Source: a virus. Taken from it: a stretch of 64,000 nt of DNA. Below are positions 1 to 64,000 of the stretch, one piece after another. The notes below the pieces were generated by a model. The model was given only the letters and a program-made list of their open reading frames with translations. It had not been told where the DNA came from and did no database searches. Position 1 is the first letter of the stretch; each line of letters opens with the position of its first letter. The DNA lies in the IMG/VR virus record IMGVR_UViG_3300023174_000123, positions 21,332 through 85,331 of that record; one strand, 5' to 3'. The position numbers and the translations under genes are program-made.

Positions 1-1
1 T

Positions 2-82
2 GTGCGCAGTCCAGCTACCTTGTTGGGTGTGTTGACTCCTACCCAGCCCAACTTCTACGCTGCCAGAAACGTAAAGGCCTGA
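2..82 (+). CDS. 3' end of a gene entering from the left edge (..VRSPATLLGVLTPTQPNFYAARNVKA*)
   Basis: Open frame from base 2 to TGA at 80-82, 2 nt before the next ATG. Confidence 0.5.
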   Translation: MRSPATLLGVLTPTQPNFYAARNVKA

Positions 83-84
83 TC

Positions 85-528
85 ATGGCCAATTTCCGTC
101 AAGGCGTATACACTGTTAGGAATCCTCAAAAATACGTGGGCAAAGGCACCCCCAGATACAGATCGGGCTGGGAGCTTACTTTTATGATGTTTCTTGACAG
201 CAATGACAACATTGTTCAATGGGCTTCAGAAAGCATTACCATACCCTATAGAAATCCCATCACCGGCAAGCAAAGCATGTATGTGCCAGATTTTTTTGTG
301 ACTTACCGTGGACGTGACAATACCACACGTGCCGAACTGATAGAAATCAAGCCCAAAAAACAAAGTCTAATTGAAAGTAAAATGAGCGACCGAGACCGTG
401 CTATTGTGGCAGTCAACTACGCCAAGTGGGATTCTGCAACCAAATGGGCACGGCGCAACGGACTCACATTTAGAGTAATCAACGAAGACATGATATTCCA
501 TCAAGGTAGTCGAAAAACCGGTAAATAG
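85..528 (+). CDS. Head completion nuclease, T4 gp4-like (TnsA-type PD-(D/E)XK)
   Basis: YRSGWE..F...D....WASE...IPY...Y.PDF...LIEIKP..N.AKW pattern typical of gp4. Confidence 0.85.
   Translation: MANFRQGVYTVRNPQKYVGKGTPRYRSGWELTFMMFLDSNDNIVQWASESITIPYRNPITGKQSMYVPDFFVTYRGRDNTTRAELIEIKPKKQSLIESKMSDRDRAIVAVNYAKWDSATKWARRNGLTFRVINEDMIFHQGSRKTGK
522..527 (+). promoter_or_regulatory. T4-type late promoter core TAAATA
   Basis: TAAATA 4 nt before ATG 532; the same motif recurs before many structural genes. Confidence 0.6.
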
Positions 529-531
529 GTC

Positions 532-1029
532 ATGACTCGTCGCCTTGAAGAACTGTTTGATTTGCCACCCAGTGGTAGCACCAGCGAAACCACTGAACCC
601 GAATCTATTCCTGCCACGCAGATAGCACTCAAAGAAATCAATGCTACCATAGACAAAATTGACGAAGCCCTGCCGGCTGTGCGAGGCTTGGATGCGTCTG
701 ACACTGAAATGGATGAAATAGCAGCCAAGGCACAAGAGACCTTTGACAATTTGATGGACTTGGGGTTCAATGTAGATAGTCGTTACAGCGGCGAAATATT
801 TGCAGTGGCTGGCACCATGCTGGGCCATGCGCTCACAGCCAAAACGGCCAAGCTAAACAAGAAGTTGAAAATGGTCGATCTGCAACTGAAAAAGCTCAAA
901 ATGGATCAGGATCGGGCCAGCACTGCCGGAGATGAAGCAGTGGAAACGGCACACGGACAGATATTGAGCCGCAATGATTTGCTAGAGCGTCTGATGGCGT
1001 CTAGAGACCAAAAAGATACAAAAGCATAA
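532..1029 (+). CDS. Probable terminase small subunit (gp16-like)
   Basis: Size, central helical pair followed by a coiled coil (..TAKLNKKLKMVDLQLKK), C-terminal SRNDLL motif, late promoter, next to gp4. Confidence 0.45.
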   Translation: MTRRLEELFDLPPSGSTSETTEPESIPATQIALKEINATIDKIDEALPAVRGLDASDTEMDEIAAKAQETFDNLMDLGFNVDSRYSGEIFAVAGTMLGHALTAKTAKLNKKLKMVDLQLKKLKMDQDRASTAGDEAVETAHGQILSRNDLLERLMASRDQKDTKA

Positions 1030-1050
1030 ATATCATATAGGGATACAAAT

Positions 1051-1659
1051 ATGAAAAAATTTCAAGAATACCTGGCCGAAAGCGAAAGAACCTACCGCTA
1101 TAGGATCAAAATCGTGGGTGACGTAGCACCTGACTTTGTCAAGATGCTGACTGAAAAACTCAAACAGTTTGATCCGGTCAAGATTGGTTCGCCAAAAACC
1201 ACGCCGGTGCAACTCAAGCCTGCTGACTTCCCCAAGCACAGCAATGACTCAGTGACCAGCATGGATTGTGAATTCCGCTATCCAGCCATTGAACCACAGA
1301 TCAAACAGATCGCACAGTTATTGTTCTTGGATCCTAATAGAATCATCATGTTGACCACACCGCACGAAGACAGCATGGACGTCGAGCGTGAAAAGATCGC
1401 GGATCAAAACAAAGATCTGCTCACTGACACAGACTATCCTGCTCCTGACGCTGAACAAAAGGCACTCAGCAAAGATTATTCGGCACCCTATGACGAACAT
1501 GCTGTGTTGAAGAATGCCTATCGCAGTGACTTCACAGTAGCTGGAGGCAAGACACCACCAGCCAAGACTACAAATGATTTGCCTATGGGCACATCAAGCC
1601 CTATGACCAAGGTCAAGCGACCACCACGCCCAGCCACTGGCGCCAACCCAAGAGGATAA
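1051..1659 (+). CDS. Hypothetical virion/head protein with capsid-targeting-like N-terminus (MKKFQEYLAE)
   Basis: TAAATA at 1027-1032 and an SD; N-terminus resembles T4 IPII/IPIII MKTYQEFIAE. Confidence 0.6.
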   Translation: MKKFQEYLAESERTYRYRIKIVGDVAPDFVKMLTEKLKQFDPVKIGSPKTTPVQLKPADFPKHSNDSVTSMDCEFRYPAIEPQIKQIAQLLFLDPNRIIMLTTPHEDSMDVEREKIADQNKDLLTDTDYPAPDAEQKALSKDYSAPYDEHAVLKNAYRSDFTVAGGKTPPAKTTNDLPMGTSSPMTKVKRPPRPATGANPRG

Positions 1660-1663
1660 CAGC

Positions 1664-3574
1664 ATGACATTTTTTTACGACCTAAATAAGAAGTTGGCTG
1701 ACCTGGCCAAGAAACAAGACCTTGTTGAGAGTGCTCAGCCAGTGGCTGAACGTAGCACTGGTGACTACTCGGCCAAGAAAGCTGCTGCGGGCAAAGACAT
1801 TGGTAAGCCTGGCAAGATGTTTTCAAAGATTGCTAAGTCGGCAGGCGAGCGTTATGGCTCCAAAGAGCGTGGCGAGAAAGTTGCAGGTGCTGTATTAGCC
1901 AAACTGCGTGCCAAAGAAAGTGCCGGCAACATGGATGAGAGTGCTCTCCAAGCATACCTGGGTAAAAAGAAATACGGCGAGACTGGCATGAAGGCCCTGC
2001 AGAAAGCCGGCCGTGAAGGCGCCAGCAAAGAGACCATGGCCAAGATCCGTGCCAAACACGACAAGATGGACGAAGAAATAGCCGACGAAGGCAACGCATT
2101 TACAGCCAAGCTCAAGAGCACACCCAAGGGTGGCGAGTTTGAACTGGATGGCAAAAAATACAAAGACACCAGCAACATCGAAGAGAAAAAAGAAACCAAA
2201 AAATCTCGCAGTGCTGGCACAGCATTTGATCCTGAAGTGGCCAAATCAATGTTTGCCACCAAAGACGAGCATCCAAGATATGATGTCAAAGACACAGGCT
2301 ACAGTAAACGTTACACAAGAAAAGAAGAACCTGAAGAAAAAGATGATGTAGAAGTCACGGATCAACCCAAGAAGAAAGGTCGTCCAAAAGGTCCTGAGAA
2401 AGGTCCTGAGCGTGTAACCAAAGGCAGCCACAAGTACAAAATGGTCAATGGCAAGCGTGTCAAGAAAGAAAAGACCGAAGAAGATCTTGACACCGACGGC
2501 GTCATGATGACACGTCCGTCAAACATGAGTTCGGAAGACATTGAAAGTGTCAGCCTGATCAACAAAGGTGAATACGATCGTGAAGGCGAAATGGCCAAGG
2601 ACGATTTGGAAAGTCTTGCCATGGCTGCCAAAGAGTTGCATGCCATTCTTGGCGACGATGAAAATCTGCCTGAGTGGGTCCAAAGCAAAATCACCAAGGC
2701 CTTGGATTATATCAACAGCAGCAATCAATACATGCATCAACAAAAAGATGATGCAGAACCCGTGGCAGAAAAAGCCGTCAGCCAGGCACAACGCAGAGCC
2801 GCTGGCATAGCACATGCCGCACAAAAAGGCGAGATCCCCAAAAGCGAGTTGCGTGGCGCGTCAAAAGAAATGGCCCGGATGCCCAAGGGTGAACTGCACA
2901 AGTTTGCAGCGACCAAAGAAAAAGGTCTTCCAAAGAAAGTCAAAGAAGCCGGCAAACCCGACTTTTTAGATCTTGACAAGGATGGCAACAAGTCCGAACC
3001 CATGAAACAAGCTGCCAAACAAGCCAAAGGCAAGACGAAAGAAGAAGCCGTTGACGAAACAACTGTAGCCGGATCAGTGGCCACAGCACCCACTGGTGGT
3101 AAATCCAAGGGCGGTGTGCAGTTTGGCAAGGGCGTGTATGAAAGCCTGGATCGAAAGTTCCGGCAGGCACTCACAGAAGGCATGAACGTAAGTGTGAACA
3201 TGAACACTGGTCCTGATGGTAATCCCAGCAAGAACATCACTGTCAGTGCCGACGGTGAAGATGCAGAAGCCTTGGCCGCATTGTTAAAGATGGCTGGCAT
3301 GGGCGGTCACGACAACGCAGAAAGCTGTGGCACCTGTGGCAAAGCACCCTGTGGCTGTGAGGAATTAGATGAGAACAGCCCAGACTGGCCCACAAACACA
3401 GAAACCAGCGACAATGCCATGCAGTATTCAGGAGGCCTCAATGGTCCTAAATCAACTGGACAAACAACAGTTCCTGTGATTGCCAGCCAACTGCGTCGCC
3501 AAGTTTCAATGGAAGAGTCAATGGAACTTGAGCGCAATCTGTTCCGTTTATACCAAAACTATAAAGCACAATGA
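1664..3574 (+). CDS. Large Lys/Glu-rich modular internal-head protein containing a DUF3008-like module and a DxDxDG loop
   Basis: KAVSQAQRRAAGIAHAAQKGEIPKSELRGASKEM..FAATKEKGLP (DUF3008-like, ~2771-2941); DFLDLDKDGNK; EGEMAK..LPEWVQSKIT; CGTCGKAPCGC. Confidence 0.65.
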   Translation: MTFFYDLNKKLADLAKKQDLVESAQPVAERSTGDYSAKKAAAGKDIGKPGKMFSKIAKSAGERYGSKERGEKVAGAVLAKLRAKESAGNMDESALQAYLGKKKYGETGMKALQKAGREGASKETMAKIRAKHDKMDEEIADEGNAFTAKLKSTPKGGEFELDGKKYKDTSNIEEKKETKKSRSAGTAFDPEVAKSMFATKDEHPRYDVKDTGYSKRYTRKEEPEEKDDVEVTDQPKKKGRPKGPEKGPERVTKGSHKYKMVNGKRVKKEKTEEDLDTDGVMMTRPSNMSSEDIESVSLINKGEYDREGEMAKDDLESLAMAAKELHAILGDDENLPEWVQSKITKALDYINSSNQYMHQQKDDAEPVAEKAVSQAQRRAAGIAHAAQKGEIPKSELRGASKEMARMPKGELHKFAATKEKGLPKKVKEAGKPDFLDLDKDGNKSEPMKQAAKQAKGKTKEEAVDETTVAGSVATAPTGGKSKGGVQFGKGVYESLDRKFRQALTEGMNVSVNMNTGPDGNPSKNITVSADGEDAEALAALLKMAGMGGHDNAESCGTCGKAPCGCEELDENSPDWPTNTETSDNAMQYSGGLNGPKSTGQTTVPVIASQLRRQVSMEESMELERNLFRLYQNYKAQ

Positions 3575-4308
3575 AATCGCTAAAAGACTATCTCGTAGAA
3601 AGTGAACAATGGATGAACACACCTGCTGCAGGTGACATCTTTGCGTTTGAACTTCCTGATGAAGTCTTGTGTGAGACCTACGTCATTGAAGTTGCTGATG
3701 ATTGTATCCTACTAGATTCTACACCAGAGATCAACGCAGCCTTGGCCGAATGGGCCACTCTTGAAGACTCCGACGAAGGTGATTCAGGTGTGATCATGGA
3801 AACCATGGGCTACGGCACCTTGGTCGGCGAAGGCGCCATGAAAAAAGAAATGCACGCAGCCGCAGAAGAAATGAGCCTGGAAGATTTCAAAGACCGCTAT
3901 GGTGACGAAGACTGGATTGAAGAATTTTGGCGAGTCAGTAACGGTGTGGATAAAGATATCGACGAAGACCAAGATGCGGCTGTGGTAGCTGGCAAAGAGG
4001 CTGCTATTGATGCCGCACAACGCTTGGCCACCGACGAAGCCGAATATCAAGGCCGCAAAGTAGCCCTGGGCAAGCCCATGGCAGGTGATGTCAAAAAGTT
4101 TAAGGTGTATGTCAAAGATCCCAAGACAGGCAATGTAAAGAAAGTGAACTTTGGGCATGGTGGCACCAGCGCCAAACGTGCTGGCCAAAAGACAATGCGT
4201 ATCAAAAAATCAAATCCTGCACGTAGAAAAAGTTTCCGGGCCCGTCACAACTGTGCCAACCCAGGCCCAAGAACAAAAGCACGCTATTGGTCGTGCCGTA
4301 AATGGTAA
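3571..4308 (+). CDS. Hypothetical head protein: acidic N-terminal half plus basic DUF6321-like C-terminal domain
   Basis: KKFKVYVK..KKVNFG..RKSFRARHNC..ARYWSCRKW; N-terminus MKSLKDYLVE. Confidence 0.65.
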   Translation: MKSLKDYLVESEQWMNTPAAGDIFAFELPDEVLCETYVIEVADDCILLDSTPEINAALAEWATLEDSDEGDSGVIMETMGYGTLVGEGAMKKEMHAAAEEMSLEDFKDRYGDEDWIEEFWRVSNGVDKDIDEDQDAAVVAGKEAAIDAAQRLATDEAEYQGRKVALGKPMAGDVKKFKVYVKDPKTGNVKKVNFGHGGTSAKRAGQKTMRIKKSNPARRKSFRARHNCANPGPRTKARYWSCRKW

Positions 4309-4323
4309 TCAAGGAAAACAAAA

Positions 4324-4617
4324 ATGGCCGCAAACGTATATACCACACTAGCTAACACAACTGTTTACACAGACAAACTACAGATTGCCACGGCGGCTAA
4401 TGCTGTGACATACCAAGTCTATGCAACCGCATTGGGTTCAGCCGCAGCCGTGGGCAACTTATATTCTACACCAATCACCATTCCGCCCAACACAGTGTTT
4501 GAAGTATATTCAGGAGCTGGCAACAAAGTCACTGTCACCGGAACACCATTTACAGCCCTGGAATTAGGAACCCAAAGTTCTGCTCAATATAGCGTTTTTA
4601 ATTCCGCAGGACAATAA
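4324..4617 (+). CDS. Small beta-rich hypothetical (probably structural) protein
   Basis: AAGGA SD, Thr/Ala/Gly-rich composition. Confidence 0.6.
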   Translation: MAANVYTTLANTTVYTDKLQIATAANAVTYQVYATALGSAAAVGNLYSTPITIPPNTVFEVYSGAGNKVTVTGTPFTALELGTQSSAQYSVFNSAGQ

Positions 4618-4619
4618 CA

Positions 4620-5000
4620 GTGCGTGCCCGAGAATTTGTCTCCGAAGCCAAACGGGGAGGAGCCCGATCTGCACCTGCTCACGAATTTGAACAAGCTCAT
4701 CCTGGCCTAGTCATGCCCGGCGGCAAAGGTGATGTGTATTGGGGCCGCTACTATGATCACTATCGTGTTAGCAGTTTGGCTGGCATGGATCCAGCGGACA
4801 TTGACAAAATAGATGAAATTAATTTTTGGGGCAACTTGCCTGTGTTTAGTGCCTACACTGAATATGATCGCCGCAAACTCAAAGCGATCATGAAAAAACT
4901 TAAAATGAATCCCACAGATGCCATTGGCGACGGCAGTTATGAAACCACAGGCACCAACAAGACCAGTCCTGTCAAGGCCTTTCGAGGCTACACTCGCTAA
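4620..5000 (+). CDS. Hypothetical protein, MRAREF paralog 1
   Basis: GTG start; shares N- and C-terminal motifs with 5876 and 6271. Confidence 0.7.
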   Translation: MRAREFVSEAKRGGARSAPAHEFEQAHPGLVMPGGKGDVYWGRYYDHYRVSSLAGMDPADIDKIDEINFWGNLPVFSAYTEYDRRKLKAIMKKLKMNPTDAIGDGSYETTGTNKTSPVKAFRGYTR

Positions 5001-5879
5001 ATGTGCGTGATCGTTGCCAAATGGTTTGACGGCACGGGCTGGGCCGGTGCCAAGAACCGTGACAGAACCTACACACCTGAATTAGATTTCATTGAAAGCA
5101 AAGCTGGCAATGTTGATCGCATGATGATGCATGATCTTGTCACTGGCTATAAAGAAGGTATCAACAGCCAGGGTGTCAGCATATTGAACACCAGCCTGGA
5201 CGTTGGCAACGACGAAACCGAAGTAGAAAGCGGCCGAGTCAAGTCCAGTCCCGACGGGCGGATCATAGCCGAAGCCTTGTCTTTACCCACGGCCGAACAA
5301 GCCGCTGGTTTGTTGATAAAGAATCAATTGTGTGGTTGTACCATGGTGTTTGATCAAGACGACATGATCTTGATCGAAGCTTCAAACTGGGATGGTAAAA
5401 GGCCCTATAGATTCCGGGCACGAAGGATACCTAAAACACAAACAGTGGCCAGGACCAATCACGGCATCTGGATGCCCACAGCTGGCATGCAACGTGACAA
5501 ACGAGATAAACAAAAAACGCTAGATCGCATCAGCAGTGAAAGCCGTTTATTGCTGGCTGAGGAAGTGGTAAAACAAGCACAACGACCCGAAGATCTAGTG
5601 GATGGCATGTGCCGTGTCTACATCAATGACCCGCAACTAAATATACTTAGGACCAGCACAGATGGGCGTAAAATGCGCACAACCAGCCAACAACTGTGTG
5701 TGCCAAAAGAACGAACCTTGTATTGTCGTCCTGTGAGTAGTCACATGAAGTTTGATTTTTGGAGCCTGAATCGCCCTACTACAGATGTGTGGGTTGAGCT
5801 AATGAGCAACAGAGAATTATGGCAGAATGTCAAAGGTGATCCACCTTTTGGCAGTATGCAGTTAAAGGACATGGAATGA
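5001..5879 (+). CDS. N-terminal-nucleophile (Ntn) cysteine hydrolase, C45/AAT/NRDE-like
   Basis: Cys2 after Met, AKNRD, EGINSQG, RTNHG and SSESR motifs. Confidence 0.7.
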   Translation: MCVIVAKWFDGTGWAGAKNRDRTYTPELDFIESKAGNVDRMMMHDLVTGYKEGINSQGVSILNTSLDVGNDETEVESGRVKSSPDGRIIAEALSLPTAEQAAGLLIKNQLCGCTMVFDQDDMILIEASNWDGKRPYRFRARRIPKTQTVARTNHGIWMPTAGMQRDKRDKQKTLDRISSESRLLLAEEVVKQAQRPEDLVDGMCRVYINDPQLNILRTSTDGRKMRTTSQQLCVPKERTLYCRPVSSHMKFDFWSLNRPTTDVWVELMSNRELWQNVKGDPPFGSMQLKDME

Positions 5880-6274
5880 GAGCAAGAGAATTTGTAGCTG
5901 AACAACGCTATGGCGCCGCCAAGGATGTACCGGCCAGCGGAAAAAAACTACCTAAATCTCATCGCAGTGCTATCAAAGGCGCAATCAGCATGCCTGACAT
6001 CAGCCAGACCAAACAAGGCGGCAGTCCTTACACACAGTGGCGATTTGGCATAGCCATGGCCGGTGCACCTGATTATCCTACACCACCTGCAGGTGCCTTT
6101 GCCGGCGATCCGCTGTTGGCCACCTATTCGGATGCCGACTTGAAAATCATCAACGCAGCTGCCAAATCAGTGGGAGCTGGTGAAGTCAAGAAGCTCACAG
6201 ACAATCGCAGCACCGAAGCAGACTGGGTCAACAAGACTAGCCCTGTGACAGGATTTGGGGGATACGGCCGATGA
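5876..6274 (+). CDS. Hypothetical protein, MRAREF paralog 2
   Basis: ATGA overlap; YTQWRFGIAMAGA core; NKTSPV..F.GY.R tail. Confidence 0.7.
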   Translation: MRAREFVAEQRYGAAKDVPASGKKLPKSHRSAIKGAISMPDISQTKQGGSPYTQWRFGIAMAGAPDYPTPPAGAFAGDPLLATYSDADLKIINAAAKSVGAGEVKKLTDNRSTEADWVNKTSPVTGFGGYGR

Positions 6275-6663
6275 GAGCCCGAGAGTTCATCCGTGAACAA
6301 CGAGAGCTTCCGCCCGAGATCTCGGAACCTTTGCGGTATACATACATACTGCCTGGACTCAGTGCCGCAGATCCTTACAGAAACTACAGATTTGGTGTGG
6401 CCATGGCCCGTGCTAGAAGTGACCGCGGCAAAGATCAAGATCAAGTAGATCACTTTATGCCGCCCTGGGAAGCAGAAACAGCCTTTGGCGAACATGGTGT
6501 GATATCGGGTTTTGATGCCAATGTGGATCCAGTGATCGACATGGCGCTAAAAATGACCAAGACACCCGGGGGCAAAAAGCTGGTCAGCTCGGCTGCTAGT
6601 GAAGAACCCGCCAGCACGGATAAAGTCAGTCCCATCAAACCTTTCCGAGGATATCCTAGATAA
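6271..6663 (+). CDS. Hypothetical protein, MRAREF paralog 3
   Basis: ATGA overlap; YRNYRFGVAMARA core; DKVSPIKPFRGYPR tail. Confidence 0.7.
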   Translation: MRAREFIREQRELPPEISEPLRYTYILPGLSAADPYRNYRFGVAMARARSDRGKDQDQVDHFMPPWEAETAFGEHGVISGFDANVDPVIDMALKMTKTPGGKKLVSSAASEEPASTDKVSPIKPFRGYPR

Positions 6664-6962
6664 TGGCCAATCCGCCACCGCCCTACGACGATCTCACGGG
6701 CATAAGCCGTACCGTGATGAAAGACAACGCCCAGGAAACAGTCACAAACTACAACGGCAACGCCAGACCCGCCGAAATGACCGTGAACATCAACACCAAT
6801 GAAATCTACATTGGCAATGCCACTGGAGCACTCACAAAAATCATACAGGTCACCGGATCCAACACCTTTTTGGGCAATGTGCGTGTGGCAAATTCTACCG
6901 CTGGACTCAATCAGCTGTATTTTGATCCGGCCACAGGTGAAATAGTCTACTACCAGCCCTAA
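6663..6962 (+). CDS. Small tail-fibre-associated protein
   Basis: RPAEMTVNINTNEIYIGN resembles the GE...NT....LYIG motif of fibre N-terminal domains. Confidence 0.5.
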   Translation: MANPPPPYDDLTGISRTVMKDNAQETVTNYNGNARPAEMTVNINTNEIYIGNATGALTKIIQVTGSNTFLGNVRVANSTAGLNQLYFDPATGEIVYYQP

Positions 6963-6991
6963 GCTAAATAAGCATTAAGGAACCTACGGAA

Positions 6992-7399
6992 ATGAAAATT
7001 GCAGATATCTTAAGAACACTAGCAGCTAATTTGGAACATGCCCAGGGCGGCACACCCGATCCACGCATACAGAATCCAGCTCAATTGATTGATGTAGTTG
7101 CTGTGGCAGACAACGATAAACCCAGCCCCAATGGGACTACGGATTCGGGCAACGACAAGGCACCAGAAAACACATTCCTGCCACCACTACAACAAAAGCA
7201 AGAATTGTTGAAAAAAGCAGTAGGGGTGGAGAATGTGTATGATGATGGCGGGCCAGAACATCAACACGCTGAAGAAACGGCTGAACAAGATGACATGACA
7301 GATGAACGTGATGACATAGTGGATCGTATCCGGCAACTCAGCGGAGTGCCCACAGCCGCTGTGCAAGAACTCAGCAACGACGAAGTATTTGACGACTAA
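6992..7399 (+). CDS. Hypothetical acidic late protein
   Basis: TAAATA at 6965-6970, AAGGA SD; PPLQQKQELLKK motif. Confidence 0.6.
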   Translation: MKIADILRTLAANLEHAQGGTPDPRIQNPAQLIDVVAVADNDKPSPNGTTDSGNDKAPENTFLPPLQQKQELLKKAVGVENVYDDGGPEHQHAEETAEQDDMTDERDDIVDRIRQLSGVPTAAVQELSNDEVFDD

Positions 7400-7409
7400 G
7401 GTGTAGTCT

Positions 7410-10400
7410 ATGAGCTACATCCAAAACTTATTCACCAGCCGAGACAACAACGCCCAGGGCAATACCTATGTGGGCCAAGAAGGCCGCATCTGGTGGAATC
7501 CTGATACCAATGCATTTTACTACAGCGACGGCAACACAGCCGGTGGTATTCCTGTGGGTACTGGCGGCGGCGGTCCTGGTGTGCCTGGTGGTCCTACCAA
7601 CTCAATACAATACAACGCAGGTGGTGGCAGCTTTGGTGGCTCAGCTAATCTAGTAGTTTCAGGAACTGGCCTAAGTGCTGTAGGTAACATCGCAGCGGCC
7701 TGGTTCATAGGAAATGTATCTGCCACGGGCAACATAGCTGGCGGCAACATCTTCAGCAACAACTATCTTTATGCCAATGGTCAGAGCATATTTGCCAACA
7801 TCTCATTGACTGGCAATGTGAATCTGGGCAATCTGTATGTGTCAGACCAAACCATCTACGGCAAGAATCTCAATGCCAACATAGGTCTCAGCCCCGAGGG
7901 TGATGGCTGGGTCACGGTGCCCAAGATCGACATAGATGGCATGACCATTGCCAACACTGGCACTGCACTGCAATTTGATACCGACGCTGGCATTGACATC
8001 CAGTTTGGTCCTGGCACCGGCGGCAACATACTCACGGCCGGAACCATAAAACCCACTGGCAACAATACGGCTGGCCTGGGTGCCGCCGGCAGTCGCTACA
8101 CTGATCTTTGGCTGGGATCGGGCAACATCAATCTCATTGACCAAACTCTAAACCAAAACCAACAGATCTACGCCAATCAAGGCAACTTGATCATTGGCAA
8201 TGCCACAGGTCTTTCATTTGGCAACTTCCTGTTCTATGGCAATGTCATGGCCTTGGCCAATGCCGCAGCCAACATTGAGATAGGCACTGCCAATGCCACG
8301 GGTTGGGTGCAGTTCAATCGTGCCATAGCGGTCAGCACTCAAGTGGGTCAAACAGCCTTTGCTGTGGAACGCGATGGCACTGTAGAGATCAACGTGCCCG
8401 GTGGCATTCCGGGTAACACAGCTGGTGCTCTCAACATTGTAGCCACCGCCGACGGTGCCTATCAGAATGTGACCAACTCGGGTGGTGTCATACATGCCAC
8501 CGGTCCTAACAACAGCATAGCACGTGTGACCATTGATGCCTTTGGCACCTCGGTAGCCAACAGTGTGTTTGGACAATTTATTGGACGTGCTGGACGAGGC
8601 ACTGCCAATGTGCCAGTGGCCTTGCAAGCCAATGATGTCATGGCCAGATTTGGTGCCGCAGGCTGGATTGACAGCACCAACAAATTCGCTCCTCAAGGAC
8701 TGCCCACACCCACGGCCATTGAAATGGTAGCTGCTGAAGCGCTTACAGCCAATACCTTGGGCAGCAAAATCAACATTTATGTCACACCCATTGGATCCAA
8801 TGTTCGCACCTTGGCTACCACTGTCAATGGCAACGGCATCAACTTCCCCAACACAGGTGCTGGGGGCACAGGCAATCTTGGCATAACCTTCCAGGACGGC
8901 TCGTTCCAGAACACGGCCTATTCACCAAGCAATTCGGTCAGCAGTCTCACAGCCGGTGCCGGCATCAACTTGTCCGGCAGCACCGGCAACATAACCATAA
9001 CCAACACTGGTATCCTTGGCGTCAACGGCACACCTAATCGTGTGTTGGTGACCAGCAACGTGGCCGGTGTGGTCACTCTCAGCACACCACAGGATCTCAA
9101 CACCACAGCCAATGTCACACTCTACAGCTTGACCGTGACCGACCTCAGCATCATTGGCAATGTCAGCAATGTCATACCCAGCACCGTGGATGGACCAGTG
9201 GTCTATGTGGCCAACACAGCCACGGTCTACAACAACATCAACAATTCGGGTCTTGTTATCGGCAACATAGCCAACAATGTCAGTGCTGGGATCTTGTACA
9301 AGACCAGCTCCAACACCTGGAATTTTGATTATGGCAATGCCTGGGGTATCACAGCCAACACTGTGTATGGCAACACAGGCCAGTTCAATGACCTTTTGCA
9401 TGTGGGCTTTGGCAATGCCACTATAGATTTCCCCAATGCCAGTCTACAGGCCGATTGCAACATTGACAGCTACAATCAGATCGTTATCCACAATCATTTC
9501 CAGGGAGCCAACGCCAGTTCAGACTTCGTGGCCGTGGCCAACAACGGCGATGACAGCAGTTACTACATAGACATGGGCATCAACAGCAATGTTTACAACA
9601 ATGCAGATTATGCCGTCACTGGACCCAATGATGGATATCTGTATGTGAATGGCGGCAACTTGATCATTGGCACTCAGACTGCCAACAAGACCATAAGATT
9701 CTTCACTGGTGGAACCAATACAGCCACCAATGTGCGTGGTACACTGAGTGATTCAGGACTCAGCATGGTGGGCAATGTGTCGGCCAACAACTTTGCAGGC
9801 AACACAGTGTCAGTGACCACAGTGTCGGCCACCACAGTCACCGGCACTACCGTATCAGCCACAGGCGTGGTCACAGCACCCAGCATCACCGGCGGAATAG
9901 TTTCTACCACAGGCACCATCACTGGCGGCAACTTGAGAACTGGCGGCAGCATATCTGCCACTGGCAATGTTACGGCTGGTAATTTGATCACGGCAACCAC
10001 GGTCATAGACGGTGGGGTCAGTACCACAGGCACAGTCACAGCGGCCAACATCAGCGGAGCCAACATCACGGCCTCTGGCACTGTCAGTGCCATTGGCAAT
10101 ATTAGCACGCCCAATTTGAATGCGTCTATTGCTATTGTGTCAACCCTGCTCAGCATCACCGGCAACATCGACGGTGGCAACCTACGCACTTCAGGCATAA
10201 TTTCAACCACGGGCAATGCCACATTTGGCAATGTGCAGACCACAGGACGTGTCAGCGTCACTGGCAACATTGACGGCGGAAATGTTCGTACCGCAGGTTT
10301 GGTCACTGCCACCGGCAACATCAGCACCGCAGGTTATTTCTTGGGTGACGGTGGCCTGCTCAGCAACATCACAGCCTCAACAGGAACCAAGATTGTAAAC

Positions 10401-11078
10401 GGCACCAGCTGGGCCAACATAGCCGCATCAGGTGGCAACCTGGTCATGGCCATAGCCGGCAACACAATAGGAACCATCAGCGCAGGTGGAGCCAACATCA
10501 CTGGTTACGCCAGTGTGTCAGGCAATGTCACAGGTGGAAACCTTGTGGGACAAAATCTCACCGCAGGTCGTGTGGCCATTGTGGGATCGGGCAAAGAAGT
10601 CAGCGACGATGCAGAATTTACCTACAACAGCTCAACCAATGTGCTCAGTGTGGCCGGCAACATAAATGCCACCAACTTTATTGGCAACCTCATTTCGGCC
10701 ACCAACGTCAGCAACGTGGGCAATTTGTATGTGCAAGGCAATATACAGTATAACCTGAACATTGATGACGGCGGCAATGTCACACAGCTCACAAACAAAT
10801 CTACCGCAGTGACCTGCAACGGTAGGACTGGTCGCATCACCACCAGCGGTGCGGCCTTGGCCGGGGGCACCGAAGTTACATTTGTGGTCAACAATACCTA
10901 TGTTCAGCAGTACGACTTGATCATACTCAACATCAAAGATCCTGTGCGGGCCAACACCTATCTGGCCACAGTGGCCGGAGTGGGCACAAACAGTTTCAAC
11001 ATTATGATTACCAATTTAGACAACAACAGTCACAGCGATGCCATCGTCTTGAGTTTTGCTGTGATACAGGTCCGATAG
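7410..11078 (+). CDS. Long tail-fibre or adhesin-like structural protein (1222 aa)
   Basis: Gly/Asn/Thr-rich; PGGPTNSIQYNAGGGSFGG motif; repeated S.TGN(I/V).GGN(L/V).T units. Confidence 0.75.
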   Translation: MSYIQNLFTSRDNNAQGNTYVGQEGRIWWNPDTNAFYYSDGNTAGGIPVGTGGGGPGVPGGPTNSIQYNAGGGSFGGSANLVVSGTGLSAVGNIAAAWFIGNVSATGNIAGGNIFSNNYLYANGQSIFANISLTGNVNLGNLYVSDQTIYGKNLNANIGLSPEGDGWVTVPKIDIDGMTIANTGTALQFDTDAGIDIQFGPGTGGNILTAGTIKPTGNNTAGLGAAGSRYTDLWLGSGNINLIDQTLNQNQQIYANQGNLIIGNATGLSFGNFLFYGNVMALANAAANIEIGTANATGWVQFNRAIAVSTQVGQTAFAVERDGTVEINVPGGIPGNTAGALNIVATADGAYQNVTNSGGVIHATGPNNSIARVTIDAFGTSVANSVFGQFIGRAGRGTANVPVALQANDVMARFGAAGWIDSTNKFAPQGLPTPTAIEMVAAEALTANTLGSKINIYVTPIGSNVRTLATTVNGNGINFPNTGAGGTGNLGITFQDGSFQNTAYSPSNSVSSLTAGAGINLSGSTGNITITNTGILGVNGTPNRVLVTSNVAGVVTLSTPQDLNTTANVTLYSLTVTDLSIIGNVSNVIPSTVDGPVVYVANTATVYNNINNSGLVIGNIANNVSAGILYKTSSNTWNFDYGNAWGITANTVYGNTGQFNDLLHVGFGNATIDFPNASLQADCNIDSYNQIVIHNHFQGANASSDFVAVANNGDDSSYYIDMGINSNVYNNADYAVTGPNDGYLYVNGGNLIIGTQTANKTIRFFTGGTNTATNVRGTLSDSGLSMVGNVSANNFAGNTVSVTTVSATTVTGTTVSATGVVTAPSITGGIVSTTGTITGGNLRTGGSISATGNVTAGNLITATTVIDGGVSTTGTVTAANISGANITASGTVSAIGNISTPNLNASIAIVSTLLSITGNIDGGNLRTSGIISTTGNATFGNVQTTGRVSVTGNIDGGNVRTAGLVTATGNISTAGYFLGDGGLLSNITASTGTKIVNGTSWANIAASGGNLVMAIAGNTIGTISAGGANITGYASVSGNVTGGNLVGQNLTAGRVAIVGSGKEVSDDAEFTYNSSTNVLSVAGNINATNFIGNLISATNVSNVGNLYVQGNIQYNLNIDDGGNVTQLTNKSTAVTCNGRTGRITTSGAALAGGTEVTFVVNNTYVQQYDLIILNIKDPVRANTYLATVAGVGTNSFNIMITNLDNNSHSDAIVLSFAVIQVR
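9770..10740 (+). repeat. Degenerate ~20-aa protein repeats (S.TGNI.GGNL.T.G) in the fibre
   Basis: Recurrent GGCAAC/GGCAAT-containing units such as TGGNLRTGG, DGGNLRTSG, DGGNVRTAG. Confidence 0.6.
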
Positions 11079-11088
11079 GAACGAAAAA

Positions 11089-11802
11089 ATGAAACGACTA
11101 CTATTCATCGCATTGTTTGCCCCTGTCCTGACTTGGGCACAGATAGCACAACAATGCCCGCAGTTCCTGCCCAATGGTCCTGTGTCCTATCAAGCACAGC
11201 CAGGCGATCAAGAACTCTGCAAAACCAACTATGCTGTTATCCATCGTTGCAACGCCAAGGCTCCTGTGGCTGTGTTTGAACACCTGACCGCAACAGGCAT
11301 GAACGGCCCTGCCAAACGCAGAGACGATTTCCGACCAGATCCTGCTGTGGTCGAGCAATGCCGTGCCAGCCTAGCAGACTATGCCACAGTGGGTCGAACA
11401 CACGATCGCGGACACATGAGTCCGGCAGCTAACAACAGCCAGAGCGACGCCATCATGAGTGAAAGTTTCTTTCTTTCAAACATGCTGGCACAGGTGGCCA
11501 ACAACAATCGTGGCGCCTGGCGCTTGTTGGAAGTGGCTGTGCGCCAGTGGGCCAGCCAACCTGGCACAGATTTCTATGTGATTTCGGGTGGCATATTTGA
11601 TCCAGGACATCTGGTCACAGGCAACGGCTTGGGAATACCTACCCGGCTTTACAAGATTGTGGTTGAACGCAACAGCCGCCAGGTTCAGGCCTACTTGTTT
11701 CCTAACGCACCTATAAGTCCAGCCACGTCTTGGCCACAATATCAGACCACCATGACCGAAATCGAGCGTGCCACAGGTATAAGGTTCAATCTAGGACAAT
11801 GA
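11089..11802 (+). CDS. Secreted DNA/RNA non-specific endonuclease (NucA/EndoG family)
   Basis: Signal peptide MKRLLFIALFAPVLTWA; DRGH catalytic motif; SESFFLSNM..Q....N.G.W..LE. Confidence 0.9.
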   Translation: MKRLLFIALFAPVLTWAQIAQQCPQFLPNGPVSYQAQPGDQELCKTNYAVIHRCNAKAPVAVFEHLTATGMNGPAKRRDDFRPDPAVVEQCRASLADYATVGRTHDRGHMSPAANNSQSDAIMSESFFLSNMLAQVANNNRGAWRLLEVAVRQWASQPGTDFYVISGGIFDPGHLVTGNGLGIPTRLYKIVVERNSRQVQAYLFPNAPISPATSWPQYQTTMTEIERATGIRFNLGQ

Positions 11803-11993
11803 GATTCTCAGAGTTTGGCAGGAGTGTATATCCCAAGTCCAAGTTAAAACCTCTTGCGGGCAGTAATATATCAAAAACAGGCACACATGTGGCCCGTTTC
11901 CAACGCAACAAAAACATCCAACCCGGCACCGAACCTTGGTTCAAATTATGGTTTGCCAAACCTGGCCTCACCGGCGAAAATCCCTATAAGTAG
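11799..11993 (+). CDS. Small basic hypothetical protein (MRFSEF..IQPGTEPWFKLWF)
   Basis: ATGA overlap with the nuclease stop; start reassigned to 11799. Confidence 0.6.
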   Translation: MRFSEFGRSVYPKSKLKPLAGSNISKTGTHVARFQRNKNIQPGTEPWFKLWFAKPGLTGENPYK

Positions 11994-11996
11994 TTG

Positions 11997-13121
11997 ATGT
12001 CAAAAGTTTACTGTGCAGCTCCTTGGCGAGGCTTGCACATCAACCCACGTGGTGATGTCAAAACCTGTTGTGCCGGCGATCCCAACATGTTGGGCAATCT
12101 CAACGAGCACAACATTGAACAGATCCTGCACGGCCCTGTCATGCAGGAAATACGCCAAACTCTGCGGCAAGGCCGCATGCACCCTGAATTTTGCCAAAAC
12201 TGCATACAGGCCGAACGCTATGGCCGCAGTGAACGTGACTGGCACAACCGTCTGAATTCAGGATTTGATCCTGACACTGTGTCTGATCAAGATCATCAAC
12301 CGGTGTTGATAGATGTGCGTTGGAATATCACCTGTAATCTCAGCTGTAACTACTGTGGAGACAAGTGCAGTAGCAAGTGGGCTGATTTAAAAGGTGTTCC
12401 AGTGCGTTCGGGCACCAGACCCTATATCGAACAGGTTTGCGAATACCTGTCACTACATCAACACAGCATACGGCAAGTGGCCCTGGTGGGCGGGGAACCC
12501 TTGTTGCTGAAAGAAAATGAATCAGTGTTGGACGTGACTCCAGATTCAGCTTTGGTCAATTTGATAACCAACCTCAGTGTGGATCTTGACACAAACCGTA
12601 TTTTCCAACGCCTGGCTCAACGACCGCGTGTGGGATGGAATGTGAGCTTTGACAATGTTGGATCACGATTTGAATATGTGCGCCACGGTGGCCGTTGGGA
12701 TCTTTTAGAAAAAAACATACAGAGAATACGGCAGTGTGTGGGACATGAAATTGGTATCCATGCTGTGTATAATGTTTACAATGCCACACGATTAGATGAG
12801 TTTGTGACCTGGGCCAAGAGCCAGCAACTTGACATACACTGGCAAAGCCTGTTCCAACCCGAATACCTGGATCCTCTGCAACTGGGTCCAGGCATACAGA
12901 AACTGGCCTTGCAAGAATTACACAGTGTCCTAGCAAGGTCTGACCTGTCATCGGGCGAGCGAGGATTTTTAGAACAAGCACGTAAAAATCTGGAGCAGGC
13001 CAAATCAGATTCCTTGATCCAGCAGTTCAAATCGCACATCGTAGAAATTGAATCAACATATCATCCAGATCAACAAGGAAAGTTCGCCCAATTATGGCCG
13101 GAACTAAGTACGTTACTATGA
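11997..13121 (+). CDS. Radical SAM enzyme with N-terminal SPASM/twitch-like Fe-S domain
   Basis: CNLSCNYC (CX3CX2C), GGEP; N-terminal CAAPW...GDVKTCC...CQNC. Confidence 0.85.
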   Translation: MSKVYCAAPWRGLHINPRGDVKTCCAGDPNMLGNLNEHNIEQILHGPVMQEIRQTLRQGRMHPEFCQNCIQAERYGRSERDWHNRLNSGFDPDTVSDQDHQPVLIDVRWNITCNLSCNYCGDKCSSKWADLKGVPVRSGTRPYIEQVCEYLSLHQHSIRQVALVGGEPLLLKENESVLDVTPDSALVNLITNLSVDLDTNRIFQRLAQRPRVGWNVSFDNVGSRFEYVRHGGRWDLLEKNIQRIRQCVGHEIGIHAVYNVYNATRLDEFVTWAKSQQLDIHWQSLFQPEYLDPLQLGPGIQKLALQELHSVLARSDLSSGERGFLEQARKNLEQAKSDSLIQQFKSHIVEIESTYHPDQQGKFAQLWPELSTLL

Positions 13122-14683
13122 GCAAAGACGCCTCTACTCTAGTTAAATCACCCTATCGCAAGCAGAGTTGGACCGATCAGCAACTGGCTGAATTCATGGC
13201 CTGTGCAGATCCTGACACAGGACCGCAGTATTTCATGGACAACTTTTTCTACATACAGCATCCCACACGAGGCAAGATGTTGTACCACCCTTTTGACTAT
13301 CAGAAACGTTTGATAGATACCTACCACAACTTCAGATACAGTATCAGCATGATGCCCAGGCAGACCGGTAAGTCAACGTCGGCTGCAGGTTACCTCCTAT
13401 GGATGGCCATGTTCCGTCCAGACTCGACCATCCTGATTGCCGCACACAAGTACACTGGCTCACAGGAGATCATGCAACGTATCCGTTATGCCTACGAACT
13501 GTGTCCAGACCATATTCGTGCCGGAGTCACCAGTTACAACAAAGGCAACCTGGATTTTGAAAACGGCAGCCGCATAGTTTCAACTACCACAACAGAAAAC
13601 ACCGGTCGTGGTATGTCCATTACCTTGCTGTATTGTGACGAGTTTGCATTCGTGCGGCCCACCATAGCCCGAGAGTTCTGGACATCCATAGCACCTACCT
13701 TGGCCACTGGTGGTAAGGCCATTATTACGTCGACGCCCAACTCAGATGAAGATCAGTTTGCCTTGCTGTGGAAAGGTGCCAACAAATGCGAAGATGCCTA
13801 CGGCAATCCCACTGAATTGGGCATCAACGGATTCAAAGCCTATCGCAGTTACTGGAACGAACACCCAGATCGTGATGAAGCCTGGGCCACTGAACAACGG
13901 GCACAGCTAGGCGAAGATCGTTTCCGGCGTGAGATGAATTGTGAATTTGTAATAAATGATGAGACCTTGATAGCTCCTGCCAAGCTCCTGGATTTACAAG
14001 GGCATGAACCTCTCTACAAAACTGGACAGGTACGCTGGTATCAACGACCTAAAAAAGATCGTACCTACGTGGTAGCACTTGATCCAAGCCTGGGCACCGG
14101 TGGCGATCCTGCGGCCATACAGGTATACGAAGCAGAAACCACTGAACAAGTGGCAGAATGGCGGCACAACAGGACCACCATACCCGAACAGGTGCGTATC
14201 TTGGCCAGCATCTGTGCCCATATCAATGAAACTGTGCAGGATCCTCAACGAGTCTATTACAGCATAGAAAACAACACCATTGGCGAAGCGGCCTTGATCA
14301 GCATAGCTGAGTACGGTGAAGAAAACATACAGGGCTATTTCCTCAGTGAACCCGGCACGGGCGGCAACCGCAGATATCGCAAAGGATTCAACACCACTAA
14401 CAAGCCCAAGTTGGCAGCCTGCAACAAGCTCAAATTGTTGATAGAAACAGCCAGAATGAAAATACGTAGCACGGGCCTGGTCAGCGAGCTCAAAACCTTT
14501 GTGGCTTCAGGCATGGGCTATGCGGCCAAACCCGGCGAAACTGACGATCTTGTCATGAGCACAGTGCTGGCAGTGCGCATGTTACAACTGCTACAAACTT
14601 ATGACAGCACCATAAACAACCAACTGCGTGACCATGGCGATGATATAAAACCGCCTATGCCCTTCATAGCAGTACTACGATAA
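13118..14683 (+). CDS. Terminase large subunit, T4 gp17-like
   Basis: PRQTGKS Walker A, LYCDEFAF Walker B, ITSTPN motif, RNase-H-fold DPSLG..D, DDLVM. Confidence 0.95.
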   Translation: MSKDASTLVKSPYRKQSWTDQQLAEFMACADPDTGPQYFMDNFFYIQHPTRGKMLYHPFDYQKRLIDTYHNFRYSISMMPRQTGKSTSAAGYLLWMAMFRPDSTILIAAHKYTGSQEIMQRIRYAYELCPDHIRAGVTSYNKGNLDFENGSRIVSTTTTENTGRGMSITLLYCDEFAFVRPTIAREFWTSIAPTLATGGKAIITSTPNSDEDQFALLWKGANKCEDAYGNPTELGINGFKAYRSYWNEHPDRDEAWATEQRAQLGEDRFRREMNCEFVINDETLIAPAKLLDLQGHEPLYKTGQVRWYQRPKKDRTYVVALDPSLGTGGDPAAIQVYEAETTEQVAEWRHNRTTIPEQVRILASICAHINETVQDPQRVYYSIENNTIGEAALISIAEYGEENIQGYFLSEPGTGGNRRYRKGFNTTNKPKLAACNKLKLLIETARMKIRSTGLVSELKTFVASGMGYAAKPGETDDLVMSTVLAVRMLQLLQTYDSTINNQLRDHGDDIKPPMPFIAVLR

Positions 14684-14693
14684 ATACACTACT

Positions 14694-16496
14694 ATGGCAA
14701 ATATAACACCCGCCCGCAAACTGTTTGATCTTTTGGTCACCAGAGATTTTGATCCAGAAATCCTGGATGCCGCTGGAAAATCCGCTGCTGATCCTAGCCA
14801 AGCGGAAATATTCAGTTTTGACTTCCGTGCTGAATCCGGCAAGGACTATGGCACTGTTGTGATCATGCTTAGTGATGACGGAGCCCTGGAAGTTTACTGT
14901 GCCGACAACGTGGGCAAAACCATGGAAGGTGCCGATAAAACCGACTGGTTCAACTTTTTAGAGCAACTCAAACATTTTGCCGTGCGCACCAATCGATTAG
15001 ATTTTGGTGTGAAGAATTTGAATCACCTGCGCTACAGCATGCAAGGACAAGCTGCCATCAAAGAAGGCTTGTTTGAGTCATGGCAAGGAAAGAAGGACGT
15101 CAGCTGGAATGCTGGCGCCAACGAAAGCCGACTCATGATCAAACACAAACGCAACCTGGGTGAAGGCGAAGCCAGATTCCGTTATGTAGAAAGCCTGTTT
15201 ATTGAAACAGCCGAAGGAGAACGTTACAAGTTACCTTTCCGCAATCTCACTGCCGGCAAGGCCATGCTGGAACATGTGCGCAATGGTGGCCGTCCTTATG
15301 ACCTACGTGGACAACACATTGCTGAAATGGTCACGGAACTCACTGTGCTGAGTCGATTTAGACGTGCCAATGCTGGCAAGCTGTTAGAAGGTGACACTGC
15401 CCAGCTGGTCGAGCGTGCCAATGTCTACTACGAAAACTTACAAAAAAATCTCAAGAGCTTGACCAACCGCAGAGGTTACCACACATATTTTGAATCATGG
15501 ACTCCCTTGGACGTAAAAGAAGAGACTGTGGTCATAGAAGGACTCAAGCACTTGTTTGTCACACAAAGCATTGATCAGCGGATCGAAGATGCCTTGCCAG
15601 TGATAGCCCGAATACAACAACAGGAAAACGCTATGAAAGAAGCCAACATATTTGAAGCCTGGGCCAATCAGCTCATGGAAGGAACCTGGCAAACACCAGA
15701 CACACCCGAAAAGCAAGCCAAGCTGATCGAACTGCTCAGCCAAGACTTGCCAGTGGGTGCGGATGCTACCAATGCCACCGAACAGTTGTATGATCTCATT
15801 GGTGATGATGAACTGTTTGACCAACTGCAGGAATTGGCCGATCGTGATGCCAATGCCGACGCACGCCAGATCGTGTTGAACCGCATGCAGGAATTGGCAC
15901 ATGATCCTGACATCATGAAGGTCATCACCAGCTTGAACATCGATGACAAGTATGCAATGAATCCGCCTGAGCAGACACCCGCTGATCTTGGCTCAGAAGA
16001 AGACAAGGTTGAAGAAATGTTGGGCGGTGATGCCGCAGATGACCTGATCACCGACATCGAAGTGCCTGAGCAAGGCGAGGAAATGGAAGAAACTGTCAAA
16101 GATCCTGCCACACAGACCGAAGATCCACCAGGTGCTGGCCAGCCAGCCTATCCAGAATATGATCAAGACTTGAGTAGTATCTTGAAACATGCTGGTGTGC
16201 CTGCTCAAGAAAGACCTGCACCAGACTACGAACTAGAAGTGGCCGAAACGGCCAATCCTGGTGTGACCCCGGCCGACATTGACGGTGTGCCCACAGAGGA
16301 ACTTGATGAAGCCAGCCGTTGCAACATGACCGAAGCTGGTGAAAGTTGCCCAGTTCATGGACTCAAAGAGTGTGGCATGTACGAAGCCTCAGCCCTGCAA
16401 GGACAGTATGGACACAGCGGCCGCATGAAACCGGTGGCCCAAGATACTGGATTCTTGACCCGCCTCAAAGAACTAAGCGGCATGATCAAAACCTAG
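14694..16496 (+). CDS. Large hypothetical late protein with acidic C-terminus
   Basis: 600-aa ORF, TAAATA at 14681-14686; CNMTEAGESCPVHGLKEC Cys/His cluster. Confidence 0.7.
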   Translation: MANITPARKLFDLLVTRDFDPEILDAAGKSAADPSQAEIFSFDFRAESGKDYGTVVIMLSDDGALEVYCADNVGKTMEGADKTDWFNFLEQLKHFAVRTNRLDFGVKNLNHLRYSMQGQAAIKEGLFESWQGKKDVSWNAGANESRLMIKHKRNLGEGEARFRYVESLFIETAEGERYKLPFRNLTAGKAMLEHVRNGGRPYDLRGQHIAEMVTELTVLSRFRRANAGKLLEGDTAQLVERANVYYENLQKNLKSLTNRRGYHTYFESWTPLDVKEETVVIEGLKHLFVTQSIDQRIEDALPVIARIQQQENAMKEANIFEAWANQLMEGTWQTPDTPEKQAKLIELLSQDLPVGADATNATEQLYDLIGDDELFDQLQELADRDANADARQIVLNRMQELAHDPDIMKVITSLNIDDKYAMNPPEQTPADLGSEEDKVEEMLGGDAADDLITDIEVPEQGEEMEETVKDPATQTEDPPGAGQPAYPEYDQDLSSILKHAGVPAQERPAPDYELEVAETANPGVTPADIDGVPTEELDEASRCNMTEAGESCPVHGLKECGMYEASALQGQYGHSGRMKPVAQDTGFLTRLKELSGMIKT

Positions 16497-16515
16497 CATC
16501 TGAACAACCGCGTCA

Positions 16516-16553
16516 TAAATACACTTGACGCTACGAAATAAAGCGTATATACT
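16516..16553 (+). promoter_or_regulatory. Tandem late (TAAATA) and sigma70-like (TTGACG-17-TATACT) promoters for the ssb gene
   Basis: TAAATA 16516-16521, TTGACG 16525-16530, TATACT 16548-16553. Confidence 0.7.
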
Positions 16554-16654
16554 AACTCAAGTGTATGCGCTTTTTACTTTAGCATCACAGGCAACGTAAC
16601 ATCTAAACATTTAGATAGGCAACACATAGTAAACTTTAGAAAGGCAACTCAACT

Positions 16655-17638
16655 ATGGCATCATTAGCAGAAATTCGCGCAAGACTAGCCGCCAGCGAAT
16701 CCAAACAAGGCGGAAACTCCACAGGCGGTGACAACTCGATTTACCCACATTGGAACATGGAAGAAGGCCAAAGTGCCACACTCCGTTTCTTGCCTGATGG
16801 TAATTCAAAGAACACATTCTTTTGGCAAGAACGAGCCATGATCCGCTTGCCATTCAATGGCATCAAAGGCGAAGCAGATTCTAAACAAGTTTATGTCCAA
16901 GTGCCATGCATGGAGATGTGGCAAGAGACCTGCCCAGTGCTCACAGAAGTTCGCACCTGGTTCAAGGACAAAGCACTAGAAGACATGGGTCGCAAGTATT
17001 GGAAAAAACGCAGTTATATTTTTCAAGGCTTTGTGCGTGAGAATCCCTTGGCCGATGACAAGAGCCCCGAGAATCCAATCCGTAGATTTATCATTGGTCC
17101 ACAGATCTTCACCATCATCAAAGGCGCACTGATGGATCCAGAACTGGAAGAATTGCCAACAGACTTGTTGCGTGGCTTGGACTTCCGTATCACCAAGACC
17201 AGCAAAGGTGGTTTTGCAGACTACAACAGTAGTAAATGGGCACGCAAAGAAAGCGCACTCACAGAAGCCGAACAAGCCGCAGTAGACAAGTATGGCCTGT
17301 TTGATTTGAGCACATTCTTGCCCAAGAAGCCAAGCGAAGCCGAAGTCAAGGTCATCAAGGAAATGTTTGAAGCATCAGTGGATGGTCAGACCTATGATAC
17401 CGAACGTTGGGGTCAATATTTCCGCCCAGCAGGCGTCAATGCTCCAGCTGGTGGATCTGGTGCCGCACACGCCGACGAAGATGCTCCAGCACCTGCGGCC
17501 CGACCAGCTCCTGCGACATCAAGTAGTTTTGATGAAGACGATGCACCGGCAGTAGCAAGTGCACCAGTAGAAGCCAAACCTTCGACTCAAAAGGCCGAAG
17601 ACATCTTGGCCATGATCCGGGCTAGACAAAAGCAGTAA
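16655..17638 (+). CDS. Single-stranded DNA-binding protein, T4 gp32-like
   Basis: LRFLPD, VPC......CPV, YWKKRSY, G.DF.I.K....ADY..SKW; acidic/Ala-Pro tail; upstream of uvsX. Confidence 0.9.
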   Translation: MASLAEIRARLAASESKQGGNSTGGDNSIYPHWNMEEGQSATLRFLPDGNSKNTFFWQERAMIRLPFNGIKGEADSKQVYVQVPCMEMWQETCPVLTEVRTWFKDKALEDMGRKYWKKRSYIFQGFVRENPLADDKSPENPIRRFIIGPQIFTIIKGALMDPELEELPTDLLRGLDFRITKTSKGGFADYNSSKWARKESALTEAEQAAVDKYGLFDLSTFLPKKPSEAEVKVIKEMFEASVDGQTYDTERWGQYFRPAGVNAPAGGSGAAHADEDAPAPAARPAPATSSSFDEDDAPAVASAPVEAKPSTQKAEDILAMIRARQKQ

Positions 17639-17654
17639 TACATAGTATCATACA

Positions 17655-17685
17655 GCACAGGGGAGAGATCCCTTGTGCCTCTTCT
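17655..17685 (+). terminator. Hairpin with GAGA tetraloop after ssb (weak terminator or processing site)
   Basis: GCACAGGGA-GAGA-TCCCTTGTGC followed by CTCTTCTT. Confidence 0.5.
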
Positions 17686-17701
17686 TAACTATAGGTGAAT
17701 T

Positions 17702-18760
17702 ATGGGTAAACCATTTGATGTAAGTAAATTTCGAAAAGAAATAACAAAAAGTATTGACGGCCTCAGTATTGGCTTCAACGATCCCACTGACTGGATCAGC
17801 ACAGGCAACTACGCACTCAACTACTTGATAAGCGGAGACTTCAACAAAGGCATTCCACTCGGTAAAGTGACAGTATTTGCCGGCGAGTCTGGTGCTGGCA
17901 AGAGTTATATCTGTAGTGGTAATATTGCTAGGAACGCACAACAGCAAGGTATTTTTGTTGTGTTGATTGACAGTGAAAACGCACTAGATGAGGATTGGCT
18001 CAAGGCCTTGGGTGTAGACACCAGTGAAAGCAAATTGCTGAAATTAAGCATGGCCATGATCGACGATGTGGCCAAAACCATCTCAACATTTATGAGTGAC
18101 TACAAAGCACTACCCGACGGTGAGCGTCCTAAAGTCATGTTTATCATTGACAGCTTGGGCATGCTATTGACACCCACTGATGTCAATCAATTTGATGCAG
18201 GTGAAATGAAAGGCGACCTGGGTCGCAAGCCTAAGGCATTGACAGCACTTGTGCGTAACTGTGTCAACATGTTTGGTAGTTACAACGTAGGCCTGGTATG
18301 TACCAATCATACCTATGCGTCACAGGACATGTTTGATCCTGACGACAAAATTTCAGGCGGACAAGGCTTTATCTATGCGTCAAGTATCGTGGTCGCTATG
18401 AAGAAAATGAAACTCAAAGAGGACGAAGATGGCAACAAGATTTCAGAAGTCATGGGCATCCGTGCCGGTTGTAAAGTAATGAAAACACGCTATGCCAAAC
18501 CCTTTGAAGGTGTGCAGGTCAAGATTCCGTATGAAACAGGCATGAATCCTTACAGTGGACTTGTGGACTTGGCTGAAAAGAAAGGCTTGCTAAAAAAGGA
18601 TGGCAACAGACTCATGTTTGTGACATCGGATGGGGAGATAATCAAACAGTTCCGCAAGGCCTGGGAAAACAACGAAGAAGGATGCTTGGACAAGGTCATG
18701 GCTGATTTTGCAAATCAGAAGGAAACGGTAAGTACTGAAGAAACAGCCACGGAGGAATAA
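17702..18760 (+). CDS. uvsX: RecA-like recombinase UvsX
   Basis: GESGAGKS Walker A, IDSENA, IIDSLG, NHTY, SGG. Confidence 0.93.
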   Translation: MGKPFDVSKFRKEITKSIDGLSIGFNDPTDWISTGNYALNYLISGDFNKGIPLGKVTVFAGESGAGKSYICSGNIARNAQQQGIFVVLIDSENALDEDWLKALGVDTSESKLLKLSMAMIDDVAKTISTFMSDYKALPDGERPKVMFIIDSLGMLLTPTDVNQFDAGEMKGDLGRKPKALTALVRNCVNMFGSYNVGLVCTNHTYASQDMFDPDDKISGGQGFIYASSIVVAMKKMKLKEDEDGNKISEVMGIRAGCKVMKTRYAKPFEGVQVKIPYETGMNPYSGLVDLAEKKGLLKKDGNRLMFVTSDGEIIKQFRKAWENNEEGCLDKVMADFANQKETVSTEETATEE

Positions 18761-18763
18761 AGG

Positions 18764-19012
18764 ATGTCAGTAGAATTAAGCCGAGAAATTTGGGACGAAC
18801 TCAAACGTTATGTAAACCCTCAAGATCGTAACGAAGCTGCAGAAACCTTGATCAATGTCCTGATTGACAATGATGTTGATGCCGACGAAATCCGAGAAAC
18901 ATTTAAAGGCGACAGCGAAGTAAAACGTGCCTTGACCAGTTATCTGAAAGATCATGAAGATGAAGAGGATAACGAAGAAGAGGATTACGAGGACGAGGAC
19001 GAGGATTATTGA
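18764..19012 (+). CDS. Small acidic hypothetical protein
   Basis: SD, Asp/Glu tail, lies between uvsX and uvsY. Confidence 0.65.
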   Translation: MSVELSREIWDELKRYVNPQDRNEAAETLINVLIDNDVDADEIRETFKGDSEVKRALTSYLKDHEDEEDNEEEDYEDEDEDY

Positions 19013-19464
19013 TGTGGTATAGTCGTGTGGTCGCTGATCTGGGTGCTATTCCAGACTTTATAGCCTACTACGAAAACGAGCTGGAAGATGCCAAACGTGA
19101 TGTGCGTGTGGGCGGTCTAATTGAAAAAAACATCAAAGAATTGCCCGGTATCACCGAACACAGATTTAATCAGCTCCAAGAAATTGAAGCCATACTTAAT
19201 CACTTGAATATACAGTTGAGAAAGATTCGTAGAAAACACTTTCAAAAATATCTAGAAGGCTATCAACGTGCCTTGACTTCAAGAGATGCAGAGAAGTATG
19301 TGGATGGTGAGGACGAAGTCATCGACTTTGAAACCATTATCAACGAAGTGGCCTTGTTGCGCAATCGTTGGTTGGGTATCATGAAAGGCCTGGATTCAAA
19401 ATCATGGATGAGCGGTCATATTGTGCGTCTACGCACAGCCGGCATGGAAGACATACAGGTATGA
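19012..19464 (+). CDS. uvsY: Recombination mediator UvsY-like
   Basis: Helical protein with DAEKYVDGE and KGLDSK.W....IV.LR motifs; adjacent to uvsX. Confidence 0.75.
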   Translation: MWYSRVVADLGAIPDFIAYYENELEDAKRDVRVGGLIEKNIKELPGITEHRFNQLQEIEAILNHLNIQLRKIRRKHFQKYLEGYQRALTSRDAEKYVDGEDEVIDFETIINEVALLRNRWLGIMKGLDSKSWMSGHIVRLRTAGMEDIQV

Positions 19465-20216
19465 CTTTTGCCTACCCTGGAGACAGTCATCAACACAGCC
19501 TGAAAACACTAAATGTTCTGTACGAGCATGATGACTTCATGGCCAGCATACGCAACGTGATTGATCTTGGATGCGGTACTGGAGAGGATCTGGTATGGTG
19601 GGCAACAAGAACTACTCGAGACGAAATTCCAGAACCTTTGAATATCCAATGCACCGGAGTAGACCTATCTGCAAAATCTGTATTGCTCAAAAATCATTCC
19701 AACATAATCTACGAACAAACTGATTTTGAACAGGAAATCAAACAGTGTCCAGACGGATTTGATGTCTTATGGTGCCATGACAGTTTTCAATACGCAAAAA
19801 ATCCTTTGCAGACTTTGAGTCGGTGGTGGCACCTAGCCAGCGACGGAGCCATGCTATGTATTAGTGTGCCTATCACTCAAAGAATGCATCGCCGTCAGTT
19901 CGACTACTATTTGTCTAGCGGTTGTTATTATCACTATAGCCTGGTCAGTTTGATTTATTTGTTGGCCACCACCGGTTGGGATTGTAGATCGGGATTTTTT
20001 AAACAAATACCACAAGATCCATGGTTACACGCAGTGGTATACAAAAGCTCACACGAACCCTTAGATCCTGCAACTGCCACTTGGTACCGTTTGTCCGAAC
20101 TCAAATTGGTTCCAGAATCTGCAGATGCCAGCATACATGCTCATGGTTATCTCAATCAGCAAGATTTGGTTTTACCGTGGATAGATCACAGCTTGATGAG
20201 CATGGCTATAAGATAA
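19461..20216 (+). CDS. Class I SAM-dependent methyltransferase
   Basis: VIDLGCGTG, GVD, FDVLWCHDSFQY; ATGA overlap. Confidence 0.8.
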   Translation: MTFAYPGDSHQHSLKTLNVLYEHDDFMASIRNVIDLGCGTGEDLVWWATRTTRDEIPEPLNIQCTGVDLSAKSVLLKNHSNIIYEQTDFEQEIKQCPDGFDVLWCHDSFQYAKNPLQTLSRWWHLASDGAMLCISVPITQRMHRRQFDYYLSSGCYYHYSLVSLIYLLATTGWDCRSGFFKQIPQDPWLHAVVYKSSHEPLDPATATWYRLSELKLVPESADASIHAHGYLNQQDLVLPWIDHSLMSMAIR

Positions 20217-20248
20217 ATTCTGGCCATAAACAGCATATAAATATCCAC

Positions 20249-21007
20249 ATGACGACTATAGTAGTAGTAAGCGGTGGATTTGATCCTGTGCATTCTGGGC
20301 ACATCCGACTGATCAAAGCAGCCAGGATGTTGGGTGATCAGCTGATAGTGGGTATCAACAGCGATGAGTGGTTGGCCCGTAAAAAAGGTCGTGCATTTAT
20401 GCCTTGGCAAGAACGACTGACAGTGCTGAACAATCTTAAGCCTGTGGACGAAGTTTACACCTTTGATGACGAGGACGGCACAGCCTGCCACTTGTTGCAA
20501 CAGGTCCGAGCACACTATCCAGAAGCACGTATTGTATTTGCCAATGGCGGCGACCGCACCAAGGACAACATTCCAGAAATGACAGTGCCAGGTGTAGAGT
20601 TTGTGTTTGGAGTAGGAGGCGAGGACAAAGCCAATTCTAGCTCGTGGATATTGCAAGAGTGGAAAGCACCCAGGACCGAACGTGCCTGGGGATACTATCG
20701 TGTGTTGCACGAAGATGGTTCGCAAGTCAAGGTCAAAGAACTCACAGTTTTGCCTGGACAAAGTCTCAGCATGCAACGTCACAGTCAACGTGCTGAACAT
20801 TGGTTTGTAGCTCAAGGTACGGCTACAGTTTATACTATTAACCGGAAAAGTGATGCTGAATTGTTAGGAGAATTTAATCGGCATCAGCACATACATATTG
20901 ATTCTAATGAATGGCATCAGTTGTGTAACGAAACAGATAAACCCTTGCGTGTGGTAGAAATACAATACGGTGAAAATTGTGTGGAAGAGGACATAGTAAG
21001 ACTGTGA
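20249..21007 (+). CDS. Cytidylyltransferase (HIGH-type, RfaE/TagD-like) fused to a mannose-6-phosphate-isomerase-type cupin
   Basis: SGGFDPVHSGH, ANGGDR, SSS; C-terminal RAWGYY..LSMQRH..RAEHW..EIQYG..EEDIVR. Confidence 0.88.
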   Translation: MTTIVVVSGGFDPVHSGHIRLIKAARMLGDQLIVGINSDEWLARKKGRAFMPWQERLTVLNNLKPVDEVYTFDDEDGTACHLLQQVRAHYPEARIVFANGGDRTKDNIPEMTVPGVEFVFGVGGEDKANSSSWILQEWKAPRTERAWGYYRVLHEDGSQVKVKELTVLPGQSLSMQRHSQRAEHWFVAQGTATVYTINRKSDAELLGEFNRHQHIHIDSNEWHQLCNETDKPLRVVEIQYGENCVEEDIVRL

Positions 21008-21687
21008 CTCCTTTACCAATCTTTGTGGGCTACGATCCTAGAGAAGCTATAGCCTATCATGTCTGTGTTAACAGTATAATTCGGCATGCCAGCCAGCCGG
21101 TGGCTATCATGCCTGTGGCATTGAACTTGTTCCAGGACTATGAAGAAACACACGGTGACAACAGCAACCATTTTGTTTATACCCGATTCCTAGTGCCACA
21201 TCTCATGAGTTATAGCGATTGGGCTATATTCATTGACGGCGACATGGTGCTACGTGATGACATTGTCAAACTTTGGAGTTTGAGAGAGTATGACAAAGAT
21301 GTCATGGTAGTCAAACACGACTATAAAACACGCATGACAGAAAAATACATGGGGGCCAAAAACGAAGACTATCCCAGAAAGAATTGGTCAAGTGTAATAC
21401 TATGGAATTGTAGTAGCTGGCCCAATCGTAGGTTAACTCCAGAATTTGTGCAAAATCAACCCGGCAGTTACCTTCATAGATTTGCCTGGTTAGAAGATGC
21501 CCGCATCGGCGAATTACCCCGAGAATGGAACTGGTTGCCAGATGAGTATGGTGCTAATCCCGAGGCCAAGTTGTTGCACTATACCTTGGGCACTCCGTGT
21601 TTTCATGAGTTTGCAAACACGCCACAAGCCGAAGAATGGCACCAGGAAAGAATCTTTACTGAACATTGCCAACAACGTGAGATTTAG
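21004..21687 (+). CDS. GT-A glycosyltransferase (GT8-like)
   Basis: IFVGYDPRE, F.YTRF.VP, FIDGDM, YPRKNWSS, HYTLGTP. Confidence 0.8.
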   Translation: MTPLPIFVGYDPREAIAYHVCVNSIIRHASQPVAIMPVALNLFQDYEETHGDNSNHFVYTRFLVPHLMSYSDWAIFIDGDMVLRDDIVKLWSLREYDKDVMVVKHDYKTRMTEKYMGAKNEDYPRKNWSSVILWNCSSWPNRRLTPEFVQNQPGSYLHRFAWLEDARIGELPREWNWLPDEYGANPEAKLLHYTLGTPCFHEFANTPQAEEWHQERIFTEHCQQREI

Positions 21688-21690
21688 TAT

Positions 21691-22626
21691 ATGACCTTGA
21701 GAATTGCAGTATATCATCTCAGCGTGCCTCGAAAACCTAATTATGAAAAAACACACATGTTGCAGTTTTTTTCACAAGGTGTAAAACAGGTTGGAGATCA
21801 GGCCATTGATGTGCGAGATTATTCTGTCGTTGACAGTGATGTAGCTGTGATACAAGGTTGGATCAGTGATCAAATTGAGAGCCCACATCTCAAACTTAGA
21901 CAAGAGGTGATAGCGCAACAACTACAGCAAAGACGTTATGTAATCACTGCCGACAGCAACTTGTTCTTGTATTCAAACACTGAAAATCCCTTGCACTATT
22001 TGCGATACAGTGCCAATGGAGTATTTCCTAATACCGGTATATATTTTGACAACAAAGTTGACCCGGCTAGATGGATCCAGATACAGAAAGACCTTAACAT
22101 CCAGTTAAAAGACTACAGGATCGATGGCAGGCATATTTTGATTTGTTTGCAACGCAACGGTGGATGGAGCATGGGCACGACCACGGTTTCTTGTTGGACA
22201 GAGAATGTGTTGGACACTCTTCGTCGACATACCAAAAGACCTATAGTGATCCGAGCACATCCGGGAGATCGCCAAGCTAAACATTATCTTAGATCATTGG
22301 CCGCTTTGTCCGGCCATTACAATTTTGTTATTTCTGAAAACAAGACACTGTTAGAAGATTTACAGGACTGCTGGGCGGTAGTGAATCACAACAGCAGTCC
22401 GGCAGTGGCTGCGGCCATAGAAGGATATCCGGTATTTGTTACAGATCCAGAACGCAGCCAGTGCAAGGAAATTGCCAATGTTTGTCTGGCCAACATTGAA
22501 CGACCATGGTTGCCAGATCGTTTGACCTGGGCGCAAAGATTGGCAATGAGTCATTGGAAGTTTGAGGAGCTCAAGTCTGGTGCGGCATGGCAACACTTGC
22601 GTTGGTTTGTTCGCGATAATCCTTAA
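21691..22626 (+). CDS. GT-B capsule-polysaccharide-synthesis-like protein (KpsC/KpsS-like)
   Basis: ILICLQ, IVIRAHP, VVNHNSS.AV.A.IEG.P. Confidence 0.7.
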   Translation: MTLRIAVYHLSVPRKPNYEKTHMLQFFSQGVKQVGDQAIDVRDYSVVDSDVAVIQGWISDQIESPHLKLRQEVIAQQLQQRRYVITADSNLFLYSNTENPLHYLRYSANGVFPNTGIYFDNKVDPARWIQIQKDLNIQLKDYRIDGRHILICLQRNGGWSMGTTTVSCWTENVLDTLRRHTKRPIVIRAHPGDRQAKHYLRSLAALSGHYNFVISENKTLLEDLQDCWAVVNHNSSPAVAAAIEGYPVFVTDPERSQCKEIANVCLANIERPWLPDRLTWAQRLAMSHWKFEELKSGAAWQHLRWFVRDNP

Positions 22627-23290
22627 GACGTTGAGCCCACTGAGATCTTAACAGTTGCATGCTTTCGTGATTGAAGGCTTTTTTGTTGTATCTGCGATCT
22701 AGATAGGTCTGATCTAGATTGTTGCCAGTTACATCATAGCGATCATGTAACACTGTCACTGGAATCTCTAACACGGCACCGGCTTCGTGGCAGATGTTCT
22801 GTATCCAAGTGTCGGTAATTTGTGTGTGACTGATTTCACCAAATAAGTCATTCCAAACTCTGGGAATAATAGGAAATAATGTAAGATTAGGTTTAAAATT
22901 TTGTGTGGTCATGTGCAACATGCCAACAAAATTGTTTTGTTTTTTGATATGTTGATCCCAACCTTGAGTCAGCATAACAGCATCATCATTCCAGATCACA
23001 AACCACTGGCCCTGAGCTTGTTGGGCCATGATATTGTAGTAGCGATTTAATTCCCAGTAACCCCAGGCCGGGCATGGCAATGCTCTACAAGAACCACCCC
23101 AGGCCGAGCAATCAGTACTCCATTTTGAGCTGGAAAAATATTCTATACTGGGCAAATCTGTGTCGTCGTGGGCCACAATTACTTCTATGTTTCCAGGATC
23201 ATCACTCAAGTCAAACAGGCTGGCCATACTTCGTCGCAATAAATCTACGCGATTTTTTGTTGGTATAAGAACGCTGACTAAAATTGACAT
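22571..23290 (-). CDS. Family 2 glycosyltransferase
   Basis: VSVLIPTKNR, EVIVAHDD, WNDD; start 23290 lies 7 nt from a minus-strand TAAATA. Confidence 0.8.
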   Translation of the reverse strand: MSILVSVLIPTKNRVDLLRRSMASLFDLSDDPGNIEVIVAHDDTDLPSIEYFSSSKWSTDCSAWGGSCRALPCPAWGYWELNRYYNIMAQQAQGQWFVIWNDDAVMLTQGWDQHIKKQNNFVGMLHMTTQNFKPNLTLFPIIPRVWNDLFGEISHTQITDTWIQNICHEAGAVLEIPVTVLHDRYDVTGNNLDQTYLDRRYNKKAFNHESMQLLRSQWAQRLKDYREQTNASVAMPHQT

Positions 23291-23331
23291 GTTATTATAT
23301 TTAATCAAAAACTACGCATATAAATATTCCC

Positions 23332-24030
23332 ATGCGAGCATATGTGATCGGTCTTGGTCGGATTCCAAGTTCTTTTGAAAGTGCTGTCCAGGTATATAAT
23401 ACTTTAAGGTCATATGGACTTGACGTGGCCTTTCATGAAGGAACATACGGTGACGAAGTTGAAGAAATTTTTGCCCAAGAACAACGAATTTTATATCACA
23501 CCAGCTTCAAAGGTAATCCGGTAGACGAGCAATACCGTCAGAGCAGCATGCGTTTTGGAGTCATGGCCTGTTTTCACAGTCATTATCGACTATGGCAACG
23601 ATGTGTAGAGTTAAATGAACCAATACTGATTTTTGAAGATGATGTGATTTTTGAACGGGAGTGGATGCCAGTGGAATGGCAAGATGTGTTGTTGGTTGCC
23701 ACTGGCAAAAGTGTTTATCGAGACGATTGGTATGCACAAAAATTATACCAACCCGAAGGTATTGCTCAAGCAGTGCCACTAAATCGCAAGGTCATGCCCG
23801 GAGCAGTAGGTTATGGATTGACCCCACAGGGCGCTGGTAAACTAACTGAATTTTATAAAACGTGTTTCTTGCCCGCTGACAATGCTATGAATGCCCAGGT
23901 AGTGCAACTAGAATGTCACACCTACCTCATGGGGCGTGCAGCACTCGAAGAAGACGGTAAAAAAAGTCTTACCAAAACTCGTATGTGGAGCAAACTCAAA
24001 AACGCCAATACGCCTCGGGACGAGCAATAA
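23332..24030 (+). CDS. Family 25 glycosyltransferase (LPS biosynthesis type)
   Basis: AYVI.L, GVMACFHSHYRLW, LIFEDD, G..GY..TP.GA.KL, PAD. Confidence 0.85.
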   Translation: MRAYVIGLGRIPSSFESAVQVYNTLRSYGLDVAFHEGTYGDEVEEIFAQEQRILYHTSFKGNPVDEQYRQSSMRFGVMACFHSHYRLWQRCVELNEPILIFEDDVIFEREWMPVEWQDVLLVATGKSVYRDDWYAQKLYQPEGIAQAVPLNRKVMPGAVGYGLTPQGAGKLTEFYKTCFLPADNAMNAQVVQLECHTYLMGRAALEEDGKKSLTKTRMWSKLKNANTPRDEQ

Positions 24031-24799
24031 CAAGATCTTGTGGGCGGCTGCGTCCTTGTTGTTTTCTTGAGCCTTTCAAATGATCCATAAATCTACCAAG
24101 TTCTGAGTTTATAAAAGGATGTCCAGCTCGCCCAGGTCCTGGCATAGTTGAAGTCAAATTATAAAATTTATGCAGTGCTTGATATTGACGTCGTACCACG
24201 TCCCACACATAACTGTCATGCCATTCGGGTAGATTAAAAATAAGATCTTGATCATACATGGCACGCAGATCCTGTATAAAATTTCTGGTAGCAGGATGAT
24301 CAAGATTATATGCCACCCATCCACATTCGCTATGATACTTTTCTCCGCGACCCAGATAGCCAATCATGGCATCTGGCGCACACAACCGGTCCAGATCCAC
24401 AACATGTATTGGACTATGAGTCACTGTGTCTGCATCCAACCATATCAGCCAACCCTCACTGGTATAATTGGCCACCAAACTTATGGCATAAATCTTGTAG
24501 GCAAACCGCACTGCGTTCCAACGGAAACTTTTTTTAGGATCAAACACTTCTGGCGGTCCTGCCAGTCCATGAGCTAGAGGATTATTCTTGTGTCGTTCAA
24601 CAAAAGAGTTCAGGGCAAAACTCAAGTTCAATAAGTCGTAAACTTGCGTGTTGGATCTTAAAGTTTGTGGAGTGCAATTTTCTGCGCACACAACTAGGTC
24701 AACTTCTGCTGGCCAATGTTGTTCAAATGCGTTGATCATGCGTTGACCATATTGTTTAAGACCGTCGGCATTGAAAGTGGTAACTACAGTATATTTCAC
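23996..24799 (-). CDS. GT-A glycosyltransferase-like protein
   Basis: RFAYK, IWLDAD (DXD), ECGW, EWHDSYVWD, HLKG.RK. Confidence 0.7.
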   Translation of the reverse strand: MKYTVVTTFNADGLKQYGQRMINAFEQHWPAEVDLVVCAENCTPQTLRSNTQVYDLLNLSFALNSFVERHKNNPLAHGLAGPPEVFDPKKSFRWNAVRFAYKIYAISLVANYTSEGWLIWLDADTVTHSPIHVVDLDRLCAPDAMIGYLGRGEKYHSECGWVAYNLDHPATRNFIQDLRAMYDQDLIFNLPEWHDSYVWDVVRRQYQALHKFYNLTSTMPGPGRAGHPFINSELGRFMDHLKGSRKQQGRSRPQDLVIARPEAYWRF

Positions 24800-24810
24800 C
24801 TGGATATTTA

Positions 24811-25659
24811 GTGATCAAAACAGTTGCCTATTTTCCTTCTCAGTTGGCCCAAAACAGTGGACCGGTCTTGTCAGCCATGTTGTCGGCCCTACAACAACAT
24901 GGCATACGTATCTGTGAAAACAGCTATGATGCCGACGCGGCCATAATATGGAGTGTGCTATGGTCGGGCCGCATGGCCGCCAATCAAGAAGTCTGGGTGC
25001 GTTACCGAGATTCCAAGCGACCTGTGATAGTAGCCGATGTAGGTTCCCTATATCGTGGAGAAACCTGGAAGATAGCACTTAACTCGATCACAGCCAATGG
25101 TTGTTATGGACACACAGAAAATCTAGATTGGGATCGTCCTAAAAAACTGGGCATCAGCCAGGCTATCAATGTCTCTAGAAATCCTAGGATCGTTATAGCC
25201 GCACAACATGCCCGTAGTCTACAAGTAGCAGGCCTGGTCAGCATGGAAGGCTGGGTTGTTCAACAAGTGGAACGACTACGCACAGTCACGGACCGTCCTA
25301 TCGTGGTTAGGCCACATCCTAGAAGTCCTTTGGATTGGGCTGGACTGGTTCATTTGCCCCCGGATGTTGTCATAGAAAAACCTGTTAAGGTAGCCAATAC
25401 CTATGACAGCTACAACCTGGCCTTTGATTGCCATGCATTGGTCAATCATAATTCGGGTCCAGGCATACAAGCAGCCTTGGCCGGTACCAGGCCCATTGTG
25501 GACTCCTCTAGCTTGGCTTATCCAGTCAGCATACAATTAGCGGATATCGAACAGCCATATACAGTGGATAGAGACCAGTGGTTGGTAGAAATATGTCATA
25601 CCGAATACACAGTGAAAGAAATCAAGCAAGGCTTATGGATACATCGCCTGGGACTATAG
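24811..25659 (+). CDS. Second capsule-polysaccharide-synthesis-like GT-B protein
   Basis: IVVRPHPR, VNHNSGPGIQA..AG; paralog of 21691. Confidence 0.7.
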   Translation: MIKTVAYFPSQLAQNSGPVLSAMLSALQQHGIRICENSYDADAAIIWSVLWSGRMAANQEVWVRYRDSKRPVIVADVGSLYRGETWKIALNSITANGCYGHTENLDWDRPKKLGISQAINVSRNPRIVIAAQHARSLQVAGLVSMEGWVVQQVERLRTVTDRPIVVRPHPRSPLDWAGLVHLPPDVVIEKPVKVANTYDSYNLAFDCHALVNHNSGPGIQAALAGTRPIVDSSSLAYPVSIQLADIEQPYTVDRDQWLVEICHTEYTVKEIKQGLWIHRLGL

Positions 25660-26357
25660 ACTGCGCCTGTGTGATTCACGGCGATGCATATTCTTGGCAA
25701 TATGTAGACCGTCTTTACAACATGTTGAAACGCAACATTTCTGCCGACATAACACTGCATGTTTACACCGAGTTTGACAGACCAGTGCCTGCTACATTTG
25801 TCAAACATGTTTTACACCCATGGAATATCCACGGCCCTCGTCAAGGCTGGTGGTATAAAATGCAGTTGTTTGACACGCAACATCATGCTGGGCCTTTGCT
25901 TTATTTTGATTTAGATACAGTTATTGTTTCTAACATAGATTGGATTTGGCAAAGTCCACTCAAATATTTTTGGGCAGTTAGAGATTTCAAATACCTTTGG
26001 GAACCCACTGATTTTGAAATTAATAGCAGTGTAATGTGGTGGGACACACGGCAATTTGATCATGTATGGCAAGCATTCCAACGCCAAGAGCTTAGAAAAA
26101 TCATAAGCCAATATCGCGGCGATCAAGATTATTTGAGCATGGCCATCGGTCCCGATCATCGCAGATTGTTTGATCCAGATCGAATCAAAAGCTGGCGTTG
26201 GCAATGCTTGGACGGAGGATATACGTTTGAAAAGAGATCCTACAAACATCCTGGATTGGGCACTAGAATAGACTCTAAAACCAGCGTATTGATATTTCAC
26301 GGCAATCCCAAACCCGCAGATGTACCCGATCCAGTGGTTTTACAACATTGGCAATAA
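25635..26357 (+). CDS. GT-A glycosyltransferase-like protein
   Basis: WWYKMQLF, YFDLD, NSSVM, GDQDY, FHGNPKP. Confidence 0.75.
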   Translation: MDTSPGTIDCACVIHGDAYSWQYVDRLYNMLKRNISADITLHVYTEFDRPVPATFVKHVLHPWNIHGPRQGWWYKMQLFDTQHHAGPLLYFDLDTVIVSNIDWIWQSPLKYFWAVRDFKYLWEPTDFEINSSVMWWDTRQFDHVWQAFQRQELRKIISQYRGDQDYLSMAIGPDHRRLFDPDRIKSWRWQCLDGGYTFEKRSYKHPGLGTRIDSKTSVLIFHGNPKPADVPDPVVLQHWQ

Positions 26358-26390
26358 TATTCAATAAATATCCTGGACAGGAGATTGAAT

Positions 26391-26894
26391 ATGACAAACA
26401 GAACTATTCGAATATGCGGTTGGGGCACAGGTCAAAGTCCGGCCACTGTAACAGCCACGGTAGATGGCGAGCAAGTTTTTGCTGGTAAGATCGATCTGGT
26501 TGAATTACGTGCTGATAATCAAGGAGAATTTACAGCACCAGTACTTTTTACATTTGAGGTGCCCATGGATTTCGTAGGTACCAAACACATGCGAGTAGTA
26601 GTAGAAGATGCCACGGTTAGATTTGCCTATGTGCAAGCCAACTATGTAACTGTAATGGGCAGATCTTCAGGACCTGACATGTATGTAGACTGTTCCGGAT
26701 GCATCGACGGAGTCACAGACGCCAGGAAAAATGTGGTCATTGATGGCATTCTACAAACAGTGGATCGTACCAAGGGCTATGGTGCCTGGCACTGGTTTAT
26801 TGAACCCGGGTCAGTCATGGAGCATGATTTGGTAATATCTGCGGCTTTATTGGACACACTCAACCCCGAACTTCAACAATTACCAACCTGGTAA
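26391..26894 (+). CDS. Hypothetical beta-rich protein
   Basis: TAAATA 26365-26370 and AGGAG SD. Confidence 0.6.
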   Translation: MTNRTIRICGWGTGQSPATVTATVDGEQVFAGKIDLVELRADNQGEFTAPVLFTFEVPMDFVGTKHMRVVVEDATVRFAYVQANYVTVMGRSSGPDMYVDCSGCIDGVTDARKNVVIDGILQTVDRTKGYGAWHWFIEPGSVMEHDLVISAALLDTLNPELQQLPTW

Positions 26895-26901
26895 TATCAG
26901 G

Positions 26902-26930
26902 TTGACCAAATAATCCTGTTTTGCTATAAT
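26902..26930 (+). promoter_or_regulatory. Early sigma70-type promoter
   Basis: TTGACC-17 nt-TATAAT with TG extended -10. Confidence 0.85.
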
Positions 26931-26978
26931 TGTTACATAATGTAGTTTTTATACAACATTTTTGTAGAAAGGCAAAAT

Positions 26979-27203
26979 ATGAATCAAAAATTAAGAGCAG
27001 GTTTACAAACAGCCACAATCGGCGCATTCTGCGTGGCAGTGACATTTGCTTTCCAATACATGTCTGCCAATATGACCCCTGAGCAGTTTGTGATTGGACT
27101 GGCAGTCATGGGCATAACCGCTTGTTTTTATACGATTTATTCTGTGTTATTGTCTCGTATTGAGTATCAAGACCACTTGAAGAGCATGGTTGACAAGAAA
27201 TAA
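26979..27203 (+). CDS. Small two-TM membrane protein (early)
   Basis: Two hydrophobic segments; promoter and SD upstream. Confidence 0.65.
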   Translation: MNQKLRAGLQTATIGAFCVAVTFAFQYMSANMTPEQFVIGLAVMGITACFYTIYSVLLSRIEYQDHLKSMVDKK

Positions 27204-27218
27204 TCCATTTGCTATAAT
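27190..27218 (+). promoter_or_regulatory. Consensus sigma70 promoter
   Basis: TTGACA-17 nt-TATAAT with TG extension. Confidence 0.9.
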
Positions 27219-27250
27219 ATTATTATTAAAACAATCAACAAGGAGCTTGT

Positions 27251-28270
27251 ATGTCAACAATCGTGGTCAAATCTGGCAGTTATCGCAACACCCCTGTGAA
27301 TAATGTCACATTCGCCTTGGTCAAGGGTTTTCAAACTGGGGCCAAGGGAGGCTATGTTACCGTGAAAGCAGATGGTTATTTTGGCCCCGAAGTGCCAGAA
27401 GTAGTTCGTATCAAAGTAGACAGCATTGAAGATTTGGAGTTCACCACTGACTCAGTGATTGCAGATCGCCCTGTGGTGACTCAGACTCCTGTGGAGACCG
27501 ATGATGAAGTCATGGATCGTATTGGGCAGAGATTTGAAATCCTGCAAGAAATGACCCGTGCCACCATCGCTGGTGATGTCCGTGCCATGATCGTGGTAGG
27601 CCCTCCTGGAGTAGGTAAAAGTTACGGCGTAGAATACGAACTAGAAAAGTCTGGCCTGTTTGAACGCATCACTGGTCGCAAGATCAAGTATGAAGTGATC
27701 AAAGGTGCCATGACTCCGATTGGGCTCTACTGCACGTTGTACAAACATTCAGATCCCAACAATGTCTTGGTGTTTGACGACTGTGACTCAGTGTTCCAAG
27801 ATGACTTGAGCTTGAACATTCTCAAGGCTGCCCTGGACTCAGGCAAGAAGCGTAGGATCTACTGGAACTCAGACTCAGCCATGTTGCGCAGAGAAGGTGT
27901 TCCTGACTGTTTTGACTTCAAAGGTGGCTGTATTTTCATCACCAACTTGAAGTTTGACAACCTGCAGAGCAAGAAGATGAAGGACCATTTGGAGGCACTA
28001 CAGAGTCGTTGCCACTTCTTGGACTTGACCTTGAACACCATGCGTGACAAGTTCTTGCGTATCAAGCAGATCTTCCGCCAAGGACAACTGTTCAATGACT
28101 ATGACTTTACACCAGAAAAAGGTGAAGAGATCCTGAACTTTATGGATGCCAACAAGGACCGCCTGCGTGAAATGAGCCTGCGTATGGCCTTGAAAATCGC
28201 AGACTTGACCAAGGTGTCTGACACCAACTGGAAGGCCCTGGCTGTATCAACATGTATGAAAAATTCTTAA
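27251..28270 (+). CDS. AAA+ ATPase (early)
   Basis: GPPGVGKS Walker A, LVFDDCD Walker B, FITN sensor-1, ALQSR Arg finger. Confidence 0.85.
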   Translation: MSTIVVKSGSYRNTPVNNVTFALVKGFQTGAKGGYVTVKADGYFGPEVPEVVRIKVDSIEDLEFTTDSVIADRPVVTQTPVETDDEVMDRIGQRFEILQEMTRATIAGDVRAMIVVGPPGVGKSYGVEYELEKSGLFERITGRKIKYEVIKGAMTPIGLYCTLYKHSDPNNVLVFDDCDSVFQDDLSLNILKAALDSGKKRRIYWNSDSAMLRREGVPDCFDFKGGCIFITNLKFDNLQSKKMKDHLEALQSRCHFLDLTLNTMRDKFLRIKQIFRQGQLFNDYDFTPEKGEEILNFMDANKDRLREMSLRMALKIADLTKVSDTNWKALAVSTCMKNS

Positions 28271-28333
28271 TCGTGTGCAAAACGGTTAAGTAATCGGTAG
28301 CTCCTGGGTAGACTCAAAAACTACCCATTTAAC

Positions 28334-28359
28334 ACAGGCACTTAGGTGCCTGTTTTTTT
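28334..28359 (+). terminator. Rho-independent terminator
   Basis: ACAGGCAC-TTAG-GTGCCTGT followed by a T run. Confidence 0.9.
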
Positions 28360-28393
28360 GATCTTTGTCTGATAAGTATGTTATACTAGTTCC

Positions 28394-28939
28394 ATGCACT
28401 TTGTTTTCCCAGAAAATCTTTCAACAGTCAAGCCGCAAAATCTCTACAAGTGGGCGAGCATCTGGGGCAGCGTGCAAAAAAGATACTATCAAGATCAGGT
28501 GTATCTCAGGCGAGAACGGCAGATAGAAGATTTTATTACCTTGAATCAATTGACGCCGGTGTATGTGGAAAAAGACACAGACGTTTTAAAAAACTTGCAG
28601 TCAGTCTCACACCCGTCACAGGCCCGACTCGCAGTGATCACCGATCAACGCTTTAGTAGAATGCCATGTGTGGGCATAATCGAGCGCATTGATCAGCTTC
28701 TACAGCAGTGCCCTAGACTGTTCCTGTGCTTGAACCGTCACTACATCAATATTGATGACAGTTTCTGTGATCCCACGCTGGATGACAATTTGAATTTGGC
28801 CGTTACTCAGTGGTTGCGTAAAAGTTTGCCGCAGGACAAGATACTAGACCTGAGTTTGGATTATTTAGACCATGGTGATTGGTTTACTTGGGTGGTGCCT
28901 GACCGTATGTATTATATCGAGCGACATGAGATTAGTTGA
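28394..28939 (+). CDS. Hypothetical protein
   Basis: 181-aa ORF; TATACT at 28382-28387, 6 nt before the ATG. Confidence 0.6.
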   Translation: MHFVFPENLSTVKPQNLYKWASIWGSVQKRYYQDQVYLRRERQIEDFITLNQLTPVYVEKDTDVLKNLQSVSHPSQARLAVITDQRFSRMPCVGIIERIDQLLQQCPRLFLCLNRHYINIDDSFCDPTLDDNLNLAVTQWLRKSLPQDKILDLSLDYLDHGDWFTWVVPDRMYYIERHEIS

Positions 28940-29612
28940 ACAAATAATCAAAAACGAGCACAAAGAAAATTTCAAGACTCGATACATCAAGTATCGAGCC
29001 GGAAGACTCAAGCATCAGTATTGGTTGTGGAATCGCAAACAAGATCAAAAAATCATAGACGAATATGATGCCAAGATCTTGCGTAATTGTCAGCCTGGAC
29101 GCACTGCTTTCTTTTCCAGTGCTGGTTACTATCTCAAAGACATTTGGCCCGAGATAGACTCTATTGAAATGTATCCGGAGGTGCAGGAGTTTTATCCTGA
29201 AGTCATAACCGTGGAAAGCCGAAGCCAGTTGGCTGAAATTGTCACAGGCAAATACGATAACTTTGCTGTGGTAAACAATCGTGCCGACCACTGGGTATCC
29301 ACACAGGGCCTGACCCAACACTTGCAAAATTATTCTAGTATCCTGAATCCAGGAGCTCGCGTGTTCTATTCTTTTAGAGACACACAGATACACTATAACC
29401 GTCTCCGTATACAGGCTCGCCAACACTTCATGGACTGGGCCCTGGGCTTGAGTGACATTGGGCTGGATCTAGTCTGGTCTGACCTACAGTTTCGTCCCAA
29501 GATCAAAGACGGCCAGGGCAACTATGATGCCTTTGAAAATCCCGACACAGTCAATGGCAATTTAAAATTTTGGTTTGTTTATCAAGGACAGCCATGGAAG
29601 CCTGAACTATGA
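28926..29612 (+). CDS. Hypothetical protein, possibly degenerate methyltransferase fold
   Basis: Overlapping ORF; LNPGARV motif reminiscent of class I MTase motif. Confidence 0.5.
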   Translation: MRLVEQIIKNEHKENFKTRYIKYRAGRLKHQYWLWNRKQDQKIIDEYDAKILRNCQPGRTAFFSSAGYYLKDIWPEIDSIEMYPEVQEFYPEVITVESRSQLAEIVTGKYDNFAVVNNRADHWVSTQGLTQHLQNYSSILNPGARVFYSFRDTQIHYNRLRIQARQHFMDWALGLSDIGLDLVWSDLQFRPKIKDGQGNYDAFENPDTVNGNLKFWFVYQGQPWKPEL

Positions 29613-30142
29613 ATCATATAGTTTGCTACACCGGAGGAACCTGTGGAGATCTGATTGCGGCCATGATAGATTCCACCGATGTAGAAGTTAAAAATCGTGT
29701 GATAATGCACGCCGAACAAAGGCAACGGCTTAAAAAACCGCACACCTTTGCCAACGATCAACAAAAGACCGAATACCTTGACACTATATTCCAGACCTAT
29801 AAGAGCGTGCCCAGTCATGATTTGAACTATCACGTGAACAACAGGCATAAATTTATAGCAATCACTGTGCAAGATTTTGCAACCGCTGTGTGGGCAGCCG
29901 AACGATTCAAACTGGTGCATAGACCACATGTGTGGCAAGAAATGACTCGTGCCTGTGGAGCCGACACTGTGGAGGACTATGCACAAATCTTGATTGATTA
30001 TTCCCGCATGGTAGTGCAACATACTGATCAGGTGCTTGAATTAGAACGCATCGTCAAAGGGCATGCCGTGGATGATCTAAAACAATATGTAGACACTGAC
30101 CTTGATCAGGGTTTATACTTGAACTGGTTAAACAGACAATGA
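29609..30142 (+). CDS. Hypothetical protein, possible sulfotransferase/P-loop-like fold
   Basis: N-terminal IVCYTGGTCGDL loop, similar to the 41602 ORF. Confidence 0.45.
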   Translation: MNHIVCYTGGTCGDLIAAMIDSTDVEVKNRVIMHAEQRQRLKKPHTFANDQQKTEYLDTIFQTYKSVPSHDLNYHVNNRHKFIAITVQDFATAVWAAERFKLVHRPHVWQEMTRACGADTVEDYAQILIDYSRMVVQHTDQVLELERIVKGHAVDDLKQYVDTDLDQGLYLNWLNRQ

Positions 30143-31602
30143 GAACAGCAACTATTATCATACGCGACGAAGTCAATATCAAGATTGAAGGTCTTGAGTT
30201 AGATGCTCGTCGTAGTTGTGTCAATGCATTCAAATATGATGTGCCTTATGCACGGTATCTGCCTGCCGTGAGATTGGGTCGTTGGGACGGCAAGGTTTCG
30301 TATTTCCAACTAGGCGGTAGCACTTATGTGAACTTGTTGCCAGAAATCATACCCATATTAGAAAAGTTCAACTACGACATTGAAGTAGATGATCAGCGAG
30401 AATATTCCACCACTTTTGAATTCAAGCAAGTCACTGAAGACAGTTACAGCCATATAGCCTGGCCCAAAGGACATCCGGCCGCAGGTGAACCCATGAAACT
30501 GCGTGACTATCAGGTAGAGATCATCAACAACTTCTTGGCCAATCCACAGTGCCTGCAAGAGGTGGCCACAGGTGCTGGTAAGACTGTGATGACCGCGGCA
30601 CTCAGTGATGCTGTCACAGCCTATGGTCGTAGCATCGTGATCGTGCCCAACAAGAGCTTGGTCACGCAAACAGAAAAAGACTACATCAACATGGGACTGG
30701 ATGTGGGTGTGTACTTTGGCGATCGTAAAGAATGGGGGTGTCAGCACACTATTTGTACCTGGCAGAGCTTGAACGTGCTACTCAAAAACACAAAAAATGG
30801 CACCACCGAGGATGACTGCACCATAGGTGAGTTTATAGAAGGTGTGGCGTGCGTGATTGTGGACGAAGTGCATATGGCCAAGGCCGATGCACTGAAGACC
30901 TTGCTAACAGGAGTAATGAGTCGCATACCCATACGCTGGGGACTCACTGGAACCATACCCAAAGAAAAGTTTGAAAGCGTGGCGCTCTTGGTCAGTCTTG
31001 GTCCGGTAATCAGCAAGCTCAGTGCCAGTGAACTGCAAAGTCAAGGTGTCTTGGCACAGTGCCATGTGAACATCGTGCAGTTGGAAGATCATGCAGAGTT
31101 CTCAAACTATCAAAGCGAGCTCAAATACTTGTTGGAAGAACCCGACAGGCTGAAAACCATAGCTGACCTGGTGCGACAAGTCAATGCCACAGGCAATACC
31201 TTGGTCCTGGTAGATCGTATCGCCGCAGGCCAGGCTCTAGTAGAACAACTCAAGGATGCAGTATTTGTTAGCGGTGCAACCAAAGCAAAGGATAGACAAG
31301 ATGAATATGACGAAGTGGCTGTGGCAGACGGTAAAATCATCGTGGCCACTTATGGCGTTGCTGCTGTGGGTATCAATATACCTAGGATTTTTAACCTGGT
31401 GCTCATTGAACCAGGTAAGTCCTTTGTCCGTGTTATTCAAAGCATAGGACGTGGTATCCGCAAGGCCGAAGACAAGGATCATGTGCAGATCTGGGACGTG
31501 ACCAGTACCTGTAGATTTGCCAAACGGCATCTAACCAAACGCAAGACCTTTTACAAAGAAGCCAACTACCCATTCACACAGGAAAAGTTGCAGTGGAAGT
31601 AG
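30139..31602 (+). CDS. uvsW: SF2 DNA helicase UvsW
   Basis: WDG, LRDYQ, ATGAGKT, VDEVH, GLTGT, QSIGRGIR. Confidence 0.92.
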   Translation: MRTATIIIRDEVNIKIEGLELDARRSCVNAFKYDVPYARYLPAVRLGRWDGKVSYFQLGGSTYVNLLPEIIPILEKFNYDIEVDDQREYSTTFEFKQVTEDSYSHIAWPKGHPAAGEPMKLRDYQVEIINNFLANPQCLQEVATGAGKTVMTAALSDAVTAYGRSIVIVPNKSLVTQTEKDYINMGLDVGVYFGDRKEWGCQHTICTWQSLNVLLKNTKNGTTEDDCTIGEFIEGVACVIVDEVHMAKADALKTLLTGVMSRIPIRWGLTGTIPKEKFESVALLVSLGPVISKLSASELQSQGVLAQCHVNIVQLEDHAEFSNYQSELKYLLEEPDRLKTIADLVRQVNATGNTLVLVDRIAAGQALVEQLKDAVFVSGATKAKDRQDEYDEVAVADGKIIVATYGVAAVGINIPRIFNLVLIEPGKSFVRVIQSIGRGIRKAEDKDHVQIWDVTSTCRFAKRHLTKRKTFYKEANYPFTQEKLQWK

Positions 31603-31639
31603 TGGTTGCTCTTGCGAAAATATATGTTATAATCAATGT

Positions 31640-32140
31640 ATGAGAATATTAACACTGGACAACGAACCATTTGACCTAGATCACTTGCCAGAAGAAGTGG
31701 ATGACATGAGATTTGCTATATTTGACAACAGCGATCCCAAAGATCCTGATTATCATTACATACCTTTGATCTTTCTAGAAAGCTTCACAGCGCCGGCCTT
31801 GGTTTTACGCATCGGTGAATATAGAGTCAAAATGCCCGTGGACTGGCAAATCCTGATCGGCGAGCCCGATCTTGGCGACTTGGAAGTCCTACCGTTGACA
31901 GCTATCAATGATCGCGGATTCAAGGCCTTCCAGTTTAATCCCTTGAGCAGTTTCAGACCCAGTTTTTTGGATGTAGAGATCATTGACGTGTATCAAGAGG
32001 TTACCTGGTATGCGCCCAAACTCAAGAACGGTCAGATGTTGTGTGTGCCTATAGGTGAAGGTCTCAAACCCGACTGCGTATATTTTGTCAAAGATATCAG
32101 CAGAAACTGTGAAGTAGTAAACTATAATCAGGCCTGGTAG
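31640..32140 (+). CDS. Conserved-looking hypothetical beta-rich protein
   Basis: 166-aa ORF with TATAAT at 31628-31633. Confidence 0.65.
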   Translation: MRILTLDNEPFDLDHLPEEVDDMRFAIFDNSDPKDPDYHYIPLIFLESFTAPALVLRIGEYRVKMPVDWQILIGEPDLGDLEVLPLTAINDRGFKAFQFNPLSSFRPSFLDVEIIDVYQEVTWYAPKLKNGQMLCVPIGEGLKPDCVYFVKDISRNCEVVNYNQAW

Positions 32141-32586
32141 TGGAAAAACTCAGTATACAAAATGAAATGTCCCAGTTTGATCGCAAGAATCGCAGATTCT
32201 ATGATGAACTGACCAACGAAGAAAAGAAAAAGTTTAGTAACTATCTCATGATACGCTGGGGCAGTTGTGTGCAAGGTTCAAGGGACCTACAAGAGTTTTA
32301 TTTGATCTCTACCAATGAACGCTTGAACAAGAGATTTTTTGACATCAACCGCCATCCTCGATTGCAGTGGCTCATAGCTACTACAGTGAGCCCTGGCATG
32401 GGCACTCATAGACATCAATGGATAGCTCCCAAGAAAAAAGAAGCAGGAGCCACGGCCATACGTAAGCAGTTGGCTGAACTATATACACATCTCAAAGATG
32501 ATGAACTGGACCTGTTGGCCAAGATTACCACAAAAAAAGACATAGACGAATATATAAAAGCCGCAGGGCAAGACACAAAAAAATGA
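32140..32586 (+). CDS. Probable clamp-loader small subunit (gp62-like)
   Basis: FSNYLMIRW.S...N...HP.LQW......W..PKK pattern resembles gp62; replication context. Confidence 0.45.
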   Translation: MEKLSIQNEMSQFDRKNRRFYDELTNEEKKKFSNYLMIRWGSCVQGSRDLQEFYLISTNERLNKRFFDINRHPRLQWLIATTVSPGMGTHRHQWIAPKKKEAGATAIRKQLAELYTHLKDDELDLLAKITTKKDIDEYIKAAGQDTKK

Positions 32587-33332
32587 AACAGTACAAAAAT
32601 TTACTAGTCTCAGGGTGCAGTTTTAGTCAAGATTTTTGGTTTAATGGTATAGGCGGCGAACCTCCTAGCGAAACATCGCCAGGCGATTGTGTGTATATCA
32701 CCGATCCTAAATTCTCAGTTGAGATGCCTAGAAGCTGGTCTGGATTCTTGGCAAAAAAATTAGAAGTTACCAGTTTTGTGAATGTTGCGGCAAGTGCCCA
32801 CGGAAACATATTGGTCGCACATTCTATTTTAGAATGTATAAACAGATTTTATTATACAGCGGAAGACACGTTAGTAGTGATTAATCTTTCTGAACCATGG
32901 CGGCTCGATTTATTTTGTGAATATGATCATCCAGAAGTTGATAAAAAATATATTCCATGGAAGCAATCTTTTATACCTTATTCTTATTTAGATGCCAATG
33001 GTAAAATCACATCAGAGCTCCGTAAAAATATTGGTCTTGAGCAGGTAGGAGTTATCACATCAAATTCTATAGATTTTTTATTTAATTTTTTACAAAACAA
33101 AAAAATAGATTTTTATTTTTTGTTAATGAGTGATTTTGATAACACTGTATTAAAACCGGTGATTGATAGATTCAGAGAGCATCAGATAGAACTGACACCA
33201 GGATCAAACATGATCTCGTTTGGACAACTCACAAAAACATACGTATCAGAATCTAACTGGCATCTAGGAGTCAAAGGTGCCAGCCTGGTCGCCGATCAAA
33301 TATATCGCCATATCAAAAGCAAACAAGAATGA
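32583..33332 (+). CDS. SGNH/GDSL-like hydrolase or acyltransferase
   Basis: SGCSFS block I, NVA..AHGN block II, C-terminal NWHLG..G. Confidence 0.6.
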   Translation: MKQYKNLLVSGCSFSQDFWFNGIGGEPPSETSPGDCVYITDPKFSVEMPRSWSGFLAKKLEVTSFVNVAASAHGNILVAHSILECINRFYYTAEDTLVVINLSEPWRLDLFCEYDHPEVDKKYIPWKQSFIPYSYLDANGKITSELRKNIGLEQVGVITSNSIDFLFNFLQNKKIDFYFLLMSDFDNTVLKPVIDRFREHQIELTPGSNMISFGQLTKTYVSESNWHLGVKGASLVADQIYRHIKSKQE

Positions 33333-34003
33333 AGTATACCTGTCAGTATTGTAAGAAGGACTTTATAAAGGAGAGTAGTCTTGCGGTGCACAGTTGCGAG
33401 CCGCGACGGCGTCGCATGGAAAAAGATGAAGCAGGTGTGCGATTAGGATTCCATGCTTATTTGAAGTTCTATGAGCTGACACAGGGTAGTGCAAAGTTAA
33501 AAACCCATGATGACTTTTGTGAAAGTCCTTACTATCGTGCCTTTGTAAAGTTTGGTCGCTACTGTGTGGACATTCGTGCTGTCAATCCGGCACGTTTTGT
33601 AGAATGGGTACTAAAACAAAACAAAAAGATTGATCACTGGTGTCGAGATACTATATATACCGAATACCTAATAGACTATTTGCGTATAGAAAATATCAAT
33701 GATGCTCTGGCCCGTGCCATGGAGTTTGGTATTGATTGGGCAGAGAAGTCCGGACATCCAGCAGAAGATTGCTTGCGTTATGGCAACACAAATGCCATGG
33801 TCTATGCGATAACTGCCGGTCGCATCAGTCCGTGGATCGTTTATAATTGTGAAAGTGGTCAAAAGTTTTTGAGCGAACTTGATGCCACACAGATTGCCAT
33901 GATATGGCCTTACATTGATTCAGAAGTGTGGATGAAAAAATTTGCAGACTATGTGGCAGATCAGGAATATGCTCGAAATATATTGACAGAGGCAGGTTGG
34001 TAA
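33329..34003 (+). CDS. Hypothetical protein with N-terminal zinc finger
   Basis: CQYCKKDF......VHSC. Confidence 0.7.
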   Translation: MKYTCQYCKKDFIKESSLAVHSCEPRRRRMEKDEAGVRLGFHAYLKFYELTQGSAKLKTHDDFCESPYYRAFVKFGRYCVDIRAVNPARFVEWVLKQNKKIDHWCRDTIYTEYLIDYLRIENINDALARAMEFGIDWAEKSGHPAEDCLRYGNTNAMVYAITAGRISPWIVYNCESGQKFLSELDATQIAMIWPYIDSEVWMKKFADYVADQEYARNILTEAGW

Positions 34004-35406
34004 TGGAAAAAAATAAAGAAATTGATCTCAAAGATCACCATGTGGTTATTGCTGGAATGCCTTTGGTTAATTCTATACATGCTCCATTGGCAGCACCTGC
34101 GGTACTGAAATCTTCTTTGAATCTATCTGGTATAAAAGCCACGGCCCTGGATCTTAACATTGAGGTTTTGTTAAAAATCAAATCTCATCCTGAATACAAC
34201 AATCTATTAAAATTTTTCAAGGAGCAACAAGCTGAGGACTGGGTAACTCAGGAAATTTCAAAAATATTATTTTATTGTGCTCATAGAATCATTGATTTAA
34301 AACCAACAGTGATTGCATTGAGTTTACTAACTTACGAATGTCAAAATTTTACACTTTGGCTGTGTGCTGTGTTACGTGATTTGTGCCCTGAAATCAAGAT
34401 AGTGGCTGGAGGGCCTGGTATCAAATATTCAGTATCGAATTTTGATGATACGACCTTCCGAGACACTGCAAAAGAATTAAATCTAATAGATGACTGGATC
34501 GCCGGCGACGGTGATCAATCTTTAATTGAATATGTAAAAGGTAATTGTACTTTTCCTGGAATAAACAATGATGTCTGGCAACCCATCGCCGATCTGGACT
34601 CTTTGCCTTATCCAGACTGGTCTGATTATAATTTTTATCTGTATTCTCAAAACTTTATGCCGATAGTAGACGCCAAAGGCTGTGTTAGAAATTGTGAATT
34701 TTGTGACGTGATTGAGTATTGGAAAAAATTTCAATCCAGAGATGCAGAATCAATTTTTGAAGAAATGTTATATCAAATGGAAAAATATAACATGAGAGAT
34801 TTTGACTTCAGGAGCAGCATTACCAATGGCAATCTGCGAGAGTTTAAAAAATTGTTAAAGTTAATGGACGACTACAACAAGGACAAATATAGGCCAGAGC
34901 AGATAAGTTGGAATGCCAGTTTTATTATACGACAACAAAGCCAACATACCGAAGAGATGTTTAGACAAATGGGCGCCACCCATGCTACCTTGAGCCTGGG
35001 CGTGGAAAGTATCGTGCCCGAAGTTCGAAAAAAACTAGGCAAAACATTTGAAAATTCTGACATAGATTATCATTTGCAAATGGCCGAAAAATATAATGTA
35101 AAAGTTATTTTAATGATTATAACCGGGTACCCTTCAGAAACTCTTCAAGATTATGAGTTTACCAAACAATGGTTTCGAGATAGAGCACACTATAAAAATG
35201 TTATTTCGAGATTATTTTTGTCTCCGGCAGAGATCATACCCGGAACTCAATTACACAAGAATATGGACAAACATAAAATTATTCCTATCAAAGAAAATAA
35301 GAAATGGCAGACTGAGACCATAACCATCGAAGAGAGAAAAAAATATCACAATGAATTGGTACATTTATGCTCAAAAGAACTAGGATTTAACATTGAAGTC
35401 TACTAA
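34003..35406 (+). CDS. B12-binding (class B) radical SAM enzyme
   Basis: P.A.AVLK, IVAGGP, GDGD, LP.PD, KGCVRNCEFC, GVES, GYPSET. Confidence 0.88.
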   Translation: MEKNKEIDLKDHHVVIAGMPLVNSIHAPLAAPAVLKSSLNLSGIKATALDLNIEVLLKIKSHPEYNNLLKFFKEQQAEDWVTQEISKILFYCAHRIIDLKPTVIALSLLTYECQNFTLWLCAVLRDLCPEIKIVAGGPGIKYSVSNFDDTTFRDTAKELNLIDDWIAGDGDQSLIEYVKGNCTFPGINNDVWQPIADLDSLPYPDWSDYNFYLYSQNFMPIVDAKGCVRNCEFCDVIEYWKKFQSRDAESIFEEMLYQMEKYNMRDFDFRSSITNGNLREFKKLLKLMDDYNKDKYRPEQISWNASFIIRQQSQHTEEMFRQMGATHATLSLGVESIVPEVRKKLGKTFENSDIDYHLQMAEKYNVKVILMIITGYPSETLQDYEFTKQWFRDRAHYKNVISRLFLSPAEIIPGTQLHKNMDKHKIIPIKENKKWQTETITIEERKKYHNELVHLCSKELGFNIEVY

Positions 35407-35785
35407 TATTAAATTACTGCTTGAATTCTCACATCCGGCGATTGATCTAAAAATTTTTGATAGGCATGGAAAGATATTGATTGATCAAACAAATAATCAA
35501 TCAATATCATTGATTAATTTTTGTATATCCATGCCCAATCAACTTACCATTGCGATCGATAATGTGTTACCTGGATACATTGTAAAGGTGTTAGAAATGA
35601 AAATAGGACCTATAAAATTATCTAATTCAATTCTTTCTCAAATTTTTTCATTTTACGATCAACAAGACAATCAAGTTACCACCTATGTTTGGCGATCAAA
35701 TGGAAAAGCAGTGGTTGATTTGTTTTCTGAAGATTGGATACAATATCATTTGCTGTATAGAAACAAAATACAAACTGACCAATAA
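35393..35785 (+). CDS. Hypothetical AT-rich protein
   Basis: 130-aa ORF overlapping the rSAM end. Confidence 0.5.
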   Translation: MKSTNIKLLLEFSHPAIDLKIFDRHGKILIDQTNNQSISLINFCISMPNQLTIAIDNVLPGYIVKVLEMKIGPIKLSNSILSQIFSFYDQQDNQVTTYVWRSNGKAVVDLFSEDWIQYHLLYRNKIQTDQ

Positions 35786-35793
35786 AAATAATC

Positions 35794-36357
35794 ATGAGCG
35801 CAGACATCGATATTGATCTTGCAGACAGAGATCAGTTGTTGAAATTAATCCAGGCCGTTCCGGCACGACAATCAAATCAAGGACAGGTGCGTCGCCACAA
35901 CAGTGGTGTATATGTCACTGACATTCCCTACGATCCAATCAATGCTTGTGCAACTATTGACTATGAACAAGCAGAAAAACTGGGCTATTTTAAAATTGAT
36001 CTATTGAATATGTCGGTGTATCAATTAATACAAAGTCCAGAACACTACCAAGAGATACTGACCAAAGAGGCGCCTTGGACAAGATTGTGGACCGACGCAG
36101 ACTGGGCCAGCCAGTTAGTTCATGTAGGCAATTACCCAAACTTACTACAGTCAATGAAACCCGACAACATCCCCAGGATGGCAGCTTTTATCAGTATCAT
36201 ACGACCTGGCAAAGCACACTTGCAAAATCGTCCCTGGGACCAAGTATTTGAGTCGGTTTGGGATGGGGATGACAGCCGTGGATTTGTGTTCAAGAAATCG
36301 CATGCAATTTCTTATGCAGCCTTGGTGGCCTTGCACATGAACTTATTAAACACATGA
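35794..36357 (+). CDS. Miniature DnaE (C-family polymerase alpha)-like protein, 187 aa
   Basis: DIDID, HNSGVYV, GYFKIDLL, IIRPG, FKKSHAISYA in DnaE order. Confidence 0.8.
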   Translation: MSADIDIDLADRDQLLKLIQAVPARQSNQGQVRRHNSGVYVTDIPYDPINACATIDYEQAEKLGYFKIDLLNMSVYQLIQSPEHYQEILTKEAPWTRLWTDADWASQLVHVGNYPNLLQSMKPDNIPRMAAFISIIRPGKAHLQNRPWDQVFESVWDGDDSRGFVFKKSHAISYAALVALHMNLLNT

Positions 36358-37043
36358 CCATATTATACAGCAATGGATGTAGTTATACTGCTAACTATAA
36401 TATTGAGAGATCAGAAAGATATCCTATATTGATAGCCAAACATTTTAAGTGGATGGTTCAGGATAAAGCTATTCCTGGAAATTGTAATAGCAAAATCATT
36501 CGTTCTGCAATGAGAGATTGCGTTAGCTTGCTGAAACAAGAAAAACCGATCGTGGCCATGATCCAATTGACTCATCAAGAACGATTTGAATATGCGGGTA
36601 AGCCTACCAAAGAGAATGCGTGGAAGTACGGATTGTTGCATGACCAGGTAGAAAACATAGACAAACAAATCTTTGATCAATTTGAATCTATAAATCCAAT
36701 GGACGAAAAACATTGGCCCAAAGAGATTGTTCAGTATGCCAAACAACATTTAATTTTGCAAAAAATTGATGCTTTGAATACTAATTTATTTCATAGTATC
36801 ATTGGCCTGGCTTCTTTTTTTAGAACTAACAACATAAAATATTTGATCTATGCCGGTCCATCTTTTTATAATCCAGAAATAGACAATGATCCTTTTTATA
36901 GATATCTGCTAAACGACAAAAATGTAATAGATTTAAATAATTTTAACATGTTGTCCATCACCGGGTTATCAAAACATCCAGATTCCAGTGGCATGAAAAA
37001 GATAGCTGATTATTTTATTAATCTACTCGACGAACCAAAGTAA
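36354..37043 (+). CDS. SGNH/GDSL-like protein
   Basis: SNGCSYT, A.PGNCN, IQLT..ER.E, KHPD..G. Confidence 0.65.
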   Translation: MTILYSNGCSYTANYNIERSERYPILIAKHFKWMVQDKAIPGNCNSKIIRSAMRDCVSLLKQEKPIVAMIQLTHQERFEYAGKPTKENAWKYGLLHDQVENIDKQIFDQFESINPMDEKHWPKEIVQYAKQHLILQKIDALNTNLFHSIIGLASFFRTNNIKYLIYAGPSFYNPEIDNDPFYRYLLNDKNVIDLNNFNMLSITGLSKHPDSSGMKKIADYFINLLDEPK

Positions 37044-37395
37044 TACTTTTTCTTTTGCTTTTTTTCCTACCGATCTCGCCGAGACTGCATATGGGTCCAT
37101 GCACGACTTCTAGATCTTTGTTGGTAAATGTGCGTAGATAAGGACGGAAAACGTCCCACTCACCTTTTAAGAATATGTTTATGGGCACAGTTCTGTTGCT
37201 TTCCCACCACCAAATGTTGGCCAGTTCTAGGAACCGGCGTTTGATTTCTATGTCTTGTATGGCGCCAAAATCGTAGATGGTAGTAATGGCATCGTCTTGA
37301 TTTTGTATGATACCCACGTATTCCGTGGTGGCATACACACACAAGGTAATAAACGGATACTTTTCCGCTAATTGGGCAAAAAAATCAGTGCTCAT
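37018..37395 (-). CDS. Hypothetical protein
   Basis: YVGIIQN..WWWESNR..PINIFLK; minus-strand TAAATA at 37406-37411. Confidence 0.7.
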   Translation of the reverse strand: MSTDFFAQLAEKYPFITLCVYATTEYVGIIQNQDDAITTIYDFGAIQDIEIKRRFLELANIWWWESNRTVPINIFLKGEWDVFRPYLRTFTNKDLEVVHGPICSLGEIGRKKSKRKSITLVRRVD

Positions 37396-37456
37396 AAGTT
37401 ACGGATATTTACCAAACCGTTTTTGAGCCAGGTCGAGATTTCGCTAAATACTCTGT

Positions 37457-38602
37457 ATGTATTCAACCCAAGTCTATATCTATCAGCAGATCACCAGAGT
37501 CTTGCTCATGGACACAGGTGCGGGCGAAACTTTTATCTATAGGTATGATCCTGTGTACGCCAAAGTCCTGACCATAAACAAAGGTGTTGATAATGTGCTC
37601 CTGTTTGAGTTTATCAACCAGCAAGAAAAACCTGTGAACATCACAGGTAGCACGTTCCTGTTCCGAGTGATCAGCACCGAGGGTGATGTTTTACTTTTAG
37701 AAAAACCCATGGTGATCTTGAATGCTCCCACTGGCCGCGCCAAAGTAACCTTGACCAGCGCAGAACTTTTAGAAGTCTTGGCACAACCAGCCAACTACAG
37801 CATACAACGCAGCAGTGGAAACTTGGTAGAAGCAGTGTTTGTGGATGCTCAGGCCGGAGCCCGTGCTCCTGTAAACATTGTAGACAGCATCTTGCCACAG
37901 TATGTGCCAAGTGCACCACTCACAATACCCACTATCAAACTCAGCGCCCAGGGTAGCCCAGATGGTATTGCCTGGACTCAATGGCCTTCCAATCCATATT
38001 ATTCTGGCAACCCCAACGGTGGAAATTACTACAACAGTTTTTTGAATACCGAATACTTCAGTAGTTTTATTGAACCCACCAAAGGCGTTACCACAGTGCA
38101 GATGACCTTGGTGGGTTACACAGGCACGATCAAAGCACAGGCCGCAGAAAACTATCAAAGCATATTCTACAACGTCACAGAGTCTACTACCTATTACGAC
38201 GAAACCAGAACCATATACATGAACATTGTGGGATGGCATCCTATAATTAGATTGTGCTTCAACAACAGCATTTTTGCCGTGCCAGATCAACCTGGCACTC
38301 CGGCACTGGCCACGGCCATTACAGAAAACGGTGTAGTCACTGCCATCAACGTGGTCAACGGTGGCAGCGGATATCTAGCACCGCCCAAGATCAACATCAT
38401 TGGCAGCGGGTCCGGCGCTACAGCAGAAGCTACCATCTCGGGCGGTGTGGTCACAGGGATTACAGTGACCAATGGCGGAAGTGGTTATTGGTATCTACCA
38501 AATGCCGGCTCAACCAGCGTGGTCAGTCCTGCTCCTCCGTCGACATCCAGCGCTGCTGTGGTAATCAGCACCGGTTATGTGGTTGATCTATTGTATAGAT
38601 AA
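37457..38602 (+). CDS. Baseplate/virion structural protein
   Basis: I.V.NGGSGY repeats typical of T4-like baseplate-wedge proteins; TAAATA at 37445-37450. Confidence 0.65.
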   Translation: MYSTQVYIYQQITRVLLMDTGAGETFIYRYDPVYAKVLTINKGVDNVLLFEFINQQEKPVNITGSTFLFRVISTEGDVLLLEKPMVILNAPTGRAKVTLTSAELLEVLAQPANYSIQRSSGNLVEAVFVDAQAGARAPVNIVDSILPQYVPSAPLTIPTIKLSAQGSPDGIAWTQWPSNPYYSGNPNGGNYYNSFLNTEYFSSFIEPTKGVTTVQMTLVGYTGTIKAQAAENYQSIFYNVTESTTYYDETRTIYMNIVGWHPIIRLCFNNSIFAVPDQPGTPALATAITENGVVTAINVVNGGSGYLAPPKINIIGSGSGATAEATISGGVVTGITVTNGGSGYWYLPNAGSTSVVSPAPPSTSSAAVVISTGYVVDLLYR

Positions 38603-38649
38603 TACCAAACACTGTTGAATTTTACCAAAAATCATGTTACAATAACAGC

Positions 38650-39633
38650 ATGATTGATGTGATCTCTTACCTGCCCGCACGACGCAAGCCCAGTGCTTCG
38701 GGTTGGATCAGTTTCAATGCACCCTGCTGTGAGCACATGGGAGAAAGTCGAGATCGACGTAGTCGTGGCGGTATCAAAACAAGCGATGCGGGCTGGAGCT
38801 ATCATTGTTTCAATTGTGGCTACACTGCCAGCTTTATCATGGGACGCAATCTCAGTTTCAAGGCTCGTAAACTGCTGTCATGGTTGGGTGTACCTCCAGA
38901 AGAAGTAGAACGCATCAACTTGGAAAGTCTCCGACACAAAAACATGGAAGGCCTGCTGACTGATCGTCAACGTGTTAGCAATACCCTGCAGGGCATAGAG
39001 TTTGAAGAACGTGACCTGCCACCTGCGGCAGAACTGGTCACCACAGTGCATCCTACGCATTGGCAGTATCTGCGTGCTCGTGGTGTGCCAGCAGACTACC
39101 CTGTGATGACAGTGCTGCAGACTGACAAGGTACACTGGACCCGACCACAGGTCATTGTACCTTTTACCTATGACAATCGTGTGGTAGGCTACAGTTGCCG
39201 TATGCTGGACAATCGTCAGCCCAAGTATATCCATGACACACAGCCGGGCTATGTGTTTGGCACAGACTTGCAAGGTGCGGCGTGGCGTTATGCCCTAGTG
39301 GTAGAAGGTGTGTTTGATGCACTCAGCATAGGTGGCCTGGCAGTGTTGCATGCCGAAATCAATGATGCACAGGCCCGACTCATACGCAGTCTTGATAGAG
39401 AAGTCATAGTGGTGCCTGATCAGGACCTGGCCGGAATGAAACTGGTGGATCGTGCTCTAGAGCTAGGGTGGAGTGTAAGCATGCCCGAGTGGCCCGCTGA
39501 TGTAAAAGATGTCAACGATGCTGTGATTCGTTGGGGCAGATTGGCCACTGTGATAACTATCTTGCAGGCACGGGAAACCAGCCGAATCAAAATAGAACTA
39601 AGAAAAAAATGGTTATTAAAACAACTGAACTAA
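38650..39633 (+). CDS. DNA primase, gp61-like
   Basis: Zn motif CC..HCFNC, PKY, TOPRIM VEGVFD, PDQD.AG, KDVND. Confidence 0.9.
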   Translation: MIDVISYLPARRKPSASGWISFNAPCCEHMGESRDRRSRGGIKTSDAGWSYHCFNCGYTASFIMGRNLSFKARKLLSWLGVPPEEVERINLESLRHKNMEGLLTDRQRVSNTLQGIEFEERDLPPAAELVTTVHPTHWQYLRARGVPADYPVMTVLQTDKVHWTRPQVIVPFTYDNRVVGYSCRMLDNRQPKYIHDTQPGYVFGTDLQGAAWRYALVVEGVFDALSIGGLAVLHAEINDAQARLIRSLDREVIVVPDQDLAGMKLVDRALELGWSVSMPEWPADVKDVNDAVIRWGRLATVITILQARETSRIKIELRKKWLLKQLN

Positions 39634-40196
39634 AAAATATCGTTGTTGTTGGAGATAGTTTTTCTGCAGATACTGGCAATGACATCAGCTGGGTAGCTAA
39701 ATTATCTAATAACTATAATGTAAAAAATTTTAGTCAACGAGGAATTTCAGAATACCGACTTTATAATATTATACTAAAGAACATAGAGGAAATTTCCAAG
39801 GCCGACACAATAATTATTTTTCATACCAATCCCGATCGTGTATTTGTGCCAAACCACGTGCAGTTTCAATCTCGACAATTACAAACACACCCTCACATGG
39901 ATATGGTAGCGAACGATGCGTTAAATGATAAATGTTGGAAAAAGATCGCCGATTATTACTACAGATATTTTTATGATCAAGGACAACAAAATTGCATTTA
40001 TGAACTGTTGGTTGAAAAAATTGATAGGTTGGTAAAAATACAGAAAATCCATTGTTCTGGGTTCAACGTAGCATGTGAATCTATTACAATGAACTTGTTT
40101 TATCAGACAAAAATAGATCATCCTGGAACAATTAATCATTTTAATTCTGCCGGCAATCAATTTGTTTACAATTATTTAGAAAGTATAATTTGTTAA
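39609..40196 (+). CDS. SGNH/GDSL-like protein
   Basis: VGDSFS, NFSQRG.S, NHF..AGN. Confidence 0.65.
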   Translation: MVIKTTELKNIVVVGDSFSADTGNDISWVAKLSNNYNVKNFSQRGISEYRLYNIILKNIEEISKADTIIIFHTNPDRVFVPNHVQFQSRQLQTHPHMDMVANDALNDKCWKKIADYYYRYFYDQGQQNCIYELLVEKIDRLVKIQKIHCSGFNVACESITMNLFYQTKIDHPGTINHFNSAGNQFVYNYLESIIC

Positions 40197-41605
40197 AAGA
40201 CTACGGACTTGAAGTCCAACGCCTATTCTTAGAAATGATGTTGCAAGACGCAGAGAGTTATGTGCGTGTGCAGAACATCTACAATCCAGAAAACTTTGAT
40301 CGTAGTCTGAGACCTGCGGCTGAGTTTATCGCCCGGCACAGTGACGATCACAAGACCCTGCCCACGGCAGACCAGATACGAGCCAGCACTGGTGTTGCAC
40401 TCAATCATATTCCAGATCTCAACGAAGGACACTTTGAGTGGTTCATGACCGAGTTTGAAGGATTTACTAGACGTCAAGAATTAGAACGTGCCATTCTTAA
40501 AAGTGCAGACTTGTTGGAAAAGGGCGAGTATGATCCTGTGGAGAAACTGATCAAAGATGCTGTACAGATATCGTTGACCAAAGACATGGGCACAGACTAC
40601 TGGTCCGATCCCAAAACACGTATCAACAAGTATTTTAATTCAGGCGGACAAGTGTCAACAGGTTGGCCACAGATGGACAAGATCTTGTATGGTGGCTTTA
40701 GCCGTGGCGAACTCAACATTTTTGCAGGCGGATCAGGATCTGGAAAGAGCTTGGTCATGATGAACATAGCACTCAGTTGGTTGCAGGCAGGACTGTCGGG
40801 TGTGTATATCAGTTTAGAACTCAGTGAAGAACTATGTGCCCTGAGAACTGATGCCATGTTGGCCGGCATGAGCACCAAAGAGATACGCAAGGACATAGAT
40901 CAGACTGAACTCAAGGTCAAGCTTGTGAGCAAGAAAGCCGGACAGTATCGTATCAAAGCTCTGCCAGCACAAAGCAACATCAATGACATCCGTAGTTACA
41001 TCAAAGAAGTGCAAGTGCAAACAGGATTGAAAGTGGATTTTGTCATGTGTGATTATTTAGACTTGCTGATGCCTGTGAGTGCCAAAGTCAGCCCCAATGA
41101 CTTGTTTGTCAAAGACAAGTATGTGAGTGAGGAACTACGTAACTTGGCCAAAGAACTCAACGTGTTATTTGTGACAGCCAGTCAGTTGAATCGTAGTGCC
41201 GTGGAGGAAATTGAATTTGATCACAGTCATATCTCGGGCGGTATTTCAAAGATCAATACAGCGGATAATGTGTTTGGTATCTTTACAAGTCGTGCCATGC
41301 GTGAACGCGGCAAGTATCAAATACAATGTATGAAGAGCCGTAGTAGTACAGGTGTAGGACAAAAGATTGACTTGGATTATAACATAGAAACCATGCGTAT
41401 CACTGATCCAGGTGAAGATGCTAGTCCTGTAAATTCTTTCAAAAAGCCAGATATTTTGAGCAGTATCCGTACACAGAGTCGTGCCTTGCCGTCGGCAACA
41501 GACAATGAACAAGAATCGGACTCAATAGAAAACACAGGAAAAATCACAGCAGATGTTCAGAGTGCCAAACTCAAACAATTATTAGGAAAAATCAAAACCA
41601 CATGA
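40190..41605 (+). CDS. Replicative DnaB-family helicase, gp41-like
   Basis: GGSGSGKS, SLEL, DYLDL, TASQLNR, KSR. Confidence 0.92.
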   Translation: MLKDYGLEVQRLFLEMMLQDAESYVRVQNIYNPENFDRSLRPAAEFIARHSDDHKTLPTADQIRASTGVALNHIPDLNEGHFEWFMTEFEGFTRRQELERAILKSADLLEKGEYDPVEKLIKDAVQISLTKDMGTDYWSDPKTRINKYFNSGGQVSTGWPQMDKILYGGFSRGELNIFAGGSGSGKSLVMMNIALSWLQAGLSGVYISLELSEELCALRTDAMLAGMSTKEIRKDIDQTELKVKLVSKKAGQYRIKALPAQSNINDIRSYIKEVQVQTGLKVDFVMCDYLDLLMPVSAKVSPNDLFVKDKYVSEELRNLAKELNVLFVTASQLNRSAVEEIEFDHSHISGGISKINTADNVFGIFTSRAMRERGKYQIQCMKSRSSTGVGQKIDLDYNIETMRITDPGEDASPVNSFKKPDILSSIRTQSRALPSATDNEQESDSIENTGKITADVQSAKLKQLLGKIKTT

Positions 41606-42255
41606 ATCTAATTTGTTTCCCTCATTACACTTGTGGCGGATTACTATGTGACATCATGAACAAAACATTTTCTAAAGTTGCATCTAATGGTGGTATCGCT
41701 TCAATATATCATGCACTTGGCAAGATAGGTGATGCAGACACAGAGTTTGTGGATTATGATTCTCAGGATCTGATCAAAAAAATACAGGAAATAAACTGTG
41801 ATCAATCAACATGGGTTGGCACACACTGCTGGCCAGGAAAACTGGATTTGTCAATGTTTAATCGTGTAATAGCAGTAACTACTACCAGTTATCGCAGCAA
41901 GTTGTATCGTTGGACACGAGCTTATCATCATTATTACTTGAAATCAATTCCGTGGACTAGCCTACAAGGGCAACACAGGATTGACAAGGAAAGAGAAACT
42001 GCTAAAAATTATCTCAAATCATTTGATCCTGTGTTTCACCCAAATGTGATCAACATAGAATTTTCAGAGATTGTAGAAAATTCAATCGAGTTTCAACAGC
42101 TGATATACCCAGAAAAAATTAACGATCATCTTGAACGTTGGAAAAGTATAAACAAATTCCTGTATGAAGATAATATCTGGAATGGAATTCCATTCAAACG
42201 TTTTTACGAAGCAGAATCTGAGTGCAATTTAGACAAATATTATGTCTACCAATAA
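41602..42255 (+). CDS. Hypothetical protein, possible sulfotransferase/P-loop-like fold
   Basis: LICFPHYTCGGLL N-terminal loop, similar to the 29609 ORF. Confidence 0.45.
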   Translation: MNLICFPHYTCGGLLCDIMNKTFSKVASNGGIASIYHALGKIGDADTEFVDYDSQDLIKKIQEINCDQSTWVGTHCWPGKLDLSMFNRVIAVTTTSYRSKLYRWTRAYHHYYLKSIPWTSLQGQHRIDKERETAKNYLKSFDPVFHPNVINIEFSEIVENSIEFQQLIYPEKINDHLERWKSINKFLYEDNIWNGIPFKRFYEAESECNLDKYYVYQ

Positions 42256-42946
42256 GATTTTTTGTTTTGGAGACGGATATGCTCATGGCCATATATGGCC
42301 CGAATGGCCGCAAATTTTACAGGCATTGTTGCCATCGAATCAAGTAGTTGTCAAATCTGGAATAGGTGCCGGTAATGAATTTCTAATAGATCAACTGTTA
42401 AACTCGTCTTGTCAGGGACATTCGGTGATTTTTCAATGGGCTCAAGCCAACAGATTTGATAAATTGCTACAGGATGATCATTGGATGTGCATGGCCAAAC
42501 AAGACCCTGTGTATTTTTTTAATTTTGAAACTAATTTATCTGGCACCTGGTGGCTATCCAGTGCCAGTCAAAATCAAAAAATAAAAGAATATCATAATTT
42601 TTTTGTTCAAAGTCAGCAGGCACAACTGCGTGAAAAAAATCAAAAAATTTTGGTAGAAAATTATCTACAAAATCAAAATTGTGATTACTGGTTTACCAGC
42701 ACACATGAACAGGAACTATTCAGCCAGACCCACGCAGAAAAACATTTACGAGGCAAAGAAGTCCAACCCAGTCCACAGATGCATTTTCACTTTATTGTTG
42801 AATGCATAAAACCTGCTTTGAATCTACAAATAGACAGGGATTTACAACAAAAATTACAAACTTTTATCTTCAACACGGAATGGAAACCTTATGATCCTGA
42901 CCGTGTGGAAATTTGGCAGAATATCTGCACGCAAATAAGCTCTTGA
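42242..42946 (+). CDS. Degenerate SGNH-like protein
   Basis: FGDGYA, G.GAGN, QW...RFD, QPSP..H. Confidence 0.55.
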   Translation: MSTNKIFCFGDGYAHGHIWPEWPQILQALLPSNQVVVKSGIGAGNEFLIDQLLNSSCQGHSVIFQWAQANRFDKLLQDDHWMCMAKQDPVYFFNFETNLSGTWWLSSASQNQKIKEYHNFFVQSQQAQLREKNQKILVENYLQNQNCDYWFTSTHEQELFSQTHAEKHLRGKEVQPSPQMHFHFIVECIKPALNLQIDRDLQQKLQTFIFNTEWKPYDPDRVEIWQNICTQISS

Positions 42947-42990
42947 TCTGGCCCTATAATCAATAAATAATAAAAAGGTCCTGGCACAAA

Positions 42991-43239
42991 ATGCAGAAAA
43001 CAACAAGAAGTCTATTAGAAGAACTGGATGCTATGTACATCGAGCGTGATCAGCGCCACGTCATAGAAAATCGCGCCAGCAATGTGATCGCTAGTGCAAT
43101 ACGCCTGCTAGAGCAGATCGACGAAACTTATCCGGCAGATCAAGCTGAAAATCTCAAAAGAAAACTGCTTAACGCGATCAATCAGCGTGATCCTGCTAAA
43201 TTTACCCGCACAGTGAGACGCACCGATGCAAATTCATGA
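42991..43239 (+). CDS. Small helical hypothetical late protein
   Basis: TAAATA at 42964-42969; 82-aa ORF. Confidence 0.65.
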   Translation: MQKTTRSLLEELDAMYIERDQRHVIENRASNVIASAIRLLEQIDETYPADQAENLKRKLLNAINQRDPAKFTRTVRRTDANS

Positions 43240-44287
43240 GATTACACTGGCACGTGTAGATGAAGGCGTGCTGAGCACACTTGGCCAAGACATAAAAAGT
43301 GCTGTAACCGAGCCCTTCCAGAAATTCCAGGCTGCTGCCGCCGAACCCGGCGGACTTGCTTCAGCCGGTGGTTATGCCACAGCCATGGACAAATACTATC
43401 GCGGTCAGATAGAAAAACAACAACCAGCAATAGATCAACAACAGGCTCAACGGCTAGCCGCTCAAACAAAACAAAAAGCCAGCGAACTGGCACAACAGTG
43501 GACACAGTATTTGCAAAGCAAGCCCAAGCCCCCAACACGATTGAAGTCGGCACCCACACCCATCAAGCCCACCGGGCAATACGCTACTAAACCGGTGCCT
43601 GGAACCACCATTGACGTCAACGCACCGCCGCAGTTGGGCACCACGGTCAAACCCGTCACAGGACGATCAATGACCGTGCGAGAACAGGACGAGCCCATAA
43701 CCATTGGTGGCCAGACCTTGGATCCAAAGAATCCCAAAGACGCACAAGTTCTAGCGCAGATGCGCACCCAGGGCAAACTACCACAGCCCACGCCCACACA
43801 GGTTCAACCAGCCAAGACTGGGTTTGCGGCAGTTGCGGGACCCACTGCGCCACCGGGTGGAAAAGTGAGATCGTCTGTCACAGCCGCTCCTAAAAATGTT
43901 CTCACAGGAAGCCGAGCTCAAGAATTCCGAGACTGGGTCAACAAGCAGTTGTCAACGCAAGTCACCGGAACCAATCAGACCTTGACTTTGGATCAGGTGC
44001 GCAAGGCAGATCCTGCAGTGGCACAGCAACTAGCACAACTTTTGCCGGCCATAATCACTCAAAATGATACCCAGGCCATAGAACAATACTTTACCATAGC
44101 CATGCAGGCCATGCAACGACTGTCAGCACAGATGCGACAAGGCAGTCGTGCTCGGTATGGCACAGCTGGTGCAGGGGTAAGTCCACTCAGCACTGTGATC
44201 AGTCCACAGGCCATAGAAAGTATCAAGACCATGGCACAAGATCCGGTCAAGGCTCGCGCTATCAAACAAACGTTTGGACTGAAATAA
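43226..44287 (+). CDS. Gln/Pro/Thr-rich hypothetical virion protein
   Basis: MQIHEIT..VDE N-terminus; low-complexity central region. Confidence 0.6.
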   Translation: MQIHEITLARVDEGVLSTLGQDIKSAVTEPFQKFQAAAAEPGGLASAGGYATAMDKYYRGQIEKQQPAIDQQQAQRLAAQTKQKASELAQQWTQYLQSKPKPPTRLKSAPTPIKPTGQYATKPVPGTTIDVNAPPQLGTTVKPVTGRSMTVREQDEPITIGGQTLDPKNPKDAQVLAQMRTQGKLPQPTPTQVQPAKTGFAAVAGPTAPPGGKVRSSVTAAPKNVLTGSRAQEFRDWVNKQLSTQVTGTNQTLTLDQVRKADPAVAQQLAQLLPAIITQNDTQAIEQYFTIAMQAMQRLSAQMRQGSRARYGTAGAGVSPLSTVISPQAIESIKTMAQDPVKARAIKQTFGLK

Positions 44288-46164
44288 TGCAACTATACGA
44301 AGGTGGCAATGTATTCAAAGATGCCGACGGTCGTAGCCTGACCCAACGCATCAATCAAACCGATGTCAAATCTACCCTGGCATGGTTAGAAGAACTACTA
44401 CCTGGACTGGATCTACAAAACAACACTTTAGGCAGCACTGGTATCAAAGACACTTCGGGCGATCTTGACATTGCTGTTGATGTCAGCCAGGTAACCAAAG
44501 AACAACTTGAAGCAAGACTCAAACAGTGGGTTGCCAGTCATGGATTCAAACCCGATGAGTGGGTGCGCAAGAGTGGCACAGCAGTACACTTCCTTACTCC
44601 AATAAATGGCACACCCGACCAGGGTTACGTTCAAACCGACTTTATGTTCTTGAAAAATGTGCCATGGTCAAAGTTTGTGTTGGGTGCCATGCCTGCCGAT
44701 TCCAAATACAAAGGCAAAGAACGCAACGTGCTCATGAACAGCATAGCCAAGAGCATGGGATATAAATTAAATCAAATCGCTGGCATAGCGGATCGCGTCA
44801 CAGACAAAATCATTTCGGATGATCCAGATGCAGTGGCCAAGATGCTACTGAACAAAACAGCCACACGCCAGGACCTAGCTTCGGTGGAAAGCATACTGCA
44901 AGCTCTTAGCACAGATCCTGAACGCGAATCTAAACTGTCCGACTTCCGTGAACACATGAAGCGTGAGGGCCTGCCATTCTTGGAAAGCGCAGAATTATAT
45001 CGGCCCGTGAGTGATGTGAACTTCCTGGCCAAGCTGAGAGACAGAATTGTAAACCAAGGCATGCAACCCTTGATTGAGCAAACTTTGATGGAAGCTGAAG
45101 CACGCATTCCACACATTGAAGATCTAGTATTTGATCGTGGCACACGTGGTGTAGAAGAAGCCATGCAAATCATAAAGGACGCTGCCGAAGACACTAGAAA
45201 AACAACCACAGTCAAATGGGATGGCAAACCTGCTATAATCTGGGGTAGAGATGAACGCGGACAATTTGTATTGACGGACAAAAGTGGATTTGGTGCCAAG
45301 GGCTATGCAGGTCGTGCCACCAGCATGGCGCAGTTGGCCGGTATCATGAGTCAACGTGGCGGAGAACGTGGCGACCTGATTGGCATTTATGCCAAGCTAT
45401 GGCCCATGTTGGAAGCTGCTACACCTGAAAAGTTCCGCGGATACTTGCAAGGTGACTTGCTGTATACTGAAACTCCTCCTGAAGTGTCGGGCAACTATGA
45501 ATTCAAGCCCAACTTTGTGGAATATCGCATTCCAGCCTCAAGTAAACTGGGACAGGCCATTGGAGCCAGTGAAGTGGGCATAGCCGTGCATACCCGATAC
45601 AAAACTGCCGACGCCACAGCCGAACCTATAAGAAGTGCAAATCTAGATCCAGTGCCAGGCCTGCTCATAATTGAGCCCACGGTCAAAGACATCAAGAATG
45701 TCACACCCAACAAAAAACTCGTAGATCAACTGCGTGCAGTCATCAGCTCGCACGGTGCTGACATCAACAGCTTGTTTAATCCCGGCGAGCTCAGAGCCGC
45801 ACAACTCAGCGATTTGCCAGCACTTTGCAAACGCTACATCAACAGCCGTATCACCACCGACTATGAAAATTTATTACCAGACTTTGGAGCTTGGTTGCAG
45901 AAAAATGTCACACCAAGAAAGTACAACAACATAGTGGAATACCTGCAGAGCCCCAGAAGCAACATGGATGGAATCACAGCCGCGTTCACGGCGTTTTTGC
46001 TACTACATGAAATCAAGATGGACATGCTGGCGCAACTGGATCGCCAACAACCTGGACAAGAAGGCTGGGTTTTGGCCACTCCTGCAGGGCGAGCCAAGCT
46101 AGTCAACAGATTTGGGTTCAGTGCTGGAAATAAAATCTTAAACAACCCCAATTTGGTAACCTAA
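44287..46164 (+). CDS. Fusion of a PolX/Pol-beta-like nucleotidyltransferase and an ATP-dependent ligase-like (DUF6267-like) domain
   Basis: LGSTG...SGDLD..VQTD..GYKLNQ; then KWDG, QGDL, EGWV, AKLV. Confidence 0.7.
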   Translation: MQLYEGGNVFKDADGRSLTQRINQTDVKSTLAWLEELLPGLDLQNNTLGSTGIKDTSGDLDIAVDVSQVTKEQLEARLKQWVASHGFKPDEWVRKSGTAVHFLTPINGTPDQGYVQTDFMFLKNVPWSKFVLGAMPADSKYKGKERNVLMNSIAKSMGYKLNQIAGIADRVTDKIISDDPDAVAKMLLNKTATRQDLASVESILQALSTDPERESKLSDFREHMKREGLPFLESAELYRPVSDVNFLAKLRDRIVNQGMQPLIEQTLMEAEARIPHIEDLVFDRGTRGVEEAMQIIKDAAEDTRKTTTVKWDGKPAIIWGRDERGQFVLTDKSGFGAKGYAGRATSMAQLAGIMSQRGGERGDLIGIYAKLWPMLEAATPEKFRGYLQGDLLYTETPPEVSGNYEFKPNFVEYRIPASSKLGQAIGASEVGIAVHTRYKTADATAEPIRSANLDPVPGLLIIEPTVKDIKNVTPNKKLVDQLRAVISSHGADINSLFNPGELRAAQLSDLPALCKRYINSRITTDYENLLPDFGAWLQKNVTPRKYNNIVEYLQSPRSNMDGITAAFTAFLLLHEIKMDMLAQLDRQQPGQEGWVLATPAGRAKLVNRFGFSAGNKILNNPNLVT

Positions 46165-46185
46165 GTCCTGATTTTTACCAAAAGG

Positions 46186-46193
46186 TATAAATA
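46186..46193 (+). promoter_or_regulatory. Full T4 late promoter TATAAATA
   Basis: Exact match upstream of AAGGAG SD and ATG 46234. Confidence 0.8.
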
Positions 46194-46233
46194 AAAGTAG
46201 GCCCATTGAGGCCATATATTAAGGAGATTTATC

Positions 46234-46632
46234 ATGGCATTTATCACTAAAGTTTCTGGCGGATCACAACCAGTATTCAACCTAGACGTATTAAACGGTC
46301 CAATTGCACAATCAGCTAACATTGCTCAACAGGGTCCTTTCAACCCAGCTGGTCCTAAGTTAGACTTCTACACTTTTACAGCTAATGCTGCTATCGGTGC
46401 ACAAGGTGGTGTCAATGGTTTCGTTGCTAACGTGTTACAAGCATTGCAACAGACAACTACTGTAGCTATCGCTCAAGTAACAACAGGTACAACTCTTGCA
46501 GTTGCTACATATCCAACTGGCGCATTTGCTAACGTTGCTACAGCTTTGGCTGCTGCACAATCTGCAAACGGCACAATCGGTATCAGCTCTGCTACTGGTT
46601 CTGCTGAATTCACAAACTTGGCTGATCTATAA
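46234..46632 (+). CDS. Small, probably very abundant virion protein
   Basis: Own late promoter, strong SD and terminator; strongly biased codons (GCT, GGT, AAC, TTC). Confidence 0.7.
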   Translation: MAFITKVSGGSQPVFNLDVLNGPIAQSANIAQQGPFNPAGPKLDFYTFTANAAIGAQGGVNGFVANVLQALQQTTTVAIAQVTTGTTLAVATYPTGAFANVATALAAAQSANGTIGISSATGSAEFTNLADL

Positions 46633-46655
46633 TCAGTTGAATTTGTTCACACATC

Positions 46656-46678
46656 AAACCTGCTTCGGCAGGTTTTTT
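46656..46678 (+). terminator. Rho-independent terminator with C-UUCG-G tetraloop
   Basis: AAACCTGC-TTCG-GCAGGTTT followed by TTT. Confidence 0.92.
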
Positions 46679-46720
46679 GTTGACTTTGTAGCCCAACCTG
46701 TTATACTAGTTAAATACACC

Positions 46721-46972
46721 ATGGAAGTCAGCAAAGTCACAGAAGTAACCATATTCGAAAGCCCTGACGGCGGACGCACAGTGTATGCCAGAAAACCTGG
46801 CACCATCAAACGAGAGTTGCATTGGCAAGACCCCAACCTGCAACAAGAACTCAAAGAACTAGAAGCACAAAAACGCTGGGTGAACATATTCCAAGCCCGT
46901 AAAGACAATCCCGAACTGGACCGTTTGTGTGAACAGGTTGAACTCATATATGAACTGGGACGACAAGAATGA
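46721..46972 (+). CDS. Hypothetical protein (IFESPDGGRTVYAR)
   Basis: TAAATA at 46711-46716, 4 nt before the ATG; start reassigned. Confidence 0.7.
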   Translation: MEVSKVTEVTIFESPDGGRTVYARKPGTIKRELHWQDPNLQQELKELEAQKRWVNIFQARKDNPELDRLCEQVELIYELGRQE

Positions 46973-47397
46973 GATACATGTGCCAAACCCAATTTGATAT
47001 CACAGCCACTGGAGTCACTGGACATTGCAAGATCACACGCATGCCATTTCGTGACCGTGCTGATCAGGAAATCTGTGACACTGAAAGTTGGAATCGCAGC
47101 CGCAATCAGCAACGAAACTGGGAAACCATAACACAAATCCTAGGCCTGCGCACACAGTTGTTTGATCTTACCGAGCCAGTGGTAGACATCACTGGCACAC
47201 GCTGGATGTTTGAATTTGAAACCGAAAGCGAAGGTATCTATGGCGACGAATCTGACCCTACACAGGTTCTGCGTGCAGATGCAGAAGGTGTGCCCATGTT
47301 GATAGAACTTAACAATCACCCTGACATTGAGCCGTATTTGGTGACCAATGGCCCACGACAGAATATTTGGTTTGCACCAGTATCCATAAATACTTGA
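46969..47397 (+). CDS. Hypothetical protein (FDITATG..NQQRNWET)
   Basis: ATGA overlap, 142 aa. Confidence 0.7.
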   Translation: MRYMCQTQFDITATGVTGHCKITRMPFRDRADQEICDTESWNRSRNQQRNWETITQILGLRTQLFDLTEPVVDITGTRWMFEFETESEGIYGDESDPTQVLRADAEGVPMLIELNNHPDIEPYLVTNGPRQNIWFAPVSINT

Positions 47398-47399
47398 TT

Positions 47400-47663
47400 A
47401 TGAGCGAAGCTACAGACATCGAAAAGAAAAGCCTGGAAGCACACGTGGAATTGTGTGCTGAACGCTACAATCAGCTGGAAGGCCGATTTGAACACGTGGA
47501 AGGCAAGATCAACCATCTTGAAACTCTCCTGCGCGAAGTGCATGACATGGTGCAGAGGATGGCTGACAAGCGCACCGACCAGCTGATTGGTTGGGGTGTG
47601 GGCGTAATTGGTGCCTTGCTTGCTACTACTGTTTATCTTATAACACACTACGTTTTACAATGA
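47400..47663 (+). CDS. Coiled-coil protein with C-terminal TM helix (XhlA-like architecture)
   Basis: Heptad region followed by LIGWGVGVIGALLATTVYLI; TAAATA at 47387-47392. Confidence 0.6.
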   Translation: MSEATDIEKKSLEAHVELCAERYNQLEGRFEHVEGKINHLETLLREVHDMVQRMADKRTDQLIGWGVGVIGALLATTVYLITHYVLQ

Positions 47664-48154
47664 TTAGTCCTGAATTTGATCGCATGTTCCGCCAGGAATT
47701 TCGTGATCTCATGCCCAACATGATCTGGAAAAACGACAACGGGGTATACGAAGTGTTTGACCGTTACAGGATCTCACCGGCCAAAATAGGTTATACAGTG
47801 TTTTGCTCCGCCACAGAAGTGGGCACATTCAGCTCTACTCGTTCGGCTTTGAGCTGGTGCATAGCCGACAAACATCACGCCTACAACACAGCCCGAGAAC
47901 TCCTGGAAACCGACCGCAAATTGGCTTATTTGACCCACGACATAGCCACTCGAGCTGGTATTGGTGATCGTAGCCGTGATCCTATGTTGCGAGAAACTAT
48001 TTTGGCCAAGTTAGAAAGCAAGATCATCCACAAAAAACTCTTGGAAAATCAACTGACCAAATGTGTCAAGTGGGCTAAATATGTTCAACAACGAGGATTT
48101 GAAGATGAAACTCAACGAATTGGCCGTGGCCAACCCAACAAAGCAAGCCGCTAA
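47660..48154 (+). CDS. Hypothetical protein
   Basis: ATGA overlap, coiled-coil C-terminus. Confidence 0.6.
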   Translation: MISPEFDRMFRQEFRDLMPNMIWKNDNGVYEVFDRYRISPAKIGYTVFCSATEVGTFSSTRSALSWCIADKHHAYNTARELLETDRKLAYLTHDIATRAGIGDRSRDPMLRETILAKLESKIIHKKLLENQLTKCVKWAKYVQQRGFEDETQRIGRGQPNKASR

Positions 48155-48983
48155 AGTATTTGAAAGCTACTTTGGTAATACAGTTAAATTTGATGCGGTC
48201 ACACCATCTCAGGCCCGTGGCATGCTCAAGCGTGTGCGTGCCATGATTGCAGAACATCGCCGCACTCCAGGATTCCACAACAGTGAGCAAAATCCCGCTT
48301 ATTTGAAATTAGTAGTCATGGAACAAGCTCTGGCAACACAGGCCATGGCACCAGGCGCAGGTTCTGCACCACAGCAAACCCCTCAACAGCAACAGGCTGC
48401 TATGACCTTGCAACGCCAACAAAAGCAACGTCAACTCGACGATGAAGAAAAACAGTTGACCAAACAGGCTCAAGACATAACGGCTAGAAAAGCTGCGATA
48501 CAAAAAGAAAAAGCTATGCTGGAAACACGCAAGAGCTTGAAACAACGACTCAAAGAAGCAAGTGAAGTTCAACAGGCTCAAGTTGTTTTGGCATCACAAG
48601 ACATGGTAGACCAAGTGCAGAAGATGAGTGAACAGGTTTCGGCCATGCAGTTCAAAGACCTACCAGCCTTGGTAGATCAGATCAAGAATGAAGTTGGCGT
48701 AGATCAAGCCATGCAGTTCAACACTGATGCCACAGCGGCCTTGGCAGGCTTGTTGCAAAATCTACAAGGTGCCAAGACACAGTTGGAAGCTGCACTAGGT
48801 GTGGTCACAGGTCAAGCTCCTATTGTACCAGGCGCTGACATGACAGCTGATCAAGGTCTTGGCAGTGAAATGCCAGCCGAATTACCAGCGCCCGGTGAAG
48901 AAGAAATTGATGTCACTGACATTGATGTTGAAGAGCCTGGTGCAGAAACACCAGCCGCATCATTGGGTCGTGCCCGTAGATAA
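48105..48983 (+). CDS. Helical Gln/Ala-rich head or scaffold-like protein
   Basis: MKLNEL start with GAGG SD, TAAATA at 48076-48081; coiled coils and acidic tail ending LGRARR. Confidence 0.55.
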   Translation: MKLNELAVANPTKQAAKVFESYFGNTVKFDAVTPSQARGMLKRVRAMIAEHRRTPGFHNSEQNPAYLKLVVMEQALATQAMAPGAGSAPQQTPQQQQAAMTLQRQQKQRQLDDEEKQLTKQAQDITARKAAIQKEKAMLETRKSLKQRLKEASEVQQAQVVLASQDMVDQVQKMSEQVSAMQFKDLPALVDQIKNEVGVDQAMQFNTDATAALAGLLQNLQGAKTQLEAALGVVTGQAPIVPGADMTADQGLGSEMPAELPAPGEEEIDVTDIDVEEPGAETPAASLGRARR

Positions 48984-49330
48984 TGTTGATACGTGAGTTT
49001 TTAGATACAAAAGTTGCTCCTGACGCAGACAAAGCAGCGGCCATTACCAAGTTTCTAATTGGGCGTGCCAAAGACGAAAGTGCTCGCAAACAAATGAGTC
49101 AAGATGCTTATATCCAGGCTCTAAAAAGTGTGGGCGTAGAAGTCACTCCGGAAAACTTAGGTGACATGGTCAACCAAGAACCTCTCAAAAACTTGTTAGA
49201 ACCTGTTGAACCCAACTCGGGCGTGGTGCGATTCAAAGGTGATACCGATGTTGCCACGGGCATGAGTGTGGATCAGGCCCGTGCCGTGGTAGATTCCAAC
49301 GCCAAAGCAGCAATGAAACGTCGTCAGTGA
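48983..49330 (+). CDS. Hypothetical protein (MLIREF)
   Basis: TAATG overlap. Confidence 0.65.
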   Translation: MLIREFLDTKVAPDADKAAAITKFLIGRAKDESARKQMSQDAYIQALKSVGVEVTPENLGDMVNQEPLKNLLEPVEPNSGVVRFKGDTDVATGMSVDQARAVVDSNAKAAMKRRQ

Positions 49331-50226
49331 TCAAACACAAATTTTCAAAAATTGAGTTTTATGTGACCAATGTGTGTAACCTTACCTGTGAAGGTTGCAA
49401 TCGTTTCAACAACTACAATTTCGCTGGCTGGCAACGTTGGGCAGATTACGAAGCCGACTATGAGAAATGGTCCGAGTATGTGGACATTGATCACATGGTG
49501 TTGCTGGGCGGCGAACCCTTGTTAAATCCTGACATCATAGATTGGATCTATGGACTCAATCGTATATTTCAAACCAATGTGCAGATACTGTCAAATGGCA
49601 CACGCCTAAACAACGTAAAAGGACTTTACGAAGCGTTACAGTCCAATGGCAATTGGATGGGTATCAGTTGGCACAACCCCAATACCATTGATGAATTTGA
49701 AACTGAAGTCCACAAGTTCCTTCAAGGCAAAATTACAAAAGTAGACAAAGATGATCCCCGCAACGAGTTTGGTTCGCATATTGCCTGGATAGATGAGAAC
49801 AAAGTTGCTATTCCGCTGTGGATACAATATGATTTCTACGACAGTGCAATCAAACGTGACCCGGCCGGCAAGTTCACACTTCACAACAGCAGACCCGAAG
49901 TGGCACACAATAGTTGCGGATTCCACAGACATAAGAACTATCATATGATCAAAGGACGGCTGTATAAATGTGGGCCAGCGGCACTGTTTCCAGAGTTTGA
50001 TAAACAACACGGATTTGATATCTCAGACAAAGACAGAGTTATTTTGAATTCCTACCGACCTTTGTCACCCTATGAATATACACAACGAGGCCAGGATTTT
50101 TTGTCTACCATTGACGATCAATTAGAAATGTGTAAATTTTGTCCAGAAAGTTTAGACTACAAAAACAGATTATTTGCTGTCAGCAAAAAAGAAGCCCGAA
50201 AACAATATACCCTGGAACCGGTTTAG
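49327..50226 (+). CDS. Radical SAM enzyme
   Basis: CNLTCEGC, LLGGEPLL, SNG, C-terminal Cys (C..G.LYKC, CKFC). Confidence 0.85.
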   Translation: MIKHKFSKIEFYVTNVCNLTCEGCNRFNNYNFAGWQRWADYEADYEKWSEYVDIDHMVLLGGEPLLNPDIIDWIYGLNRIFQTNVQILSNGTRLNNVKGLYEALQSNGNWMGISWHNPNTIDEFETEVHKFLQGKITKVDKDDPRNEFGSHIAWIDENKVAIPLWIQYDFYDSAIKRDPAGKFTLHNSRPEVAHNSCGFHRHKNYHMIKGRLYKCGPAALFPEFDKQHGFDISDKDRVILNSYRPLSPYEYTQRGQDFLSTIDDQLEMCKFCPESLDYKNRLFAVSKKEARKQYTLEPV

Positions 50227-50281
50227 TCAAAACTGTTGTAAATACTTACATATAGTGTTATAATTTCACTAGGAGAGTCAA

Positions 50282-50665
50282 ATGGCCTATTCAGAAAAAG
50301 TAATCGATCACTACGAAAATCCCAGAAACGTAGGCAAGATGGACGTAGGTGATGTCAATGTAGGCACTGGCATGGTTGGAGCTCCGGCCTGCGGTGATGT
50401 AATGAAATTACAAATTCGAGTTGAAGATGGAATCATTCAAGATGCAAAATTTAAAACATACGGGTGCGGGTCGGCGATTGCGAGTAGTAGTCTCGTCACG
50501 GAGTGGGTCAAGGGTAAAACGCTGGACGAGGCTGGCGCAATTAAGAATGCTGAAATTGCACAGGAACTCGCGCTCCCGCCAGTTAAGATTCATTGTTCGA
50601 TCCTTGCGGAAGACGCTATTAAGGCGGCCATAGAAGATTACAAAAAGAAACACCCCAATGATTAA
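50282..50665 (+). CDS. iscU: Fe-S cluster scaffold IscU
   Basis: MAYSEKVIDHYENPRNVG, APACGD, GCGSAIASSS, LPPVKIHC. Confidence 0.97.
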   Translation: MAYSEKVIDHYENPRNVGKMDVGDVNVGTGMVGAPACGDVMKLQIRVEDGIIQDAKFKTYGCGSAIASSSLVTEWVKGKTLDEAGAIKNAEIAQELALPPVKIHCSILAEDAIKAAIEDYKKKHPND

Positions 50666-50978
50666 TGTGACCCCTAGAGCCGCCAGCAAGATTCTCAGCA
50701 GTTTAGATCGACGCGGAGCTGGCATTGGCATACGATTGGGCACTAGAACTACAGGTTGCTCGGGTTTGGCCTATGTGCTGGAATATGTAGACAATCCCGA
50801 CAGCACAGATTATGTATTTGATAGTGATGGGTTCAAGATAGTGGTTGATCCCAAGAGCTTGCCTATCCTGGATGGCTTGATCATTGACTGGATACGTAAT
50901 GGTCTAAATGAAGGATTTGAATTCTCCAATCCGCAAGAAAAAGACCGCTGTGGTTGCGGGGAAAGTTTCCGAGTCTAA
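50658..50978 (+). CDS. iscA: A-type Fe-S carrier IscA
   Basis: TGCSGLAY, F.NP...CGCGESF. Confidence 0.95.
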   Translation: MINVTPRAASKILSSLDRRGAGIGIRLGTRTTGCSGLAYVLEYVDNPDSTDYVFDSDGFKIVVDPKSLPILDGLIIDWIRNGLNEGFEFSNPQEKDRCGCGESFRV

Positions 50979-50979
50979 T

Positions 50980-51690
50980 TTGTACAATCCTAAGTTTGAT
51001 TATCAACCCCTGAACAGGGTTACAGAAGACGGACGTAGGCTGTATGACACTCCAGGAGGAAAATTGCCCAGTGTGACCACGGTGTTGGAAAAGACCAAAC
51101 CTGAAGAAAAGAAACAGGCCTTGCAAGAGTGGCGCAACCGAGTAGGGCACGCACAGGCACAGGCTATTACTACGGAGGCTGCTAATCGTGGCACCAGAAT
51201 GCACACTTATCTTGAGCACTATGTCAAAACTGGCGAGCTAAAAGATCAAGGATCAAATCCGTTTGGCTGGGCGTCACATGCCATGGCACAGACTGTGATC
51301 GACGACGGTTTGAAAAATGTGCAGGAATTCTGGGGTGTAGAAATACCTTTATATTTCCCCAAACTGTATGCCGGGACTTCAGACGGTGCTGGTTTGCACA
51401 TGAACGAAGAAAGTATCCTGGACTACAAACAGACCAATAAACCCAAACGCAGAGAGTGGATTGAAGATTATTTCCTACAGTTGGCAGCCTATGCCTTGGC
51501 ACACAACGAAGTCTACGGAACCAACATACGCAAGGGCGTGGTCTTGATGTGTGTGAAACCACCGGTGGACTCACAGGGACGTCCTACAGCACGTCCAGAA
51601 TATCAAGAATTTGTGCTGGAAAACGCCGAATTTGACCACTGGGCTGATGCCTGGTGGCGTAGACTTGAGCAGTACTATCTACTAGTCTAA
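50980..51690 (+). CDS. PD-(D/E)XK exonuclease (phage Cas4-like)
   Basis: PSVTTVL, RGT.MH, YAGTSD, DYK, Y.LQLAAYA; probable TTG start at 50980. Confidence 0.85.
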   Translation: MYNPKFDYQPLNRVTEDGRRLYDTPGGKLPSVTTVLEKTKPEEKKQALQEWRNRVGHAQAQAITTEAANRGTRMHTYLEHYVKTGELKDQGSNPFGWASHAMAQTVIDDGLKNVQEFWGVEIPLYFPKLYAGTSDGAGLHMNEESILDYKQTNKPKRREWIEDYFLQLAAYALAHNEVYGTNIRKGVVLMCVKPPVDSQGRPTARPEYQEFVLENAEFDHWADAWWRRLEQYYLLV

Positions 51691-51728
51691 ACCAGCTAAA
51701 TACTGGATAGAATTCAAGGACAACTCAA

Positions 51729-53312
51729 GTGGCCATTGTACAAATATCGCAAATCACAAACCGCAAGGGTTTGGCAGAAAATTTACCACAACTAGCTGGT
51801 GCCGAACTAGGTTGGAGCACTGACACACGCCAATTATACATAGGCAACGGCACTCTTGAAGAAGGTGCCCCAGTGGTAGGCAACACCGAAATCCTGACAG
51901 AATTTTCAGATATTCTAAACTTGTCCACAACCTACACATACAAAGGTGAAGTTGCTGGTTATACAGTGCAAACTGGTCCTACCGCAGGCACACCAGTCAC
52001 TCTGAGCCTACAACAATGGTTGGATCAATTTGCCAGCGTGTTGGATTTTGGTGCAGTAGGCGACGGGTTGACTGATGATACAGATGCTATTAACCGTGCC
52101 TTGTTTCAATTGTTTTGCAGAGAAGCCAACCCACAGATCCGCAGGAGTTTGTTCTTCCCTGCCGGTGTTTATCGTGTGACTCAAAGCATAAACATTCCGC
52201 CCTATGCTACCTTGTGGGGCGAAGGTATAGAAAATTCTATTATACAGTTGGACATCGGCGATGACAGTACCTTGCATGAGTGTGTGGCCCGTTCTGCAGA
52301 CAGTTTACAACAGGTAGGGGTCAACATTGGGTCTGGGGGTGCAACTCCGCCAACCAATGTAACCATAGTCAACATGGGCTTTAGAAGTCTTGATCCCACC
52401 GTGGATGTGTTTATAGTTGAATGCGCAACAAATTACAAGTTCAGCAACGTGAGTTTCGCAGGACCATTGACCACGGCTGATTTGACTTCTTCTGCTGCTA
52501 ACACACAAGCAATCGCTTTCCGGTCCACAGTGGCCTATGTCTGCGATCAGATAGTGTTTGATGGTTGCAAATTTTTTGGCGCCACCTACGGAACCAACGC
52601 CGCCGAGGAAATGCGGTCTGCCACTTTTACCAATGGTCAATTTGATACCTTGTATCAAGGTATAGTTGTCAATGGTAGTATTACAGGAATGCGCATAACG
52701 GGCAATCAATTTGACAACATCTATGCCGAAGGAATCATATTTGGATCTGTCGGCCTTAATGCATCCGGTCACAATATCTTTTATGATGTAGGCAATCACT
52801 TTGGAGGCCCGACCAATCCTAATAGACCAATCATCAGTATTCAAAGCAACAACAATGTCAGTATCAGTGACATGTTTGAACGTGCTGATGCATTTGCCAC
52901 GGTCTGGCCTAGAGTAGACTTGACTGAAACTCAAAGCATTGCCACGGTCAATGGTCGATCCTTGTCTTTGGGATCGTTTACCACACAATCTGCCGAGAGT
53001 GCCAATTTAAATGACAGCGAAAGCAGTCCTGTACCAATTTTTGTCATGCCTGTTGTGGTTGGCAATCTAGTTGTTCGATATACGTTACAGGGCGGTAGCG
53101 GAGGTGGTGCCAATCGCACTGGTACGTTGACTATAGCCAGCAACAGCGTGTCAGGAGTCAGTTATACTGATGACTACACAGAAAACGCTGTCACAGCCAT
53201 TAATTTCAGTGTCACCGAGTCCAGTGGTATTATCACTGTTAGTTATACCTCTGGGCCCTATGGTGCCATCATGCGGTATTCAATTTCATACATTAGCTCG
53301 TTTATATCTTGA
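51729..53312 (+). CDS. Tail spike/fibre with pectate-lyase-3 beta-helix
   Basis: N-terminal ELGW..D.RQLYIG; SVLDFGAVGDG.TDDT.AI, FPAG.Y; parallel beta-helix pattern. Confidence 0.8.
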   Translation: MAIVQISQITNRKGLAENLPQLAGAELGWSTDTRQLYIGNGTLEEGAPVVGNTEILTEFSDILNLSTTYTYKGEVAGYTVQTGPTAGTPVTLSLQQWLDQFASVLDFGAVGDGLTDDTDAINRALFQLFCREANPQIRRSLFFPAGVYRVTQSINIPPYATLWGEGIENSIIQLDIGDDSTLHECVARSADSLQQVGVNIGSGGATPPTNVTIVNMGFRSLDPTVDVFIVECATNYKFSNVSFAGPLTTADLTSSAANTQAIAFRSTVAYVCDQIVFDGCKFFGATYGTNAAEEMRSATFTNGQFDTLYQGIVVNGSITGMRITGNQFDNIYAEGIIFGSVGLNASGHNIFYDVGNHFGGPTNPNRPIISIQSNNNVSISDMFERADAFATVWPRVDLTETQSIATVNGRSLSLGSFTTQSAESANLNDSESSPVPIFVMPVVVGNLVVRYTLQGGSGGGANRTGTLTIASNSVSGVSYTDDYTENAVTAINFSVTESSGIITVSYTSGPYGAIMRYSISYISSFIS

Positions 53313-53725
53313 TGTGGCCTCAAACTTTTAGTGGTCGGCTGACCAGCTGGAATCTCCTACGAGACCAGTGCCAAAATCTTCCAGCAGAATCTGCTTTGAC
53401 CGAAATTAATCGCTGGTGGTTTAGGGCACCCTGGCGTCCATATTATCTGCATTGGGATGATTTGTCCAATTGGCCAGATCCTTGGCAACTTTTGAACGAT
53501 GACGTCTATTGCGAAGTTGCACGAGGTCTAGGAATCCTGTATACTATAACTTTGCTTGACCGTGCAGACTTGGCACCTGCCGACTTGGTTTTAACACAAG
53601 ATGGTGCTAATTTAGTACAGGTAGGAAAAGAAAAATATATACTTAATTGGGAACTCAACACTGTTGTAAATACCAACCTAGAGTTTCAAATACATCGGCG
53701 GTACCAGCAACAACAAATAGCATAG
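53312..53725 (+). CDS. Hypothetical protein, weakly transglutaminase-like
   Basis: WPDPWQLL....YCE..RGL...YT. Confidence 0.5.
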   Translation: MWPQTFSGRLTSWNLLRDQCQNLPAESALTEINRWWFRAPWRPYYLHWDDLSNWPDPWQLLNDDVYCEVARGLGILYTITLLDRADLAPADLVLTQDGANLVQVGKEKYILNWELNTVVNTNLEFQIHRRYQQQQIA

Positions 53726-53754
53726 CAGTAAACAATTTAAACGAACGAGAAGAA

Positions 53755-56082
53755 ATGACGCAGATCACAGTTGTAAAAAGAAGCGGCGTGAAAGAGCCAC
53801 TATACATTGAGAAATGGCAAGCACAGGTCGCCAAAGTATGTCAAGGGATTGCAGATGTAAGTCAATCCATGGTGGAAATCAAAGCACAGTTGCATTTTTA
53901 TGATGGCATTACTACTCAAGAGATCGATGGTATCACCTTGCGTGCCATTGTGGATCTCATTGATGTGGAGGCCAACCCAGATGTAGGTCACACCAACTAT
54001 CAGTTTGTGGCTGGCAAACAAAGATTATCAATGTTGCGCAAAGATGTGTACGGAAGTTATCAGCCTCCGCATCTGTATGAGATTGTCAAGCGCAATGTCG
54101 AAGTAGGTTTATACACACCAGAATTGCTGGAATGGTATTCAGAAGAAGACTGGAATCGTATGAACGACATCATCGACCATGAAAAAGATGAGGAATATTC
54201 ATATGCAGCTATTGAACAGCTTATTGAGAAGTATCTTGTACGCAATCGCGCTACGAAGGAGATCTATGAGACTCCACAAGTTAGGTATATGGTCGCGGCC
54301 GCTACGGTCTTTCATAAGGAAGAACCTCAATCGGCACGTATGCGTTTCATCCGCGAGTATTACAACTGTGCGTCAGATGGTCTATTTACTCTTGCTACAC
54401 CTGTGCTGGCTGGTCTTGGCACTCCAACTAAACAGTTTAGTAGTTGTGTTCTTATCCGCAGCGACGACGATCTGGATAGCATATTTGCTAGTGGGGAGAT
54501 GATGGCCAAGTATGCGGCCAAGCGAGCCGGCATTGGCCTGGAAGTTGGCCGTTTACGCCCGCTAGGAGCCGCTATTCGCGGCGGCGAAGTCATGCACACA
54601 GGTATGATACCATTCTTGAAGAAATGGTTTGGTGATTTACGTAGTTGTTCACAAGGAGGTATCCGTAATGCTTCTGCCACTGTATTTTATCCTATTTGGC
54701 ACTATCAGTTTGACGATCTTATTGTGCTTAAAAACAATCAAGGCACCGAGGAAACCCGAGTGCGTCATATGGATTATGGGGTTGTGCTTAATGCCATGTT
54801 CTGGAGAAGATTCAAAAACAAACAAGACATAACATTCTTTGATCCCAACGAAGTGCCTGACCTGTATGAAGCTTTTTACAAAGACACAGCACAATTTGAA
54901 GAGTTATATATCAAGTATGAAAAAAGAAAAGACCTTCGCAAGAAGGTGATCGGTGCCGAAGAAGTTTTCAAAGGCGGCATACTTAAGGAGAGAACTGATA
55001 CAGGTCGTATATACTTGGTGTTTATTGACAATGTCATAGACCAGGGACCCTTTGATCCTGAGCACCATACTATCTATCAGTCAAATTTATGCTGTGAAAT
55101 TCTATTACCTACTAAGCCCTTTCGCCGCCTGGATGACGATGCTGGCCGTATTGCTCTATGCACGTTGGGATCAATCAACTGGGGTGCGTTCCGTAATCCT
55201 GAAGACATGCGTCGGGCTTGCCGCATACTGCAGCGCAGTCTATGTAATATACTGGACTATCAAGATTATTTGAGTATCCAGAGCATGCTGAGTAATCAAG
55301 AGATCCAGCCCTTGGGCATTGGTATTACTAATCTGGCATATTGGCACGCAAAACGTGGTTTGCGGTATGGTGAGAAAGATGCCTTGCAAGAAGTCAAGTC
55401 GTGGATGGAACATCAAGCCTACTACTTGACAGAAGCCACAGTTGAGTTGGCCAAGGAACGTGGACCATGCAGTCACAGCGGACTCACACGCTATGGTCAA
55501 GGAAAATTTCCTTGGGAACTTCGCGCACAGGATGTCAATGAATTGGCCAACTTTAAACCAGAACTGGATTGGGAATCACTGCGTGAGAAGATGAAGATTC
55601 ATGGTGTACGTAATGCCACACTCATGGCCGTGGCTCCGGTTGAGTCGTCATCGGTCGTGATTAACTCAACCAATGGCATCGAAATGCCCATGAGCTTGAT
55701 CACAGTCAAGGAATCAAAAGCAGGAAGTTTGATACAAGTGGCTCCAGAGTACAACAAGTTGAAAAATAGATACCAACTCATGTGGGAACAACGAGATTGT
55801 GCAAATTATTTGAAGACAGCAGCTGTGATTGCTGCCTATGTGGATCAAAGTATCTCAACAAACACGTTCTACAATCCTGCGCACTTTGCTGACCGCAAGG
55901 TGCCCACCACTTTGATCGCCACCAACCTCATGCAGGCACACCGTTGGGGTTTAAAAACTTTTTACTACAGCCTAATCAACAAACAAGGATCCAAAGGTCA
56001 AGACGAAGCACCACAGGTCTTGCACACACAAGAACCCGACAGCGACCTCTTAGAGGAAGATTGTCTAGCATGCAAATTATAA
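53755..56082 (+). CDS. nrdA: Ribonucleotide reductase class Ia alpha subunit with ATP cone
   Basis: VVKRSG ATP cone, ATP, SSCVL, SNLCCE, APVESSS, KTFYY, C-terminal CLAC. Confidence 0.97.
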   Translation: MTQITVVKRSGVKEPLYIEKWQAQVAKVCQGIADVSQSMVEIKAQLHFYDGITTQEIDGITLRAIVDLIDVEANPDVGHTNYQFVAGKQRLSMLRKDVYGSYQPPHLYEIVKRNVEVGLYTPELLEWYSEEDWNRMNDIIDHEKDEEYSYAAIEQLIEKYLVRNRATKEIYETPQVRYMVAAATVFHKEEPQSARMRFIREYYNCASDGLFTLATPVLAGLGTPTKQFSSCVLIRSDDDLDSIFASGEMMAKYAAKRAGIGLEVGRLRPLGAAIRGGEVMHTGMIPFLKKWFGDLRSCSQGGIRNASATVFYPIWHYQFDDLIVLKNNQGTEETRVRHMDYGVVLNAMFWRRFKNKQDITFFDPNEVPDLYEAFYKDTAQFEELYIKYEKRKDLRKKVIGAEEVFKGGILKERTDTGRIYLVFIDNVIDQGPFDPEHHTIYQSNLCCEILLPTKPFRRLDDDAGRIALCTLGSINWGAFRNPEDMRRACRILQRSLCNILDYQDYLSIQSMLSNQEIQPLGIGITNLAYWHAKRGLRYGEKDALQEVKSWMEHQAYYLTEATVELAKERGPCSHSGLTRYGQGKFPWELRAQDVNELANFKPELDWESLREKMKIHGVRNATLMAVAPVESSSVVINSTNGIEMPMSLITVKESKAGSLIQVAPEYNKLKNRYQLMWEQRDCANYLKTAAVIAAYVDQSISTNTFYNPAHFADRKVPTTLIATNLMQAHRWGLKTFYYSLINKQGSKGQDEAPQVLHTQEPDSDLLEEDCLACKL

Positions 56083-56092
56083 AGAGAACAAC

Positions 56093-57193
56093 ATGAGCCA
56101 AGCACAATACAACCTACATACACGAACAGATTACCTACACCGCAAGATGTTTTTAGATCCTGCCGGTCCGGTAACCATTCAACGCTTTGAAGAAGTCAAA
56201 TACAACAAAGTCGTCAAGTTTGAGCAGGAGGCACGCGGTTTCTTTTGGGTGCCAGAAGAAATTAGCCTGACCAAGGATGCCGGAGACTTCAAAGAAGCCA
56301 GCGATACTGTGCGTCATATCTTTACCAGCAACTTATTACGTCAGACTGCCTTGGATAGTTTGCAAGGTCGTGGCCCCACACAGGTCTTCACACCTGTGGT
56401 AAGCATTCCTGAACTAGAAGCACTCATGTACAACTGGGGCTTCTTTGAAACCAACATCCACAGCCGCAGTTACAGCCATATCATACGCAACATCTACAAT
56501 GTGCCCAAAGAAGAATTCAACAAGATACATGACACCGCAGAGATTGTTGAAATGGCATCGACCATTGGACTGTATTACGATCGCCTGCATATGATCAACT
56601 GCCGGAAAGAGTTGCAGGAAGAGTTTGATGAACACGAACACATCAAGGCCATATGGTTGGCACTAAATGCCAGTTACGGTTTAGAAGCATTCCGCTTCAT
56701 GGTCAGTTTTGCCACTAGCCTGGCCATGGTTGAGAATCGCATTTTCATCGGCAACGGCAACATCATCAGTTTGATCCTACAAGACGAGATCCTGCACAAG
56801 GACTGGACTGCCTGGATCATCAACCAAGTGGTCAAAGAAGATCCACGTTTTGCTAGAGCCAAACAGGAATGTGAAGCTGAAGTGTATGCCATGTATCAGG
56901 ATGTGATCCGCGAGGAAAAAGCCTGGGCTGACTACCTGTTCAAAAAAGGGCCAGTGATTGGTCTCAATGCCAACATCCTGCGTGACTTCGTAGACTATAC
57001 CGCAGTTAATGCACTCAAAGATATTGGGGTCAAGTATCAAGGCGTCGCTCCTAAAACCACTCCCATTCCATGGTTCAACAAGCATGTCAACACCAGCAAC
57101 AAACAAACTGCATTACAAGAAAACGAATCAACCAACTATGTAATTGGTGTCATGAGTGATACCATTGACTACAACGCATTACCTAGCTTATAA
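56093..57193 (+). CDS. nrdB: Ribonucleotide reductase class Ia beta subunit
   Basis: FFWVPEE, LDSLQGR, ETNIHSRSY (Tyr radical), LEAFRF, DEILH. Confidence 0.97.
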   Translation: MSQAQYNLHTRTDYLHRKMFLDPAGPVTIQRFEEVKYNKVVKFEQEARGFFWVPEEISLTKDAGDFKEASDTVRHIFTSNLLRQTALDSLQGRGPTQVFTPVVSIPELEALMYNWGFFETNIHSRSYSHIIRNIYNVPKEEFNKIHDTAEIVEMASTIGLYYDRLHMINCRKELQEEFDEHEHIKAIWLALNASYGLEAFRFMVSFATSLAMVENRIFIGNGNIISLILQDEILHKDWTAWIINQVVKEDPRFARAKQECEAEVYAMYQDVIREEKAWADYLFKKGPVIGLNANILRDFVDYTAVNALKDIGVKYQGVAPKTTPIPWFNKHVNTSNKQTALQENESTNYVIGVMSDTIDYNALPSL

Positions 57194-57213
57194 TAACAAT
57201 CAAGGAGACGATT

Positions 57214-57438
57214 ATGAAAGCCATAGTATGGAGCAAAGATGCCTGCCCTTTTTGCGATCAAGCAAAAAACTTGCTCAAGTTAAAAGGCATTGAGTTTGAA
57301 GAACGCAACATCAGCTCAGATTGGACACGTGAGCAACTTTTAGAAGCAGTACCCAATGCCCGCACGGTGCCGCAGATATTTTTAGACGAGCAGTTAATTG
57401 GTGGGTTTACGGAATTACGAAAACATTTTAAAGGATAA
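57214..57438 (+). CDS. Glutaredoxin
   Basis: CPFC, TVPQIF, IGGF. Confidence 0.95.
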   Translation: MKAIVWSKDACPFCDQAKNLLKLKGIEFEERNISSDWTREQLLEAVPNARTVPQIFLDEQLIGGFTELRKHFKG

Positions 57439-57439
57439 C

Positions 57440-57742
57440 ATGAAAGTAGAATTAGATCAGGTTTACACTCTCAAGATCGCCAATGGTGACGAAATAGTAG
57501 CAAAAATCACCGCAGAAGATGATGCAACTTATACCATCAGTCGCCCACTAACCGTGGTTCCGGGGCGAGAAGGCATACAGATGATTTTTGCCTTGTTTAC
57601 TGCAAATCCTGACAAAGCCGTGACTATAAATAAATCACAAGTGAGCCTGATGGCTGTCAGCAGAGATGAAGTGCAAGACAGCTATGTGGAAGCCACAACT
57701 GGGATCAAACCAGTGAGAAACAGCAAAATTTTAATGGGATAA
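57440..57742 (+). CDS. Hypothetical Sm-like/beta-barrel protein
   Basis: KIANGDEIVA..P motif. Confidence 0.6.
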   Translation: MKVELDQVYTLKIANGDEIVAKITAEDDATYTISRPLTVVPGREGIQMIFALFTANPDKAVTINKSQVSLMAVSRDEVQDSYVEATTGIKPVRNSKILMG

Positions 57743-57745
57743 AAA

Positions 57746-58036
57746 ATGCCTGGAGTGCAACGAGTAGGTGATTTAAATTCAAAAGGTGGCGTAGCTCTGG
57801 GTCCCGGTCACAATAATGTGTTGATCAATGGCCGACCCGCACTCAAACCCAACACCCCGTTCACTCCACACATTGGATGCAATCCCAAATTCCCTATACA
57901 CTGTGCTGGGGTAGTAGGTGTAGTGGGCGGATCGTCTTCAGTTCGTGCCAATGGTATACCCTTGGTGCTAACTGGTGACAAAGATAGTTGTCGTGATTCT
58001 CGATCTGGTGGTAGTTTCAACGTGCGGGCACGATAA
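57746..58036 (+). CDS. PAAR-domain spike tip protein (gp5.4-like)
   Basis: RVGD, VLINGRPA, His/Cys ligands, V.ANG.P, GD..SC....GS.NV. Confidence 0.85.
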   Translation: MPGVQRVGDLNSKGGVALGPGHNNVLINGRPALKPNTPFTPHIGCNPKFPIHCAGVVGVVGGSSSVRANGIPLVLTGDKDSCRDSRSGGSFNVRAR

Positions 58037-59010
58037 TGGCAGTGATAGGCACCCTTAGCAGCGTTAATCTCATTGCCGGTGCAGGCATTCTGGGCAACGT
58101 GGGCGGAGTTCCTATCACAGCCAATGGTGATCTCAGCAACGCCATTTCCTCCTATACATCTGTGTCTGTAGTATCAAGATTTGCTAATATTACACAGTCT
58201 GGATATGTCAATCAAAACGTTGTGGCCAACATATTTCCTGCTTTGACTAATGCAGTACCTTTGGCTTATCAAGGTAATTTAGGCTCGGCTACTTTGACTT
58301 CTACTGTGCTGGCAGAAGTCAACAATATATTAGGCAATGGCGATCTGGGGAAATTTCAACAGGTGTTATCTTCGGCTCAAGGATATGTAAATCAGAATAA
58401 CCGCTTGATCAAAACCACACTCAATGCCACAAATGTCAACAACGTCTTAGGTTTTACCTCACAAGATAATCTCAGCACCGGTGGCATCAGTGGTATCAGT
58501 CAAGCCTTTTCTGCATTTGGTCTTGATTTAGCACAGCTAGGACTGTTGATAGATTTAAATAATCTAAATAGTCTAGGTAGCCCCGCGGCCTTATTGAGAC
58601 AGATTGGAGTCATAGCCAGCACTACACCGGCCTTGAACACTGCCTTGTTGCAAGCGGGGTTACCAGCCGATCTAGTAGAAAATTCCGTCAATGCTGAATT
58701 CAGTGAACGACAAGAAAAAACTATCTACGAAGTCATGACACGGATCAGTGGAGTAGAGCTACAACAGATATTGAATATTTTGAGAGTTACCACCCCAAAT
58801 TTAACCACCATGGCGGACTTGTTAAATCCAGTCAAAATTTTTCCGCGTAGTTTCAATACCTTGACAGCTCCTACTGCCAATGGCTTGCGGGGAATATATA
58901 TCAACGAAGCCGGGGCCGTAAACAGCCGACTAGAAACCGAGTTACCACCTAGTGTGTTGGTGCCACTTACAGGCAATCCTTTGCAAAATATTCCTAAACC
59001 AACAGTATGA
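58036..59010 (+). CDS. Hypothetical virion (baseplate/tail) protein
   Basis: Follows PAAR; Asn/Ser/Leu-rich; MADLLNPVKIFP. Confidence 0.6.
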   Translation: MAVIGTLSSVNLIAGAGILGNVGGVPITANGDLSNAISSYTSVSVVSRFANITQSGYVNQNVVANIFPALTNAVPLAYQGNLGSATLTSTVLAEVNNILGNGDLGKFQQVLSSAQGYVNQNNRLIKTTLNATNVNNVLGFTSQDNLSTGGISGISQAFSAFGLDLAQLGLLIDLNNLNSLGSPAALLRQIGVIASTTPALNTALLQAGLPADLVENSVNAEFSERQEKTIYEVMTRISGVELQQILNILRVTTPNLTTMADLLNPVKIFPRSFNTLTAPTANGLRGIYINEAGAVNSRLETELPPSVLVPLTGNPLQNIPKPTV

Positions 59011-59990
59011 GCACCTATAGTCAACTGCGCAAAATTATCCCGCCAGATCAGGCCTTGGCCAACAAAGGTCTTCAAGCCGGGTTGGAAGAAGTTAAAAATA
59101 TATTTGACAGCAACTTGCCCAGTCTAGCTGCAGCCACTAGTGGGTTAGAAAGCAATCTAGGGCTGAACGCTATAGAGAATTTAACACAACCATTACCGGC
59201 CAATGTGGTAACCTTTTATACACAGGTCTTGGCCACAGGATCAGGACCAAATGGTTTATTGCTATTAACAGATCTAATAGGCAGTATCACAGGATACAAT
59301 ATTACCAGTCAGTTAAACAATACTACAAGCACATTGAATAGCATGACCAGTGAAGGTGATTTCTTAACCTTGACCAATGGCACCAATGGTGTTTATACTG
59401 TAATGGAAACTACCATCACCGGAGTCTACACTGCAGAGGATCCTATGAGCCCCGGAGACTGGTACACTACAATCCCTGGAGGTTTACCTGGAGCCGGAAG
59501 TTATTATGGAAACAGTTCTGGCAATAGTATAGCCAATGCCTTCAGTGACGGACTAAATCCAGCCATGGTCAGCACTGTGACATCAATAGTCAGTGCCAAT
59601 CCTTCACAGGTGGCCAACACCACTGTCTCGTTCAATGTCATTTGCGATCAATTGATCACCGAACAAACTAATCTGTCTCTTGCCGACATACAGTTTGCCA
59701 ATCTGATACCAAATAATATCCCCTGGAGCCTTGTTTATAGTTTGGCCAACGATGGACTGGATGTAGTCGAAGGCGGCACAGCTTTTGTGTTACAAAGTGT
59801 AGCTAACACACAGACTCAAGGTGGGCAGGCCATTATTAGCACCATGCGTGAAGCCAGAAATCAGGTAAGGTTAAATGAAGCCGGACTGCAAACCGATATC
59901 ACCATCAGCGAAGAATATCCAGAACCTCAAGCAGATTTAGGCACAGCGCAACTCACTGTAACACAGGCATCTGCCCAAAAAATCATATAA
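59007..59990 (+). CDS. Hypothetical virion (baseplate/tail) protein
   Basis: ATGA overlap; GSGPNG, GGQAII..MRE.RN. Confidence 0.6.
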   Translation: MSTYSQLRKIIPPDQALANKGLQAGLEEVKNIFDSNLPSLAAATSGLESNLGLNAIENLTQPLPANVVTFYTQVLATGSGPNGLLLLTDLIGSITGYNITSQLNNTTSTLNSMTSEGDFLTLTNGTNGVYTVMETTITGVYTAEDPMSPGDWYTTIPGGLPGAGSYYGNSSGNSIANAFSDGLNPAMVSTVTSIVSANPSQVANTTVSFNVICDQLITEQTNLSLADIQFANLIPNNIPWSLVYSLANDGLDVVEGGTAFVLQSVANTQTQGGQAIISTMREARNQVRLNEAGLQTDITISEEYPEPQADLGTAQLTVTQASAQKII

Positions 59991-60078
59991 TTAGCCAAAA
60001 AAGTCAACGCAGATCCAGGTTACGGCGTTAAATATATAACACAGGATACAACTGTGTTTTAACCTAAAGGAAATTAAA

Positions 60079-60264
60079 ATGAAAGCATTATTCGCAATCG
60101 TAGCATCCGTATTCGCACTTTCCGCAATGGCTCAAACAGCACCTGCCAAGAAAGAAGAAGCAAAGCCAGCAGCCGCTGCTCCTGCTAAGAAAGAAGAAGC
60201 CAAAAAGGCTGACGCCAAAAGCGATGCCAAGGCTGCTCCTGCCAAGGACGCTGCAAAGAAGTAA
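60079..60264 (+). CDS. Small secreted Ala/Lys-rich protein (acid-shock/periplasmic-like)
   Basis: Signal peptide MKALFAIVASVFALSAMA; APAKKEEAK repeated twice. Confidence 0.8.
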   Translation: MKALFAIVASVFALSAMAQTAPAKKEEAKPAAAAPAKKEEAKKADAKSDAKAAPAKDAAKK

Positions 60265-60444
60265 TTTAGCCTTTGAGGACGATGATGTCCAATACTACGA
60301 TGAGACCTGCGGGTTTCATGTTGGATATCGTCGCCCAGAACTGGAACCAGTCGAAGAATCTGAACTGTCAGATGAAATACGACTGAGATTGTTGATAGCT
60401 CGAATCCGGGCTATGCAACGATACCAGGAAGTCTGGGGATGAAC

Positions 60445-60469
60445 AAGCCCACATTTTTGTGGGCTTTTT
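60445..60469 (+). terminator. Rho-independent terminator
   Basis: AAGCCCACA-TTTT-TGTGGGCTT followed by TTT. Confidence 0.85.
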
Positions 60470-60488
60470 CTTGGCTATAAATATTGCC

Positions 60489-60680
60489 ATGATTGAATGG
60501 ATCCTGATCGTGCATTTATCCCTAAGCAGCCCAGATTTTGAAATCTGGGGCGGGTATCGCGAGCACATCAACTGCCTGGCCACTCAGGACAGATTGCATG
60601 TCAGATATCAACAAAAGAAACAACAGATCCGCACCCGTTGTCAGCCTGTGATGGCTGTGCAGTTGGAGCCCAGGAAATAA
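60489..60680 (+). CDS. Small hypothetical protein with hydrophobic N-terminus and two Cys
   Basis: TATAAATA at 60476-60483, 5 nt before the ATG. Confidence 0.6.
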   Translation: MIEWILIVHLSLSSPDFEIWGGYREHINCLATQDRLHVRYQQKKQQIRTRCQPVMAVQLEPRK

Positions 60681-60705
60681 AGTTAGTAAGCACTAACTCG
60701 GGCGG

Positions 60706-60734
60706 TTGACCAAAAACTCGCCTTTTTGTATAAT
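60706..60734 (+). promoter_or_regulatory. Early sigma70 promoter
   Basis: TTGACC-17-TATAAT. Confidence 0.85.
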
Positions 60735-60765
60735 AGCAGTATAGTTAATCAAAAGGAGCCACAGT

Positions 60766-60921
60766 ATGTCCAAGAAACATTTCGAACTACTCGCCAGGTA
60801 TATCAACTCAATCATGGATCCCCATGCTCGTCTCCAGGCCGCGGTTGCAGTAGCCAGTGCCTGCAAAGAAGCAAATCAACGATTCGATCAGGACCGTTTT
60901 TTCTCGGCCTGCAACATATAG
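60766..60921 (+). CDS. Small early protein (MSKKHFELLA..NQRFDQDRFFSACNI), 51 aa, absent from the ORF track
   Basis: AAGGAG SD, promoter; RFD..RF..AC motif. Confidence 0.75.
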   Translation: MSKKHFELLARYINSIMDPHARLQAAVAVASACKEANQRFDQDRFFSACNI

Positions 60922-61018
60922 AGTAATCTCCGACCCGGCGCCAACCAGGGTTAGTATGTAATAACATACTGTAAATCCTAAGTCCGGGACAATGGTTGAC
61001 CATACTAATTAAAGGCAT

Positions 61019-61369
61019 ATGAGAGAATACTTACTAAGCGAATCGGCACAAAAAATCTTGGCATTGCACCGGAGTCCTGAATTCCAACAGATGGATTTCA
61101 GTGATCAATTAGATTTGAGGACTTTAGATCACGAACTGTTAGAGTTGGCAAGATATTTTGAAAGTCTTGACGAAATCAATGACACCTATAAGAAAATGTG
61201 TCATGATTTTTTTTATAGAATGTTTACGACCTGCGATCGCGACGACTCTATAGCTTATTTCAGATTGGCTGTGGTTGATTATCGTTTGCTTGTGTGGGCT
61301 GAAAGTAGTGTGGATGAGTTTGTGTATAAAATACAACCACGTGTAGATCGTTTATGTGGAAGTGGTTGA
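61019..61369 (+). CDS. Hypothetical protein
   Basis: AAGG SD, 116 aa. Confidence 0.6.
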   Translation: MREYLLSESAQKILALHRSPEFQQMDFSDQLDLRTLDHELLELARYFESLDEINDTYKKMCHDFFYRMFTTCDRDDSIAYFRLAVVDYRLLVWAESSVDEFVYKIQPRVDRLCGSG

Positions 61370-61394
61370 CCAATAAAGGCATTTCGGTTATAAT
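61366..61394 (+). promoter_or_regulatory. Early sigma70 promoter
   Basis: TTGACC-17-TATAAT; -35 overlaps the upstream TGA stop. Confidence 0.85.
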
Positions 61395-61423
61395 GGATGT
61401 ATAGTTAGAAACTAGGAGCAATA

Positions 61424-61690
61424 ATGTATATAGGAATGTTAGAACCCACAGAACAAGAAAAGATCGTGCAGGCCCTGCGTGGCGAACAGTTTGATCGCAA
61501 AATGCATGGTGGCCTGTTTGACCGTGGATCGGCAGATTCATATTATGGTCGTCCCCGTGATCCGCACTGGTGGCCAGAAGGCACTGGGCACGGCAAGCAG
61601 GTCACTGAGCTCAATGAAGCTGAAATTGAAGAATATCTAGCCGGCTACGACTACAACGAGCAGTATGGCGACAAAAAGTCGTGGGATTGA
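61424..61690 (+). CDS. Small early protein (HGGLFDRGSADSYYGR)
   Basis: AGGAG SD, promoter. Confidence 0.75.
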   Translation: MYIGMLEPTEQEKIVQALRGEQFDRKMHGGLFDRGSADSYYGRPRDPHWWPEGTGHGKQVTELNEAEIEEYLAGYDYNEQYGDKKSWD

Positions 61691-61715
61691 CCAAAAAAGG
61701 CCCATTTGTTATAAT
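61687..61715 (+). promoter_or_regulatory. Early sigma70 promoter
   Basis: TTGACC-17-TATAAT; -35 overlaps the upstream TGA stop. Confidence 0.85.
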
Positions 61716-61743
61716 AGTATTATAAACAATAAAGGAGCATAGT

Positions 61744-62079
61744 ATGGCACACAGCGATTTTGCAGATTTATCAGTAGATGAATTACAGAGCTACTACAGC
61801 GACTTTCACAAGGATTTTTACGGGTGGCGTCCACGTGGTGCCACACCTGAGCAGTGGCGTGATCGTGGTTACTTGGTAGCACAGATCAACGGTATCCATG
61901 ACGCATTGGATGCCATGAAGAAGACCGAATCGGGTCGTGCAGAATTGCGTGAGGCCGGTTGGGTCATTGACGATGAACCCGAAGTGATCGACCCAAGAGA
62001 GTACGCTGAATGGTGCGCCGACGCCGATGCAGAGTTTCTTGGTCGGATGCACAGTCGCTATGCTGGGGAGGCACAATAA
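61744..62079 (+). CDS. Small early protein (YSDFHKDFYGWRPR)
   Basis: AAGGAG SD, promoter. Confidence 0.75.
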   Translation: MAHSDFADLSVDELQSYYSDFHKDFYGWRPRGATPEQWRDRGYLVAQINGIHDALDAMKKTESGRAELREAGWVIDDEPEVIDPREYAEWCADADAEFLGRMHSRYAGEAQ

Positions 62080-62231
62080 TGGGATTCTACAAAGACATCG
62101 AAATCCAAATCATGGAGTGGCAGGCACGTGGTCGCACCCAGGCGGAAACCTACATCTATTTCAAAGACTACGTGACCCAGGAAGATGTGGCCCGTATCTT
62201 TGCCCGTGAATGTGATGAAGATTTGGTATGA
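62079..62231 (+). CDS. Small hypothetical protein (MGFYKDIEI..)
   Basis: GGAGG SD, TAATG overlap. Confidence 0.6.
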   Translation: MGFYKDIEIQIMEWQARGRTQAETYIYFKDYVTQEDVARIFARECDEDLV

Positions 62232-62365
62232 CCGAACAGCAGATTCGCGAGATTGCCAGACAAGCTGGATTCCATATCATAGACAGTGCTATCTGGAGCG
62301 AACTGGCCAAGAGATTTATTGCTGACCTGCTGAAACAAATTGAACAGGAGAAGAACCGTGTTTGA
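62228..62365 (+). CDS. Small hypothetical protein (MTEQQIREIARQAGF..), 45 aa
   Basis: ATGA overlap; not in the ORF track. Confidence 0.5.
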   Translation: MTEQQIREIARQAGFHIIDSAIWSELAKRFIADLLKQIEQEKNRV

Positions 62366-62576
62366 AGATGATTATGAAGAACGGCCCAGTGCCAATCGCA
62401 AACGCCAGATCTTGGGAAATATCAAAATGACCTTGACCCGAGATCAGATCATGACCTTTGTGGGTGGCTTGCACGAAACACAGATGGAACTGATTGAAGC
62501 CGTGGTCAGCAGTCGCGAGCGCCAGGGTTTTCCTGAAGCCACGGCCGCAATCCGACGTATCATGGAGCGGAAATGA
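62358..62576 (+). CDS. Small hypothetical protein
   Basis: GTG start with AGGAG SD. Confidence 0.55.
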   Translation: MFEDDYEERPSANRKRQILGNIKMTLTRDQIMTFVGGLHETQMELIEAVVSSRERQGFPEATAAIRRIMERK

Positions 62577-62743
62577 AACGCGATCTGACCCCTTTCAAAT
62601 TATGGTTGCAACGCATGTATATGGATCATAAGGACGAAGCCAACGCTTATGGCTTTCCCACCTGTGATGCAGCAACCTATTTCCGCATGTACAAGTATTG
62701 GTTAAAGCGCGAGTATAAACACCAACTGGAGCAGAGTAAATAA
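62573..62743 (+). CDS. Small aromatic-rich hypothetical protein (FKLWLQRMY..YKYWLKREY), 56 aa
   Basis: ATGA and TAATG overlaps at both ends; GGAG SD. Confidence 0.65.
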   Translation: MKRDLTPFKLWLQRMYMDHKDEANAYGFPTCDAATYFRMYKYWLKREYKHQLEQSK

Positions 62744-64000
62744 TGTTAGACATGCAAGATGTCAAATTCCAAGGACTCAAATTGGCCGCAGACTGGATCC
62801 GCGATCTCGAAAGCTCAGACAGCAGAATACACAAAGAAAAAGTAATTGAAAAAGCACTCATGGCGGCCAAGTTAGGCAGCGCCAATGCTCAATGTTTCTT
62901 GTTCAACTGCTATGAAGCCTACAACCCCTTCCATGTGTTTGGTGTGCGTCAAGTGCCAGAGACTGATGGCCTGACAGGGCGTGCTAATCCCTGGCCAGCC
63001 TTCTGGGGTTTATTAGAAAGTTTAAGAACTCGAAGCGTCACAGGACATGATGCACGTGACGCCATCCTGGCCATGAGCGAGCAGTTTGACAGCGAAGAGT
63101 GGAACGGACTATGTCGACGAGTCATCATCAAAGATCTACGCTGTGGCATTTCAGAAAAGACACTCAACAAGATCCTGGGCAAGACCGAATGGAAAATTCC
63201 AGTATTCACCTGCCAGTTGGCCACAGACAGCAACGATCACGCCAACAAGATGAAGGGCATTAAACGCATTGAATGTAAACTGGATGGTGTGCGTGTGCTG
63301 GCGTTATGCACCAAGAACCGTGTGACATTGTACAGTCGCAACGGCAAGATCTTTGAAAATTTTCCTGACATACAAGAACAACTTAATCGAATCAAACATC
63401 GAATAAGCCTGGAAACCAAAGGACCATTTGTGTTGGATGGTGAAATCGTGGGCGAAAGTTTTCAGGCCTTGATGAAACAGGCGCAACGCAAGAGTGATGT
63501 GAAGACCAAGGACATGACTTACTATGTGTTTGATGTGATTCCTTTGGCAGACTTTGAGCGTGGATTTTGGAATGCTCAACAACATAAACGCACTTTGATG
63601 TTGGAGATAAACCGACAGGAGATCGAAGCTGAAACAAATCTTAGAATCATGCCAGGCATGGATGTGGATCTCAGCACCGCAGAAGGACAAGATGTCATGC
63701 GCAGATTTGCCGAGGATGCCGTGGCCCAAGGCTTTGAAGGTATCATGATCAAATCGATAGATGCACCCTACGAGTGTAAACGAAGCAGTTTCTGGATGAA
63801 ATGGAAACCCGTGATGACCGTGGACTTAAATATTGTAGGATTTGAAGAAGGCACTGGTCGTAATTCAGGCCGCCTGGGTGCTATAATATGCGAAGGAGTA
63901 GACAATGATCGTAATATTCGTGTTAATGTGGGCAGTGGCCTTTCCGATGCTGATCGTGATGAATATTGGCATTCCCGAGATGACCTACTTGGCCGAGTGG
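62743..64000 (+). CDS. ATP-dependent DNA ligase (gp30-like), truncated by the window end
   Basis: Translated by hand: KDLRCG, CQLA, KLDGVR, SRNGK, LDGE, EGIMIK, WMKWK, VGSG. Confidence 0.92.
   Translation, partial: MLDMQDVKFQGLKLAADWIRDLESSDSRIHKEKVIEKALMAAKLGSANAQCFLFNCYEAYNPFHVFGVRQVPETDGLTGRANPWPAFWGLLESLRTRSVTGHDARDAILAMSEQFDSEEWNGLCRRVIIKDLRCGISEKTLNKILGKTEWKIPVFTCQLATDSNDHANKMKGIKRIECKLDGVRVLALCTKNRVTLYSRNGKIFENFPDIQEQLNRIKHRISLETKGPFVLDGEIVGESFQALMKQAQRKSDVKTKDMTYYVFDVIPLADFERGFWNAQQHKRTLMLEINRQEIEAETNLRIMPGMDVDLSTAEGQDVMRRFAEDAVAQGFEGIMIKSIDAPYECKRSSFWMKWKPVMTVDLNIVGFEEGTGRNSGRLGAIICEGVDNDRNIRVNVGSGLSDADRDEYWHSRDDLLGRV

Follow-up and report, generated by a model that had tools for sequence, protein, structure and literature searches.

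A 187-residue phage protein as the C-terminal half of a predicted split, minimal DNA polymerase III α subunit

All bacteria use C-family DNA polymerases as replicases; to our knowledge, these enzymes are known only as multi-domain proteins of ~900-1,450 residues. In the α subunit of Escherichia coli DNA polymerase III (Pol III α, DnaE), the PHP, thumb, clamp-binding, HhH, OB and tau-binding parts are named domains with defined limits. PolC, the form found in Firmicutes, is ~1,400 residues long and harbors an inserted exonuclease and other domains. In cyanobacteria, the gene is split into dnaE-n and dnaE-c, and a split intein joins the two products by protein trans-splicing to give a DnaE of full length. 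In Pol β-fold nucleotidyltransferases, a G-S nucleotide-binding loop and one strand precede the strand carrying the DxD motif.

A much smaller form was predicted computationally in 2021 (Iyer, Anantharaman, Krishnan, Burroughs and Aravind, Viruses 13:63; PMC7824862). In its account of the group 2.2 jumbo phages, that paper describes a minimal Pol III α made of two proteins whose genes lie far apart, the N-terminal one binding NTP and the C-terminal one binding Mg2+ and the template. The same account places the G-S loop and a strand before the DxD strand of the Pol β fold, presents the module as phage-specific, accompanied by a family-B polymerase and devoid of the other Pol III α domains, and names phage Atu_ph07 as a member of group 2.2. 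Two proposals are made there: the module may work together with the family-B enzyme, either in making one of the strands or in repair, and it may be a model of the ancestral C-family polymerase before domain accretion. Neither biochemistry of the split enzyme nor other papers on it were found in the literature searched. A term search of a 2026 review (PMC13282480) returned no mention of a split Pol III or DnaE, and the Sharanji paper (PMC11895373) has "DNA polymerase III DnaE" as an entry of its gene list, where it stands without comment.

The window analysed here is a stretch of 64,000 nucleotides (positions 21,332 to 85,331 of IMG/VR record IMGVR_UViG_3300023174_000123) and differs from the published examples in coming from an uncultured phage of freshwater type. 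It harbors a 187-residue ORF, termed piece B below (Table 1), that adds a member to the architecture described in 2021. This ORF is the metal- and template-binding half only, and the partner half (piece A) is carried, in relatives, by a distant protein of ~170 residues. All the points of the group 2.2 description are reproduced here from the sequences, those on the distant partner gene and on the family-B polymerase in relatives of the phage of the window, with no difference in kind from the module as that account presents it. The sameness with the published proteins is drawn from their description and from a shared phage, Atu_ph07, which possesses both pieces. Compared with the 2021 account, a natural fusion, the exact split point, the folds, a prediction of assembly, selection figures and the metagenomic abundance are added. 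Very probably, piece B is the C-terminal unit of a two-protein, miniature C-family polymerase of a large clade of jumbo phages, in which pieces A and B would associate non-covalently and work beside a family-B replicase.

The gene of piece B starts with an ATG located 8 nt after the stop of the preceding ORF, with no Shine-Dalgarno sequence evident upstream of it, and its TGA stop overlaps the ATG of the following ORF. A first-pass annotation, made from the letters of the window, had read five DnaE motifs in this protein, and all five are found in its translation in the order given: A3-DIDID-8, R34-HNSGVYV-41, G64-YFKIDLL-71, S134-IIRPGK-140 and F164-VFKKSHAISYA-175. The N-terminus consists of M-S-A and passes directly into the DxD strand, the ORF start lying two residues ahead of it.

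Table 1. Features of the piece B gene and of its neighbourhood (positions in the window).
Feature	Position	Strand	Assignment or evidence
Piece B, 187 aa	35794..36357	+	Part binding Mg2+ and template (C-terminal half) of the predicted split Pol III α
D4-I-D6-I-D8, DxDxD metal-binding strand	35803..35817	+	Conservation, predicted complex
K67-I-D69, strand with third catalytic aspartate	35992..36000	+	Conservation, profile alignment to E. coli K553/D555
R137-P138-G139-K140, fingers motif	36202..36213	+	Conservation; aligned to E. coli FRPG 638-641
F166-KKSHAISYA-175, fingers motif	36289..36318	+	Conservation; aligned to E. coli FNKSHSAAYA 756-765 (within 739-769)
SF2 (UvsW/ResIII-like) helicase, opens the replication block	30139..31602	+	Pfam ResIII 1.4e-18, DEAD, Helicase_C; PHROG 16
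Three small conserved ORFs (31640-32140, 32140-32586, 33329-34003)	31640..34003	+	PHROGs 11279, 11758, 11058 ("unknown function")
Small conserved ORF after piece B	37018..37395	-	PHROG 11637, E 2.2e-33
Toprim primase (38650-39633) and DnaB-like helicase (40190-41605)	38650..41605	+	Toprim_2 4.6e-6, DnaB_C 4.3e-21

Piece B is matched end to end by PHROG 11778 ("DNA polymerase", a profile of 197 positions; E 7.4e-51), and its residues 50-81 also touch a polymerase PHROG of 1,190 positions; no family of Pfam or NCBIfam matches it. Its conservation was followed in an alignment (A1) of 81 rows, the window protein and 80 full-length representatives sharing 28-63% identity. These were taken from 84 representatives of 175-220 residues, four of which (P0122, P0209, P0251 and P0269) were dropped as partial matches to the query. 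D4, D6, K67, D69 and P138 are invariant in all 81 rows, and conservation reaches at least 90% at D8, H35, G38, P45, W95, R137, K140, K167, H170 and A175. The three catalytic aspartates that the first-pass annotation saw as retained hence hold among homologues, D4, D6 and D69 being the invariant ones, and in the 81 close copies (the window and 80 related viral loci) D4, D6 and D8 are all unaltered.

Used as a single sequence (phmmer), piece B retrieves chance matches only from the PDB (E 0.7-0.9). The profile of its 81 members, searched against 177,635 distinct PDB sequences, matches Pol III α only (nine sequences, E 5.3e-6 to 8.5e-5), and it is through this family profile and the fold comparisons that piece B is linked to Pol III α. 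In the profile alignment, the K-x-D strand falls on E. coli K553/D555, the IRP triplet on residues 638-640, and FKKSH on residues 756-760. The DxDxD repeat allows the alignment to slip by two residues, the counterparts of E. coli D401 and D403 being two of D4, D6 and D8. By the structural alignment, RHNSGVYV would fit as the counterpart of E. coli KHAGGVV. The PF17657 fingers profile gives a sub-threshold match at the RPGK site in the piece B of a relative (G001, see below) and in protein P0130.

Superposition on known structures, which had been suggested along with the first reading, aligns the whole piece B model to residues 399-777 of E. coli α, 460-834 of Thermus aquaticus α and 970-1292 of PolC. 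Identity is 15-21% with DnaE (E. coli, 2hnh; T. aquaticus, 3e0d, 2hpi and 4iqj; Mycobacterium tuberculosis, 5lew and 7pu7) and 11% with the PolC of Geobacillus kaustophilus (3f2b and 3f2c); the PolC and DnaE matches are tied within 1 Z unit and do not point to a closer kinship with PolC than with DnaE. Profile and fold agree in making it a derivative of the C family of DnaE type, as first proposed. It lacks ~190 of the ~380 residues of the aligned span of E. coli α, and 62 residues separate D6 from D69 as against ~150 between their E. coli counterparts, which would reflect the loss of the thumb. The aligned range, together with a length of less than one fifth of that of a bacterial DnaE, also backs the proposed absence of the PHP, thumb, HhH, OB and clamp-binding regions. 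Among the elements of the C-family core, the DxD strand and the palm strand bearing the third acid are present, as are the RPG and KSH motifs of the fingers, and the G-S loop and the palm elements preceding the DxD strand are not on the piece B polypeptide. Because the G-S loop is found on a separate protein in relatives, piece B alone is an incomplete C-family member.

This separate protein is found in phage PA5oct, whose copy of piece B is the nearest to that of the window among isolates (42% identity). The palm profile of Pol III α, PF07733, has one match only in the complete genome of PA5oct: EST35_0288, a protein of 169 residues whose last 74 residues correspond to profile positions 21-94 (36.9 bits; cut-off 23.9). 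Its gene sits 44 kb from that of piece B (EST35_0220). The same search was made in three long viral contigs, chosen for a piece B that shares 79-83% identity with that of the window: G001 (337 kb, with terminal repeats and rated 100% complete), G002 (51% complete) and G003 (43% complete). In all three, a small PF07733-bearing ORF lies downstream of piece B, at a distance of 98-108 kb. The C-terminus of piece A reads "...GVGRGSS...EFLR", and the G-V-G-R-G-S-S block is invariant in the 73 piece-A rows of an alignment (A2) that keeps, after thinning at 85% identity, 70 of the 120 piece-A proteins listed. A further alignment (A3) combines 28 piece-A rows with 81 piece-B rows. Compared with bacterial DnaE, the palm of the phage enzyme is divided over two polypeptides, and the PHP, thumb, clamp-binding, HhH, OB and tau-binding parts are lacking.

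The two pieces occur together. Piece A is found in 99 phage records and piece B in 96, and the tallies by host genus nearly coincide (A/B: Escherichia 34/34, Pseudomonas 11/11, Salmonella 8/8, Erwinia 8/8, Klebsiella 10/11); the surplus piece-A records are weak partial matches, for example in four Clostridium phages. In metagenomes, piece A has at least 8,000 matches (all of the 8,000 candidates scored pass). Among the 120 matches listed, most are of 170 residues and every one carries PF07733; many piece-A proteins bear the JGI name "DNA polymerase III alpha subunit". GenBank labels of the two pieces are "hypothetical protein", "DNA polymerase", "DNA polymerase III alpha" and, once, "putative membrane protein". 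Piece A was not found in the 85-kb record from which the window is taken; this record is 25% complete and piece B lies ~57 kb into it, so that the expected position of piece A falls beyond the record end. Four additional fragments from related viruses, with a completeness of 14-42%, likewise yielded no piece A, its expected position being off each contig. For the phage of the window, the pairing is thus expected from the relatives whose piece B is 79-83% identical. Two suggestions of the first-pass annotation are to be revised accordingly. A small nucleotidyltransferase acting by itself is not supported, the G-S/NTP-binding half of the palm being missing from the polypeptide. The alternative of a subunit of a split enzyme stands as to the split and lacks support as to the partner, which was sought among adjacent ORFs and, in relatives, is a PF07733 protein encoded 44-108 kb away. 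For a further suggestion, a template-independent or protein-priming enzyme, the analysis gave no support.

A natural fusion of the two pieces, P0184 (375 residues), exists among the metagenomic representatives. It yields a single PF07733 match (59.6 bits, profile positions 12-121) that crosses the junction into the DFDID motif, and its model maps to E. coli α from residue 271 onward. In structure comparisons, the CCA-adding enzyme and Pol β are matched only when the N-terminal half is present. P0184 is a singleton from one contig of 2,415 bp, the N-terminal half of its model is poor (pLDDT below 50 at residues 41-78 and 148-175), and we take the fusion as suggestive that A and B belong together. 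Longer, fused relatives of piece B were found in none of 675 candidates from a word-based search, a search that missed P0184 as well.

Structure prediction of a complex between the piece A of G002, a relative's protein rather than the cognate one, and the piece B of the window gave an ipSAE of 0.91 in three of three runs (best control, 0.07). A total of 153-159 contacts was predicted, with at least 96% contact agreement between runs and a partner pLDDT of 91. Of 80 solved complexes, 58 attain the ipSAE mark applied, as do 2 of 110 mismatched pairs; as the contiguous domain is already present in the PDB, the pass may mirror the known fold rather than binding. In the predicted complex, residues 131-144 of piece A (the strand and the G-S loop) touch residues 3-10 of piece B (the DxD strand), which is consistent with a physical assembly of the two proteins.

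A composite enzyme can be proposed on these grounds. Piece A, of ~170 residues, would supply the preceding palm helices, a β-strand and the G-R-G-S-S nucleotide-binding loop, and it ends ("...EFLR") at the exact point where a contiguous Pol III α enters the DxD strand. Piece B would contribute the DxD strand, the K-x-D strand with the third aspartate, and pared-down fingers with the RPG and KSH motifs. The strand of A would pair with the DxD strand of B, non-covalently, to complete one active site of Pol β fold, and the pair would correspond to residues ~271-777 of E. coli α without the thumb. Two metals would be bound by the DxD aspartates and D69, and the triphosphate by the G-S loop of A together with K67 and fingers residues of B. 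Such a pair is expected to act as a polymerase, and its missing parts suggest that it would have no proofreading, no clamp tethering and a low processivity. If so, this two-chain enzyme of ~350 residues would be the smallest known C-family form, retaining no more than the active site and some of the fingers, and a tractable system for the study of what the accessory domains contribute.

Other polymerase parts and second polymerases were sought in the same genomes. The PHP (PF02811) and HHH_6 (PF14579) profiles have no match in the complete genomes of G001 and PA5oct, each with a control that matched 14 of 14 genomes. The PF17657 fingers profile matches there, below threshold, inside piece B and, in addition, in a DnaE-like gene of G001. 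The product of this gene (L087:517-2190, minus strand) is a PHP-less protein of 557 residues, a shortened phage C-family form having the GS, DxD, K-x-D and RP elements in common with the split enzyme. In contrast to the split A and B, it is a single chain, matched in full by PF07733 (133 bits) and in its fingers by PF17657 (54 bits). It co-exists with A and B in G001 and is found neither in PA5oct nor in the record of the window. A separate replicase of the gp43 type, which the first-pass annotation had thought worth seeking elsewhere in the genome, is present in relatives as a family-B polymerase: in PA5oct as two frames of 825 and 379 residues, and in two of the three related records, G001 and G002 (889 residues). 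The window's own record, a 25% fragment, has no match to PolA, PolB or PF07733. Why phages endowed with a family-B replicase keep a second polymerase, of bacterial type, is the question that these genomes raise.

Piece B belongs to a replication block whose gene order was compared with that of PA5oct. The helicase at 30139 holds the same relative position as EST35_0215 of PA5oct, and ORFs 31640, 32140 and 33329 match EST35_0217-0219 in size and order, ahead of piece B. These three have no family in Pfam or NCBIfam; ORF 33329 was placed in a virus-only C2H2 zinc-finger cluster. ORF 37018 has its counterpart in EST35_0221, on the same strand and at the same place, and at the place of ORF 37457 (381 residues) PA5oct has a structural protein. 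A "DNA primase subunit" and the next ORF then follow in PA5oct in the same order as 38650 and 40190. The order of the block is the same in both phages, PA5oct being without ORFs 32583 (32583-33332), 33928 (a radical SAM protein), 35393 and 36354. Neighbours 31640, 32140, 33329 and 37018 were also considered as candidates for the missing Pol III α parts and set aside, as no Pol III α domain or named family was matched in them.

Any role proposed for the pair of A and B draws on two things, this gene neighbourhood and the missing domains, and is a matter of speculation. Since the gene lies within a helicase-primase block, the likeliest would be repair or the synthesis of short patches at the fork, by extending primers or filling gaps, the pair perhaps working beside the family-B replicase. 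A more specific reading makes the pair an enzyme dedicated to the fork and coupled to the neighbouring primase and helicase, which would extend primers by a short piece of DNA, in the manner of eukaryotic Pol α, before handing off to the family-B enzyme; the module could also, as proposed in 2021, be a surviving model of the ancestral C-family form instead of a reduced derivative. We regard this as unlikely in so definite a form; were it true, the replisome of these phages would comprise two polymerases, one of bacterial and one of archaeo-eukaryotic type.

The pair might also be real and not be a templated DNA polymerase, acting instead as a terminal transferase, as a primer-independent or protein-primed synthase, or as an enzyme that produces a nucleotide signal or a modification. 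The RPG and KSH fingers motifs, which are specific to the C family and kept in at least 90% of the sequences, speak against it, as does the location of the gene among helicase and primase genes in both the phage of the window and PA5oct. We hold such an activity to be improbable.

More doubtful still, by a clear step, is that piece B alone constitutes a C-family nucleotidyltransferase that is complete in spite of its very small size. Piece B does carry the three acidic residues and the K-x-D strand, all invariant, and its model folds confidently alone. However, the G-S loop and the preceding strand that such an enzyme needs are on piece A, with which piece B co-occurs; the ORF start lies just two residues ahead of the DxD strand; the model matches Pol III α from residue 399 onward only; and the likeness to the CCA-adding enzyme and Pol β appears only with the N-terminal half.

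The two-protein polymerase remains the preferred reading, and the short length of piece B is shared by its whole family. By tblastn, piece B is present in 96 phage records, at least 80% of the query being covered in 95 of them and identity being below 60% throughout. The host genera include Escherichia (34 records), Pseudomonas and Klebsiella (11 each), Erwinia, Salmonella, Xanthomonas, Yersinia and Agrobacterium. Among the records listed, all are jumbo phages, such as PA5oct, PBECO4, G17, CBB and Atu_ph07. In a metagenomic collection of 5.8 billion proteins, at least 7,959 clusters match at E ≤ 1e-3 (8,000 scored), with lengths of 186-209 residues among the 120 matches listed. An exhaustive search of the representatives at 50% identity gave 364 matches at E ≤ 1e-3, of which 219 reach E ≤ 1e-10. 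The reading frame is intact in all 81 copies (the window and 80 related viral loci). The dN/dS ratio has a median of 0.084 (range 0.04-0.226) over the 105 of 3,240 pairs with a usable dS (0.05 < dS < 1.5). In comparisons with the window copy only, 68 of 80 pairs show saturation at synonymous sites, and the remaining 12 give 0.026-0.082. With the figures for piece A given above, the split enzyme appears strongly selected and very common in environmental jumbo phages.

That piece B could be what is left of a bacterial dnaE, once captured and now in decay, or a structural subunit devoid of catalysis, might be thought from its length of less than one fifth of a bacterial DnaE and from the lack of a Pfam match. 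This is hardly conceivable in view of the purifying selection (maximum 0.226) and the intact frames, of catalytic residues invariant over 28-63% identity and of a length nearly constant, at about 186-192 residues, across thousands of metagenomic clusters. A near-identical copy is also found in another study's run, where a contig of 3,213 nt spans positions 35000-37140 without gaps and with five differences. The first-pass annotation, which had preferred streamlining to decay, was right on the latter point. A covalent joining of A and B by a split intein, which two dnaE pieces at distant loci might recall from the cyanobacterial genes, deserves next to no credence, as M-S-A followed by the DxD strand leaves no room for a C-intein in piece B, piece A ends at the helix before the DxD strand without an extra tail, and no intein or Hint family is matched in either. 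The distant location of the two pieces is common to the cyanobacterial and phage systems, but the phage product would still be a minimal enzyme.

Around these genes, promoter-like sites (22 versus 21.1 expected) and terminator-like sites (3 versus 3.7) are at chance level. In metatranscriptome run X11, a fraction of 0.07 of the sampled words is present. Over piece B, this run has just one piece of 35 nt, with five differences and from an unrelated contig. Its single clean piece, of 191 nt and with no differences, covers positions 35091-35281, inside the radical-SAM ORF.

Piece A, the separately encoded NTP-binding half of the split minimal Pol III alpha, is matched by the palm profile PF07733 only beyond its N-terminal ~85 residues. 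This N-terminal region carries several near-invariant positions in the piece A alignment, such as W74 and P77. In the predicted A+B complex, residues 69-76 of piece A would touch loop 41-49 of piece B, the C-terminal half. The model of the fusion protein has low confidence over the part equivalent to this region. In the complete relative G001 and in the jumbo phage PA5oct alike, a Cpn10-like co-chaperonin is encoded two genes downstream of piece A, indicating that the neighbourhood of piece A is conserved and separate from that of piece B.

Features discussed, with coordinates in the window, in PA5oct or in pieces (L handles) cut from relatives' genomes
Feature	Location	Strand	Remarks
Four ORFs	window 32583-33332, 33928-35406, 35393-35785, 36354-37043		break up gene order contiguous in PA5oct
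Piece A genes	L088:1222-1731; L090:1192-1701		N-terminal region, residues 1-85
ORF, 381 aa	window 37457-38602		no Pfam family; between replication genes
Family-B polymerase	PA5oct 217618-221395 (L002-L004)		two separate open frames, 825 aa + 379 aa
DnaE-like protein, 557 aa, single-chain	L087:517-2190	minus	G001 (complete, 337-kb relative); PF07733 and PF17657 matches
Cpn10-like co-chaperonin gene	L090:2225-2620 (G001); EST35_0290 (PA5oct)		two genes downstream of piece A

G001 encodes a family-B polymerase as well as the split A+B pair, and it also possesses a third C-family polymerase gene. Its DnaE-like product matches PF07733 in full (133 bits) and the fingers profile PF17657 (54 bits), and is devoid of the PHP domain. 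This gene was not found in PA5oct or in the window's record (85 kb, 25% complete). The family-B polymerase is a single 889-aa frame in G001 and in the related record G002, whereas the PA5oct match falls in two frames, so the replicase of PA5oct, too, may be split or carry an interruption.

The window's replication block is interrupted by four ORFs, the second of which encodes a radical-SAM protein of 492 aa that also gives a weak B12-binding match. In contigs of diverged relatives from two sequencing runs (X2 and X3), window position ~36341 is joined to ~37081, and the fourth ORF is therefore missing from those relatives. At the position of the 381-aa ORF, PA5oct encodes a “structural protein” confirmed by mass spectrometry. 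These distant phages share a conserved virion protein gene within their replication block.
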